Below are positions 1 to 64,000 of a DNA stretch of 64,000 bases, piece by piece. The DNA comes from Carcharhinus amblyrhynchos (Eukaryota). The first letter of the stretch is position 1, and every line of letters begins with the position of its first letter. Both the position numbers and the translations under genes were made by a program. The notes under the pieces are model-generated. The model was not told the origin of the DNA, did not search any database, and worked only from the letters and a program-made list of their open reading frames with translations. Location of the stretch: positions 61,876,001-61,940,000 of the forward strand of contig OZ336885.1 in the NCBI GenBank assembly GCA_965287045.1. The letters run 5' to 3'.

Positions 1-94
1 ATAACTACTATTTATTTGGTTTTCGTTGTGTACGTCAGATTCATTGGAGACGTTTGTCACTCTATCTCAGACCTACTTCAAAGAATCACAAAAA

Positions 95-1560
95 ACTGCA
101 ATGCTGGAGAGCCCATCTGTTCATCGAGTCTGGACAAAAGAATGAACTCAGCTGCTGACGTGTCCACCTCATCCCATTTGCCTGCATTTGGCTCATAGCC
201 CTGAACGGTACGGCGTGATAAGTACACATGCAAACAATTTCCAATGGATGTGAGTCATCACACCCGTATCAGTCTCTGAGGGAGTGCATTGAAGGTCATC
301 CCCACCTTCGAGGTAAAAATGGTTTTCCCTCAAATCCACCCCAACTCTCAAACACTTCACATTTGACTGACGGTTCAAATAAGCAGAACAACTGCTACAT
401 ATCAACTTTGTCCAGACTCCTTGTACGCTGGAACATCTTCATCAGGTCGTCCCAAGTCGTTTGTGCATCAAAGGGAAAAACAAAACAAAACAAAAAGATC
501 CAGCCTGTCTTTATGACCAAACTGTTCCATCCCAGGCAAAATCCTGGGGAATGTACTCTGCACTCCTTCCAGTGTGATCGTATTTCCCCTATAATGTGAC
601 AAACAGAACTGTACAAAGTACTTCAGTTGCTGTCCCCTCAAAGTTCGATACAATTCCATCATGACTTTCCATTTTTTGTGATCTATACACCCATTGAGGA
701 AGGCGAGTGAGCAACATGCCTTTTCTTCATCCTATAAAGCTGAGGTATAGGAAAAACACGCCGATATCCCTTTCATCATCCAAACTTTGTTGTGTCAGAA
801 CTTTTATACTTTCCTGTCATGATTCACTTGACATTTTTACGTTAAATTGCATCTGTAATTTACCTGTCAATTTGAAAATCTTGTTTATAGCTTCCTGTCA
901 AACAAAAATCTCGACCTCATTTTTAACAGCCCAGTCAATTGCCGTGTCATGGGCAAACATACTTATCTAACATTCCGCATTGTCATATATGTCAATAATT
1001 TCAATAGCGAATAATAGGGGGCACGGCACAGATGCCTGCAGTATGCCAATGGTCACGGACCTGCAGTCACTAAAGCAGCAGTCTGCCAACACACTCTATC
1101 TCTTATCGTTGAGCCAACTATGAATCCAACTAATCAGGTCACTGTGCATCCAATCTGCATTTGTCTTCCTGATACTCTCCCAGGAGGGACATTTTCAAAG
1201 GTGTTGCTGAAATCACGTAAGATACGTCAACCACAATACCCTCATCCACACATTGGGTACATGCTCACAAAATTCAATCATGATTATTGGGCATGACGTC
1301 CCTCTCTCAAAACCATGTTGACTATTATCCTGCCCAAACGTTGCTTCTGCAAACGGAGATAGCATTGCTCCTTCAGAATCGTCTCCATCAATCTCGTAAC
1401 CATGTACGATAAACTCACTCGCCTGTTGTCCCCTGTCTTGCCGCTACAATCTGTAATAAATACTGGGGAAACAATAGTTGCTCTCCTGTTTCCTGGCACC
1501 TCCTTGGTGGCCAGGTAGGAATTAAAACTAAGCTCAGAGGCCCATAGAATTACAATTCAT
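95..1560 (-). mobile_element. Old CR1 LINE fragment (ORF2 RT/3' part, degenerate)
   Basis: ORF 468-662 MELYRTLRGQQLKYFVQF resembles CR1 LQLYRTLVRPQLEYCVQF; further decayed RT-like segments up to ~1560; many stops. Confidence 0.8.
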
Positions 1561-3902
1561 ATTTGCAGCTCAGGGTGGAGCTTGTGCTTCGATTGTATCA
1601 AAGTGTTGCACGTACATACAAGACACACCAAAGAGCATAGTTGTTTTGGTTACACACATTCGAAAGGATGTCGAGAAGCTGAAAGAGCCAACATTTCTTT
1701 TTCTATTGGACTGGGCGACTGACGGGATGGATTCATTGGAGACGGATATAATGCAAGGTTTAGTGCATATCCTCACTTTTCCTCCAATAATCGTTGTGGT
1801 TGTAAGAACGATTAAATGTTGCTTTTATTTGGCAAAATAATCTATGGTGAGTGTAGCAGCAGTAGCATCCATAGAGGAGGACAAGGAAATATCTCAATTC
1901 CAAGCTCTCCTCCACAATATGAGAGTGTGTTCTGTCAAACATCTCTACAACGGATTGAATGAAAAATTACTTTTACTTATGATTTTGAATAGTAGTAAGT
2001 TTTTTGATTCCGATGCAGTTACATGCAATCCATAGAATAATAGTAATGACAACAAAGCTTAGCAAGGAAGAAATCAAGAAATCCATCACTTCTTTAGGGT
2101 TACGGGACTTTTCCTTTTTCTCTGGCCTCGTATCGGGTAAGCCAGTGGCCTGGAAGGGCGGGGCGGGGGTGGGTGGGGGCGGTCCGAACTTGGAGATTTC
2201 TAAGTAGTTAATAAGGCGCTTAAACAGAATACATAAGGCATTGACAGGATTACCAGAAAGAGTTATGATGCTCGAAACAAGTTAGTAAGATAACGAGAGA
2301 AAAGATTACACATATGTGAATGCACGACGAGAATTAAACAAGGGAGTTTTGATTTGTAACAACAAACTGATGTTTCAAGGCATTTTAACTATTGTATAAA
2401 TCATTGCACCCTTCAGCTGAAAGCAGGTCCCCGCAATGTTGATGGCAAATGCAAAGAGTTCAAAACGAAATGTACAGGAGCCCCAGCATTAACAAAATAG
2501 ATACCCAAAAGCTCTGTTTTATGTAGGAACACTTGTCACATCATTTATGGATCGGAATATACGTTACTAGATATGTTTTGGAAGAATGCAAGGTTTAGTG
2601 TATATCCTGGCTTTTCCTCCAATAATCGTTGTGTGTGTATGATGGTGATGGTGCCGACCCAGTTTGGCGATGATTCTTTGGGAACATTCATGTTGACCTC
2701 TGTAGTAGGCCTCTGAGTTAATCAAGCAACAGGGAAATGGCTATAGCCGAGCGGGTTTTCAGCGTCCGAATTGAATGGAAGAATAAAATATCATGAAGCT
2801 AGATGGGGCAATGAAAATGGCTGAAGTGAACGTCAGGGATTGTTTTTGATTCCTTTATCCTAAGTGTAAAATATTTTATGCGAATGTAAGTTGTGCTTGA
2901 TCGGGAAGAAGGGTTATACTTGATATGCTTTTTGATTGCAGATGCCAGATTCATTGGAGACGTTTTGTCATTTTATCTCCGACCTCCTTAACAGTTGTTG
3001 ATCTCCCTGTCTATACTTATTTCTCTTTTAAATCACGTGACATATTTATATTTATATATCTGCCTCTTGAGTTTTGTTTTCTCCACAGTTGAGTGAGTAC
3101 CGTTCATTTCGATTTACCTCACAACAAGGGACATTCAATTAAATAACACCGCTGATATTTTAGTTGAACTGTTAAATCGAGGCCATCATTTCCCTCTCTG
3201 CTGACGAAATGAAACCAAGACACTTTTTGATGGAAGGCAATCTGAACTAAATTCTTGTCCTGGACGTGGTGATTCAAAAGGCGCATAAAGAAACACGTGG
3301 TCCGTTTTGTTGACAATAGTGGTATCAGAAATGTATGTGAGCAGCAGTGTTGTTCTCTTTCCAGAAATGCCGCAGTGTAATGTGTTTTAACTGTACTTCA
3401 TCGGTGTCAATACTGACCTGAACATACATAAAACGTCCTATCAAAAACAAATATGTTGTTTGTCACATCATACCCTGACTTTCTAGAAAGGTAGAAATTC
3501 AAATTGGTTTCAATAAAGAGACTTATCCCTCAAGTGTTACGATATCTCACTGATTAGTTAGGGTAGCAGGAGGCATGCATCTTCTTCTCACTGCTCGAAC
3601 ACATAGTATGCCCATAATTTTATAACCATTTCCTTTGTGTAAAAAAAAATCTTTTGGTGCCAATGCCATGAACATGCATTCTGCGTATTGAACATGCATT
3701 CTTTATTGTTTTTTGATTCCTTCAAAAGGTAATTCAAACTGAGTGAAGCACACAAATGACATGTGTGTGGACAATTCACAAGAAAGAATAATTTAAAATG
3801 CACAACAAAATTTTGGCCACCTCTACCTTTTTTTTAATATATTCGATGTTAGATGTTGCTTTCTGAGACACTGAATAATCATCTCCCGCCACGTTATAGC
3901 TC

Positions 3903-3903
<1 letters not shown>

Positions 3904-3953
<50 letters not shown>

Positions 3954-3966
3954 TCTCTCTCTCTCT
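3904..3966. repeat. (CT)n microsatellite
   Basis: Visible directly. Confidence 0.97.
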
Positions 3967-4419
3967 TATTTTCACTAAATCTCTAGATACCCCTTTGTGG
4001 TTCTGTTGCAAAATTTCCACAATTCTCTAATTTCATTACAGCAGGATATGTTGTAACTTCTTTACGCAAGTTGTGCGTCATGAATTATACACATTCTAAT
4101 CATAAATAGAAAAAAAAGCTGTCGCATCGTTCACGAATGTCCTGCATACAAGTTTTCAACGTACACCCCCCCCCCACCCCGTTTCATCGCAAATGCATGA
4201 TATTATGTACTGATATGCCCAATGCCATGCCCTCATCTCCTGTAGATTTTAAAGTTGAACTTAGTTCCAGATCTATACTTTCGTTTCAAATCCAAATTGA
4301 ATTGTTTACCTTTCTCCATCTTTCTTCCAAAACATACATAAATTGCATACTATATACAAAGCTCAAGGACTTGTTCAGTCACAATTTCCTTTAGCATCGT
4401 TTTAAACCAAAAAGATCAC

Positions 4420-4490
4420 GGAATCATAGGAGGGAATATCTTAGAGACAGAAGGAGGAATTTGGCCCATCGTGTCAGCACAGACCAAAAT
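4420..4490 (-). mobile_element. 3' tail of a tRNA/V-type SINE split by the provirus
   Basis: gaatcatag...acagaaggagg...ttggcccatcgtgtc is a CR1-derived SINE tail; the element resumes at 9074. Confidence 0.6.
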
Positions 4491-4961
4491 TGTCCATAAA
4501 TAATACCTCTGCGACCAGTCGTGAGTCAAAGTGAAGCTGGTTTATTACAAAAGCATTTGGGAGAAGCCCTGTTCCTAAAGCCGTTCACCAGACTTCTCCC
4601 CAAACAAAAGAGTAATTTTTTATACATCCCGGTTCTTCCCCCTTGTGAAGTCCAGAATTCTCCAGGATGTCTGTCATTGTTTGCTATCCATCATGTGGTT
4701 ATTGCTGCCTCAGCGGATTTATCGTTTGTGTAGTTTATTGTAATTGTAGCTGCCGTGGTTGTCTCTGTTCTGTTCTTCTATTGTGATTAGCCATCGTCAC
4801 ATCTCAAAACCTATGGTTTTTTAACCAGCGTGCAAGACTACAATTTCTCGCACACACAGGTTAACTGGCATACAAGATTAACGGGGTGCAAAAACAAGTC
4901 TTGCAAGGATTTGCACAAATCTTTAACTATTTTGAAGCTCATTGACCCCTTATCTCCTTCA
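4491..4961 (-). repeat. 3' LTR of ERV1
   Basis: Minus strand starts TGAAGGAGA directly after the PPT and ends ...GGACA; AATAAA present; aligns with 8592-9073 (shared atccatcatgtggttattgctgcctcagc). Confidence 0.9.
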
Positions 4962-4973
4962 TTCCCCCCCTTT
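4962..4973 (-). promoter_or_regulatory. Polypurine tract of ERV1
   Basis: Minus strand AAAGGGGGGGAA immediately before the TG of the 3' LTR. Confidence 0.9.
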
Positions 4974-5049
4974 AAAAGCTCGGCACCATGACCAATTTTG
5001 AACCAAAAGTTACCAGTATGTGGGCCCAGCTCCTTTGTCAGGAGGTCTG

Positions 5050-6530
5050 CCACCTCTGTTTGTACGCGTGTTCCTGGTATAACCAGGGTTGTTACTGTTT
5101 TACATCAGGTGGTCAATAATGTCATTCAAACCCGGCAAAAAAATAGCAATTACAATTGATACAATCAATCCATGCATCAGGTATGGACCCCAGGACCCGA
5201 ACAATTGCCTCAGCCACCCCGGAGAGTTATAATTGAGATATTGGATCTCCCCGTCCTGTATTGTTTTCGCTACATGCTTAATATGATCTGCGAAGCGAGT
5301 TCTATTCTCTGGAGCATCTGGAATATATGTGCAGCATTCAGAGACAACTAAAGCGCATGTCCCTCCTTTGGAAGTTAGCACATAATCAGGTGCCAGTGGA
5401 TTCTGTAACACAACAGTTCCGAATAGCTATGACATCTACTGATGCCTCGGAGATGGCTACGCTCACTTCTTTGAACCCGTGTCTAGTCACATTTGTGATT
5501 CTCTCTAAGGTCGCATCCATGCGTATAAATTATTGTGCTGTCTTTGCCATCCCAGAAGAGGATAGACTATCATGAAGAACGGTGTTGTTTCACGAATGGC
5601 TCGCGTAGCCCGGTGCAGGTGTATCTCGGGGTGATCCTGTATGTCGTTGTAATGGTGAAGGTAGGACATCAAAAATGCTTAATAACACGATCCTGCCCAA
5701 TCCCAGGGAAGCCACAAGTAGGCATTGCTTCCGCAGACAAAATATATACCATTATATGCAGACATATGCTCACATAAGTAGAGGAGAGGTTGATCGGAAC
5801 ATCAGCTGTGGATTGTAATCTGTTGCACCAAGTCCCAGGCGTCACTTGTGACATTACCCTGCTGAGCACATTAGCTATGGCCAACAGACATGGTTCAGTT
5901 TTGTGCCAATCAGATACATCCTTTTTGTTGATTTTCTTTCTACAATGAAGTGTGAAGGGTAGTCTGATTTTTATAGCTAGACTGGCAATGTTTTGTAAAG
6001 GCTGACAGAGAACACCATCCTCCCCGAACAAGGAAGCAGCATGGCATTTGCTGTCATTGAAAGTACATTGCATAGTGGTACCAGGTGGGGCTTTAACTGT
6101 TACATTCCCAGCCCCGACCTGTGCTCCATCCCCATTCAAAATACATTCTACCATTTCTGGAGTTGACACAGGGATAGGGAAAAAAGGACTTCCCCCCTTT
6201 CCTCCATTCATGGGAATGTGTGAGCAGACCCAGCAGTTGTTCCAAGTTTTTCTGTAGTGCACACAAGTGAGACATATACATCACGTGAGTGGGTCCGATT
6301 TTAACGGATTGGTGGAATTACCTCATTGCACTCATTCCCCCGAGCCCTCTGCTGTTGCTGAGCACAGGTCCACCCCGGTCCCTCAGCCAAACACCAGAAA
6401 TTCCAGTTACACCAAGTTACATTGAATTGATGACCCCAATCACTTCGCCCCGACAACAGAGTTGGCAATATGCTTCGGTTAAGGAATTCCGAGTAGCGTT
6501 CCCTACGGATTACCTACCAGGGGCTTATTC
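5050..6530 (-). pseudogene. env: Retroviral envelope, gamma-type (SU+TM), disrupted
   Basis: SU NNCWVC (CxxC) in ORF 5669-6262; RATR furin-like site near 5605; TM ISD-like LQNPLAPDYVLTSKGGTC, CX6CC (CALVVSECC) and hydrophobic anchor in ORF 5100-5411; stops and frameshifts; start position uncertain. Confidence 0.9.
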
Positions 6531-6727
6531 CATGTGTCGGATGTTTACAATAGACAGAGTCATCGTTGCAGAGATGCTTGTGATGCTCTATCCCCAAGTC
6601 TACACATTTCCATCTATACTTTCCCTCCGTGGTTGACAGGGCAAGGGTCGTGAGAAGCAGCAAGAGAAACTTTTCATCACTTAACTATAACCCACCCCAC
6701 TTAGTACAATGGTTCAAAGGCTTTATC

Positions 6728-6817
6728 GCCCGCTCGCAATTTCCCGTGAACCCGTTCGCCCGAGCGCAACTTCTCCCGAACCCTTTTGCCCTCACGCAAC
6801 TTCCTACAAACACCTTC
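6728..6817. repeat. Three 30-bp tandem repeats between integrase tail and env
   Basis: gcccgctcgcaatttcccgtgaacccgttc / gcccgagcgcaacttctcccgaaccctttt / gccctcacgcaacttcctacaaacaccttc. Confidence 0.85.
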
Positions 6818-6889
6818 AGCTTGCATGGAAGTCAGACATCTAACATATCAGTGAATTGATCTCAGGACTTTTTTTTCCCCCAATTGGTG

Positions 6890-7070
6890 CCAGCGTATTC
6901 TTTCAACTGAGACCAATGTTTCCAGACGCCCATGCCATGCACATCTGTGCAAACACAGATATTTCCACTGATAATAACCTCAGCGGGCCTATTCCATTTG
7001 GGGGCGAACACCCGGTTGTCTGAATAATGTCTTTAGCATAACATTACTGCCTGCCGGATGTACCTCAGGG
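6890..7070 (-). pseudogene. pol: Integrase C-terminal remnant
   Basis: Hand translation FAPKWNRPAEVIISGNICVCTDVHGMGVWKHWSQLK fits the retroviral IN C-terminal pattern (W.GP..V....W.H.S.LK). Confidence 0.75.
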
Positions 7071-7199
7071 GTTTGTCATGTCTCACAATCCAGCGTGGCT
7101 ACACACCGGGGTAATATGGTCACTATGGGGCCCTCGATCATAGTGTAACATGCTACTGGCCAGTGTTTGTCCCCGTAGGTTTTTGTCACAGACACCGAA

Positions 7200-8123
7200 T
7201 AAAACCCTCCTTCATTATTACAATAAATTTAAAAATCTTTACTGGCGTCTGGTAACCCAAGTCTGGGGACCGACACTCATCCTGCCATTAGGATACTATA
7301 GGCTTCTACCTGTTCTGGCCCCCATTCCACAATTTCTAAAGCGGTTGTTCCCCCCTCCACCAACTTGTGTGTTGGGTAAGCTCATTTAGCAAATTCCTGG
7401 AACAGACAATTCTCATTTTGAAGAATTTTTGGTGAGCAGGTGACAACCCGTGTTTAAATGCTTTTAAAAACGTTTTATCTCTTTGGGCAATTTCGTGAAT
7501 TCCTGAACAATTTTTGGTATACTTTACAGAGCCACTGCTCAAATTCAAAGGTTCCTTCACCCCTTTGTTTATAGTATTGGTAATTCTAGACCAGTTGGTT
7601 GGTAAGTTGCCCAAGGCTCGTTGGACTTCTGCTTTAAACTGATCAAATGTCTCCATCATTGCACGGAGCTCAGCGTTTAACTCTAAATCAAACAGTCCCA
7701 TGGGTGCCCTGAGTTCTATGGCTGGCCCACAGGGAGGCAAGGATCCCCAGCCGGGGTTCTCTAAAATTTTGTTTCTCTTTTCGAGTTCTCTATTGCGTGC
7801 TTCTAAGATTTTGATTTTTGCTTTTTCATCAACCAATTTCCTACCCGAAACTGAGACCTGTTCAGTTAATCTGGCCAATGGGTGAACTGAGATAGCTCCA
7901 ATTTTCTTTTTTCTGTCCTTTTCTTTTCATTTTCCAACGATTTCTATTTTTGGGCTAGCAGATGGGATGGATCACACTCCACTTGTCTCATCTGATTAAT
8001 GAATTAGTCCCACTCAGTCATATATCCGTTTATCAGAGATCCTGGGGTTCCCCACTGCCCTTGTGATCCCGCCATGATACAGATGAGTTTATACTCACCA
8101 CCTGGAGCTTTCTGTTCTCCCAT
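7200..8123 (-). pseudogene. gag: gag remnant of ERV1 with coiled-coil segment
   Basis: Lies downstream of the PBS; MGEQK start at 8123; ORF 7336-7878 with heptad-like KIKILEARNRELEKRNKILE and capsid-like NWSRIT / FKHGLSP. Confidence 0.65.
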
Positions 8124-8570
8124 TCTCCATTCTCACTCTCCCCCTCCTAGGTCAATTTTATCAGAGTCTGGTGCTATCCTTTCAGGGGTGATCAGATCCC
8201 TCCATACCATCGCTTATACTATTTCAAGCTTATTTTCCTACTACTCCAACGATCACTCAGACAACCTCGTTCTCACTCACGCCTGAATATCACACCCCAG
8301 GCATTTTTTTTTCCAGTCTCCACGCAGACTTCAAAATCTTAACCTTAGCGTGGGGGGGCGGGGTGCCGGGGGGTGGGGGGCTACCCCTCTTAACAACCAG
8401 CCTAAGGCTGGGTGTTAGAGACGGGTGGCTCCTTGTCCGTATGTGATCAGTTCAGACGTCCTTCAGTTACACACTTTCTCATCACAGACGATCACCTACT
8501 GAAGCATGACCCGCACTATTACGTTCGGTGATCTATCTGGAGCTCCAGTCAAGGGAGACCCGTAAACGAA

Positions 8571-8588
8571 TCTCGGGTTTCGGAACCA
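8571..8588 (-). promoter_or_regulatory. Primer-binding site, tRNA-Phe
   Basis: TGGTTCCGAAACCCGAGA vs Phe PBS TGGTGCCGAAACCCGGGA (16/18), 3 nt after the LTR CA. Confidence 0.88.
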
Positions 8589-8591
8589 ATT

Positions 8592-9073
8592 TGTTGTCGG
8601 TAAATAATACCTATGAGACCACTCAACAGTTAAAGCGCAGCAGATTTAAAAAAAAGATGGGAAGAAGCCCAGTTCCTAAAGTGGTTCATCAGAGTTCTCC
8701 CCGAACACTAGTAACAATATGATGTTGTAAATATTGATTTCCGCTACGAGTCACGCTCGCAGTTCTCCATGATGTGTGTCATGGTGCACCATCCATCATG
8801 TGGTTATTGCTGCCTCAGCAGTTTCATCCTTTGCCTAGTCCATTGTAATCGTAGCTGTCTGAGTGCCACGACTGTCTCCGTTCTGTTCCTCTAGTGTGAT
8901 TAGCTCTTCGTGCATCTCAGCACCTGCGGTTTGTTTAGCCAGCACATAAGGCTGCAAGGTCACACAAACAAATTAATTGGCAGACACAGTTACAGGGGTG
9001 CAAAAACATGTCTTGCAAAGCTTTACACAAATCTTTAAGTATTACAAAGTTCATTAACCCGTTCCCTTCTACA
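8592..9073 (-). repeat. 5' LTR of ERV1
   Basis: Minus strand TGTAGAAGG...GACAACA; homologous to 4491-4961. Confidence 0.9.
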
Positions 9074-9335
9074 GCTGCAATGACACCCAGGCCTTATTCC
9101 AAAATCTATTTATCCTGCTAATTCACCTGATGTTAGCGTCATTTTAGCATGGTCAATGAAACTAATCCTCATAAGTTGAAGCGTGGAGGAAACCAGAACA
9201 CCTCGAGGAAACCCAAGCAGGCACCGGGAGAGCGTGTAAAATTTCACAAAGAAAGTTACCCAAGGCTAAATTTGAACCCGGTTCACAGACCAGTGCTAAG
9301 CGGTGTGAAAATCTACATGTCTCATCATAGCCTCT
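9074..9335 (-). mobile_element. Body and head of V/HE1-like SINE (continuation of 4420-4490)
   Basis: ggaggaaaccagaacacctcgaggaaacccaagcaggcaccgggagagcgtgtaaa is the reverse complement of the V-SINE core; B-box-like ttgaacccgg. Confidence 0.75.
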
Positions 9336-10265
9336 TTTAATTGAATATAATCATGACCATAATGGCAAAAAAATGGCAAAATTGAATTTATCTTACCTTC
9401 TCCTCCTCTTTCCTTTCCCGATTGTAAGTCTATTTATTATGTTTTTTTAACCACTTGTGTCTTTCCAAAATCCATAGAGTTTTCCAAGATTATGAACTGT
9501 TTTTTTTCCCCTCTTATTATGTCTCAACTTTTAAGAATCAAGGATGGCAGACCTTGGGACCTGAAAGATCTGTAATATTTAAATCCAGTATCGCTCAATA
9601 CTTTTTCTTTATCTCTTCAAATATACTGACTGCTTGTTTTTTTTTGGGGGGGGGGCTTTTGAGCAATTTTGCAATTCTCCCGACAAAACGAAAGGTTGGG
9701 GTCCCAACCTTGTCTCTGTCTGTAGGTACACTCTTCATTTCACATTTGCCACATTAAAAAAAATGCTAACACCTCGCCTGAAATAATATTAGTCGTTGTG
9801 TTTTTCCACTTCTGGAATTTTTGCATAGTGTATGTCCAAAATTATGTTCTCTGTCTATAAAGGAGAACAATCAATCGTAGTTGTTATGTACTCAAATGCT
9901 TAATTGTGTTTTTGGTATCAATCTGAGAATGTAACTCATTACGTTCTTTTCCAAGTGAACATAAAGGTTTGACAGTTATTCCGCTGCTGTTTTTGAAATT
10001 TTATTCATTTAAATCCTACTATTTCATACTTGTGGGCCAATTCTGCAACATACAATTTGTCTACTGGCCTATTTGAAGTCTTATATTGTGGAACAGTTTT
10101 CCATTTTTCCCCATTTCTAACCTGACAAATATTGACAGTGGATTTGATATGCGATGCATATAAAATCTGCTTGATAGCTAGTCACTTATTTCGATATTTC
10201 ATTATTGTAGATGGCTTCAAAATAATTTTAGAGTCTGAAGTGACTGCCTTCCAGCCGCACTCAAT

Positions 10266-11210
10266 TTGCGGATGACACCAAGGTTGTTGGAACGGCAAAT
10301 TGCGCGGAGGGTGTGGAAAGTCTGCAGAAGGATCTCGAAAAGGCTGGGCGAATGGGCCAGGAAATGGAAAATTGAATTTAATGTTGGCAAGTGCGAGGTG
10401 GTCCACTTTGGTAGGAATAATGATAGGAAGGACTATTACTTACGTGGCGAAAAACTGCAGCAGGCGACGGTGCAGAGGGACCTCGGGGTCCTTGTGCATG
10501 AGTCGCAAAAACCCAGCCTGCAGGTGCAGCAGGTGGTCAGGAAGGTTAATGGGATGCTGGCCTTCATAGCGAGGGGGATTGAATATAAAATTAGGGAGGT
10601 CTTGCTGCGACTGTATAGGACATTGGTGAGGCCGCAGCTGGAGTACTGTGTGCAGTTTTGGTCGCCATACTTACGCAAGGATATTTTGGCCTTGGAGGGA
10701 GTGCAGAGGAGGTTTACTAGGCTGATACCGGAGTTAAGGGGGTTGAGCTAAGAGGAGAGGCTGAATAAACTGGGCTTGTGCTCGTTAGAGTTTAGAAGAA
10801 TGAGGGGAGATCTCATTGAGACATATAAGATGTTGAATGGGATGGATAGGATAGAGGTGGAGAGAGTCTTCCCGCTCAGAAAGGACAGTAGGACTCGGGG
10901 GCACAGCCTCAAGATAATGGGGGTGGGGGCGGTTTAGAACGGAGTTGAGGAGGAACTTCTTCACTCAAAGGGTGGTGAATCTCTGGAATTCTCTTCCCGT
11001 TGAGGTGGTGGAGGCTGCCTCGCTAAATATTTTTAAGACGCGGGTTGATGGGTTTTTGATAAGCGAGGGGATTAAGGGTTATGGGCAGAGGGCGGGAATG
11101 TGGAACTGAGCCACGACAAATCAGCCATCATCTTATTGAATGGCGGGGCAGGCTCGAAGGGCTAGATAGCCTACTCCTGCTCCTATTTCTTATGTTCTTA
11201 TGTTCTTATG
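10266..11210 (+). mobile_element. Young 5'-truncated CR1 LINE
   Basis: ORF 10266-10751 WARKWKIEFNVGKCEVVHFG...LYRTLVRPQLEYCVQFWSP; ends in (TTCTTATG)n tail; premature stop at 10749. Confidence 0.97.
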
Positions 11211-14050
11211 GAACAGGGCCCTTTCTTCCAACTTTTACATGCCAAGCTTTTTCAAAAAAGTTCGGCAGTAGACCTATTTGTCCCTTTTTTTCCATTTCCT
11301 CTCTACACATCTTACTGATATAACTGGCTAAGTGTTTTAAAAAAAGAACATAAAAATGTACTCGACTCTACTATTATCTCTTGCCGATTGTTGCACACAT
11401 CCAACACCCTCTTGTGAAAAAAAAAAATCACTTTTGAATCTCTCCCCTTCCTCCTGAATCCAATGCCCTCTAAGTTTAGACCAACAGTCTTTGGGAAACA
11501 ATGTTCACTATCTAGATGATCCATGCCTTCACTTATTTCGTGGACACCTCAAAGATCACCACGAAAGTCTCATACAGTCCAGGGGGAAACAAAAAATAAC
11601 AGTCGATCCAATCTCTTCTTAGAAATCGGACCATCAAGACGCGGTGCCATTCGAGCAAGTATTTTCTGCACTATTTCAGTTTAATAATATAATTCTGTAA
11701 TGTAGTGACCAGAACTGTATTCATTATTCCATGTGTGGCCTTATCAGTGTCTTGTGCAACTTTAACAAGGCATCATTACTCCTTTATTCAATGTTCTGCC
11801 CATTGAAACCAAATGTGCCACACGCTTTCTGCAACACTCTGCCCACCTGTGACTCTACTTTCAAGGAGATATGAGCCTGCATCCCGAGATACCTTTATTG
11901 TATAACTCTGCCATCCCGTTTTCCTCAATTAACCAAGTCATGTCTTCGTTTACCAGAATGCATTGCCTCGAAATTATATCATTTAAACTTCGTTTGCCAT
12001 TCATAAACCAACTGGCTCAGCTGATCATTATTCTGTTGCAAACAATGAGACAATGTTTACTGTTCGCTATTGCATCAATCATGGTGTCACCACAACGTTA
12101 CTAACCAAGCATCCTAAATTCTTATCAAAATCTTAAGTGTAAATCGTAAGAAAACAGCAGACCCATCACTGACCGCTGAGGCCCACCATTGGTTACAGAG
12201 CTGCAGTTTGAAAACCAACACTCCACAATCACACTATGTCTTCTCTCATCAAGCTAGTTTTGTATACAATTGGCTACCTTACCTTGGATCCCAAGGGATT
12301 GAATCTCATTGAACTGCGTACCACCAGATACCTTGACAACCTCCTTGCTACTGTCCAATTAGTCAGTATGAAGTGAACTGTCCTTATCAATCTTCTTCCT
12401 TCCCCCCACCAAAAAAACTCAAATTCGTGAGAAGTGTGTTTCCTCTCAGAAAGCCATGTCAACAGCTCGTACTGAATCGTTGCCTCTCAAAATGCCTAGA
12501 GATCATTCCCCTCAGAATATCTTCTAACACCACACTCATTACAGACTATAGGATCGCTATCTTTTCCATGTAGCCCTTCGTAAACAACAGGACAACATTT
12601 ACCACTCTCCAATACTCAGGGAATTATGTGTGGCTGTCAATAAATCAAATATCTCTGCTAGCGGATCTGGACATTTCTACCAACCTCCCACAAGATCCTG
12701 GGAAATACTTCATCAGGTCTCAGAGATGCGCTTTCGTGCTTCCAGCACTTTCTTCCCTATAATATGTACATTCCTTCGGCCATCAATATTTACTTCCCAA
12801 AGTTCGCCAATATCGATGCATTTCTCAATGACAGACAGTGATGACAAACATTAGGATCACATCCATCTTTTTTTTTGGATCCGCACATAAATCACCTTGT
12901 CGATCATTAAGAGGCCCTTCTCTCTCCCTCGACACTTAGTTGTCTCTATGTATCAGTCGAAGCTGTTTGGATTTTCCTTTGCCTTAACCACCAAAACAAT
13001 CTCGTGACTCACTTATTGCCCTCCTGACTTCTCTCTCGACTCTATTTCTACACCCTCTGTACTCTCAAAGGGACGCATTTGATCCCAGCTGCATGCCATG
13101 CACCTTACGGTTCTTCTTGACCAGGGCATTAATATTCCGATACATCCCGTATTCCCTAATTCTACCAGCTTTCCCCTTCTTTCTAAAATAAATGCACTTA
13201 CCTTGAAGCCTGGATACAACTCTTCCGAAAGCCTTCCAGATAGCAGGCGCCCCTTTGCGTGAAAATATTGTCCCGCAATAAACTTCTAAATGTTCCTGTG
13301 TCGTACCACCAAAATTGGCATTGCCACAATTTAGAATTTCAGCTTTGGGCCCGACCGAGTATTCTAACTTAAAATAATGGATTTAAGATCACTGGTCCAA
13401 AGGCGATTTCTGACTAACGCTCCTGTCACCTACCCTTCCTTATATCCCAGGAGGATGTCATGCCTTCTCTCGACTCTAGTCAGTTCATCCACATGCTGAA
13501 TAAGAAATTCGCCCTGCACACACTCAGCACTTTCTCTTCATCCATGCCTCTATCACTATAGTTTCCCCGCTCACTGTTAGAAAAGTTAAAATCCCCTCAG
13601 ATATCAGAATTCACCCCCCCCCCACCCGCCCCCGGACCTATCAGTAATCTCCTCACATATTTGCTCCTCAATTTATCGCTGTCCACTGGGGGCCTCTAGT
13701 ACAATCCTGTCAAGATGATTTTCCCTTCTTACTTCTATGTTTCACCCATATGGAGTCAGTGAGCGACCACTCACATATATCTCTTATCAATATTAATGAG
13801 AGGTCTCCCTAAAAAAAAACACAACTTCCCAACCGTTCTTACCTATGTTTCTGTCTTCCCTATTGCACTTGTATCCTGGAACATTGAGCTGGTAGCTATT
13901 TCCCTCCGTTAGCCATGTTTCAGAAATCACTATAAAGTCCCAGTACCATGAACCTATCCATGTCATGAATTCACCTGCCTTGGCCTTCAGGTCTCTTACA
14001 TTGAAATAAATGCAGTTTAATCTGGACTTCCTTTGCTTCCTTCCCTGCCT
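11211..14050 (-). mobile_element. Old CR1 LINE, degenerate, tail-to-tail with the young copy
   Basis: Decayed ORF2 3' end (FPKTVGLNLEG..., FFHKRVLDVCN) plus RT- and endonuclease-like segments on the minus strand. Confidence 0.75.
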
Positions 14051-15744
14051 TTGCCTGATTTGTCTAGTGCAAGGTGTATTGACAGACTTTCCTAATTATA
14101 GTGCTTTTTTAACATATGTGCTGTCATCAAAATATGTTCTGTCTCCCTAATTGTTTGGTTTCCACTCAAACCTCCCTGCTCAGCTGGAGTAAGCTTTTCC
14201 GAATTGCTGTTTCAAATTGGATCCTAAACCGTTAATTCAAAAAAAGAGGTTCACGGGTGAATTTTCTCACCTGCAGCTCCTAAAGCTTTTTTCAATCTGC
14301 GTATTTCTGTTGAGAAAAAAAAATACAAACGTTCCCAAGTGAAGTACTCAATCATTAAACCTTTCAGTTTAGTTACTTCAAACTTTAGGTTGTTAAGCCA
14401 GTCGGCATCACCGATATGTTATCTTTTGTCTTTTTTTTTGCTCCGTCTGGATAGCTTACCTTGTTACAATCAGCTAGTTGTAGTTATTCGTTCCAAACAC
14501 ACTTGGCGATGCCTCCTTTAGTTCACAGTATCTTTCCAGTGATCGTCTTAATCTGATTCCTCCATTCTGTCTGTGAACTCCGCATTGCACCGTTTTAAAT
14601 AACAACACGCACATATTCTCTTCAAAACAACAGTATATTTTGATATGATATTAGCAAAACAGAAACATGCCGCCAATTTCAGTAATCATCACGGTGCAGA
14701 CACGATTTGAATATCCCGCCGACAGATGGGGCCATGCCTTGCAACACCTCCTGTCTTGCTGAACAACTTATTTCATTTGGCATCGGACCACATGGAGCTA
14801 CTGCGTAAATAAACAAAACCAATTATATTCATTCGCGTCTGTCTCAGACCTGCGATATTAATCAGTTCCATCGACTAGCCAGATACAGTTAATGTCAATA
14901 GTCGCCACGCACTCCAGCGTTGTTGCCCCAGTCTTTGCGATCTTCAACTCGTAGCAATGTACCACCTGGATGCATACCAAACGGCTTACAACAAACGCCT
15001 TAAAATTTATTAGTAGCGATCAGGAAAAAACAAAACTCTTTGTTGTCCGTACTTGAAAGTACAAAAAAAACAGCCGTTTAGCTTCTTCGTTTCAAAGAGC
15101 AAATTGCAGATCCTCCAATTTAACCTCAAGAATCGAATGCTTTGAAGCTATGGGTCCTTTTGCTATTTTTTTTGAATACATATGGATAGCATTAACATTC
15201 TTCACAAGGTTTGGTGAATACAATTGCACCAAATAATTAACTTTCATCATGTTGCGAGCTCACAGGTCGTGTCGAATACAACTGTTTTTAACCTCTGTGA
15301 AACGACGGCGTCATTCTACAAAAAATGAGAAGTCTATTGTTTGGGATGCCAGTTGCTAATGATGGTCTTCCTGCGTATCTACACGCATAGAAATATTCGA
15401 AGTAAGATCTTCTGATTCTGCGAATTGAATAATATCATGGGTAATGCAATTATAGCCCAGCTTGATCTTCCCAATGCCCCAATAGCAATTGACTAGATTG
15501 TTGGTCAACTTGTCATACCGCTCTTGGTAAAAAAAATATGAATTGACATTGCCCTCATTGCTGTCGATGGAGCAATGTCAGTAATCTTGAAAAATGAAAT
15601 AATCTACATTTATTGTTTTCAATAAATTGAACATATCTTAGTTTTAAAATGTGCCTGCCACTTCAGCTGTTCACAAGTTTTTAGCCAACCCTCCAGCAAC
15701 GGCACTCTGACGCGCCCTGCAGATCATGTGCAGCTCAATAAATG

Positions 15745-15995
15745 CATCACCTTATTATAATTACCAGACTGGGGCTGTATTCAAAATATGTCAACACACC
15801 CATTCCTGCTATGATTCAGGCGAGCATTCTCTGAACTTCACTGCTTCTCAGACATTACTCGTATTTACCCTGACAAACTCACTAGGCTACACATCTTGGG
15901 ACAAAGTGCAAATTTTGCATGGTTAATGTACCTAACCTGCATCTTGTTGGGGTGATGATGTGGAGAAGCCGGGGCTAATCTGGGGCGGGTACAAT
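15745..15995 (+). mobile_element. Degenerate SINE fragment
   Basis: ttctctgaacttcactgcttctca...tttaccctgaca resembles a decayed V-SINE core. Confidence 0.4.
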
Positions 15996-16200
15996 AGGAA
16001 GCCTCACAACACCAGCTTAAATTCCAACATGTTTTTTTTGTTATCATGAGCTTTCAGAGCGCTGCTCCTTCATCAGCTGAATTGAAAGACACGTTCATAA
16101 CCATGGCTTATATAGACAGAGCCCTTGACCCAGTAAAAACTTAATTACCTGAAAAGGCTCGCAATCCAAACATTATGTTACAATTTCTACAATGTCTTCT
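15995..16200 (-). mobile_element. Penelope-like element terminus (pseudo-LTR)
   Basis: Reverse complement ...ATGTTGGAATTTAAGCTGGTGTTGTGAGGCTTC matches 51650-51690, the end of a GIY-YIG-bearing copy. Confidence 0.75.
16045..16079 (-). ncRNA. Minimal hammerhead ribozyme-like core
   Basis: CUGAUGA-A-GGAGC-agc-GCUCU-GAAA-GCUC: both core boxes, stem II and the AGCU palindrome. Confidence 0.65.
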
Positions 16201-17714
16201 GTTGATTGGTTAGCTAACTCCACATTCCTACTTATAGATGAGTGTGCCAATAATTTTGAAATCCAACACTTACATGTGTGTTTGTGGAACCAGTTATATC
16301 TAACAGTTCTGTGCGCCTCATGTTTCTTTTTTCTAACATGCAAGTGTTTATGTGTTGTCGAAACAGTAACTTGGCATCGAATTTGCTGTCTATCTGTTGT
16401 TGCTTCTGGTACATACTCCTGTAGTTTATTTCAACCAGAGTTGAGAAATCATGTTAATGGGCAGTCAAGTATATTGACTCTGTCAGTCTACGGAGATAAA
16501 TGTTATGCTGAATTAAAATATGTAATTGCATGTGGTTCGTGGATTTTCTTGCATGGAAATGCTTAAATTGCAAGATCTGTTCAAATCAATCCCTTTCACC
16601 GTGTTGATTGTGCTACATAATACAATAGCGAGTATCCTCGATATGTGTCCATTGGTCCATGTCACAGCCAATCTTCAAACTTGCCATTGATAGATACAAC
16701 TGGCCAAACTAGGCTAGTGAGTGGAATGCCAATTCTGTTCTGCATGCCTCAACGTCATTGGCTGCCTTATTTTTCCAAGGGTATCGCATAGCAGCAATAT
16801 CACTTTGATTCCAGATCCCTATGCAACTACAGTAAGAACAGAGATAGTCTTGTTTGTGACCATTGGAGTCCTTTCAAATAAGAATTATTATGATTGTTTG
16901 CCTCACCCAGTGGCTTTTGCATTTGCTGTTCATCATCTAAGGGTACTGATTCATGAACTGAAGACGAACGTTTGGCGGTATTCAGCCATTGGACTAAAGC
17001 CATTTGATAATATCTGGGCAATTGTTGAAGAAGCCAACTGCAAACATCACACAATGGTGTACCACAGTATAACACCCGCTCTGTCAGTTATGCCTGAACT
17101 GGTTTGACAGCTCTGAGATTGTGATGCTGGTGCCTGTTGCAATTTCCGAAATGCAATTGTTTGTGAGTATGCTTCTGCCGTATAATTATTTGACATATAA
17201 TATTTGTCCAACAGTGCTAGCTGCATCGGTCTGTGTCCCAGGAAATGGAAGGAGGTTTTTGCTGGTTTTACAGGGCGACATGTACGATTCGGATATCTGT
17301 CTTCCGTCCTTCTTCTGGTTTCTTTCATTGCACAGTTCCTTGCTTCTTCGCAAGCTCGCTGTCTCCCTGGAAGATTCTGCAATTGAGTAGAATGTCAAGT
17401 GCGCATCTGAAGACCCTGACTCAGGTTTCAGAAAGACACCACATTGACGACAAATTTGCAGTTTGGCAAACGGTTAACCGTTTCTGATTATCACTATTTT
17501 CGAACAATGTATTGAACTGCAAAGTGTACTGGAAGATCAAGTAAGAACTGAAAATTAGCCGGAGTTCCATTTGGTGGAACGTTGACGCTTCAATACTGGC
17601 GATCATTCGGGCAGCTCGATATCATGGACTTGCTCGACTTTCTTGCCGGAATTGTATTAATTGCATTTGCGTCCTCACGTCTATGCCGTTCGATATATTT
17701 TAGATGTATTGAAA

Positions 17715-17817
17715 TATAATGAGGGGGGCAGTGGAAGGCTGTTTTTTCTGCTCTTCTGAATGGAGGGTTGTGATAAGCAGTTTTCCTCAGGGATCATTGC
17801 TAAAAACTTTGCTGTTT

Positions 17818-17865
<48 letters not shown>

Positions 17866-18790
17866 GTACCTGGATTGATTAATAAGTTTGCGGAAGCCAC
17901 AGAGGTTGGTGGATTTGTGGATAGCGATACGCATCATCAGAGGATACAGCGGGACATAGATCAGTTGGAGACTTAGGTGGAGAGATGGTAGATGGAGTTT
18001 AATCCGGACAAATGTAATGAAATGCATTTTTGAAGGTCTAATACAGATAGGAAATATACAGTAAATGGCAGAACCGTTAAGAGTATTGAATACCAGAGGA
18101 ATCTGGGTGTACAGGTACGCAAGCCATTGAAAGTGACAATGCAGTTGGAGGAGATAGTCAAGAAGGCATAGAGCATGTTTGCCTTCATCAGCAGGGGTAT
18201 TGAATTTAACAATTGGCAAGTCATGTTGCAGATTTATAGAACTTTCTTAGGTCACACTTGGAATATGGTATTCAGTTTTGGTCGTCACATCACTAGGAGG
18301 ATGTGGAGACTTTGGACAGGGTACATAAAATGTTGAACGATGTTGCACGGTGCGGAAGGCATTAGCTATGAGGAGACGTTGAAGGTTGCACAGCGACCTG
18401 GGAGAAGTCTACAAGATTATGACAGGCATGGTCGGAGTGGATGGTCAGAAGTTTTTTTTTCCTCAGGGAGAAAGAATCAATTACTAGGGGCGTAGGTTTA
18501 AGATGTGAGGGACAAATTTCGAAGCAGAAACACGAGGAAGATTTTTTTTTTCTACAGGGAGAAGTGGGAGTCTGGGAATCGTTGCCAGGGGAGGTAGTGG
18601 AAGGCTATATAGTAGTGATGTTTCAGGTGCGTCTTGACAAGTAGGTGAATAGGATGGTAACAGAGTGATATGGACTCTGGAAGGATGGAGAGTTTTAGTT
18701 AAGTCGGCAGTGTGTCGGTGCAGGCTTGGAGGGTCAAAGGGCCTGTTCGTGCGCTGTAATTTCCTTTGTTCTTTGTTTTGTTTGTTTCTT
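17715..18790 (+). mobile_element. CR1 LINE 3' fragment, degenerate
   Basis: atggtagatggagtttaatccggacaaatgt (W.MEFNPDKC), VKKA.SMFAFISRGIEF, TTGT-rich tail; contains (AT)n. Confidence 0.88.
17821..17863. repeat. (AT)n microsatellite within CR1
   Basis: Visible directly. Confidence 0.97.
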
Positions 18791-20124
18791 TTGCTCCGCG
18801 TCCATTGGGTTATGCGGACGCCAATTGCATTATTTCGCCAGGTTTTGAGTTATTGATTGCCTTTTCAGCCCTCAATGTGCATTTCAATTCCCCATGCCAC
18901 TCTCCGGCTGTGTGATACTCGTTTGACCAGAGTTGCTTTTTTTATCTCTCTCAATCCTTATCGGTTTTGATTAGATTATTTTGAATTTACGTAATCCTCA
19001 TTACCATACAATTTTGATTGTCAATCTCTTGCCAGAGGGCAAAACGCCTACAACATGGCTAAATCAAATGGTCTAATTCCACCCCGTAGTCAGCCATTGC
19101 CAGCTGGTGCATCAGTGACATCCAGGTTGCACAATTGACTTTCAAGAGACCTTAAAATCTTATTGTGCATAAGTTTTCATACAAATTATTAAAGGGCATA
19201 TCAGCTGATCACAGTTATTTGCAAGTAATTTCTCACCTTGCCCTACTCGTGAATAATTTTACCTGTTTCTTTTCGAAGAACATTTGCCCCTATTAATATA
19301 AAAATACATACAAATGTAATAGGTCTCAAGCATTACATATCGCAAACAACAGCACGCATCATGCTTAAAAAGTAAATGAAAATAAAACTAATCAAAATGA
19401 TTCCAATATTGATTGCACATTTGTATCGTAAACCTAGAGGAACTGAAATGCTTTCAAAATATAGGACTTCGGTTTGACATGGGAGAAGAAGACGTAGACA
19501 AAAACGTTATCATCATAATTACTTGCATGAATATGTTTGATTGTAGCTGACCAGGGAGCCAAACCAACCGGCAAATAATGTAAAATATTTCGAATTTTTC
19601 GTTTGCTTTGCGACATGGAGCATATAAAACAAAATTAAATATGGTTTCCCTCGGTGGCAAATGCAATGCTAAAACTATTTAGTCAAAAGTCCAGGTAGGC
19701 TTCCTCAACTGTATCTTACACAAGTATATTTGAAACGTTGGATTAATATATTGAATCAATGAACATTTCCAGATATCCATTAGGATTTCCCAGTTAAATG
19801 CACCACTCTGTTTATAATTAATTATATCATTAAAATTGTATACAATTCTTGGTTCTGCATTCGTTGGCCATAAGTGTGAATTTACAGTCTTTGGTTATTC
19901 CCTGACCAACTCTGGGAAATTAATCGGAAATTCCTCGGATCTGCATTTTGAGCCAGATAACACAAATGTACCAGCACAACTGCACCAGGTGCTCGTGTTT
20001 TCCGAACGCTCGATCTTCCAAAATAGACTCGCCGAGTTCCACGCTGCAGATTTTTTTTTCTCTCGCGAATTCCTGTCTGACAGTTAGGAAGAGTTGAATT
20101 GAATAAGGTTCCATAAATATGACG

Positions 20125-21180
20125 ACAAAATGCTGTGAATGTTGGAATAGGGAAAAAGAAGAAACGTAAATTCTGAAAAAAAAAGCGGCAGGTCTCACAG
20201 CATATTTGGGGAAAGAGTAGTGTCGAATTTTTGTGTCAAAGTTACCCTTACTCAGAGTGGTAAAATTGTACCGCATTTTACGATATCGAACTAGAGGCAA
20301 GAGAAGTCACTGAGTTAAATACGTAACTTCGGGGGTGATGGAATCGGAGGAGCCAGAATTGCCGGGGTGGATCCCGGTTTGGGGAATTCAATTGCTCAAA
20401 CATCGTGGATTTACGGATGATTCAGATTCAAGTGTTGATTGTCCACTGGGGTTGCTACTGGAATCACTGAACTTGATTTGATCGGAGGCTGGCGGAGTGT
20501 ATCTGGTACTCAGCGTATGAGGGCTTGGAGTTCCCGGCATTGGGAGTGGAGTGGTGAATGAGGGCGGGCGGATGGGATTGCACTTCGCAGGATTACTCTC
20601 AGATATCCCATGATCACATTAAATAATTGAGCAGGGAATTCGCGTTGAATGGCGAACTCGTGCACCGTTTGTTTGTATGTGAGAAGGAGGTCGGATAATT
20701 GTGGTGTGTGGACGCCAGATATCAGCAAGATATGAGACCAATAAACGGAGAGAAATGGCTTGTTCGCATTGAGTGTTAGTTCCTGTCTGGAACTCACTTG
20801 ATAGACAGAGATGTCCTGCATTTACTGTCAAAACTGGAGCGGATTTGTCTGAAGGCAATGCGATATTAGTAATATGGAAATGTCTGAGGGCCGTCGGCCG
20901 GAAGTGGGGACCGTTTTGCGGGTCTGTGGTCTTGTCCAGGACTGAGAGTGTGGATGGGATGGGCATTTTGAGGAGCTCGTTTCCGTTGGAAAGCATCCCG
21001 AAAGTAATCGGATGTGCTAAACCGCGAGCGTGAGAGAACGCAGAAGTTGATGGATCACGTGTTTGAATTTCGGGGATAGGGGTGGAGGTGTTGAGGGGGT
21101 GGGGGGGGAGCGGGGGCGGGGAGGAGGGGTGTGCGGGACAGGTGTTGTTGTGTCGGAGGTTTTCAGGGAAGCCCAATTGT
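20125..21180 (-). mobile_element. Penelope-like retroelement relic
   Basis: ORF 20619-21176 has NGPHFRPT (cf. KGLNFVPT) and NIALPSDKSAPVLTVN (cf. IKPADKGGAVVV); 20125-20260 resembles a PLE terminus with a decayed hammerhead. Confidence 0.55.
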
Positions 21181-22149
21181 GCGTTCGCTCTGATTCTTCA
21201 TATTGTATCAGTTTATATTTGATATCGTATATCTATTTCTGTACGATCTCTAAGAACAATGATATCCCAATGGTGAAATTAGATAACGTATTTATAGCCC
21301 CAATTTGATTTTACAGTATTTTATTTTAATTATCATTTTCTGTTTTAAAAAAAATTGTTGCTTACACATAGTCATCAGAATTTCTTGCAACTCTGAAAAA
21401 TGATCACACGAATTTTTAATGATCGTTTCAAAACAAAACTGAAATGTTTACATTTATTAAAATTTACATATCCGTTTAACTGATTAGTAAATTGTATACG
21501 ACTTACATTTTCAAACCCATCTACATTGGCAGTCACATATATGGACAACCTTTGCTATCGTGATACTATAACAACTGCTGAATATCTGGTCCAGCAGTGC
21601 GTATTCTAAGCTTAAAGATATGAATGTTTATCGAAGCGGCAGAAACATTATTTTGGAAATACTATATTTGGCACAAACATACAAACAAGGGAGAAGGCAA
21701 CTTGAAGAAATTCGGAGTTCCAAGTAAAAGTACGGGATTGGTGGAAGACAATGGTTTTAGGGAGTTGCATCCAAAATTTGCTCTATTTTCTATTCAACAT
21801 TACGAGCGGAGAATACTTATGTTCTGGTTATCTTAGTTGTTGAGTAGTCATGCAAGCAAACAAATGGTAAAGGGGCGATTAGTGCAGTACTCTTACGCAG
21901 CCAAGTATGCATCATTTACCAAAGCCACAGAATTTGCTGGGGCAATCAGTAGAGAAAGAAACTGAGTCAATAAACGAGAGTATTTTTTTGATCAGAAGAA
22001 TGGTCATTTAAACAATTGATGGTTGTTTGTATTAACGACTTGAGCACATTCAAACGCAATCTTCAAGACGCACGTTTAAAGCTTCTGCAAACGATCAGGG
22101 AATATCCATCATATCAGATTCAATTCAGGCCGCCGAGCAGATTCAGTTT

Positions 22150-22560
22150 TTGAAAAGCAATCAAAGGACGGAAAGCTGCAAAACGAACTCAGGTTGAGCC
22201 AGCGTTGAGACAGATGATCAGTGGATGATGCAGCTAATGCAATTTTCGGCCCAACTTTTCTATAATACAGTGCGTCATGGTGAATCTTATCAGCTTCGTG
22301 AAGTAAATCGTGAGATGCTGTGTTATATTTTAATGACAAAAACATGTCAGAAACTGTCCATACCAAGGAAGGAAAACTTTCAATAGCTAATGAATCGATG
22401 GTCCGTTTCAAAGCAAAGGGATTAGGCACATTGGCGTGGCTTTTCTGCATAGCCCGGAGGTATTTTTAGCATTACTATTTATTCAAAAGACGACTGACAG
22501 AGATAGATTCCGAAAAACATCATTCCATTTTATGGTAACATTTTGCTTTTGCTTTAACTA
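22150..22560 (+). mobile_element. piggyBac-like transposase relic
   Basis: Collinear traces VLYFND (LHFND), LSIANESMVRFKAK (SIDESMV.FKG), AWLFC, FYGNIL (YFDNFF); frameshifted; no TIR/TTAA found. Confidence 0.6.
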
Positions 22561-23079
22561 ATCTAATTTGCCGGCCGAATAACTTGCCTCCAACCATAAC
22601 TAGGGTTCATTCTGTGCTTCTTGTAGTGCAAGCTGTTGTACTGAGCGAGTGGAGACTCTTACAACAAATGTGGTCAGCGGGAGTTAAATCTGTTACTCAA
22701 ACCAAAACCTTCTTAACGGTCTCCAGTTGAACAACACATGACGGCAAGCTGGATGCGTGGCCACCTACTTCTTTGCATTTTATACAGCTTTGGTGACAGG
22801 AAACTCACTTTTAGCTTCACCGGCTACAACGAGGTTTTGCGATTTCATTTTTACTGCGGACCACCTGCCTATGTCAAAGATCTTCTAAAAAAAAACTTTT
22901 CCCGAAAATTGAAACGGATGACACCAGAGAAGAAGACTTCATCCAATATACTGAAAACATCCAATAATTGTTTATTTTGTCAATATTGAAGATTAAAAAT
23001 GTGATATTTTGACAACATTTCAGCGCGGGACGATATTTGTTCTATCCCAATGCCTACACTAAATAAACGTTCACTCATA

Positions 23080-23525
23080 TGATTTGATTTTGAATTGATT
23101 TCATTTGATTTATTGTTACCACGTGTTAAAACCTGTTTCTTGGGACCATACAGAGAAGTAAACAAGAAAGTCCAAAAAGGAAATGGAAATGTCATAGCGA
23201 GGGCGTAGAGAAATATCAACTTAATGCAAGGTACATTTAAATGTTTGACCGCAGCAGGGAAGAAGCTGTTCTTGAATCAGTTTGTACGCGACCTCAGACT
23301 TGTATATCTTGTTTTTAACGGAAGAAGATGGAAGAGAGAATGTCCGAGGTACGTGGGGCCCTCAATTATTCTGGCTGCTTTTCCAAGGCAGCCGTAAGCG
23401 CAGTGAGAGTCAATGGATTTACGTGATGATCATTTACGAACATCACGCTGCATTTGCGGACTTTATAGTTCGTTGCTGTCTTGGGCAGATCAGGAGCCAT
23501 AACAAGTTCTGATTTACCAGCCGTG
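23080..23525 (-). mobile_element. Rex1/L2-type LINE 3' fragment nested in the Gypsy gag
   Basis: gatttgattt tail and gcagcagggaagaagctgttcttgaatc, similar to 31590-32330. Confidence 0.6.
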
Positions 23526-23619
23526 GATAAAAAAAAAAGCAGCTCTAAATGAATCTCCTCTAACCCCAACCCCCCTCCCACTCTCCGTTCCCCAGAGCCC
23601 TGCACACAGGCATTCTCCC

Positions 23620-23695
23620 TCTCACACGCGTACACACAGACATACACACAGACATACACGCGCGCCCACGCACACAAAGCCATGCACACATACCC
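23620..23695. repeat. Imperfect (CA)n microsatellite
   Basis: Visible directly. Confidence 0.8.
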
Positions 23696-26600
23696 TTCCT
23701 CATAATTTTCCAGAAATTCCACTTCAACATAGAAAGGAGAAGCCGTGCTAGCCGATCACTGACAATTTGACTCGACCATGGAAAATAGCTACTTGTTGCG
23801 AAATTGAAGCGCCATTGATGAAATACTGCTTCGCAGATTTGTACGTGGCCTAATAATCTAGCCATCAGCGTAGTACTTTGCCACTACCCTATTTGGATTT
23901 CAAACAGCCTTTCGAGTCAGCTTGTCACTGGAGCTTGCAGTGAAAGGAGGTCCTGAACCACAAAATACTTCATGCAACGATGTTGCCCAATTTGGGGAAG
24001 TGAGATCGTGGACGCACTCATCAATGAAGAATGTTTGTGTAAACCAAGAATTTTACGACCTTTAACGATATAGCGACACTCAAGTCACCTTTCGGTGGAC
24101 AAGACAGTAACGTCATCAATAGTATTTTGGTACATATTCCAGGTGGCGAGGTTGACATAGGCATATTGTAGGCACTTTCAAAATGACAAAGCCTCAGGGA
24201 TTGTTGTGCAACACGTTAAACATGTGTTCCTAGGAAGAATGCGTCGGACAATAACAATGCAATCCATGCACCTATCCCACCGTCCAGAGGCAGTGAAAAT
24301 ATATCTGATCTGTAACATTTTAATTAAATTTCACCACTATGATAGAATAACTAGTTAAAGAACAAAACTTCAAATTGCTGTTGGACGGGGTATCTGCGTT
24401 CTAGTTATTTTATGCCTGACGAATTAGCTTCTTCAATCAGGAAGCTATCTCCTCCGCTTGGAAGATTTGGAAGGCACTGTAGCAAGTCACGCGAGGTGAA
24501 TCGTTGTATAAAGTGTAACATAATGGCGCAAGCAGTTTATGTGCAGCAGTAAGTTCATCTCCCGCTCATTGCGATATGGGGCTTCATGACTATGTGGGAG
24601 AGATCGGCTCCAGCTGAGGGTGAATGAGAAAAAGAAAGATTTTCATACAAGATGCGGAGGACTGTAGACAATGTTTTCTCAGATAAAGCTTCGATTTTTT
24701 TTTTCAAAACTGTTTATGGAAAGTTTAACAGATGAACTTTGAACCCAGCACGACAAGTCCGCATTTCCTAGCAGGGTCGGTCCGCCTTCCATTTTGGAGA
24801 AGGGGGAAGTGAATTTGGGCGCCTCTGCCGGTGGATATAAGAAGGACCATGGAATTAGACAAATAGGCTTAAAAGCCGTCACCACTTTTTTTTTTAGCTC
24901 GAAGTACAAGTTTGTCTTTCTGAGGACTAAAATCAACTTTCAATCGGGCGTCCAAAAACAATAAGGACCCCAGTTCCCCAAATCAAAGATGAGCTATCAG
25001 GTGGGAAATTGTTGTCCTAGTTGTGCGCGGACCACACCTCCTTTGAGCTGGAAATTGACTAGTTTTCAAAGAAATATGTCACGATCGTGACGGATGCTGC
25101 AAGTAGAGCTATTTCCCCTTTACTGCTTCCTTAGTATGTGCCATCTGTGAGGAGCTACACAGAACATTGTTCAAAGGTATTAAAAAAAAAGTGCACGTTG
25201 TTGATGTGTTTGCCACTGGGGCTTTACAATAGGAACACTTTCCCAACGGTATCACTCTCAAAAACTTTTTTTTTTCTCTCAGATTAGGAGTTTTATAGAA
25301 GAGAACACAATACGTTTTCTTAAGAGGCACCTTAATATATTCGAGATACCAAATAGAAAGTCAAGCAGATGCATCCGGTGAAGGACAGGTCAAATACCTT
25401 CAAAGATCCGCGAACTTCATGAAAGACCACGAAGTAAATCTCGTTCCTGAGATAAGCCAATTATTAATGAAGAATAAGAAAATCATTTGTTTTTGTGCCG
25501 CTCCCACGAATGCAGACATGTCTACTGCCGCGCCCAACCCCCAAAGGCCACAGGTCAATGTCTTATTTGCAAGATACTGGAAATGATCCTGGAAATATCC
25601 ACAGGCAGACAACTTTCCCACACTTAAACAACAATTGCTATCTCCAAAATATTTCGAAAGAAGAAAGAACTTGTTTTAACTTGTAATGCGTTCCCATCTT
25701 GGCTGGTATATTGCTGTAACATCACTGGAAATATGTGTTGGAAAAGACCAATGCGTATTCCTCCAGGACACTTCTGGAGGCTGAGAAGTTGGCAACTGGA
25801 CGGGATCACCTTTAACACTCAGATGTAAGCAGAACAATGCACATTGCCGAACACATATTCTTAAATGTATCAGATCAATTTGCCTTTGTGAGGAGTAACT
25901 TCGAAGCTAAACATTTGTCCAAATTGCATTGGTATCAAAGTCACCGCAATCCGCGCCCCCCCCCCCCCCCACATCCCCCCGACCCCAGAAAAAAAAGACT
26001 GCCAAAATGATTTACTCGGTGGCAGTGATTTGCCGAATTTGCACAGGGGACACGCCTATCCTCAGCTGCAATTGGACGAATTTCCCCGAAATGTGTGATG
26101 ATCAACACACATAAGGGATGCTACGAACATATCCATAGATCATTAGGGCTATTGTCTTCACCATCTTTCCAAGAGATATAAAACACATTATTTAAGTGTT
26201 CACACAGATGCTAAAGCACTTATATGACTTATTGGTCACGGTGACTTCACAACTGGGACGCCTGGTCAACCTAAATGTCGACTTACATAGGATTTTCAGA
26301 TCAGCAGTTTGTCTGAAGTGAAGGATGTGAGTTTTTCAAGCAGCTGGTGCGATGAATACCGGCTACATCGTAGAAAGGCAAGCGGAAAGATCGAGTAAAG
26401 GGTAAGTTAATGCCTTCAAAGAAGAACTTAGCATCTGGAAGCCGACAAAGTAAAATAAATTCCTGGGGCTCCTGAATTATCATTGACATTCATCCCAAAT
26501 TTGGTTTGAGAACCTCGGTCTCCCCTACCCCAACCAGGGCGCGCATCGGCTGTTTGCAAGATCCGAGATCTGTTCCTGGTAATATTCGCAATTTTTAAAA

Positions 26601-29559
26601 TTAAACGTCATATTCTGTCACCCAAGATCGGGGCTAATTTCAACTGGCGAGGAACTTACATTAATTTATGATGCTTACCTATAAGCGGTCTGCGCCACCT
26701 AGCTTGAAATATGGTCCGCACATTCCCAGTTTATTTGCCTCAGGAACACGTCTACCTGTGTTGCACAATTATGATCTAAATGAGTACTAATGGTTGGCAG
26801 TTGTATTTATCGTGAAGATGCACCATCAATACATCTATGGATGATTTTTCATCGCTTCTGATCTTAAGCTCCATTAGTCATTTTCAAAAATGGCAAAGCA
26901 TTTCACCCCATTGTGCATACTCGAATACAACACTGTATACTGTTATTGGGGGCCTACGAACGGCTTCCGAAAAAAAAACTTTGTAAACCCGGACTTCTCA
27001 TGCGCATTGCTGTCTCCCACACAGACATCATGGTACGCTTATTGGATATGGAAGAAGTTGTGATCGCTCTGAACATTTGGAAGCTATACCTGCTACATCA
27101 TGACAGATTATAGCTACGATACAAAGACATCCAACCATATGCCACATCGTCGTATGTAATAGATCCCCAGGGCGTCCAAAAACGTGTACCTCTACGTTAT
27201 TAAACTAGTGTTGAGGATGGAGCCACTATTTGACCGTCCTGAGTAATTGCTCAGGCCGCAATATTATTTCTAATAATGATAGAGCTACATATTGGCAACA
27301 GAGTGTCGGGAAATGAAACAAGGTTGTCCGGAAGTTAACTCTGATAGCTCGGTCCTCACTATGTCATTAACCATTTGGTGAAGCGATATGACCTGTGACA
27401 AACCAAACCTTATCATACCGACGCAGTTGCGAGTGAGCTGACAGACCATGGATGGAAGTACATGCGGAAGTTGCAGACAGCTTATTAGGATTTAAGCCTT
27501 TAATCACGATGCAGTACACTTCAAATATATGGATGTGCACTTCATACGGACTACGAATTTCTGATTGTGATCTAGAAGTTATGGCAAACCTTCAGCTATA
27601 TGGACTGCCGAAAGTCACGTTTTCTGATAACAGCAAGGCAATACCTGCGGAAAAGTTGACAACCTGTTGCTACGCAACGGTAATTGACACCTTCGCCCAT
27701 CACATCACATTCGTCACACAAAAGATAGGCGGATCAGATAACATAAAGATTATTGAAGTGTAATGAGGAAGCAATGAGCATCATACATGGAAAGTGAATT
27801 GACAGCAGGCATAACGTGAGCTGTTGCTCCAGTGCATCTACTATTAGCCGTAAAGCGTCATCCCAGATTGAGCCTGCTATTTGTGAACTTCGAGACAGTT
27901 GGGAATGCCAGCAGGAAATATAGAATCGAAATTACGGGCAGAATTCGCTGGCCACGCTGGGCCAAAAAATGGAAGTCCTCACCCGGCCTACAAAGGTGGT
28001 TCACATTTTCTAATCCCCCCGATAGAATTCCAGTTCGAGTGGATAGGGACAATTCTGGCCTATAATAATGCACGGACAGGAAGATTGTTTACAATGGGTG
28101 ATCTGTTTCACGAGAATAATTTTTGATATTGTCACTGATGGGTTCCTGGGATGGTAGTGAATAAACGGGACCGATATATAAAAAGGTGAATGTCCATTGT
28201 AAACTTGAAAAAAAAGAATAACACAGAATTAGGGATTCTCTGCCCTAGTACATCCCAAAATGTTCATTGAATTAGACGCTACCAGCGTCAGCCTCAGCTC
28301 TAACTTGGTTCCAAAATAATCCCTATGGCTTTTGAAGATATGAACTGAGAAATAAAGGTGGAGAAGGGAGACTTATTTGCTGTTGTGGAACTTATGCAGG
28401 AGCCCACATCGATAACTCCCCCTTCTTCTTGAAAGTAAGGACCTCTTTGGCATTGTGCAACCTTATATTTGAAGAAAGACAGATGAAGAGCAAAGCGATA
28501 TGAAGTACCTTTTAATTTTGAGTGTGCTCCGAGAGACGCAAACTCCAGCGAGGAGGGATCGCTACGAATGTCTCGGTGATCATCGGCAGATGTTCTTCTG
28601 AAGTTTGAAGAGAAGTAGCTGCTTTATTGTGCGAATGTTTTTTCGCCCTATCGAAAGTGGTCTGCACGGGTCTATCAAATCTGCTGCTCTGAGGCAATAG
28701 CTTTCGATGTCCCGAGGCAACGAAAACATGACTCTAGCCAGCAGGCGTGTGCCTTTGCTTTAGTGGACAATGAGGGGCTTTGGTATCAGGAAACTGGCGT
28801 TGAATATTTTAATTCTACTCATTCGTCATCCAAAAGCGTCATGTTGAAGTGTTTCATCTCTGTATCCAGGTTAAGTCATTTGAATACGTGTTATTGAATT
28901 AATAATCCTTCTCCAAGTGAAACAATTGTTCCTTTTTTTTACTCCGCAAATATTTCACGGCATCGTTGTTGCTTCCAGTTCAATGCCTTGATTCTTTTAA
29001 TTGAATAAAACAAGTTGACTAAAACCTTCACATATCTGTAGCTCTTGAAGCATGACAGATTTGTCTTTTGTTGTTTTAATCCCAAATAAATTGATTCGAA
29101 AAGAAATCCAAATCTGTGCAGTCTAACAGATGCATTTACTTGTGATAATTTTCCGCCCAAAAAAACTTTTAGATAAACAATTTACGGTTTCAAAATTGGA
29201 GCAACAATGCATACAATGTTGAGACAGCTTGGATAGGAAGGACGCAGAACAGTTAATCGACGTTGGCAATAAAACGGTTTGGCCGAACATGTTAATAGTA
29301 AAGTTTACATTATTCAGATCCGTGATTGTGCTCAGGTAATTGAACAACATACTGCTGACAAATTTATCTGGTGACTGCAAACTTCTTAAATTGTTATACT
29401 GTATTAATCTGGATGAGGATCTGCATGGTCCACACAAGACAAAAAGCAGGGCACTGCAATATCTGGGAATCAGAAATAAAAACGGATAATGTTAACAAAG
29501 TTTATTTATTGATTTTACAACTGACTTTCATTAATACTGCTTTGAAGTTACTGCGAACT

Positions 29560-29815
29560 TCCCTCAGTTGGTACACTCTGGCACTTGCATACCTATACTG
29601 AGGGAGAATTGACTATAGAAATGCACGTCTTTCGGATGGTGTATTGGGGGCTGGGGGGGGGGGTGGCGGTGGCGGGGTGCGGATTAGAACACACGGTTGA
29701 AACGCACAGTAATATGCATAGAACAGATAGAATAGACACAGAAAGATTCCCAAGTTGGGAATGGAACCTTGGTTCCTATCGCTGTAAGACAGCACAGCTA
29801 ACAAATGTGCCACTT
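29560..29815 (-). mobile_element. Degenerate V/HE1-like SINE
   Basis: cacgtctttcggat...attagaacacacggttgaaacgcacag...ggaaccttggttcc...cagctaacaaatgtgccac. Confidence 0.6.
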
Positions 29816-31589
29816 GAAAATATAAGTTCTGCACAAGGAGCGTTACTTAACGTGTTCCAGGAAAAAAAATAGGAAGTCCAAATATTATTGTGCTTCTTTC
29901 ATCACGGATGCTTTTGGAGCTCTTGTAATTATGTTCTCATATTACCAGATTTGTGCCAGGACTTCTGGGGTTTACGCTAGCACAATTAATCATAGTTGAA
30001 ACAGTTCGCTTACTGAATATTGACATTCACATTTTGGTACTCACCCTCTATTTGCTTTTTGAAATCTGGACCTTTTAGCGATGCTTAAAGGTGGAATTAA
30101 TTTGATTTCAATTAATATATCCGTAACGTGAATAGTAAGTTTTGCATTTTGAATATGGCCAGAGGAAATGTTGACTTTGCTTACCATCTGTCTGACGATT
30201 TAGCTGATCATCTGAAGAAAGCAATATATTTTAAGCAGGATTAATTTACGCTGTATAATTTATTTTTCATTGACAATCGTGGAAAGGCGATTCATGAATG
30301 TGAAAGAAATGCAGATTCACATGATTTATCGCTGCATCCAGTGCAAAAGATTGTAATACATTGCTGACGATGGACATTGACTTGGTTGTGTGACTCTATC
30401 AGTAATTAAGAATTTGATCCAAAATTTCTGGGGAAACGGGCTTTTAATGAATTATCATATGAAATTAAACAGCTTTTTTTTATTTGTGTGACGGCAGTGA
30501 TCAACCTTTGACCATTACTGTAAAAATACATTAGTTGCGTCGATGACTTAATGCAATATAAATAAACCACCCGTATCAGGTCTCTGATGAATCTGAGTGA
30601 TTGAGCAATGGACGCTACTCCCCAATGGATGGGCATGACAGGAAGTTTAATCATGTATGGGCTACAGCTGTTCAAAATGATAGCAAGTGGCACCTTCCAT
30701 GTAAAAATAATCAATAGAACAAATCAGTTCCAAACAAAATGTGAGTAATTGTTTATGTGGTGAGTTAAAGTTGAAAGCGTTGAATGTATGCCATCGATTT
30801 TCATAATTTAATTCGGTTAATCTCGACTATTTAAGTAAATCAAGCCATCAGTTCTGCGGAAATAATGGATGGGTATGATCACATAAACTAATATGACAAT
30901 TTAATGCCACACTGAGCGATGAGAATGTACGTCTACACTAACATGATACGACAATACCACACTGATCAATTGCCGAATTTCAGGTAACACGTTCGACAGT
31001 GTCCATACCCGGTGCTAGGCCAGAATATTTTAAAGAAAACGTTAAAAGTCCAGTTGATTATCATAGCTGGAAATAAATGCTTTTAGGGGTTGGCGTGGAT
31101 TGGACAATTAAAACATTTCAAAAATGCGTGGCTAACTTAAAATTCTGTATCGTTGTCCGGCACAGAGGTGCAGGGACATTTGGCAGATTTTGACTTTCAA
31201 GGGAAGTTGTAGACAATATTAAATCGAAGAGAGAGTTTTCCACACTGGTCGTAGCAAAAACAAAAAAAAATGCCAGCCTTCCTGAGTAATTAGAGCGGAT
31301 TCCACATAGGCAAAGAGGACCAATGTTTCGATTAAGATGCAGGAAATAAAGTGCGACAGCAAGATACCAGTAACATGAAAAAAAAGGGTGTAAATTTTCT
31401 ATCAGCGCGTGCAGAGAAAATAATTGGTCAGGCAATATAGGTCGCTTACAGTCGGAAAGATTGAATTACATAATTGGGACCAAATACAAGGCTAACAGAC
31501 TGCATATGTCATTTGTCCAATCGTCACAAATGAGAAATCACATCGCATCCCAGGAACGTTGTGGAAGACAGGATACTGAGATGCGATGT

Positions 31590-32300
31590 GATTTGATTTG
31601 ATTTGTTATCCTCTCATGTAATAGTGGACAGTGAAAAGTATTGTTTCTTGCCTGCTATACGGGCAACTCAACATTCATGCAATTAATAGGGGAAAACGAA
31701 AGACGAGGGTGTATACTATATTGTTACAGTCATAGATATGGTGCCGGGATGTAAGGACCATTCAATAGTCCGACGGCACGAGGGAAGACACTGTTTTTGA
31801 GTCAGTTGTTCCGGGCTCTCAAAATTTTGCACATTTTTTTTAGAACAGAGAATGTTTATGGTATGCGATTTTGAATTGCGTCGACAGCTTTTCCCAGGCA
31901 GAGGTAAATGTCGAGAGACTGAATGAAGCGGAGGCTTAATCGCATGATGAACTTGACTATGTTCCCAACCTTTTGTCAATTCTTGAGGTTTTGGACGGAG
32001 CAGGAGCCAGACCATGCTGCCACACAAACGAAAAAAAAATGCTTCTTATGCTGCACCAGTAAAAATAAATGAGTTGTGATGGACCTGCAGGATTTTCTAT
32101 TCCTCCTGAGAAATTCGAGGTGATCGCGTGCTTTCTGAGCGTTCTGGCACCAGGACTTTTTTTTTTGGATAACTTGTTCTCCAGAATCTTGAATCTCCCG
32201 ACCATTACCATTTCATCCCCTTGTCCATGTATTTTGTGCTATATTCTCCACTACGCTTCATTAAGTGGATTACTAATCCGTCCGTTTTACTGATTTTGAG
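31590..32300 (-). mobile_element. Rex1/Babar-like LINE 3' fragment
   Basis: ORF 31957-32211 VMVGRFKILE...YFYWCSIRSIF...VWQHG; ARDHLEFLRR (cf. AQQRLYFLRR); (gattt)n tail. Confidence 0.7.
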
Positions 32301-32329
32301 AAACAGGTTACAGGACTTCATCAGATTCT

Positions 32330-32740
32330 CAGGGAAATTGTTGTAACCATCAACATTAGAGGTGTGCTGCAGAAGGGGATGATATTGAATGTACGTAAAT
32401 CGTCAGGGATAGATAAGCATATTACTTAAGAACGTGGCCCCGGAAATATAGCATATATTTGCTGTTATTCTTCAGAACTCGTATAGAATGGGTGGTATGT
32501 ATTATTACCCATTAGTTAAACACGAACAAAAAAGGAAAAAGAAAAAAAAATGTAAATCAGCGTTAAAAAAATGCAGGTTTGGTATTGGCCATTATGGAGA
32601 ATGGGATCGAAGGCTCTGGAGGAGGTTGGGATCAAGCTGCTGAGTTGACTGATTAGCCATAACCAAACTGAATGAAAAAGAACAGGATGGCTTCAAGGGC
32701 CAAATGGCCGAATGCTGCTAATATTTTGTGTCTGGCTATA
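32330..32740 (+). mobile_element. CR1 fragments (deleted), including the 3' end
   Basis: tcagggatagataagcatattac...taagaacgtggcccc and ggcttcaagggccaaatggcc tail motif. Confidence 0.6.
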
Positions 32741-32944
32741 TTTCCGCGACAGACACATGGAAAAAAAAAACCTTTATCATGGTTAAGCACAGCAAGGATC
32801 TGAGAACGCATTTCAGTCCACGGCGACGTTCCTGATTTGCAGCACATGTTCAAATGATTGGGTGCCGAACTTCTTCTGAGGATTCACATTTTTTGTTGAA
32901 CAAAATGAGCTACTCGAGTTATCGCGGCATGTCTATGACTCTGT

Positions 32945-33003
32945 TTGTGTGCGTGTGTGCATATGTGTGTGTGCTCGCGCGCAAGCGCATATGCGTGTGT
33001 GCC

Positions 33004-33047
<44 letters not shown>

Positions 33048-33073
33048 TGTGTGCCTTTGTGTGTGTGTGTGTG
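32945..33073. repeat. (GT)n microsatellite
   Basis: Visible directly. Confidence 0.95.
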
Positions 33074-33576
33074 AGCGAAAGGATGGAAAGAGAGAGTAAG
33101 GCACTGTGGGAATGAGGGTCGTGGGCTGGCCTAGCTTTAATGCTGTCATGCATACATGCGAATGATGACAGAGCAGCAAAGTCCGCGATGGTTTTTCGCA
33201 GATTCCCTTCTTGTTGAAATTCAAATCTGATGCAGGAGTAGTCACGGTTTGATCCTAAATTAAAATCGCCAACAACTGCTGAAACAACGCTTCGGTTCGC
33301 ACAAGGATAAACAGAAATTGATGCATTGCATGTTTAAAAAAATCTTAGCGTCCAAAGCAACATATAATATTGAGCCTATTTTCCAGGCTCGCCAACCGGA
33401 CGCGTGTCTGAGGAGTCGGGAAAATCACAAGGTAACCGAAAAAGAAAACTTTCTTCACCCTCGGTATCTAAACTGTTCTGATACTACTGGCCCTGTGATG
33501 ACGTCGTGATCAGCCCCGGCCCGGGAAAGGAGAATGCATGGCAACAATCATTAACGTTGAGTTTAAATATCATTAG

Positions 33577-33912
33577 TGGCGGCAAGGTGGCACTGATTAG
33601 CACTGCTACCTCAAAGCGTCATGGACCCAGCTTCAATTTAAGACTTGGGTGAATATTTGGATTTTGTATATTCTCCCGGCGTCTGCATGGGTTTCCACTG
33701 CACTCTCCGGTTTCCTCCCACTGTCCACAGATGTGAGTGGTAGGTTGATGTGCATGCAAAGTGGCCCCTTAATTTCCCAGGAGGTTTCTTTTTAATGCCG
33801 ATTGGCCGCATAAATGCGTGGGGTACAGGGATAGGACGTGTGTGGGATTGATGTCAAATCAGGTTTGATGGCCCGAACGGACTCTTCCTGCGCTGAAGAG
33901 ATTCTATGACTC
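33577..33912 (+). mobile_element. tRNA-derived V/HE1-like SINE
   Basis: Head ggcggcaaggtggcac...ttagcactgctacctca, V core ttctcccggcgtctgcatgggtttcc...tccggtttcctcccac, CR1-like tail ending gattctatg. Confidence 0.88.
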
Positions 33913-35699
33913 TAGTGAGAGTAGTGAAATCGTTTGGGCTCATGTATTTTAACCATAGTGCAAGTGTAGGTCCGCAACGATAGGATCTATTATGGAACCC
34001 ACCTAAGGGTAGGAGAGGATAAGGCTTGTGCAATCTGCAAACCGGAACGACTGGTTGGTAATCTTCTGTATGAGGCGTCGATTTTCTGATTGTCCAGGGC
34101 AGACCACGCTGGGGGATGTTTAGAGTTCATATCTATCTCCTGGGCTTAGTGACATACCCTCTCCGTTTGTTGTGCACGTTTGTACAAAGAACACTGAGAA
34201 ATAAGTGGACATGTGCAATATTATCCTCGACCGTTTTCTGCCGGCTTCCATTTGTACCTAGATTCTGTCCACTACCCGTCATAGCCTGAACGACAATTTG
34301 CCTTTTTTGAAATAGGTGACATATGGTTGTGCCCGAGATCTATTCAAAAAATGGGCGTGATTTTTTTTTTCCGTTTTCGTGCGTGGTTTGCACTTTGTTT
34401 TTGATATAAAACACTCCCTTTGTCTTCACCTTTCTCTCTTAGGGCTGTTCTGAGATTGGACAAATCTGAAAATAAAAACATGATTAATTTTACGCATAGT
34501 TATGCTTTGCATTCGCGTTTGCTGATGTTCTATTTACTAAGACTATGTTCACCGGTTTGCTTGTTTCCTCAACGTGTGGTTACACTTGTCAAGACATTAC
34601 TTGACATAAGTTGGCTTTCCATTATGCTATATAATTTGTTTCTTATTTGTTGCCTCTGTATTTGACATTCTCATTGATATTTCCTTCACTCACTTCCTGT
34701 AAAAAACATTCACTGGGGATATTACGCTTTTGTGTCTGAATGAATCTTTTTGAAACACTTTTGTTGCGTCATGCTATTTTAATCAGCCAATGCGATCGGG
34801 TCGGTTGCGAATTAGTTGTCCTGTTCAGTTCAGCAAACTTTCATCCGATGACAGTAACAATACGTTGACATCCACCTGTTCCACAACATTCCAGCATGTT
34901 TGATTTTATAATTTGGTTTTAAATGGTTGCAACATTTTCTTTTATATTTTTTCCTTGAATAACCTGAAAGTATAAATATTCAGCTCGGGTCTGTCTACCG
35001 AGTATTACAATCTCCCCCTGTATTCTTATTAGACAACACCAAATGAACAGATCTCTCTCAAATGCAATCCGCGCAATTGCTGAAATAAGCAGTTGTTAAT
35101 TAAGTTGTGTAATATACCGTCATATTACCGGCTGCCAGCGTAACTGGAAATTCAATGTCTAATGAATGTAAAGACATCCTTTGGAAAAAAAAACGGCGAA
35201 ACAACAGTTTGTCACACTGACTGGATGTTCACTCACACTAAATTGACAACAAGGCCACTTTTCAAACACATGGTTCAACTTTCTCTGTATTGATCACTGT
35301 CCATTACTGTAAAGACTGCTTAACGCCAATCCTCTTTCGACATCACAAGCCCACAAACTACAAACATGAAATAAAGGCCGAATTGTGACAACTCTTCACT
35401 AGTTTTTGTACAAGTATTTTAAGTTTCAGTCTATTTATTGGTTTACGCCCCAAAACAGCAAGTTTAACTTTAAATATAATGCACAATAGAAAGATTCAGG
35501 GCCAGAAGTATGCGAGTATAAATTTGGGTCCCATGACACCGAGAAACTGTGGATGTCCTGCATCATTTGAACGTGCATTGGGCAAACATATTTTCAGGGA
35601 ATCATTGTATACTAGTTTGGTGCGCACAAATGCATTGGGGATCGGTCGCATAATCGTGAATGAATGTAGCAACGGTGTCTCAGATTGATGAACTAAAGT

Positions 35700-36290
35700 G
35701 CCGTAGACATTAACAGTACGGAGACAAGCCCTTCGGTCCAACTTGTCAATGCCTTCCTTTTGTTGAAAACCCGAAGCTACTCTCAATTTCCCGCATTTGG
35801 CCCATAGCCCTCTGTACTCATCTCACCGATGTAAGTGTCTAAATGTGTTTTAACAGACAAAATTGTACCCGCGTCTATTACTAACTGTGGCAGCATGCTC
35901 CGGACACTTACCACCCTCTGCGTGCAAAAAGAGTCCCTCTGGACACTTCTGTATCTCTCTCCTCCCATCTTAATTTTTTGCCCTCTAGTTGTAAGCTCCC
36001 CTATTTTGGGGGAATGGTATTGACTGCCTAGCTGATTTATGCCCCTCCTTACTCTATAGACCTCTCTAAAGTCATCCCTCAGCCTTCTACTCTCCAGAGA
36101 ATAAATTCCCAGTCTATCTAGCCTCTCCTTACAACTTAACTCATCAAGTCTTGGTTTATCCTGACAACTCTTTTCTAGGTTAATAATATTCTTTCTATCA
36201 TAGGGTGACCAGACCTGTACACAGCATTCCAAGTATGACCTTACCGATGCCTTGCACAACTTCAGCAAGAACAAATATTCCCAAAACATG
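35700..36290 (-). mobile_element. CR1 LINE 3' fragment
   Basis: RSYLECCVQVWSPYDRKNIINLE...ERLDRLGIYSLESRRLRDD...FCTQRVVSV. Confidence 0.92.
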
Positions 36291-36321
36291 ACACTGTTTG
36301 ATTCTCCTGAGCCCACGGAAA

Positions 36322-36468
36322 NNNNNNNNNNNNNNNNNNNNNNNNNNNNNNNNNNNNNNNNNNNNNNNNNNNNNNNNNNNNNNNNNNNNNNNNNNNNNNN
36401 NNNNNNNNNNNNNNNNNNNNNNNNNNNNNNNNNNNNNNNNNNNNNNNNNNNNNNNNNNNNNNNNNNNN
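36322..36468. other. Assembly gap (147 N)
   Basis: Run of N. Confidence 1.
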
Positions 36469-38714
36469 TCGTATTCGTAGGAGACAGAGCTAACTCCACT
36501 GATAGTAGGCAGATCAAGTAAACTTCATTTGTCGATCCGTTTGAGGAATAATATGCGAGAGTATGTTTCCTGTATGACTGAAAGGGTGAGAGTGTAAAAC
36601 TGTTTTGGAAAGTACGTGAGAAAGATTTTGGGCACGCCTGGTTTTGCATTAAGTTATCAAGAAGTACATTATTTTCAATTATCAACAAAGCCCAATGACC
36701 TTTGCCATAATTCTAATGACTCTGCATGTATGTGTTTTTTTTAATGCAATCTCCCTATCAAAAGTGGCAGGAGTAATATCATTAATAATCTGAACGTTAT
36801 ACAACTCAGAATGTCGTCCGATACAATGAAAGCTAATTATCAAAATCTGTGTCTTCTTTAGGCACTGCAGCAACTCAGATAATTTTCATTAACAATGGCT
36901 TCAATATAGCGACCTCCACAACTAGAAATAGCAAGGGCAGCAGTTACATTGGAACATAACAACCTTCAGCAACCCTGCAAGCCGCAAACCAACATGAGTT
37001 TGAGCAATCCCTGTACGATTCTAAGTCCGAATGATAGGAACACTATCCTGAAACAGCAGTTGGGTTTGCTAATTTGGAAAGGCAACAGAGGTTCATGATC
37101 GTCCCTTGCCACAATGTGCTTTCCCAATTAGAAGCATAGTTGATGCAGCATCTCGTGAGACTTTCTTTTAAGCGCACTTTCACACAACAGACGCACAAAC
37201 ACAAAGCGATAGCGACATATGCACGAGCAGGGACATTCGGAAATAGTGCTGATATTTTCAGTAACTGCATAATTTACTTGAACTAATAGAAGTTCTATTC
37301 ACACAAGTTTGACATGTCGAGTGCAAATGCCTTTATCTCAAGGAAGGCACAAATGAAATTAAAATCATATATCACAATGACAAGATTGACACTAAAAAAA
37401 AAAGTGCGAGGCACATGTAAAGCACCAGCAATGCGACTTCATAGTTCAGTTTCACTTTTTGCTAAGGTTGTGCTTTTCTATATCATACATTCCATTAAAC
37501 TTCGATGGAAATGCAGAACTGTGATGCATGTTTGTTTTTATTTACCTGTTCTTGCTTCATTCAAAAGTATTTCTGATGCATAACAAATGGAACTCGGAAT
37601 GAAAGTTGGAAATTTGATTGAGGTTAGCATTTATTAATTACATTTAATTCACAATGTTCGCATAGTACAGAGATTCGGGTGGTAACGAACGCGACTCAAC
37701 AGTGTTGCAGTGGCTTGTCGGCAAAACTTTGTTCTGAGCTGAGCAAACACCAGCTACAGCCAACATGTTTACACGATCCAGAATGAAACTGCTTAACCAA
37801 TCTGTCCTCAATAATATCGAAGGACTGCTGTTCCTCGAATGTGCGGTCCTGATTTCTGTCACGAATTTTACTCATTTTATCTCTATTTTACCCACAAAAA
37901 AATGTCTGCTTTCATCTGACAAACAAAATACTATTTTGCGATTTCGCTCTGCTGCATACATAAATATGATTTGTTATCGAAAGTATTTTAGAGAAATCTG
38001 GGTCCATAAACAATGCACGGATCTTTATGCCAGCTGGAAATTCGAGTCCCCATATTTGCCGGATATCCCCATGATTGAAAAAAAATAAAATGCATCCGAG
38101 AGCTCATTACAGATATTTTACATGTTTAATTATTTCTCCTTAGGCTCTTGCTCCAATTACAAACACAACGTTGCTTTCCATCATGCCATCAAATATCATT
38201 CATTTTAGCTTTTTTGAGCCTTTCAATTGATATGTCTCATCTTATATGATTATGTTTTACCAACAGGCGACGTTAATGTGCTACATTGTAATAAACTGAC
38301 TTACTGCACGAGAATGAATTGCATTTTTTCTGCTCAAGGACACGTTCGTCATTTCGCAACTCCTCGACATATCATCGGCCAAGGTGGTGATTTTTTTTTT
38401 TGATGTCGCCTATCTGAGTTCTGTTGCATTCACAAAGGCATTTGACGTTACGTTGGTACACACAATGTGCCATCTATGTTAATGTAAGAAAATACATTCA
38501 ACGTTTGCTTTTGATTTCCATTTGTATCTTAGATAAGTAATGCATTTCCCCCCGAAGAATCGTATTTTTTTTACTGCCGTTGTATTATGGCGATTATTGT
38601 CCATATTGACACAATATTAATATTGATCTTCGTACTACAATTTTGCAATTAGTACATTCGATGGAAAACAAAATCACTCTTGCACCTGACAAATACTCTG
38701 TTCGTTTCATCCGG

Positions 38715-38930
38715 CACGATGGCTCCCTTGGTAGCATGAATGCTTCAGAAGGCCAGAGATCCAGTTTCAATAGAGGCCCGGGCGAACCCGATGTGGAACT
38801 TAAATAGCCTCCATGAGCCTGCATGAGTTTCCTCAAATTGCTGTGATTTCCTTCCACTGTTAAATGATAAATAGGTGATGTGATGTTGTCTTTGAAGACT
38901 CAATGGGCCAGCTGGCCTATATCTCACTTC
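38715..38930 (+). mobile_element. Degenerate tRNA-derived SINE
   Basis: ggcacgatggctcccttggtagcatgaatgcttcaga...ccagtttcaat...gcatgagtttcctc. Confidence 0.55.
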
Positions 38931-40984
38931 AGGGATTCTCTGAAAGGCAATATCAAATTATACGTTTTTGCGACCTGTTCTTATTTCTGTACTTTAAGGG
39001 TATTCATTTAATACCACAGTTTCAAGGATCGTCACTTGCAGTGAATAAAAGGTGGTGTTTATATGTATTTATTTTTTTCCGTGGGGTAAAATAAATTGTT
39101 TCAAATGACCAGTTCGTGGAAAAAAAATATATGCTGCATTTATGCCAGGGGCAACATCAGCAGATCTGAACAAAACACGATTATGGAACGTATCATGGAC
39201 TGGCGCCTTTACTTGAAACAGAAACATATATTTCGAGGGCATAGCGCAAAATATTCATCAATCACCTCTATATAAGCAGTCCACTACCACAAAAATGGAC
39301 TAACGCACGTATGCAATACGGATTGATTGCCTTATTGGCAAAAGCGTCAGCAACACTTTTAGCGACAGAGCTTCAACAATACTCTTGCTGGGCAGAAACT
39401 AAAACGTTGTCAGAAACACACTCAAAATCGAATGTCCACGCGCACCCCACACAGATTTGAAAGTATCTTGACTGGTTCCCATTATCACTAAAGTAAATCC
39501 ATGTAACACCACTCCAATTATGCGTTGCGTCCATTAAATTGCCTAAGAGCCTTGTTGGTTAAAAGACAACTAACATCCTTTTTTTTTGGGGGGGGGCGGA
39601 ATTGCGAAAGCCTAAGGATGCTGGCAATGTTTAGGATGTTGTCACCAAGTAAATCAATAACAAGCATGTTCTCAATGAATTCAAACATGCCCTCCTAACA
39701 CGGCAGCTTCGGATGCACGCAGAATAATACCTTTTTGAGGATTTTATTGCCTCGAGGGAAACAGAATGGACACTACCGATGAGTCTATTTCTACACATCT
39801 ATATCAATTGACTGGATTTTGATTTGACAACAGCACTATTTAGGTTCAACAACTTCACTTTAAACCTAATTAATACATTGGCATGAAGTGTTCCAGTTGC
39901 CTGGAATCTCATTGATCGAATTGTTTTCGACTACTCACTGAAACCTTTCGCAGAATCGTCCAAACCTAGTTGCAAGAACGAAGTGCAATAAACAGTGAAT
40001 CCAGTGGTGATAATCATATTCAAAACATGAATTATGGCAACGCACACGTAGCATCAAAGTTCATATTTTCAGATTCATGAATCCAAGCTGAAAGGTACAA
40101 ATAGGCGCTTAATAATTTTTACAACAGTCTAAAGAGCACTGAAGTTTCAAGGTTCAATGAACGTCAGTTTTCGTGGGAAATGTAAATTAGAGAGCAACAT
40201 TTGAGGACAGGATCATTAGGAATGTGATTAGCATTTTATTTTTGTCACATAATACAAACTCGGTTGGAAGAATCAATTCAAAAAAGCCTGTAATATTGAG
40301 AGGGGCAATTTGTGTAGATAAATAAATAAAAGAAACGGCAAAAGACACGGGGGGCGAGGGTGGGGGAGGGGGGCGGGGGGGGGCGGGGGGGGGGTGTGGA
40401 TGGGGGTGTGTGGGCAGGTTGTGGTTGCGGTTTGGTGGAGTAGAGCCCCGTGATGCTTTGAACCGTGAAGCACTGTGGAAGGACGCATTTCATACTATTT
40501 AATCGTCGCCACAAACTTATACCACTCTGACGAATTATTTGTGCCTTATTAAAATACGGTTCAAATGTTTTCGTTACCTCTCTGGTACGCACGTTGCTTC
40601 TCCTCTATAAGGACCAGATTAAGTTTATATTGTAACTAAAAGCAACGAGCAGCTGAATCAGTGATGGGTATTCGGTCCAAAATATCCTCCGGCAAAACCG
40701 CGAAAATAATTGCGTTACTCATTTTTGCAGCCCGCAAAAAATGATTAAATTTCAAACAAATGCTCAATTTCCCTTTGTGGGGTTTAAATGTGAAATTATT
40801 AACTTCGCCATGTAGGTTAGTGAATGGAGGATTGTAACATATTCACCATTAAAACCCTCACATATAACACATTTGTTATAAATTTAACAAGAAGGTATGT
40901 TTTATTCAGTACGGCTTCTGCTGGAAAGAAGTACTTAATCAGCATTTATCTTACCGCCTGTAGCTATATCAAGAGAAAAGTACT

Positions 40985-43420
40985 AGTGTAGACGAATGTA
41001 AATTTATTTAAGTTAGGATGAGAGGAATTCATAATGGGCAAAAGACAATGGCAGACCAACTGAGCAAGTACATTTGATCTGTCTTCACGAAGGAGGACGC
41101 GGATAGACTTGCAGAATTACGAGAGGACAGAGGATCCAGCATGATTGAGGAACTCAGGAAATTCTTTCGAGAAATTGCTCTGTTGAAAATCCAATAACTC
41201 CAGGGGCCTGATGATCGCTATCCCATAGCCCTTAAGGAAGTTGAACCTAAAATAGTGAACACGTTTGTGATTACTTTTCAGCATTTATTACGATCTGGAA
41301 GAGATTCAGTGGGTAGGAGAACAGCAAATATAACTCCACGTTTAGAATAAAATAACAGGCGAGTGAACGAAATCTATCATAGATAGTTTAGCCTTGACAT
41401 TGGTGGTGAGGAAAATGCTGGACTCAATTGTGAGGAATGTAAGAAATGAACATTTTGAAACCTGTGTTAGGATCGAAACACGTCAGCATGGATTCGATAA
41501 AGTGAATGGTGCTTGTTAAATTTGATAGATTTGTTTGAAGATGTGACCAGAAGAATTGACAAAGGTGAACTAGTGAATGTTGTGCACCTGAACTGTCAAA
41601 GGGTTTTTGCAAGTCCCACATGTTAGATTGAGAATAAATAATGCATATAATGGAGCTAACAAGGACGAATCAGTGTATGTTGTGTACGTGGGCTTCTAAA
41701 CATCTTTTGAGAAAATTCAACAGAATTGAGCACAACTCAAACACATGATTTTGGGGGTAATGCATTGACATGGACAGAGAACTGCTTACCAGATGGGACG
41801 GTCCGTGATTAGTGTGGAATCACAGGACTCAGTGCTGCCACCTCAGCCATTTAGAATATACACTAATGACTTTCACGAATAAAAAATGAATGCCATATCT
41901 CTAAGTTTACATACAACAGTAAACTCGGTGGCAGTGTATGATGTGAGGAGGATGTGACAATGTTGCAGGGTGACTTGGACAGGCTTTCTGAGTGGGAAAC
42001 TGCACGGCAAATGCAATATAAAGTGGATAAATGTGAGGCAATACACTTTGGTGGCAAATACATGAAGGATATTATCTGAACAGTGGCAGTTTTGCAAAAT
42101 GGAAACTGCAACCAGACCTATGTCTTATTGTGAAACAATCGATGGCGGTTAACATGCGGGTACCGCAGACAGCGAGGAAAGCTAATGGCATGTTGACATT
42201 CATAGCAAGAGGATTTATGCATAGAAGTAAGGATGTCTTGCTGCGGTTATGCAAGGACATTGTGATGTCACAGCTTCAGTGTGCAGTTTATGTCTCGTCG
42301 TCTGATGAAGTACTCCAACAAGGTTCACCAGACTGATTTTGTGATTGGCCGAAAGAACATATGAAGAAAAATCATCTGGAATTGTACATGTTAGAATTCA
42401 GAAAAAAAAGAAAGGATCTCATGGAGACAAATAAAACATTACAAGCATCTAAACTCCTAGTGTATAAAGTTCATCTCGTCTCCGATATTTGGCTGAGTTC
42501 GCTCCCAACAGATTCTGTTAGACAAAGAACAAAGAACAAAATCAGCCTGGGAAACAGGCCCTTCGGCCCAACGAGCCCACGCTGCCATCTCAACTCCACC
42601 TCTCTACCCATGACCCCTATCTCATGTTTTATGGCCATCCAGATTGAGGGAAAACTAATTTAGGGACAATTTATTCCTGCCAATCAGCCGAACAGCACAT
42701 CTTTGGGGTGTGGGAGGAAACCAGAGCACCAGGAGAAAACCCACGCAAGCACGGGGAGAATGCGCAAACTCCCACAGACACCAGCCCAAATCCATGTGTC
42801 TGCACAGCAATCAGCGATAGTCACTGACCTGTCGTCTTGCCCAGTATCTTGTCCAGTTTAGGCACACACTAACGACATGAAGCACTACGCCAATCTCGAA
42901 CAACCAAGAGCAGCCCCAGTACGACCCATCGCGTGTATGCCCCTCGTTGGACACGAGGTGGACCGACTTCAAACCCGTGAGCATCACGCCTGCTGAGATT
43001 TTCCAGCGTTTTCCGTTTTTGTTTCCGATTTAAACATTGACAACATTTTGCTTTTATCTGAATGGGACTAAGCAGGTCTGATACAGGAAGGATGTTCCTG
43101 ACATTTTGGTACTGCCGAACTAGCGGCCACAGTCTCAGAATAAAGAGTAAGCCATTCAGAACGGTGATGAGGAAACACTTCTTCACTCATTGTATTGTAA
43201 ACCAGCGGAATTATCTAACGCAGAACACTGCTGTGGTCAGTTCTTTCGATATGATCAAGGCGGAGCTGCACGTGGCCATTATGATTAAAGGGTTCAAGGT
43301 GTATGGAGAGAAAACGTGAGAGGGGCATTGAAAATGCATGATTAACCATGATCGTGTTGAATGTTTGTGCACGCTCGAATGCTAGAATGGTCTACGCCTG
43401 CACGTATTTTTTTGTTTTTT
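40985..43420 (+). mobile_element. Old CR1 LINE (RT to 3' end), interrupted at ~42450-43040
   Basis: RKANGMLTFIARGFMHRSKDVLLRL; SGHSLRIKSKPFRTVMRKHFFTHCIVN. Confidence 0.88.
42522..42980 (-). mobile_element. V-type SINE with extended structured 5' leader, copy 1
   Basis: (GAACAAA)n tail, V core ggaggaaaccagagcaccaggagaaaacccacgcaagcacggggagaatg; collinear with 52672-53138. Confidence 0.9.
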
Positions 43421-44234
43421 TTTTACGTTTCTATCAAAGTGGTCATAACATTTACGGTCGTAAATACTGAAAAAAAAAATGAACAGTCCATTTTTTTTAA
43501 TCTCCACCGATGGAGAATATCAAGCACATGCAGGTCGCGGACATACTTTTGCTGCAACTCGCAGGTCACAGTTTATGTTTTACATGAGTATAGTAAAAAA
43601 GAAAGATTGCAGCAATTTGATTCATTTTTATCTTAGCAAACATTAAACATTGACGGAGATGTTCAGGAAAAAATACAAATGTCGACATGCGCAGTACCAC
43701 CTCTAAATTCGTCCGCTCTCAATGATAAAACAAGTATATACCAAAATGGACAGTGGAGATTTTTTTTTCCATGGCGTGAATCAGATTGCATTTATTCAGT
43801 TTCGATGCAGGCAAATTAACACGATAAACCTATTGTTGCCACAAACATATAGTTAGCTTACAGATTGCTGTAATACTTCAGCAAAAAAAGTTCGAAGCGT
43901 GCTGCCTATATTGAGATGTGAAAATTTCACCGAACATTTGAGGTGTAAAAATTTCATGAAACAATTTAGCTCTTGAAGTTAGTCTTAAAAAGGCATAGGA
44001 TAACGGTTGTTGAACTGATAAGCATATGCAACCGTATGGACTAAGTATGACACATGTTTATTGGTTCTGTTAGACAGACCACTTGTGACATCTTCTGCTT
44101 ATGTTTAGAGGAATACGATTTTGAAAAAGAAAAAAAAACGCCTATTTTAAACAATAGATCATTATTGTAATTAACACATCTATGGATGAGGTCTGGTAAT
44201 TTACGTATTAATGTTGTTGCCAACTTGCTACCAA

Positions 44235-44545
44235 CGTGACTATTTCCTCGGATGGGTGTAGCTGTTACTAAGGGACACAACTATAAGGTTCGTGGTAGGT
44301 AATATCGAAGGGATGTCCGAGGTGGATTCTTCGCTCAGAGAGTGGCTGGATGAGAAATGCACTGCCTGCTGTGATAATGGAGCCTGACACTTTAGGAACT
44401 TTCAAACGGTTATTTGATAGGCATATGGAGCACACCAGAATGATAGGGAGTGGAATAGCTTGATCGTGGTGTTAGACACAGCTCGGCGCAACATTGTGGG
44501 CCGAAGGTCTGTACTGCGCTGTACTGTTCCATTCCCTATGTACCA
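44235..44545 (+). mobile_element. CR1 3' end fragment
   Basis: ttactaagggacacaactataagg...ttcttcgctcagagagtgg...gggccgaaggtctgtactgcgctgta tail. Confidence 0.85.
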
Positions 44546-44551
44546 TTTCCT

Positions 44552-44862
44552 ATGCACAGCCTCAAGATAAGGGAGGGCAGTTTAGATCGGAGTTGAGGAG
44601 GAACTTCTTCACTCAAAGGGTGGTGAATCTCTGGAATTCTCTGCCCGTTGAAGTGGTGGAGGCTACCTCGCTAAATACATTTAAGTCACGAGTAGGTAGG
44701 CTTTTTGATAGACAATGGAATTAAGGGTTATGGGGAGAAAGCGGAAAAGTGGAACTGATCCACTTCAGATCAGGCATGATCTTATTGAGTAGCGGAGCAG
44801 GCTCGAAGGGCTGGATGGCCTACTCCTGCTGCGATTTCTTATGTTGTTATGTTCTATGTTCG
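44552..44862 (+). mobile_element. CR1 3' end fragment, related to the 10266/58325 family
   Basis: GGQFRSELRRNFFTQRVVNLWNSLPVEVVEA; ttcttatgttgttatgttctatg tail. Confidence 0.92.
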
Positions 44863-46419
44863 AACATACTTTCTGTTGACATGTTTGCAAATTGCTTCTT
44901 CCGATTCCATTGTGACAGAGTGAATAAATTCGTACCAAATTATTTCGCCATGTCCTAAGCGTACGGAATTGCAGAAGGTGACCTGGAATATTATGATGAC
45001 TTGACTCCATGATTTCCTCTGCCGTAACTGTTGGAGTGCAATTAACCTCGTGACATCAGCAAAAAGCGGATGCAGTGGACAGTGTGTGGTGAGTCCTGCC
45101 AAGTTCTCTCAATATTTGAATGAACCATATAGCTCACGTAGTTTGAGAATTGTAATGACATCCTTTGAGTCATTCCTGCGGTGGTGAATTTGAACGAATT
45201 AATGTAAACGCAGAAAGGTTTGATCAAGCTGGATTCGGCGGCAAGACTTGCTTGGAGACTTGCGGGAGAACAGATGCATTGATGAAAAGGCAGACAAAAG
45301 CAGGGGTGGCGTGCCGTTGTTGGTAGTGAGACATTCAAACAGGCGATGTCATGTCATGGCGTGAAACTAAGTTGGATGGGTTAAGTTTTGTTTACTGAAT
45401 TAAGCATCAACAGCAACAAAGGCTGCAGCCCAAGTTTCTGTCCTTACAGTTCCACGTCTTTATTCCATTCGAGCAAATGCTTATACGTGATCTGTGCGTA
45501 TGCTCAAACTTTGAGATTCTTTTTTTACTGCACGTGATAAGGTAATATTGGCTTTCATTTATCAACAAACTATTGCATCTCCCTCCAGTCATCATATCTG
45601 TTGAAACCATTAAGTGTGCGAAACGGATGAATTGCAAATTCAGCAGCTCATTCTGGGAAATGATTTTACAAAGTTCCGATTATATCGCGAAGGCAATCCA
45701 AACTCAACTGTATTAACTAAATAGGAAATTATAACCTCGCGGCACAGTATGCTGTTTTATTCTCACCTGCATCAATCAGAGAATGTTTGAGTGCGAGAAT
45801 TTCTGGAAAGTAAGACGCAAATATCGATTGATGGTAAATTTTCTATTCAGATACTCTTCGTGATTTTTATGTCACTTTTTGGGTGTGAACCATGTTTCAT
45901 CCCCGAGCAAAGGGAGGTCCGTTCATGAATATTGTAGTTTCGTGACCCACGCGTGCCTTGAACGCATAAAATGTCAAAAGAGTTTGTGTTGTGGAATGTA
46001 TTTCCGTCTTCAGGACAGCGTGAATAAACTTAGCCCAGAACTGCACTCAATACTTCGTGGCATGTTTAACAAAGCTTCAAATTCTGAGGAAACAATGCCA
46101 CTGTTCTGTCTATTTGTTGCTTAATGAACATAAAGTGTGCCAATTTCCTAAAGGTCACTTTCCATTTGGAATTCGTTCCTTTGGTTTTGTCCATGTCTAT
46201 GTTGTATCTGCCCTTCACCACATTTAGTGCCTTTTTATATTGGGCATTGAATTACTTCGCATATTTTCTTACTTTTAGCAGTAACAATGTATTCATATTT
46301 ATACTCTGGAAAACTGTGATTTTCGTTTACAAATGTTGCATTCCCTTAAGCAATGTGAATGCCAAATAAGAAAATAACCTTCCATGCCTACTGAAAGTAT
46401 TTCCATTTTCAGTAAGCCA

Positions 46420-46543
46420 TCTATTAGGCATATGGATAACATTGGAATAGTTTAGGTTAGAGGGTCATTAGATTGGTTCCACTGGTCGGCGCAACATCGA
46501 GGGCCGAAGGGCCTGCACTGCGCTGTAATGTTCTATGTTCTAC
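46420..46543 (+). mobile_element. Short CR1 3' tail
   Basis: ggtcggcgcaacatcgagggccgaagggcctgcactgcgctgtaatgttctatgttcta. Confidence 0.8.
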
Positions 46544-47400
46544 GTCAGATTTTCATCTTAGATTAATCTCCCCAAAATCGTCCGAAGAGAAGAATGCTGC
46601 CGCCTAAATATATTAGTATATACCTTCAGATTTTCTACACAGGTGCCTTTCCACGAAGGCTGCAGACCCTCGCTGCTTTAAATTCAGTTAGATCATCACA
46701 GTTTCGGTCAGAACAGGTGTGGCAGATTCACTCCACTTATGTTTACGCGCTGTCGTCAGATAGCGTGCGTACGTTTAACCAATGGTAGCTGAAGTCAATT
46801 GTTTGGATTCACAAAATGTGACAAATAAAGGACAATGTATATCTTTATTAAAGGTGTGTTTTTTTTTCTTTTTGTTTCTGTTTGGATTCATTCCACTCAC
46901 ATTAAATATTGAAGGAATTTCAAGATCGAATGAAGTGCACACATGCAAACAAATTGCAGTTTTAAATCATGCAGAATAAACCAATGTTACAATATCTGGT
47001 TCAATGTTCAACATAAGACTCTTCACTTTGGTTCTAACTGATGGCGAGGAACAAGGCCAAACTGAATTGTGCCAAAAGAGCCGATTAGAAATACATCTTC
47101 TAAGTGTCTATTCCAACAGATGTAACATTTACCCTGGTCTTTAGTCAACTGTGAGTTCACTGCAAACACACAAATTGTTATTCGCTCAATCATTTCTTAC
47201 GGGTAGTTGCAGGAATTTCTTATAGTGTATGTTCTTACTCAGCAAACCTAACAACTTTAAAGTCGCTCAGAGTTCAGTGCAACTTTTTTTGTCAGTGGCG
47301 AGAAGTCTTCTGGCATTAAGTCAGAGACTCCACATTTCTGAAGATTAATGAACCAGATAGTCGAAGGATTCGTGATACCTCCAGCACTTCTGCTGGCACA

Positions 47401-48835
47401 GAGTAGTCGATTAACTCACACCCGGACCCCTAGGCTGAGCTTCAGTAAGGCCCCCTGACCTTGCCGTCTAGCCCCTGCCCCACGCTTCGTTGAATAGAAT
47501 GACGTGACATGACGTTAAGTGACGTTAGATAACTTATATCGTTGTACTATGTATAATGTACTACATGTATAATATCACAAACTTATATGTTTCAATTGCA
47601 GCCCTTTTATTCATTCATTTTTCATTTTCTTTACATTTGTCATCTTCTTTAAAAGGCTGCCTTTTTATTGGTTTACAGAAGTGTCGATAACAGCATGTAA
47701 ATCAACAGATCGAAGCATGTCTGATTCAATGCGCATGATTGCCAAATCACTAAGTTTCTCATCGTTCATTGTTGAGAGTAAATAGACTGTGGACCTCTTC
47801 AGTGCCGAAAATGAACCCTCACCTGAACAATTAGTGATCTTTAAGAAGAGATACATTCTAAAACAAACACATGTATTTGGATACACCTCGTGCAGTCGAT
47901 CTCTTGCAGAGCCCGATTAATCCCAGTGACAATGACATCATAATGGGATTGTCCTTGAATGTGTATCTGAAAGTGTATGAGCTCTTCTACAAACACCAAG
48001 TCAAAGTCGTCCGGACAACGTTGCATGATGATATTCGCTGCCTTTTTAAGTCCGCCAATATCAATATTGCAAATACGAGAAAGAAATCTAAAACGGTTGG
48101 AAACAAATCTATATGCTTCAGTGCGGTTTTTTTTTTAGCTCTTCTGATAATTTGTCTAAATCGAAAAGTACACATTAATCTTGAAACTCTGGTGAGGTGA
48201 AAAACCTGTTTCCTGTGCTTTGCAGTCATGCCGTGCCGTCCTGGCACTAACTTTTTTGCTTCCTTTGAGTTTCGCCATTGTAAACTGATGCCCCGGTCAA
48301 CAATGGTGGCGCGCAAACGAAAGCACGTTTTGACGTTTGCACATTCGGTAAATGCGCTCCGTAACAGTTTTGATGATGGATTATGCAGTGATGATAGTGG
48401 GAGTGATTTAGATGCCGAGGATTTTGATGTTGACATTGGTGAATTATCAGATGATGATCGTGAATTTGATGATACATTGATAGCACCAGAGGCAGTGGTG
48501 ACATCTATCGTGTTGTGGTGTGGGACTAATGCTATGTAAGGGTAAATGTTGAAAAAAGTATTATATGCAACTAAGTATGCACTAAAATACGTATGTATCC
48601 ATGTTACAGCATGCCAATAAACTGTTGTATTTATTTTGTATATATTTGCATGCAGTGCAAGTCTGTGGGTAAGCTCCTCTAATTATAGGTATTTGTTATA
48701 TTAATTCACCCACGGGGTATAGTTCTGAAAATTTATTCAACTTAAAATGGTTAAACCTTTTTTTTGCTCTCGGGCCCCTCTCCCTCTGGGCACTTAGGTT
48801 TAAGCATACCAAGCCTAATGGTTAATCCGCCACTG
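47401..48835 (-). mobile_element. Internally deleted hAT DNA transposon
   Basis: hAT dimerisation domain YPNTCVCFRMYLFLKITNCSGEGSFSALKR...STMNDEKLSDLAIMRIES (47665-47886); TIRs GAGTAGTCGATTAAC / CAGTGGCGGATTAAC (11/15); 8-bp TSD candidates ctggcaca / cttgcaga (6/8). Confidence 0.88.
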
Positions 48836-51164
48836 CTTGCAGAGCGTTGTAAAGTCTCTTTTTTTTTAAAAAAAATATATGTTTCTGAATATATTGCAAT
48901 ACACACGGCATCCATCCCACATCTTCTTCTGTTGTTGTTGATATTCAGTCACTATCACGAAAGCAGATACTACTCACGAGCGAATTGTATTTATTTTCAA
49001 CATGTATTTGGGTGTTACGATGGTAAAGAAACTGGGAAGCAATATTTGTCTCTGGATGTGTTCGTTCCCTGGCAATTTAGTCAAGAATATGCCAATGAAT
49101 CTGCCTTCCATTGGATAATGGGACCTGTATGTATATCGTGAAGGTTAATGTCAGTCTTTCGGCTTAGTGCCTGGAAACTCGCATCGTAACTTCAATTCAA
49201 CCAACCAGCCCACAATATTGCAAAACACGGCAACAAGCTACAATGAGTAGTCGGGCCTATTTGGCTCACATATGCTGGTTATTATCCTCCAATGAGAACA
49301 ATAACATTTTCTCTTCACAGGCAGTGTCAAGAAGACAAGTATGCTAGCTTCACTTGGAAGATTTTGATTATAATTACATTGGCATCGATAGCAGGATGCA
49401 TGGATAATTCATGCACTTTGAGAGGAAAATATTGTGCTAAATTTCTATTACACTTAGAAATACAGTACTTCTTGAAAATAGACGAATTGTCTGCGCCTCG
49501 GGCCACTGCAGAACGAACACAAGAAAGAGATTTGCTTTTATTGAAATTTCCCAAGGAGCAATACAGCCGCATAGGGCATGAAGTATTAGTGCAAGATTGA
49601 TTGCAGCTCATCTTGAACCTTTTCCTTCGCCTACTCTTTGTCACATTCAATCCGGGAACAGACAATGCTTCAGGGCCGAAGTGCACAATGTAAGTATTTC
49701 GGTACCACACTGTATTTCACCAGAATATCAAGTCACCGTTGCGGTTGACAAACTAAATGTTGTGGCACCCAGTTTTCTGAAATGGCAGTATGCACATCAA
49801 ATTGCCATCAATTGCGGTTCGCAGTCATTATCTGATTGTGTTCCAGCTATCTGACAGGAGATAATGTCGTGGAATGCTGAGACTTATTTTATTTCTTGCT
49901 GCAGGCAGTCAAAAAATGGGGAGATAGAAAACAATATGTCTCAGTCTCTGTTTTTGGCTTGCACATTGTGCTATGGACTAATCAAAAGAGCATTTCGAAA
50001 GTACGTTTACCTACCCAGAGTATCGAATACAATGTTCAAATCTAAACGAGTAATTATACCAAAAAAATGTTTTAAGTTAGTTGTCATGTAACATTTGCTT
50101 CATTTCACCCAAGAGAATCTGCTCAGCTTATCAAACATTTCCCACCACTGCTAATTATTGCGAATTTCCACGTAACATGTGTTTAATCCTGATGTGATCC
50201 TGAAACAACTGCCTGTTGCTCTACGACAATAGTTTATTAGGCTAACCTTTACACGATCTCCGTTAATGTGTGCATTAAGCAGGATTGATTCTACAACGAG
50301 TTCTTTGGTTGACTTGTCATCCATCAATACGCAAAACTCATTTGAAGCGATAGTAGAGAATGCGCATGACAGAATACAACGTTCAAATTTTAGCTTGGTG
50401 CTTCATTGCGTGCTTAATGGATTGCTCAGATACCCTTGTAGTGCTCTGTCTTTACTTCCACCCCCTACATCGCACAAATCCAGATAAAACATTTGAAACA
50501 TTTGCATCCAAATAGGAATTGCATCTTCTTATAATTATTTTCCTTGACAAACCACAAAAAAGTTATGCCAAGAGAAGCTAAATTATACAATGCACGTACC
50601 GACGGCTTTAGTATCGTTCAAATATGCATGCTCTACCCAATTGGAAATACATACTATACGATGTGCGGAACTAAGACGATTAAAGTAATAACCAAAATTA
50701 AGTTTACATGCGCACCCGCATTTTCACTTTTTTTTACTTCAGAAGCCGTCTCTGAGAGAGGCAACAACCAAAACAGAGAGGGGAGAGACAAAACACAAAT
50801 GTGCAACAGTTGCGATTTGCCCTGCCTTCAAAATATATTCATCATGATGAGCCTATATGCATATACACATATATATATAGAAGGTATATCTTGAAATGTA
50901 TAATGTTTTTGCGAATAAAGTACTCGAGGTCATTTAATATTGTGTGTTGCTCTATTGCCCTGGATGTTAAGGGGCAGAGAGTGTTGGATCACGAGTAACG
51001 ATCGGCTGAAAGCATCAGGAACCTTGGAGGACAGGAACTACAAGAGGTGCGGTAATGGATGCAAATTAAGAGAGCATCGTGGCATCGTGAAAGTATGAAC
51101 AACCACAAAAAAAAGCTCCAGTTCAGTAAAGGGAAATCACTTAAATCTCTCTCTCTCTCTTGCC

Positions 51165-51690
51165 ACCGCTCGACAATCACCAGGCAAGACTGTTCTCTTC
51201 CTGTTGGGGAACACTTGAGAGGTCATGGGCATTCGGCCGCTGACCTTCGGGTAAGTGTTTTCCAAGGCGGCCTTCACGCCACACGACAGCGCAGAGTCGC
51301 TGAACATAGACTGGCAGCCAAGTTCAGCATACATGAGTACAGTCTCAGCCGGAATCTTGTTTCCATGTCAAACTATGTGTAACCCTCACGACTTGCCCGG
51401 ACATGTAAAATCTCACTAACTATCCAGCCTGGAGATAATACACATCTGTTTAACCTTAGCGTAACACTTTCACCACTCTCATTGTAAATATCTTTAAGAC
51501 TTGATGACCTGTAAACGCTCGCATTCCAATCATCATTTTATGAATTGAAATTGTGTCTTTATATGACCTGCTTGTGAATCGCACTCCCACTCATCTGACG
51601 AAGGGGCAGCAAGTGCTGCGAAAGCTAATGGCGTTTCCTACCAAATAAACGTGTTGGACTTTACCCTGGTGTTGTGAGGCTTCTTACTAG
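51165..51690 (+). mobile_element. Penelope-like element 3' end (GIY-YIG C-terminus plus pseudo-LTR)
   Basis: LPVGEHLRGHGHSAADLRVSVFQGGLHATRQRRVAEHRLAAKF...LSRNL matches the PLE endonuclease end (PVA.HF...GHS..DL...GLN). Confidence 0.88.
51591..51631 (+). ncRNA. Minimal hammerhead ribozyme-like core
   Basis: UCAU-CUGACGA-aggg-GCAGC-aagu-GCUGC-GAAA-GCUA-AUGG: core boxes, perfect 5-bp stem II, short stem I. Confidence 0.65.
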
Positions 51691-52671
51691 GCATATTAAG
51701 CAGGCGGACCCAATCTGTATGCGTAGCTGAAAATATAATTTAGTAGGGTCCCTGTGAATTTTTTTTTTCTCCTCCTGACGTCGTTATCGTCCTCAGGTAA
51801 AATGCTGATCAGAACCGCGCACAATATTTTACCATGGGATGAATAGACTTTATCTGTAGCTGCAGCAGTGTTCAAATTTCAGTTCAAATCATCGTCCCTT
51901 AATGAAATGCGTCCTAATTGTCTTTTCTATATCCACGTACTCATCTGTCTTGGTGCAATCCTGAATCTGTAGGCATACGCTGCAAGATTTCAAAGTCCTC
52001 CATCAGACTGAATATTCTCCAGTCCGTTGAACATCCTCTCGACTTCTTACCCCAAATTGGTTTTAGTAATTTACGTGACATCGCATTTCAATTGGACCAC
52101 TGATGAGAAATATATCCCAGAGACACGTTCAATCATCCAATGAATGGTTAATGATCTAATTCAAAATGTCGTGGCTTTTTCCTGTGTTTTAGGGACAATG
52201 ATTTGCAAATGTCATAAAATTCCGTACCAGTCATTTACTCGTAGTTGTCAGACTAGACAACAATAGGTACAGAACTGAAAAACTTCCCATTGACGTTTGT
52301 TGTTGCAGATTCCTCCAATCGCAAGCTGCTGCATGCAAGTAAAACGGTATTATTGTGTCCTGTGCTCGTCCATCCAATCATACTATGAAAGCACCCATGC
52401 AATTACAAGCAAACTCCAGGAAAAGAAATGCTGACGATCGTTTTTATTTCCCGAGTTAGTTTTTTGAACTGCATTTTTTGCCAAAAAAAATGATGATTTG
52501 TTTTCACATATCATTCATTAGCTAAAAGCAGGTTTCATTTATTCTGTCGCAGTTAACCAGACATAATGCGAAATCAAATGGCATAACGTGTTGAAACGGC
52601 GATTTTAAGTGGCTTTTAAAGAAGCAGATGAAAAGTCAAGAAATTGGAAAATTAATTAAAGAATTGAAATT

Positions 52672-53138
52672 GAACAAAGAACAAAGAACAAAACCAGCTC
52701 GGGAAACAGGCCCTTCGGCCCAACGAGCCCGCGCCGCCAATTTAACATTACCAGTCCCCTCTCCACCCATGATCCGTATCTATGCTTATGGCATTCCACA
52801 TTGAGGGAAACTAATTTAGGGACTTTTTTTTTACCTCAAATCAGCCTAATAGCACATCTTTGTGGTGTGGGAGGAAACTAGAGCACCCGGAGAAAACCCA
52901 CGCAAGCACGGGGAGAATGCACAAACTCCCACAGACACTGGCCCAAATCCATCTGTCTGCAAAGCAAACAGTGATAGTCACTGAGCTGTCGTGTTGTCCA
53001 GCATCTGGTCCAGTTTAAGCACACACTAACGACATGAAGCACTAGGCTATTCTCGACCATCCAAGAGCAGCCCTGGTATGACCCATTGCGTGTATGCCCC
53101 TCATTCGACAACAAGGCGGACCGACTTAAAACCTGTGA
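52672..53138 (-). mobile_element. V-type SINE with extended structured 5' leader, copy 2
   Basis: Collinear with 42522-42980 over the full length and shares the same 5' boundary. Confidence 0.9.
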
Positions 53139-53149
53139 ACTAAAAGAGA

Positions 53150-55580
53150 AAAAACATTAGTATCATTCCACATCCTTGTACATTACCAGGGACGTCCCAA
53201 TGCTAATGAACCTTATAAAAACAACCTCCTATATCCTCCCATCTCCAACCCACTCATGTGCCTGTCTAAGTAACACTTAAACAACTCCAGAGTGCCTGCC
53301 TTCACCACCTTGCTTGGCAGAGCATTCCATATCCCCACTACCCTCTGTGTGAAAAACCTCCCTCTAATAACCGTATTATACCTCTCCCCCCTCACCCTAA
53401 GCCCGTGGCCCCTCGTACTGTGCGTCCTAACATAGGAAATAACTTACCACTGTTTACCCTATCGAGACCCTTCATAATCTTATACAGCTCTATTAGATCC
53501 CCCCCTCAGTCGCCGTCATTCAAGGGAAAACAGCCCCAGTTTGCTCAATCTTTCCTCATTACCCAGTCCTTCCGTACCAGGCAACATCCTGGTAAACCTC
53601 CTCTGCACTCTCTCCAGAGTCTCCACGTCCTTCCGGTCGTAAGGCGACCAGAACTAGACACAGAACTCCAAATGCGGCCTTACCAACGTTCGAAACAACT
53701 GCAGCATTAGACTCCAGCTCTTATACTCTATACCCCTTCCTATAAAGGCTAACATACCATAAGCTTTCTTCACAACCTTCTCCACTTGTGCTGCCACCTG
53801 CAAAGACTTGTGCACTTGCACCCCCAGGTCCCGCTGCGTTTCTATACTCTTTATAGGTTTACTCTTTATCATATAACTCCTCCCTACATTATTCCGGCCA
53901 ATATGCACCACTTCACATTTATCAAGATTAAACTCAATTTGCCATATATCTGCCCAATGTACCAGCCTATCTATATCCCGTTGTATTGCCAGAAACTGCT
54001 CCTCACTGCCCGCCAATCCAGCCATTTTAGTGTCATCTGCAAATTTGCTGATCACACCACTTACTCCCTCTTCCAAGTTATATATACCACAGAGATGAGG
54101 TCCCAGTACTGAGCCCTGCGGCACACCACTAGTGACAGACCTCCAGCTAGAAAAGAACCCATCCACTATTACTCTCTGTCTCCTCTTAGCAAACCAGTTT
54201 TCAACCCATCTCGATACCTCGCCTTGTATCCCATGGGCCTTAATCTTTTCTACCAACCTACCATGAGGGACTTTGTCAAATGCCTTACTGAAATCCATAT
54301 AGACGACATCAACAGCTCGTCCTTCGTCGACGGTTTTTGTCACCTCCGCAAAAAATTCTACCAGACTCGTAAAGGCAAGACCTCCCCTTGACAAAGCCAT
54401 GCTGCGTATCCCTAATCAGATCGTAACGCTCAAAGTGCTCATACATCCTATCCCTAAGAATCCTCTCCTACCACTGACGTCAAACTCACCGGCCTATAGT
54501 TACTAGGGTTATCCCTCCTACACTTTTTAAACAACGGTACCACGTTCGCTATCCTCCAGTCCTCTGGGACCTCACCTGTGTCCAAAGGTGAGACAAAGAT
54601 TTGCGTCAGAGGCACAACAATTTCATCTCTCGCCTCCCTAAGCAGCCTAGGATAAATGCCATCGGGCCCCCGAGATTTATCAGTTTTAATGCTACCTAAA
54701 ATCCCTAACACTTCTTCCCTCGTAATGGATAGTTCCTTCAATTGGTCTAAAGCTCCCTCGAAGACTGTACCAGACATCAAGCCCCTCTACTTCCTGAATA
54801 CCGACACAAAGTATTCATTCATTCAGGATCTCCCCCATTCCCTCGAACTCTAAGCACAATTCCCCTCCTCTGTCCCTGAGGGGACAGATTTTCCCCCTAG
54901 CCACCCTTTTGTTCCTAACATAGGAGTAAACGCGTTTGGATTTTCCTTAATCCTACCTGTCAAAGCCATTTCATGTCCCCTTTATGCCCTCCTAACTCCC
55001 CTTTTGAGATCCCTTCAACTCTCTCTGTATTCTTCCACCGCTCTCTCCGTTCCCATTGTTTAGACCTACCATACGCCTCTCGTTTCTTCCTGACCTAGTC
55101 CTCAATATCTCGAGTAATCCACAGCTCTCTAACCCTACCTTTCCCACCCATCCTCTTAACCGGCACATGTCTTTCCTGCACCCATTTCAGTTTTCCCTCG
55201 AAAGACTCCCACACGCCTAACGTGGACTTGCCCTCCAACAGCCTATCCCAGTCTGTATCCCTAAGCTCCTGCCTAATCCGGCTGTACCTAGCCTTCTCCC
55301 AATTTAGCACCCTCCCCTTAGGACAGCACTCATCTTTTTCCATTAGAATCCTAAAATGGACAGAGTTGTAATCACTATTAGCCAGATGTTCACGGACTGC
55401 AACCTCCACCACCTGACCCGGCTCATTGCCTCGAACTAAATCCAGTATACCCCCCTTCTCTAGTCGGGCTATCTGCATACTGCTCCAAGGACCCTTCCAG
55501 TACACATCTTACGAATTCCTAGCCGCCCGAACCCAGAGCTCTAGGCACCTTCCAATCCACCCCAGGGAGATTAAAATTGG
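53150..55580 (-). mobile_element. CR1 LINE, 5'-truncated within the endonuclease
   Basis: ILDLVRGNEPGQV (EN end), GPDGIYPRLLRE, NYRPVSLTSVVG, YMDFSKAFDKVPH, GVPQGSVLGP, KFADDTK; several frameshifts. Confidence 0.97.
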
Positions 55581-55769
55581 AACTACAGGGTGGGCGTGGA
55601 GATCAAGTGTGTTAAGTCAGAAAAACTGATTGTTGAGCAACAAATCAGCTAAAATCACTCCGATGAATAACATCAGAGCCAAGACTAGATTCGGAAGTAA
55701 TAAATTTGGTGGATGTGTGCATCGATTTGACTTTCGGAACATCGATTTCATGATCGTATTCTGCTGACC

Positions 55770-56730
55770 AGTGAACTATTAGCTCATCCCACGTTCACAT
55801 TATGGATTAATGATTTGGAAGAGAGAATTCAATGTGTAATCTCCAAATTTGCACATGATCTGAGGAGGGTGTTAAGATATTTCAGCGTGATTGGGAACGC
55901 CTGAATATGTAGTCATCTACATATCAAAGTGAAATTATTCACTTTAGCAGCAATAATAGCAAGTCAGATTATTATTTGTGTCGGCGCAAATTCAAACCAG
56001 TGGATACTCAATGACACATTGCAGTCCTCGGGTATCAGTCGCCGATTATAATTGTGCTGGTGCAGCAGGCAGTAAAGAAGGCAAATTGTATGTTGGCCCT
56101 CATAACCAAAGGTTTTAAGAATAGGGTTAGGATAGATTTGCTGAAGTTGTACAGGGCAATGTTGAGGCCACACCTTATGTATTGCGTGCAGTTTTATTGT
56201 CCTTATCTGAAGGTGGCTTTACTGCTAAAGATGGAGTACGGTGAAGTTTAACTGGGCTGATTCCTGGGATGGCAGGTCTGCTATATGAGTAGAGGTTAAG
56301 TCAATTATGATTATATTCACTGGAGAGTAAAAGAGTGATAACGGATCCCATAGATAGCTATGCAATTTCAATAGCGTTAAACAAAGTAGAGTCAGAATAA
56401 TTCCCCCAATGGCGGGGGAATGCAGTATTCAGGGTTATAGTCTGGACAAGGGATACACGTTTCAGGACTAAGGTCAGGAAATATTCCTTCTCCCAGACTT
56501 GGAGAACGTAGTGAACGTCATTACCACTCAATGCAGTGAAGGCCAAAACGGTGTTTGATTTCAGGATGAAATCAGATATAGCTCTTAGGACTAAAGTAGC
56601 CAAGGGATATGAGGGAGTGGATATCAAGATATTGCATTCGATGATCAGCCATGATCCAGAGAAATGACAGAACAGTCTCGAAGGGCCGAATGATCTAGTC
56701 TCGCGGCTAGTTTCTACGTTTCGATGTCTC
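55770..56730 (+). mobile_element. Old CR1 3' fragment
   Basis: VQQAVKKANCMLALITKGFKNR...LYRAMLRPHLMYCVQF; tcgaagggccgaatg tail motif. Confidence 0.88.
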
Positions 56731-58321
56731 TCACCCCAGCAGGACGTAGTGATTTCCGTTACTTCTATAATCAAACTGCCACAGCAACCTTTTTGATCAG
56801 CAGTGTTTTTTTTTAACCTCTAATAGTCCAAACGTGTTTGGGTACCTATGTTGTGAATTGTTCACGAATTAAAAAAAAAATAGTCAAATTATTCAATTTG
56901 GATTTTTCTAAGTAAACAGCGTCATGAAGGATCAAAGGCAACACCTTCAATCAGTTTTGTTTTTTTTTCACTGTATCACTGCAGTTGCGAATACATTTTC
57001 AGCGAAAATCTGTCACATTCCCACCACTGCTACAACTAATAATAACATTAATGTAAGCAAAAAAAAATTACTCTTCGAACAAAATTAGGTGCTTTCCAAT
57101 AAACATTTGCAGATCACATATCCTACTCGTATAGATTAATGCTGCAAATGCCATTATTTCATTTACTTGTAAGAATATAAACAAATAATCCGGTATTTAT
57201 TCGATCATGCAGCGCCATTTTTTGAGTTATTGACCGGTATCAATCCAAGCGGCAATGTTATTTATATCCTGCTCTTGAATGTATTTAATGAATTAAAATC
57301 GTATAGGCTCACTGGGATGTATTCGATTGAAACAGTTAGAATAATATTCACATGCCTTCGATATGAATACTATGCAATGATTTGCAAAGCCTCAAAATAA
57401 GTTGATTCATTCCAATTTCCCACCCTAAGAAATTCGTGCGCCAAAAGCCCCAGAAATTCTACCAGTGTCAGTCGTTTTTTTTTTGTCATTGCATTCTGTC
57501 ACACCATCATGGCAGAACTGAAAGTAAAAAAAAAAAATCTGATTGTGTGAAACAAAGAGTCCCATTACCTGAGCTCGCAATTACTGTTGGTGGTAGAGAT
57601 AACATTTAAGTCATTTTCCTCCGTCACGTTCATTGGTTATGCCGTGAATGCAATTAATCAATTCAGTTCAATTGCACCAAATGCCAAAACATATACTACG
57701 ATAACCTTTTGAAAATGATTTGCCACCAGCCATAATAAGCCATGATTAGTCGCGGATCTATAGCTTCAAATAACATCAACGTGCATGAATGCAGCGGAAA
57801 ATAAAATATCACAGGTACAAGACACTTGAGGGAACAATTACGAAATGAATAAGAATACAGCTGAGATTCGACAATGTTAAAATGCTTCAATAAGGCACGT
57901 TTCTACTTAGTATCAGTTGCTGACGTGAGTGCATATATGCGTCGGAACAAAAACATAAAATATTGGAAATATCGCCCCTCCAGGATATTTCACCAGTCAA
58001 TAATTCAGCAGCTAATATAACTTCAGCCAACTACCTTATGTGCTTTAGACTATTGGACTAATATAACTTTCCATTTCCTGCATTTTTACTTTTACTATAA
58101 TTATTTTTTTCTAAAATGCCTGCATGCAATTTTCCGAAAGAAGAACATTACATCATAATGAAATACAGCAAAAGAATGGAGGGTGAGGGAGCAGATGTTG
58201 AGACTGGCCACTAAGTAATTTATTGCGGGATTACTTCAGCAATCTTTATTAAAAGTGAGTATCCACTTGGGTTAATATGATGATCACAACGTATACATCT
58301 AATGGGAAGGAGTGACATTAC

Positions 58322-59530
58322 TTAGAAATAAGAAATAGGAGCAGTAGTAATCCATCCAGCCCTTCGAGCCTGCCCCGCCATTCAAAAAGATCATGGCTGA
58401 TCTGTCGCTGCTCAGTTCCACATTCCCGCCCTCTCCCCATAACCCTTAATCCCCTCTCCTATCAAAAACCCATCAACCCGCGTCTTAAAAATATTTAGCG
58501 AGACAGCCTCCACCACTTCAACGGGCAGAGAATTCCAGAGATTCACCACCCTTTGAGTGAAGAAGTTCCTCCTCAACTCCGTTCTAAACCGCCCCACTTT
58601 TATGTTAAGGCTGTGCCCCCTAGTCCTACTGTCTTTTTTGAGCGGGAAGAGTCTTTCCACCTCTATCCTATCCATCCCATTCATCATCTTATCCGTCTCA
58701 ATGAGATCTCCCCTCATTCTTCTAAACTCTAACGAGTACAAGCCTAGTTTATTCAGCCTCTCCTCATAGCTCAACCCCCTCAACTCCGGTGTCAGCCTAG
58801 TAAACCTCCTCTGCACTCCCTCCAAGGCCAAAATATCTTTGCGCAGGTGCGGCGCCCAAAACTGCACACAGTACTCCAGCTGCGGCCTCACCAATGCCCT
58901 ATACAGCCGCAGCAAGACCTCCCTACTTTTATATTCAATCCCCCTCGCTATGAAGGCCAGCATCCCATTCGCCTTCCTGACCACCTGCTGCACCTGCAAG
59001 CTGGGTTTTTGCGACTCATGCACAAGGACCCCGAGGTCCCTCTGCACCGTCGCCTGCTGCAGTTTTTCGCCCCGTAAGTAATAGTCCTTCCTACCATTCT
59101 TCCTACCAAAGTGGACCACCTCACACTTGCCAACATTAAATTCCATTTGCCATTTCCTGGCCCATTCGCCCAGCCTATCTAGATCCTTCTGCAGACACTC
59201 CACACCCTCCGCACAATTTGCCGTTCCCCCAATCTTGGTGTCATCAGGAAATTTCGAGACTCTACACTCGGTTCCCTCCTCCAGATCATCTATATAAATG
59301 GTAAAAAGCTGATGCCCCAGCACCGACCCCTGGGGCACTCCACTAGTCACCATCCGCCAATCCGAATAGCACCCGTTGACCCCCACTCTTTGCCTCCTAT
59401 TTGACAACCAATCCTCTATCCACGCTAACACCCTACCCCCAACTCCATGTCCCTCGACCTTCTGCAATAACCTCTTGTGAGGTACTTTGTTCGACGCCTT
59501 CTGTAAATCTAGAAAGACCACATCCACCGG
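58322..59530 (-). mobile_element. Young 5'-truncated CR1 LINE with open RT frame
   Basis: ORF 58412-59590: VDVVFLDLQKASNKVPH, GVPQGSVLG, KFPDDTK (FADD altered), C-terminus intact; nearly identical to 10266-11210. Confidence 0.97.
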
Positions 59531-59971
59531 CTGGAGTGAAGGTTGAACGTCTGTACAAAAAATGTCGAAAAACCACCCTTCCACATCCACAATCTGTTCA
59601 AATTCTCTGTAATTATATTACTTCTTTTTAATGCGTATATAATTATTGGTCATTTCCGGCAAAGATATTTAATGTCGTGGTGGTTCTATATGTCCAACTT
59701 TATTCAACAAAGTTAAATGCTGCAGTCATTTAGTAAGTTGCTGAATTTTATTTTCCTGTTGAAGCATTAAGTGGGGTCGCAGAACTAATTTGAACGCAGG
59801 AACTTTTCCGCCTGTTGGAAAGAGCGTGGTCGAGGTCAATAAGATCCCATCATTCTTGTGACGGTTGACTGACATTTCTGGTTATTTATCATTGATGTTC
59901 GAACCCAGCAACGTCCCCACTACCCCCCAGCCACATCCACCCCGCTTTCCGCCACCTCGCCCCGCGACCAA

Positions 59972-60003
59972 ACACACACACACACACACACAAACACATA
60001 CAA
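59972..60003. repeat. (CA)n microsatellite
   Basis: Visible directly. Confidence 0.9.
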
Positions 60004-60431
60004 AACACCTCCACTGTTGATACTCTGAGAAAGCTTTCTGCACATCTAGTTAGCATTTCAGGGAGGCGGCACATTAGTCCTTCCGAGGAACAACCGGACT
60101 GACAAAACATGCTCGTCATAGAACTTTGTTAACAGTTGATGAGCTACTGATCAAAGGATGTGTTCGCTGCACGTAAACATGAAGGTCTAAATTAATATTT
60201 AAAATATCACTGTCTGTTGGGTTACATGAAAATTAATAAGGCAACAAAAGGCGATGAGTAAAAATACTTAAAATAACACCTTATGTGCAACGAATGCTTC
60301 AAATCGGCCGCATGACGGGCCTACTACATTATAAGAAGGCAGATCAGATATGTGTCTAACTGGGAGTAATAGATGTTCCTGGGGAATTTTTGTGCAACCT
60401 GCATAATTTCGAAAAATATGTAGAGACCAAC

Positions 60432-61033
60432 TGTAGAAGAAATTAGATTCCTATAAGCAATTAGTTTGCATAGAAAAGTAAGTCTGTTTTAAACGGACTT
60501 ACTATAGCAGGGGCTAAAGCTGCAACAGTAGCTAAAGGGTTAATGATTCACTATATACTCACCATTACACCGAAAATCAACAAACTAGCTGAAGCAGGCA
60601 GGGTTAGAAAAACAGGGCCTAGCAGACACTCAAGGTCTAAAGGCCAGATAACGGGCCATCTGCCTTTAGGAGGATAGAAAAATAAACCACCATTCTTCTC
60701 CCCTATCTAGTTACGGTAAATCACAAGGGACAGGGACTGTAGGATGATTTAGACCAAGGACACTATAGATAAGTCCTAGGACCATAGTTTTAATTCATGG
60801 GACAATGATTAAAGGGGTAATAGAGATAGTAAAGATAATAGGGAGTATTGTAACCTGCTTGCAGAGTTGTTTATTTCACTGTATAACAATAGCGCGGGTT
60901 TGTTCAGAAAATTCAGAGTTCTCTCGGTGTTGACTGAGGTGTACTCTCCGTGATATCACGACAATAAACTCTCCTGACGCCTGACTCTGAACGTCTCTGC
61001 CTGAGCTATTCTGAGCTAGGAATTTCCTCGACA
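60432..61033 (+). repeat. 5' LTR of ERV2
   Basis: TGTAGAAGAAATT...AATTTCCTCGACA terminal inverted repeat (11/13); TATAA ~60882; AATAAA 60963-60968; PBS follows. Confidence 0.88.
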
Positions 61034-61038
61034 GAATT

Positions 61039-61058
61039 TGGCGTAGTCTTGGCAGGAT
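61039..61058 (+). promoter_or_regulatory. Primer-binding site, tRNA-Ser (2-nt insertion)
   Basis: TGGCGTAGTCttGGCAGGAT vs Ser PBS TGGCGTAGTCGGCAGGAT. Confidence 0.88.
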
Positions 61059-61378
61059 CCCTTTTAACACGGGATTTCTGAACCGAACCTAAAACACTTA
61101 ACATAGTTAACAGTTGAACAAGAGGGAGGAAATTGATCGAGACTTTCCCAGCTGAAAGGGGGTCAGTCCCCGGGGCCGTCCCAGCTGTTAGGGGGTACGG
61201 TCCGGATGCAATAGGTAGCTACCGTATTTACACTAGAATAACAAGAAGGCAAAGGAGACCCCGAGAAACGCAGAAAGGAGACACCGGTGAGCGCTTGTAT
61301 ATATAATGTGATTCATAGGCGGTGTGTGTGCGTTAATTTTGCTTACATTACAGACCGATACCTGGTCCCGACAACAAC

Positions 61379-63078
61379 ATGGGAAACACACCCGGTCGAG
61401 CGGAGAAATCTGCTCCCGGCAACCCTGGCGGGACCCCTCAAGGCAAAGGTCCGGAGATGGACAAAAAGACCAAGAAAAGAGCTGAGACGGTAAAGGAGTG
61501 TCGAGAGAAGGTAGGAGACCCCGTGGTGCCCCCTGGGTCACCTGCGGAAACCGTGCTGAAAGAAACAGGGGAATGGAAGTATGTAATACCATTTAGTAGC
61601 GATCTGTACGGGTGGTCCGATGGCGATTGGCCATATGGGGGGAGTTTTAAGCTCTCCTTAATAAAAGTATGGTGGGATATAGCTGCGGGAGATGGAGGGG
61701 ACCCCACTTGGGACAAACAATATATGCTGGACTGTTTCCAGAAATGGATGGATATAGCCAAACGTCATCAGCCCCCTAAGACAAAAAAGACACAGGAGAA
61801 TTCTAAGAACGAATCTGCCAACGATAGCCCTCCCTCCTACAGTCCCGTAGCTCCGGTAGCTCCCCCAGCGCCCGTTATGGGCCTATACCCCCAACTGGAG
61901 CCCTATAAGTCAGACAATTGGAATCAACTTTTAGAAATAGCGGCAGCAGCACGAGTGCCCCACACTAATCCGTCACTCTCAGCAGCAGGCGGATTGTCCC
62001 AGGGGGAGGAGGGACCTACGGGAGCAGCCAGCCAGGAAGGCGGAGGTTTACTTGAGGAAGCGAGCTCCGTCAAGGGTGGCGAGAGTCAATCAATCTCCAG
62101 CCGACTCCGTAAACATGACAAAAGGGGGCCAGAAAAGGCAGAGGCCGATTCTACACTTGAAAAACATAAATACCAGGCTCAGAACCCCAGGATTATGATA
62201 GGCGAAACCCCTATTTTAAAACCCTGGACCCCGGGCGAAGCCCGGGATATGATTTCATCAGCCCCTGTTCCAGTTAAAAAGCCAGTGGCCTTTCACAATT
62301 GGCTGGAGCAAACCTGTACTATCTATAATCCTTACCTGGTGATATGAGACTGTTGCTGCAGGCAGCTTACGGAGCCTCGTGGCACAGTGTCCGAGACTCG
62401 TTCCCAATCCCAGTAGGAGAGAACGGGGACTGGAGGCAGGATAATGAATTACTGGATGAGGGAAATGAGTCTATGGAGCATTGGCTGAAACATAGAGGAA
62501 GGGAAGCGATGATGCAGGGGGCTAAGAGACATGGGGACATAGGTGAGGTGACCAGGTGCCGACAGAAAGCTGACGAATCAGTCATGGACTTTGCAGTTAG
62601 ATGGAGGGATGTTTGGGAAGAGAATGCCGGGATACCTTTAGATCAGAACCAACCCCTGGCAGTACAGACCCTGTTGAACTGCATGCTCCCCGAGCATGCT
62701 AGTACCTACAAAATGAAAGTGTTAGATTGGCAAGGAAAAACATGGACAGAGACGATTACGGTACTAGCTAACCTAGACAGGGAGGGACTGCTCACTCGCA
62801 CAGAGGACAGGCTGAGAGTGAGTCAGTTTTACCAGCACGGGGGGAGGGGGAGACCGGGACAGAGAGCAGGAAGCTCTGGACGAATAAAAGGAAAAGGGGG
62901 TCGGTGGCCAGCAAAAGACCGGTCCCAGGACGAATGCAGGAATTGTGGAAAAATGGGACACTGGGCTAGGGACTGTAGACTCCCCTCAAAGCGTCACACA
63001 GAAGGGCAGGGTGGGCTTCCCGAGCCCCAGATGGCTCCCCAATTCACTTTTACACAGCCGAACCCCCTCTCCGCATAG
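61379..63078 (+). pseudogene. gag: Gag polyprotein with one frameshift near 62335
   Basis: MGNTPG myristoylation start; WPYGGSF matrix motif; PPSY and LYPQL late domains; MHR-like CRQKADESVMDFAVRW; CRNCGKMGHWARDC knuckle; ORFs 61379-62347 and 62344-63078 join by a 1-nt indel. Confidence 0.93.
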
Positions 63079-64000
63079 GGGTGCCCCGGGAATGAGGTGG
63101 TACAAGCGGCTGCAATCTGTTTGTCATCTGATACAGAGGAGATACCCATGGCTACCGTGAAAATAGGGGATAGCCATTTGCAGCTGCTGGTGGACACCGG
63201 CGCTACAATGTCCTCCGTACCACTCTCCGCGGGGTTACCAGTTAGCGATTCTACCATAGTCAGCGTGGGAATTGCCGGAATCGCTATGCGCGAATCCCTG
63301 TCCTTACCCGTAGATTTAGAGATCCGAGGTAATAAAATAACAGATACTTTTATCGTTTCTAAAACAGCTCCTATTCCCCTACTGGGAAGAAGCGCTCTCT
63401 GCAAATTAGGGGCCACAATTTACTGTACAGAGGAGGGAATGTTCATGGAACTACCCTCAATACGAGCACACCAGTACTATGCAAATGTTGCCCGACCCGC
63501 TATTCCTGATACTAATAAACCAGAACCGATTTTATATTGCTGGCAGTTGGATGGCAACCCCTATTCACAGCCAGTGCAGAGACTGCTGCTAGCGTTAGAC
63601 CAAATTACGGGTTCGCTATTTGAAGGATTGAAATACATCCTCCAGACGAGCTCCGAAAAAGCACGACTCCACTGTACTGCCCGCTTCATGTATGAAGACA
63701 CGGCAGAATATACTCAGCTGGTACAGTCGCATCTGGGCGCAGAGGACGGCTTGGAAGGATCCCCCCACATATATTTTGGACCCCAAGGGGTGGGGACTGA
63801 GGTCTACCTAACGAAACAACAGCAAGCGCGATTTTGGGAGAACGACTCGATCCCTCATCTTACAATAGCCACAAAACCCCCGGCTGAGAACAGAAAGATC
63901 GGACCTATGATATACCGTTTACAGCAACAGATGCAGGCAGCGGGGTATCAACCTTGGGCGCAGGCTACAGTACCCGTGGGCAGAACTGTCTTCCAGATAG
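63079..64000 (+). CDS. pol: Pol N-terminus: aspartic protease followed by a putative 2H phosphoesterase domain (open to window end)
   Basis: In frame after the gag TAG with no stop for 307 codons; LLVDTGATMS and PLLGRSALCKLGATI (protease); then LHCTA (63667) and PHLTI (63853). Confidence 0.92.

Follow-up and report, generated by a model that had tools for sequence, protein, structure and literature searches.

The DNA analysed here is a 64,000-nt window from Carcharhinus amblyrhynchos (GCA_965287045.1, contig OZ336885.1:61,876,001-61,940,000, + strand), and "the window" refers throughout to this whole stretch. A 9.8 kb provirus begins at window position 60432; its RT, RNase H, integrase and env regions lie downstream of the domain described below, past the window end, and were read from the adjoining assembly sequence. 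The features within the window are as follows.

60427..60431 (+): left 5-bp target-site duplication; the right copy follows the 3' LTR, ~6.2 kb beyond the window end
60432..61033 (+): 5' LTR (TG...CA), 98.0% identical to the 3' LTR (12 mismatches/605)
61039..61058 (+): primer-binding site, from its sequence and its position adjoining the LTR
61379..63078 (+): gag, with one CCHC zinc knuckle and a terminal TAG in frame with pro-pol (read-through layout)
63136..63420 (+): retroviral aspartyl protease (Pfam RVP, E 9.5e-9, residues 20-114 of open frame 63079-63999)
63469..63480 (+): predicted protease site between protease and 2H domain, Gln at P2 and Tyr at P1
63517..64000 (+): predicted CNPase-like 2H phosphoesterase domain, from fold, selection and homologues; it runs ~50 bases beyond the window end
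63670..63678 (+): first H-x-T motif (HCT), equivalent to CNPase His230/Thr232
63685-63687 (+): Phe, corresponding to CNPase Phe235
63856..63864 (+): second H-x-T motif (HLT), equivalent to CNPase His309/Thr311
63889..63939 (+): predicted helix that follows motif 2, at the location of CNPase alpha7, with a gap-free alignment to host CNP
63892 (+): Arg at the position of CNPase Val321
63901 (+): Gly at the position of CNPase Gly324

The element is an epsilon-like (class I) endogenous retrovirus, assigned by its set of features (LTRs, target-site duplication, primer-binding site, single-knuckle gag, in-frame stop before pro-pol, MLV-type integrase C-terminus and env) rather than by a tree of reference genera. 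The primer-binding site, which we take to resemble tRNA-Ser, has 2 bases more in four of the five copies shown than in the C4 copy. Duplications of 5 bp also surround four other copies of the family, one of them with a mismatch. The read-through layout of the gag TAG is the one given for WDSV and the gammaretroviruses in PMC3185560, and the LTR distance corresponds to roughly 4.5 to 45 million years under borrowed rates quoted in PMC4422223. The window copy is a broken provirus, with a gag frameshift near 62330-62347, a stop in the N-terminal part of RT and a disrupted frame in each of RNase H, integrase and env; because gag is frameshifted upstream, this copy would be unable to make the domain via Gag-Pol. 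Just 5' of the provirus, at 58412-59617 (-), there is a 401-aa frame like the C-terminal part of a LINE reverse transcriptase.

The earlier note on this DNA had proposed that the retroviral pol carries a CNPase-like 2H domain after the protease. The peptide that it quoted is present in open frame 63079-63999 (+), and the two intact H-x-T motifs were confirmed at 63670 and 63856, with a spacing of 62 codons and as the sole H-x-T/S motifs in 63517-63999. The domain is ~180 aa long and lies after the protease and before RT, the start of which is just outside the window. An ordinary RT N-terminus was rejected as an identity for this segment, because the domain ends ~50 bases past the window and RT begins only then, its Pfam RVT_1 match (E 2e-25) lying downstream. 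A loose H-x-T/S pair 50-100 residues apart occurred in 2.3% of 20,000 shuffles, while a stricter pattern, set after the motifs had been seen, occurred in 0/20,000. A chance motif pair was likewise rejected, and since the pair taken by itself is modest evidence the claim is carried by fold and conservation.

The domain is predicted to adopt a 2H fold of the CNPase-like kind, as the note had suggested, with two AlphaFold2 models (pLDDT 63.8 and 67.6), Foldseek and VIA all pointing to CNPase. In the first model motif 1 had a pLDDT below 50; a deeper alignment improved the core and left the C-terminus unchanged, so that the better model (67.6) is of moderate confidence, with its C-terminal 35 residues below 50. 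When compared by VIA with 48,161 chains, mouse CNPase came out at Z 12.7 (rmsd 3.4, 167 residues aligned) and the next row at Z 4.7. The lower rows include NS2 (Z 4.7), rotavirus VP3 (3.9-4.0) and AKAP7 (3.8-3.9), together with the penguinpox cGAMP PDE and Acb1, both at Z 4.3 (rmsd 3.7 and 3.6, 105 and 103 residues aligned, respectively), and nearly all of the proteins in the top 21 rows are named as 2H-type. Foldseek at E<=0.001 gave CNPase or RICH throughout the matches listed (46 and 47 hits for the two models). The model strands 52-58 and 114-119 start at the two His, which in the 167-residue superposition on CNPase would sit side by side in one cleft, and a helix at 125-141 follows motif 2 in both models.

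Independently of the models, sequence profiles reach RICH/CNPase at E 0.012-0.04, and the profile aligns to the host's own CNP exon at E 1e-4. An Atlas feature search led to CPDase-type 2H families with a weak recognition value, below the threshold of the tool. No family was matched in a Pfam scan of the domain, the CNPase profile (Pfam PF05881) weakly matched two of the 15 aligned members (best E 0.0023), and phmmer with the domain against PDB sequences gave chance matches only.

We then compared the active site with that of CNPase in up to 41 sequences of the viral clade, seven of which come from this genome and are mutually related. Of the 36 sequences that cover both H-x-T/S motifs, 32 have them intact and four have lost a motif residue; the Phe235 position is Phe or Tyr in 35/38 and the Gly324 position is Gly in all 41. 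Two positions depart from CNPase: Arg is found at the Arg307 position in 0/41 and Val at the Val321 position in 0/41, the latter being Arg or Lys in 36/41, whereas host CNP has both Arg307 and Val321, in an alignment that is gap-free from motif 2 to Gly324. A Tyr in the first strand is present in 27 of 31 covering sequences, its register relative to CNPase Tyr168 being ambiguous. According to PMC4643303, the beta5-alpha7 loop is unique to CNPase and tied to the attacking water, and helix alpha7, near the start of which Arg307 sits, is absent from other 2H enzymes. Given this location of Arg307, the positive charge may now lie across the pocket from its place in CNPase, and as the pocket differs from that of CNPase at Arg307 and Val321 the specificity may have shifted.

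Vertebrate CNPase and fish RICH (PF05881; PDB 2xmi, 1woj, 2i3e) thus resemble the viral domain in the predicted 2H fold, the two H-x-T motifs, the Phe235 and Gly324 equivalents and the helix after motif 2, but they are only 16-20% identical to it, and the viral domain falls under the Pfam cut-off and is embedded in a viral polyprotein. CNPase has in addition an N-terminal PNK-like domain and a prenylated tail, while the viral domain is without both and has the protease directly upstream. Because the Arg307 and Val321 positions differ across the viral clade, we class the domain as one that probably works like CNPase but leave it outside the CNPase family itself.

Searching the genome at the DNA and protein levels recovered at least 13 copies of the family (72-100% identical) plus one distant copy at 34-36%, both counts being lower bounds. 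An assembly artefact was rejected, the 13 copies being spread over 12 contigs. No stop or frameshift interrupts the domain frame in five of the 13. Both His are kept in 13/13, in line with the expectation that they are conserved among paralogous proviruses, with synonymous changes at both codons between subfamilies; the first Thr is kept in 12/13 and the second in 13/13. With variants common to at least two copies, pN/pS is 0.31 for the domain (95% interval 0.22-0.43; p 1e-14 versus neutrality) and 0.09-0.14 for PR, RT, tether, RNase H and integrase (Fisher p 0.003 to 6e-8 versus the domain), all of these p values being optimistic because the copies are recombinant and not independent. The value for envSU, in frame, is 0.11. 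The domain was under purifying selection in a cartilaginous-fish lineage, but its rate of evolution is ~3x that of PR, RT, RNase H and IN; it mattered to the replicating virus, yet changed faster than the core enzymes.

An env-less sublineage spread while retaining the 2H domain: four copies (L029 on C8, L030, the first copy on C23, L028 on C27 and L026 on C52) have one common env deletion of ~1.6 kb with an identical junction, and the few changes seen in the domain of this sublineage are confounded by recombination. Subfamily identity switches inside the 2H domain in three mosaic copies, L026 (C52), L030 (C23) and L027 (C7), the switch lying close to motif 2 in C52 and between motifs 1 and 2 in C23. 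A further copy, L024/L025 (C1), displays a large internal inversion with a breakpoint just 3' of the domain. The distant ERV family, represented by a single copy (L049:1492-1941, C2), has the same domain with Cys for the first His, which reflects either decay or loss in that lineage, one copy having been seen.

A first homologue search with a single protein returned 0/298 candidates. A later search gave 13 hits, from which P0006, P0008 and P0010 were removed as unrelated repeat proteins, and P0015, which has an internal duplication, was excluded from alignments A1-A3. The nearest database protein, 44% identical and with both motifs followed by RT, comes from the sawshark Pristiophorus japonicus, a cartilaginous-fish relative that agrees with the earlier description of the element as elasmobranch-type. 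The profile search added 17 longer proteins and 10 of similar length (E 3e-46 to 5e-14), those with a named source being teleost. In the 17 long homologues or fragments RT-region or protease domains are found beside the domain, and where protease and RT motifs are both present the domain lies between them. Each of the 11 named teleost homologues that span the motif pair retains both motifs. Trees of RT and of the domain for 22 sequences (midpoint root) have their starred, well-supported clades in common with one exception, a Takifugu sequence that groups with sharks in the RT tree only. Branches of the domain tree are several times longer than those of the RT tree, and the shark clade stands on a long branch.

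Among the viral structures of BFVD, three matches were obtained at E<=0.001, each over ~180 columns: Q2VF30, which we take to be the Gag-Pol of salmon swim bladder sarcoma virus, Q9WHI8 from WEHV-1 and A4GTG3 from WDSV. Both Q9WHI8 and A4GTG3 are labelled envelope polyprotein, not Pol. In the corrected WDSV Env described in PMC3185748, a cytoplasmic loop of ~170 residues lies between two membrane helices, and the WDSV/WEHV-1 match is likely to fall within this loop. If so, the domain would be placed in Pol or in Env depending on the virus, and would face the cytosol or the virion interior in both; the CNPase-like fold may therefore be one that moves between polyproteins.

How the domain might leave Pol is suggested by its flanks. 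At the N-flank 12 of 13 copies have a Gln-Tyr pair (the other could not be read), and 11 of 12 have one at the C-flank, the window copy being the exception there. The WDSV cleavage sites reported in PMC3185560 have Gln at P2, and cuts at both Gln-Tyr flanks would free a 190-aa protein.

On balance, we favour the view that the domain is a protease-released virion enzyme with CNPase-type 2',3'-cyclic-phosphate hydrolysis, which most likely removes ends detected by innate sensors. In the ancestral virus the domain was likely made through gag read-through and packaged, and the viral protease then likely released it as a protein of ~190 aa. This enzyme would hydrolyse 2',3'-cyclic phosphates to leave a 2'-phosphate and a 3'-OH. 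Its most likely purpose would be to strip the cyclic-phosphate ends left by host RNases on RNA fragments and nucleotides near assembling or entering virions. Cyclic-phosphate RNA ends are described as immunostimulatory (PMC8406329); stripping them would blunt sensing and could also restore the 3'-OH on a damaged primer tRNA. Of the activities raised in the earlier note, cyclic-phosphate hydrolysis was its second option and is the one that fits best, while cleavage of 2-5A, which it had put first, does not stand as the lead function: the model is far from NS2, VP3 and AKAP7 (Z 3.8-4.7 versus 12.7 for CNPase), and the motifs are kept in teleosts without RNase L.

The 2-5A reading, in which the domain would act like coronavirus NS2 as a 2',5'-phosphodiesterase and block RNase L by destroying 2-5A, nevertheless draws on several observations. 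The host genome has OAS-family genes (seven exon-level matches), and the long shark branch in the domain tree would allow a lineage-specific shift to 2-5A. OASa and RNase L are reported as functional in a cartilaginous fish, which also supports this reading, but both have been lost in ray-finned fish (PMC10400998), so that the pathway targeted by 2-5A enzymes is missing in the hosts of most homologues of the domain. As the viruses of these hosts retain the motifs (11/11 teleost homologues) where RNase L is lost, 2-5A is unlikely to be a common substrate. Two KEN-domain exons of the host genome may come from either RNase L or IRE1. NS2, the rotavirus VP3 C-terminal domain and AKAP7 are of the same 2H superfamily, NS2 and VP3 being viral examples of it, but PMC8406329 assigns the 2-5A enzymes to the LigT group, and we consider this function very unlikely. 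The main rival to cyclic-phosphate hydrolysis, rather unlikely in our judgement, is a CNPase-derived cyclic-dinucleotide nuclease, acting for instance on 2'3'-cGAMP, that would be delivered in the virion and blunt the cGAS-STING sensing of reverse transcripts. Teleosts and sharks alike have the cGAS-STING pathway, by which retroviral DNA is sensed. The faster evolution of the domain than of its neighbours fits a host conflict of this kind, and the basic residue at the Val321 position could hold the second phosphate of cGAMP, although a helix of the alpha7 type would crowd the place of its second nucleotide. Other viral 2H enzymes do cleave cGAMP (10.1101/2025.08.21.671373), and phage Acb1 and the penguinpox PDE have both the superfamily and viral immune evasion in common with the domain; however, they reach only Z 4.3 against the 12.7 of CNPase, and they use a terminal lid, of which none was identified in the viral CNPase-like domain.

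The domain could instead be a partner of RT in healing RNA ends, giving primer tRNA or fragments of the genome their 3'-OH back and so letting reverse transcription continue. Its place next to the RT region or protease in the 17 long homologues or fragments, and the agreement of domain and RT trees on well-supported clades bar one sequence, are what such a role would lead one to expect, and CNPase itself descended from tRNA-healing enzymes (PMC5434554). Yet the domain is predicted to be severed from RT, and the fold also matches the WDSV and WEHV-1 proteins labelled Env, which argues against a tight RT-coupled healing of the primer. To our knowledge, most retroviruses are without such a domain, and this absence adds to making the healing role decidedly improbable. 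We give hardly any credence to a non-catalytic decoy of host CNP, the interferon-induced blocker of Gag assembly. The CNP gene is present in the host and mammalian CNP inhibits HIV-1 assembly, but the anti-assembly activity maps to the C-terminal prenylation and a P-loop residue (PMC10761555), both outside the captured domain, the catalytic His of which are strictly kept.

That retroviruses of fish carry domains of this class was already known, and the statement in the earlier note that some teleost retroviruses have 2H domains is borne out by PMC4977317, which refers to Basta 2009 for CNPase and macro domains in epsilon-like ERVs of teleosts, and by PMC9503650, where 2H domains are listed for fish retroviruses and for WDSV with reference to Mazumder 2002. 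Either of the two cited studies, Basta 2009 or Mazumder 2002, may already give the Pol or Env position. The domain in the shark clade is of the same class as these teleost ERV and walleye epsilonretrovirus domains but divergent from them, with 22-36% local identity. Retroviruses and CNPase are unmentioned in the main text of a 2025 survey of viral 2H proteins (10.1101/2025.08.21.671373), a zebrafish ERV survey (PMC8672886) makes no mention of the domain, and our literature search found no functional test of a fish-retrovirus 2H/CNPase domain. What is added here is the Gln-Tyr flanks with the 190-aa enzyme that they predict, the loss of Arg307 together with the basic residue at the Val321 position, and the Env-labelled walleye matches. 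A wider reading that we offer as tentative is that of a single captured, CNPase-derived enzyme common to the retroviruses of fish. Its re-tuning, through the loss of Arg307 and a basic residue at Val321, would let it break down an immune signal made of nucleotides, such as cGAMP or cyclic-phosphate RNA, and it would be carried on a module that moves between Pol, in sharks and many teleost ERVs, and the Env cytoplasmic loop in the walleye viruses. Retroviruses would then have a messenger nuclease that is delivered by the virion.

Altogether, these data narrow the question to a domain with predictable ends that groups with CNPase and not with the known 2-5A or cGAMP nucleases, that has been selected in a cartilaginous-fish lineage and that persists in hosts without RNase L. 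If it destroys a messenger, an enzymatic route of immune evasion would be added to those of the retroviruses; if its activity is of the CNPase type, it would hint at a role for cyclic-phosphate turnover in infection, in which host CNP is an interferon-induced gene.
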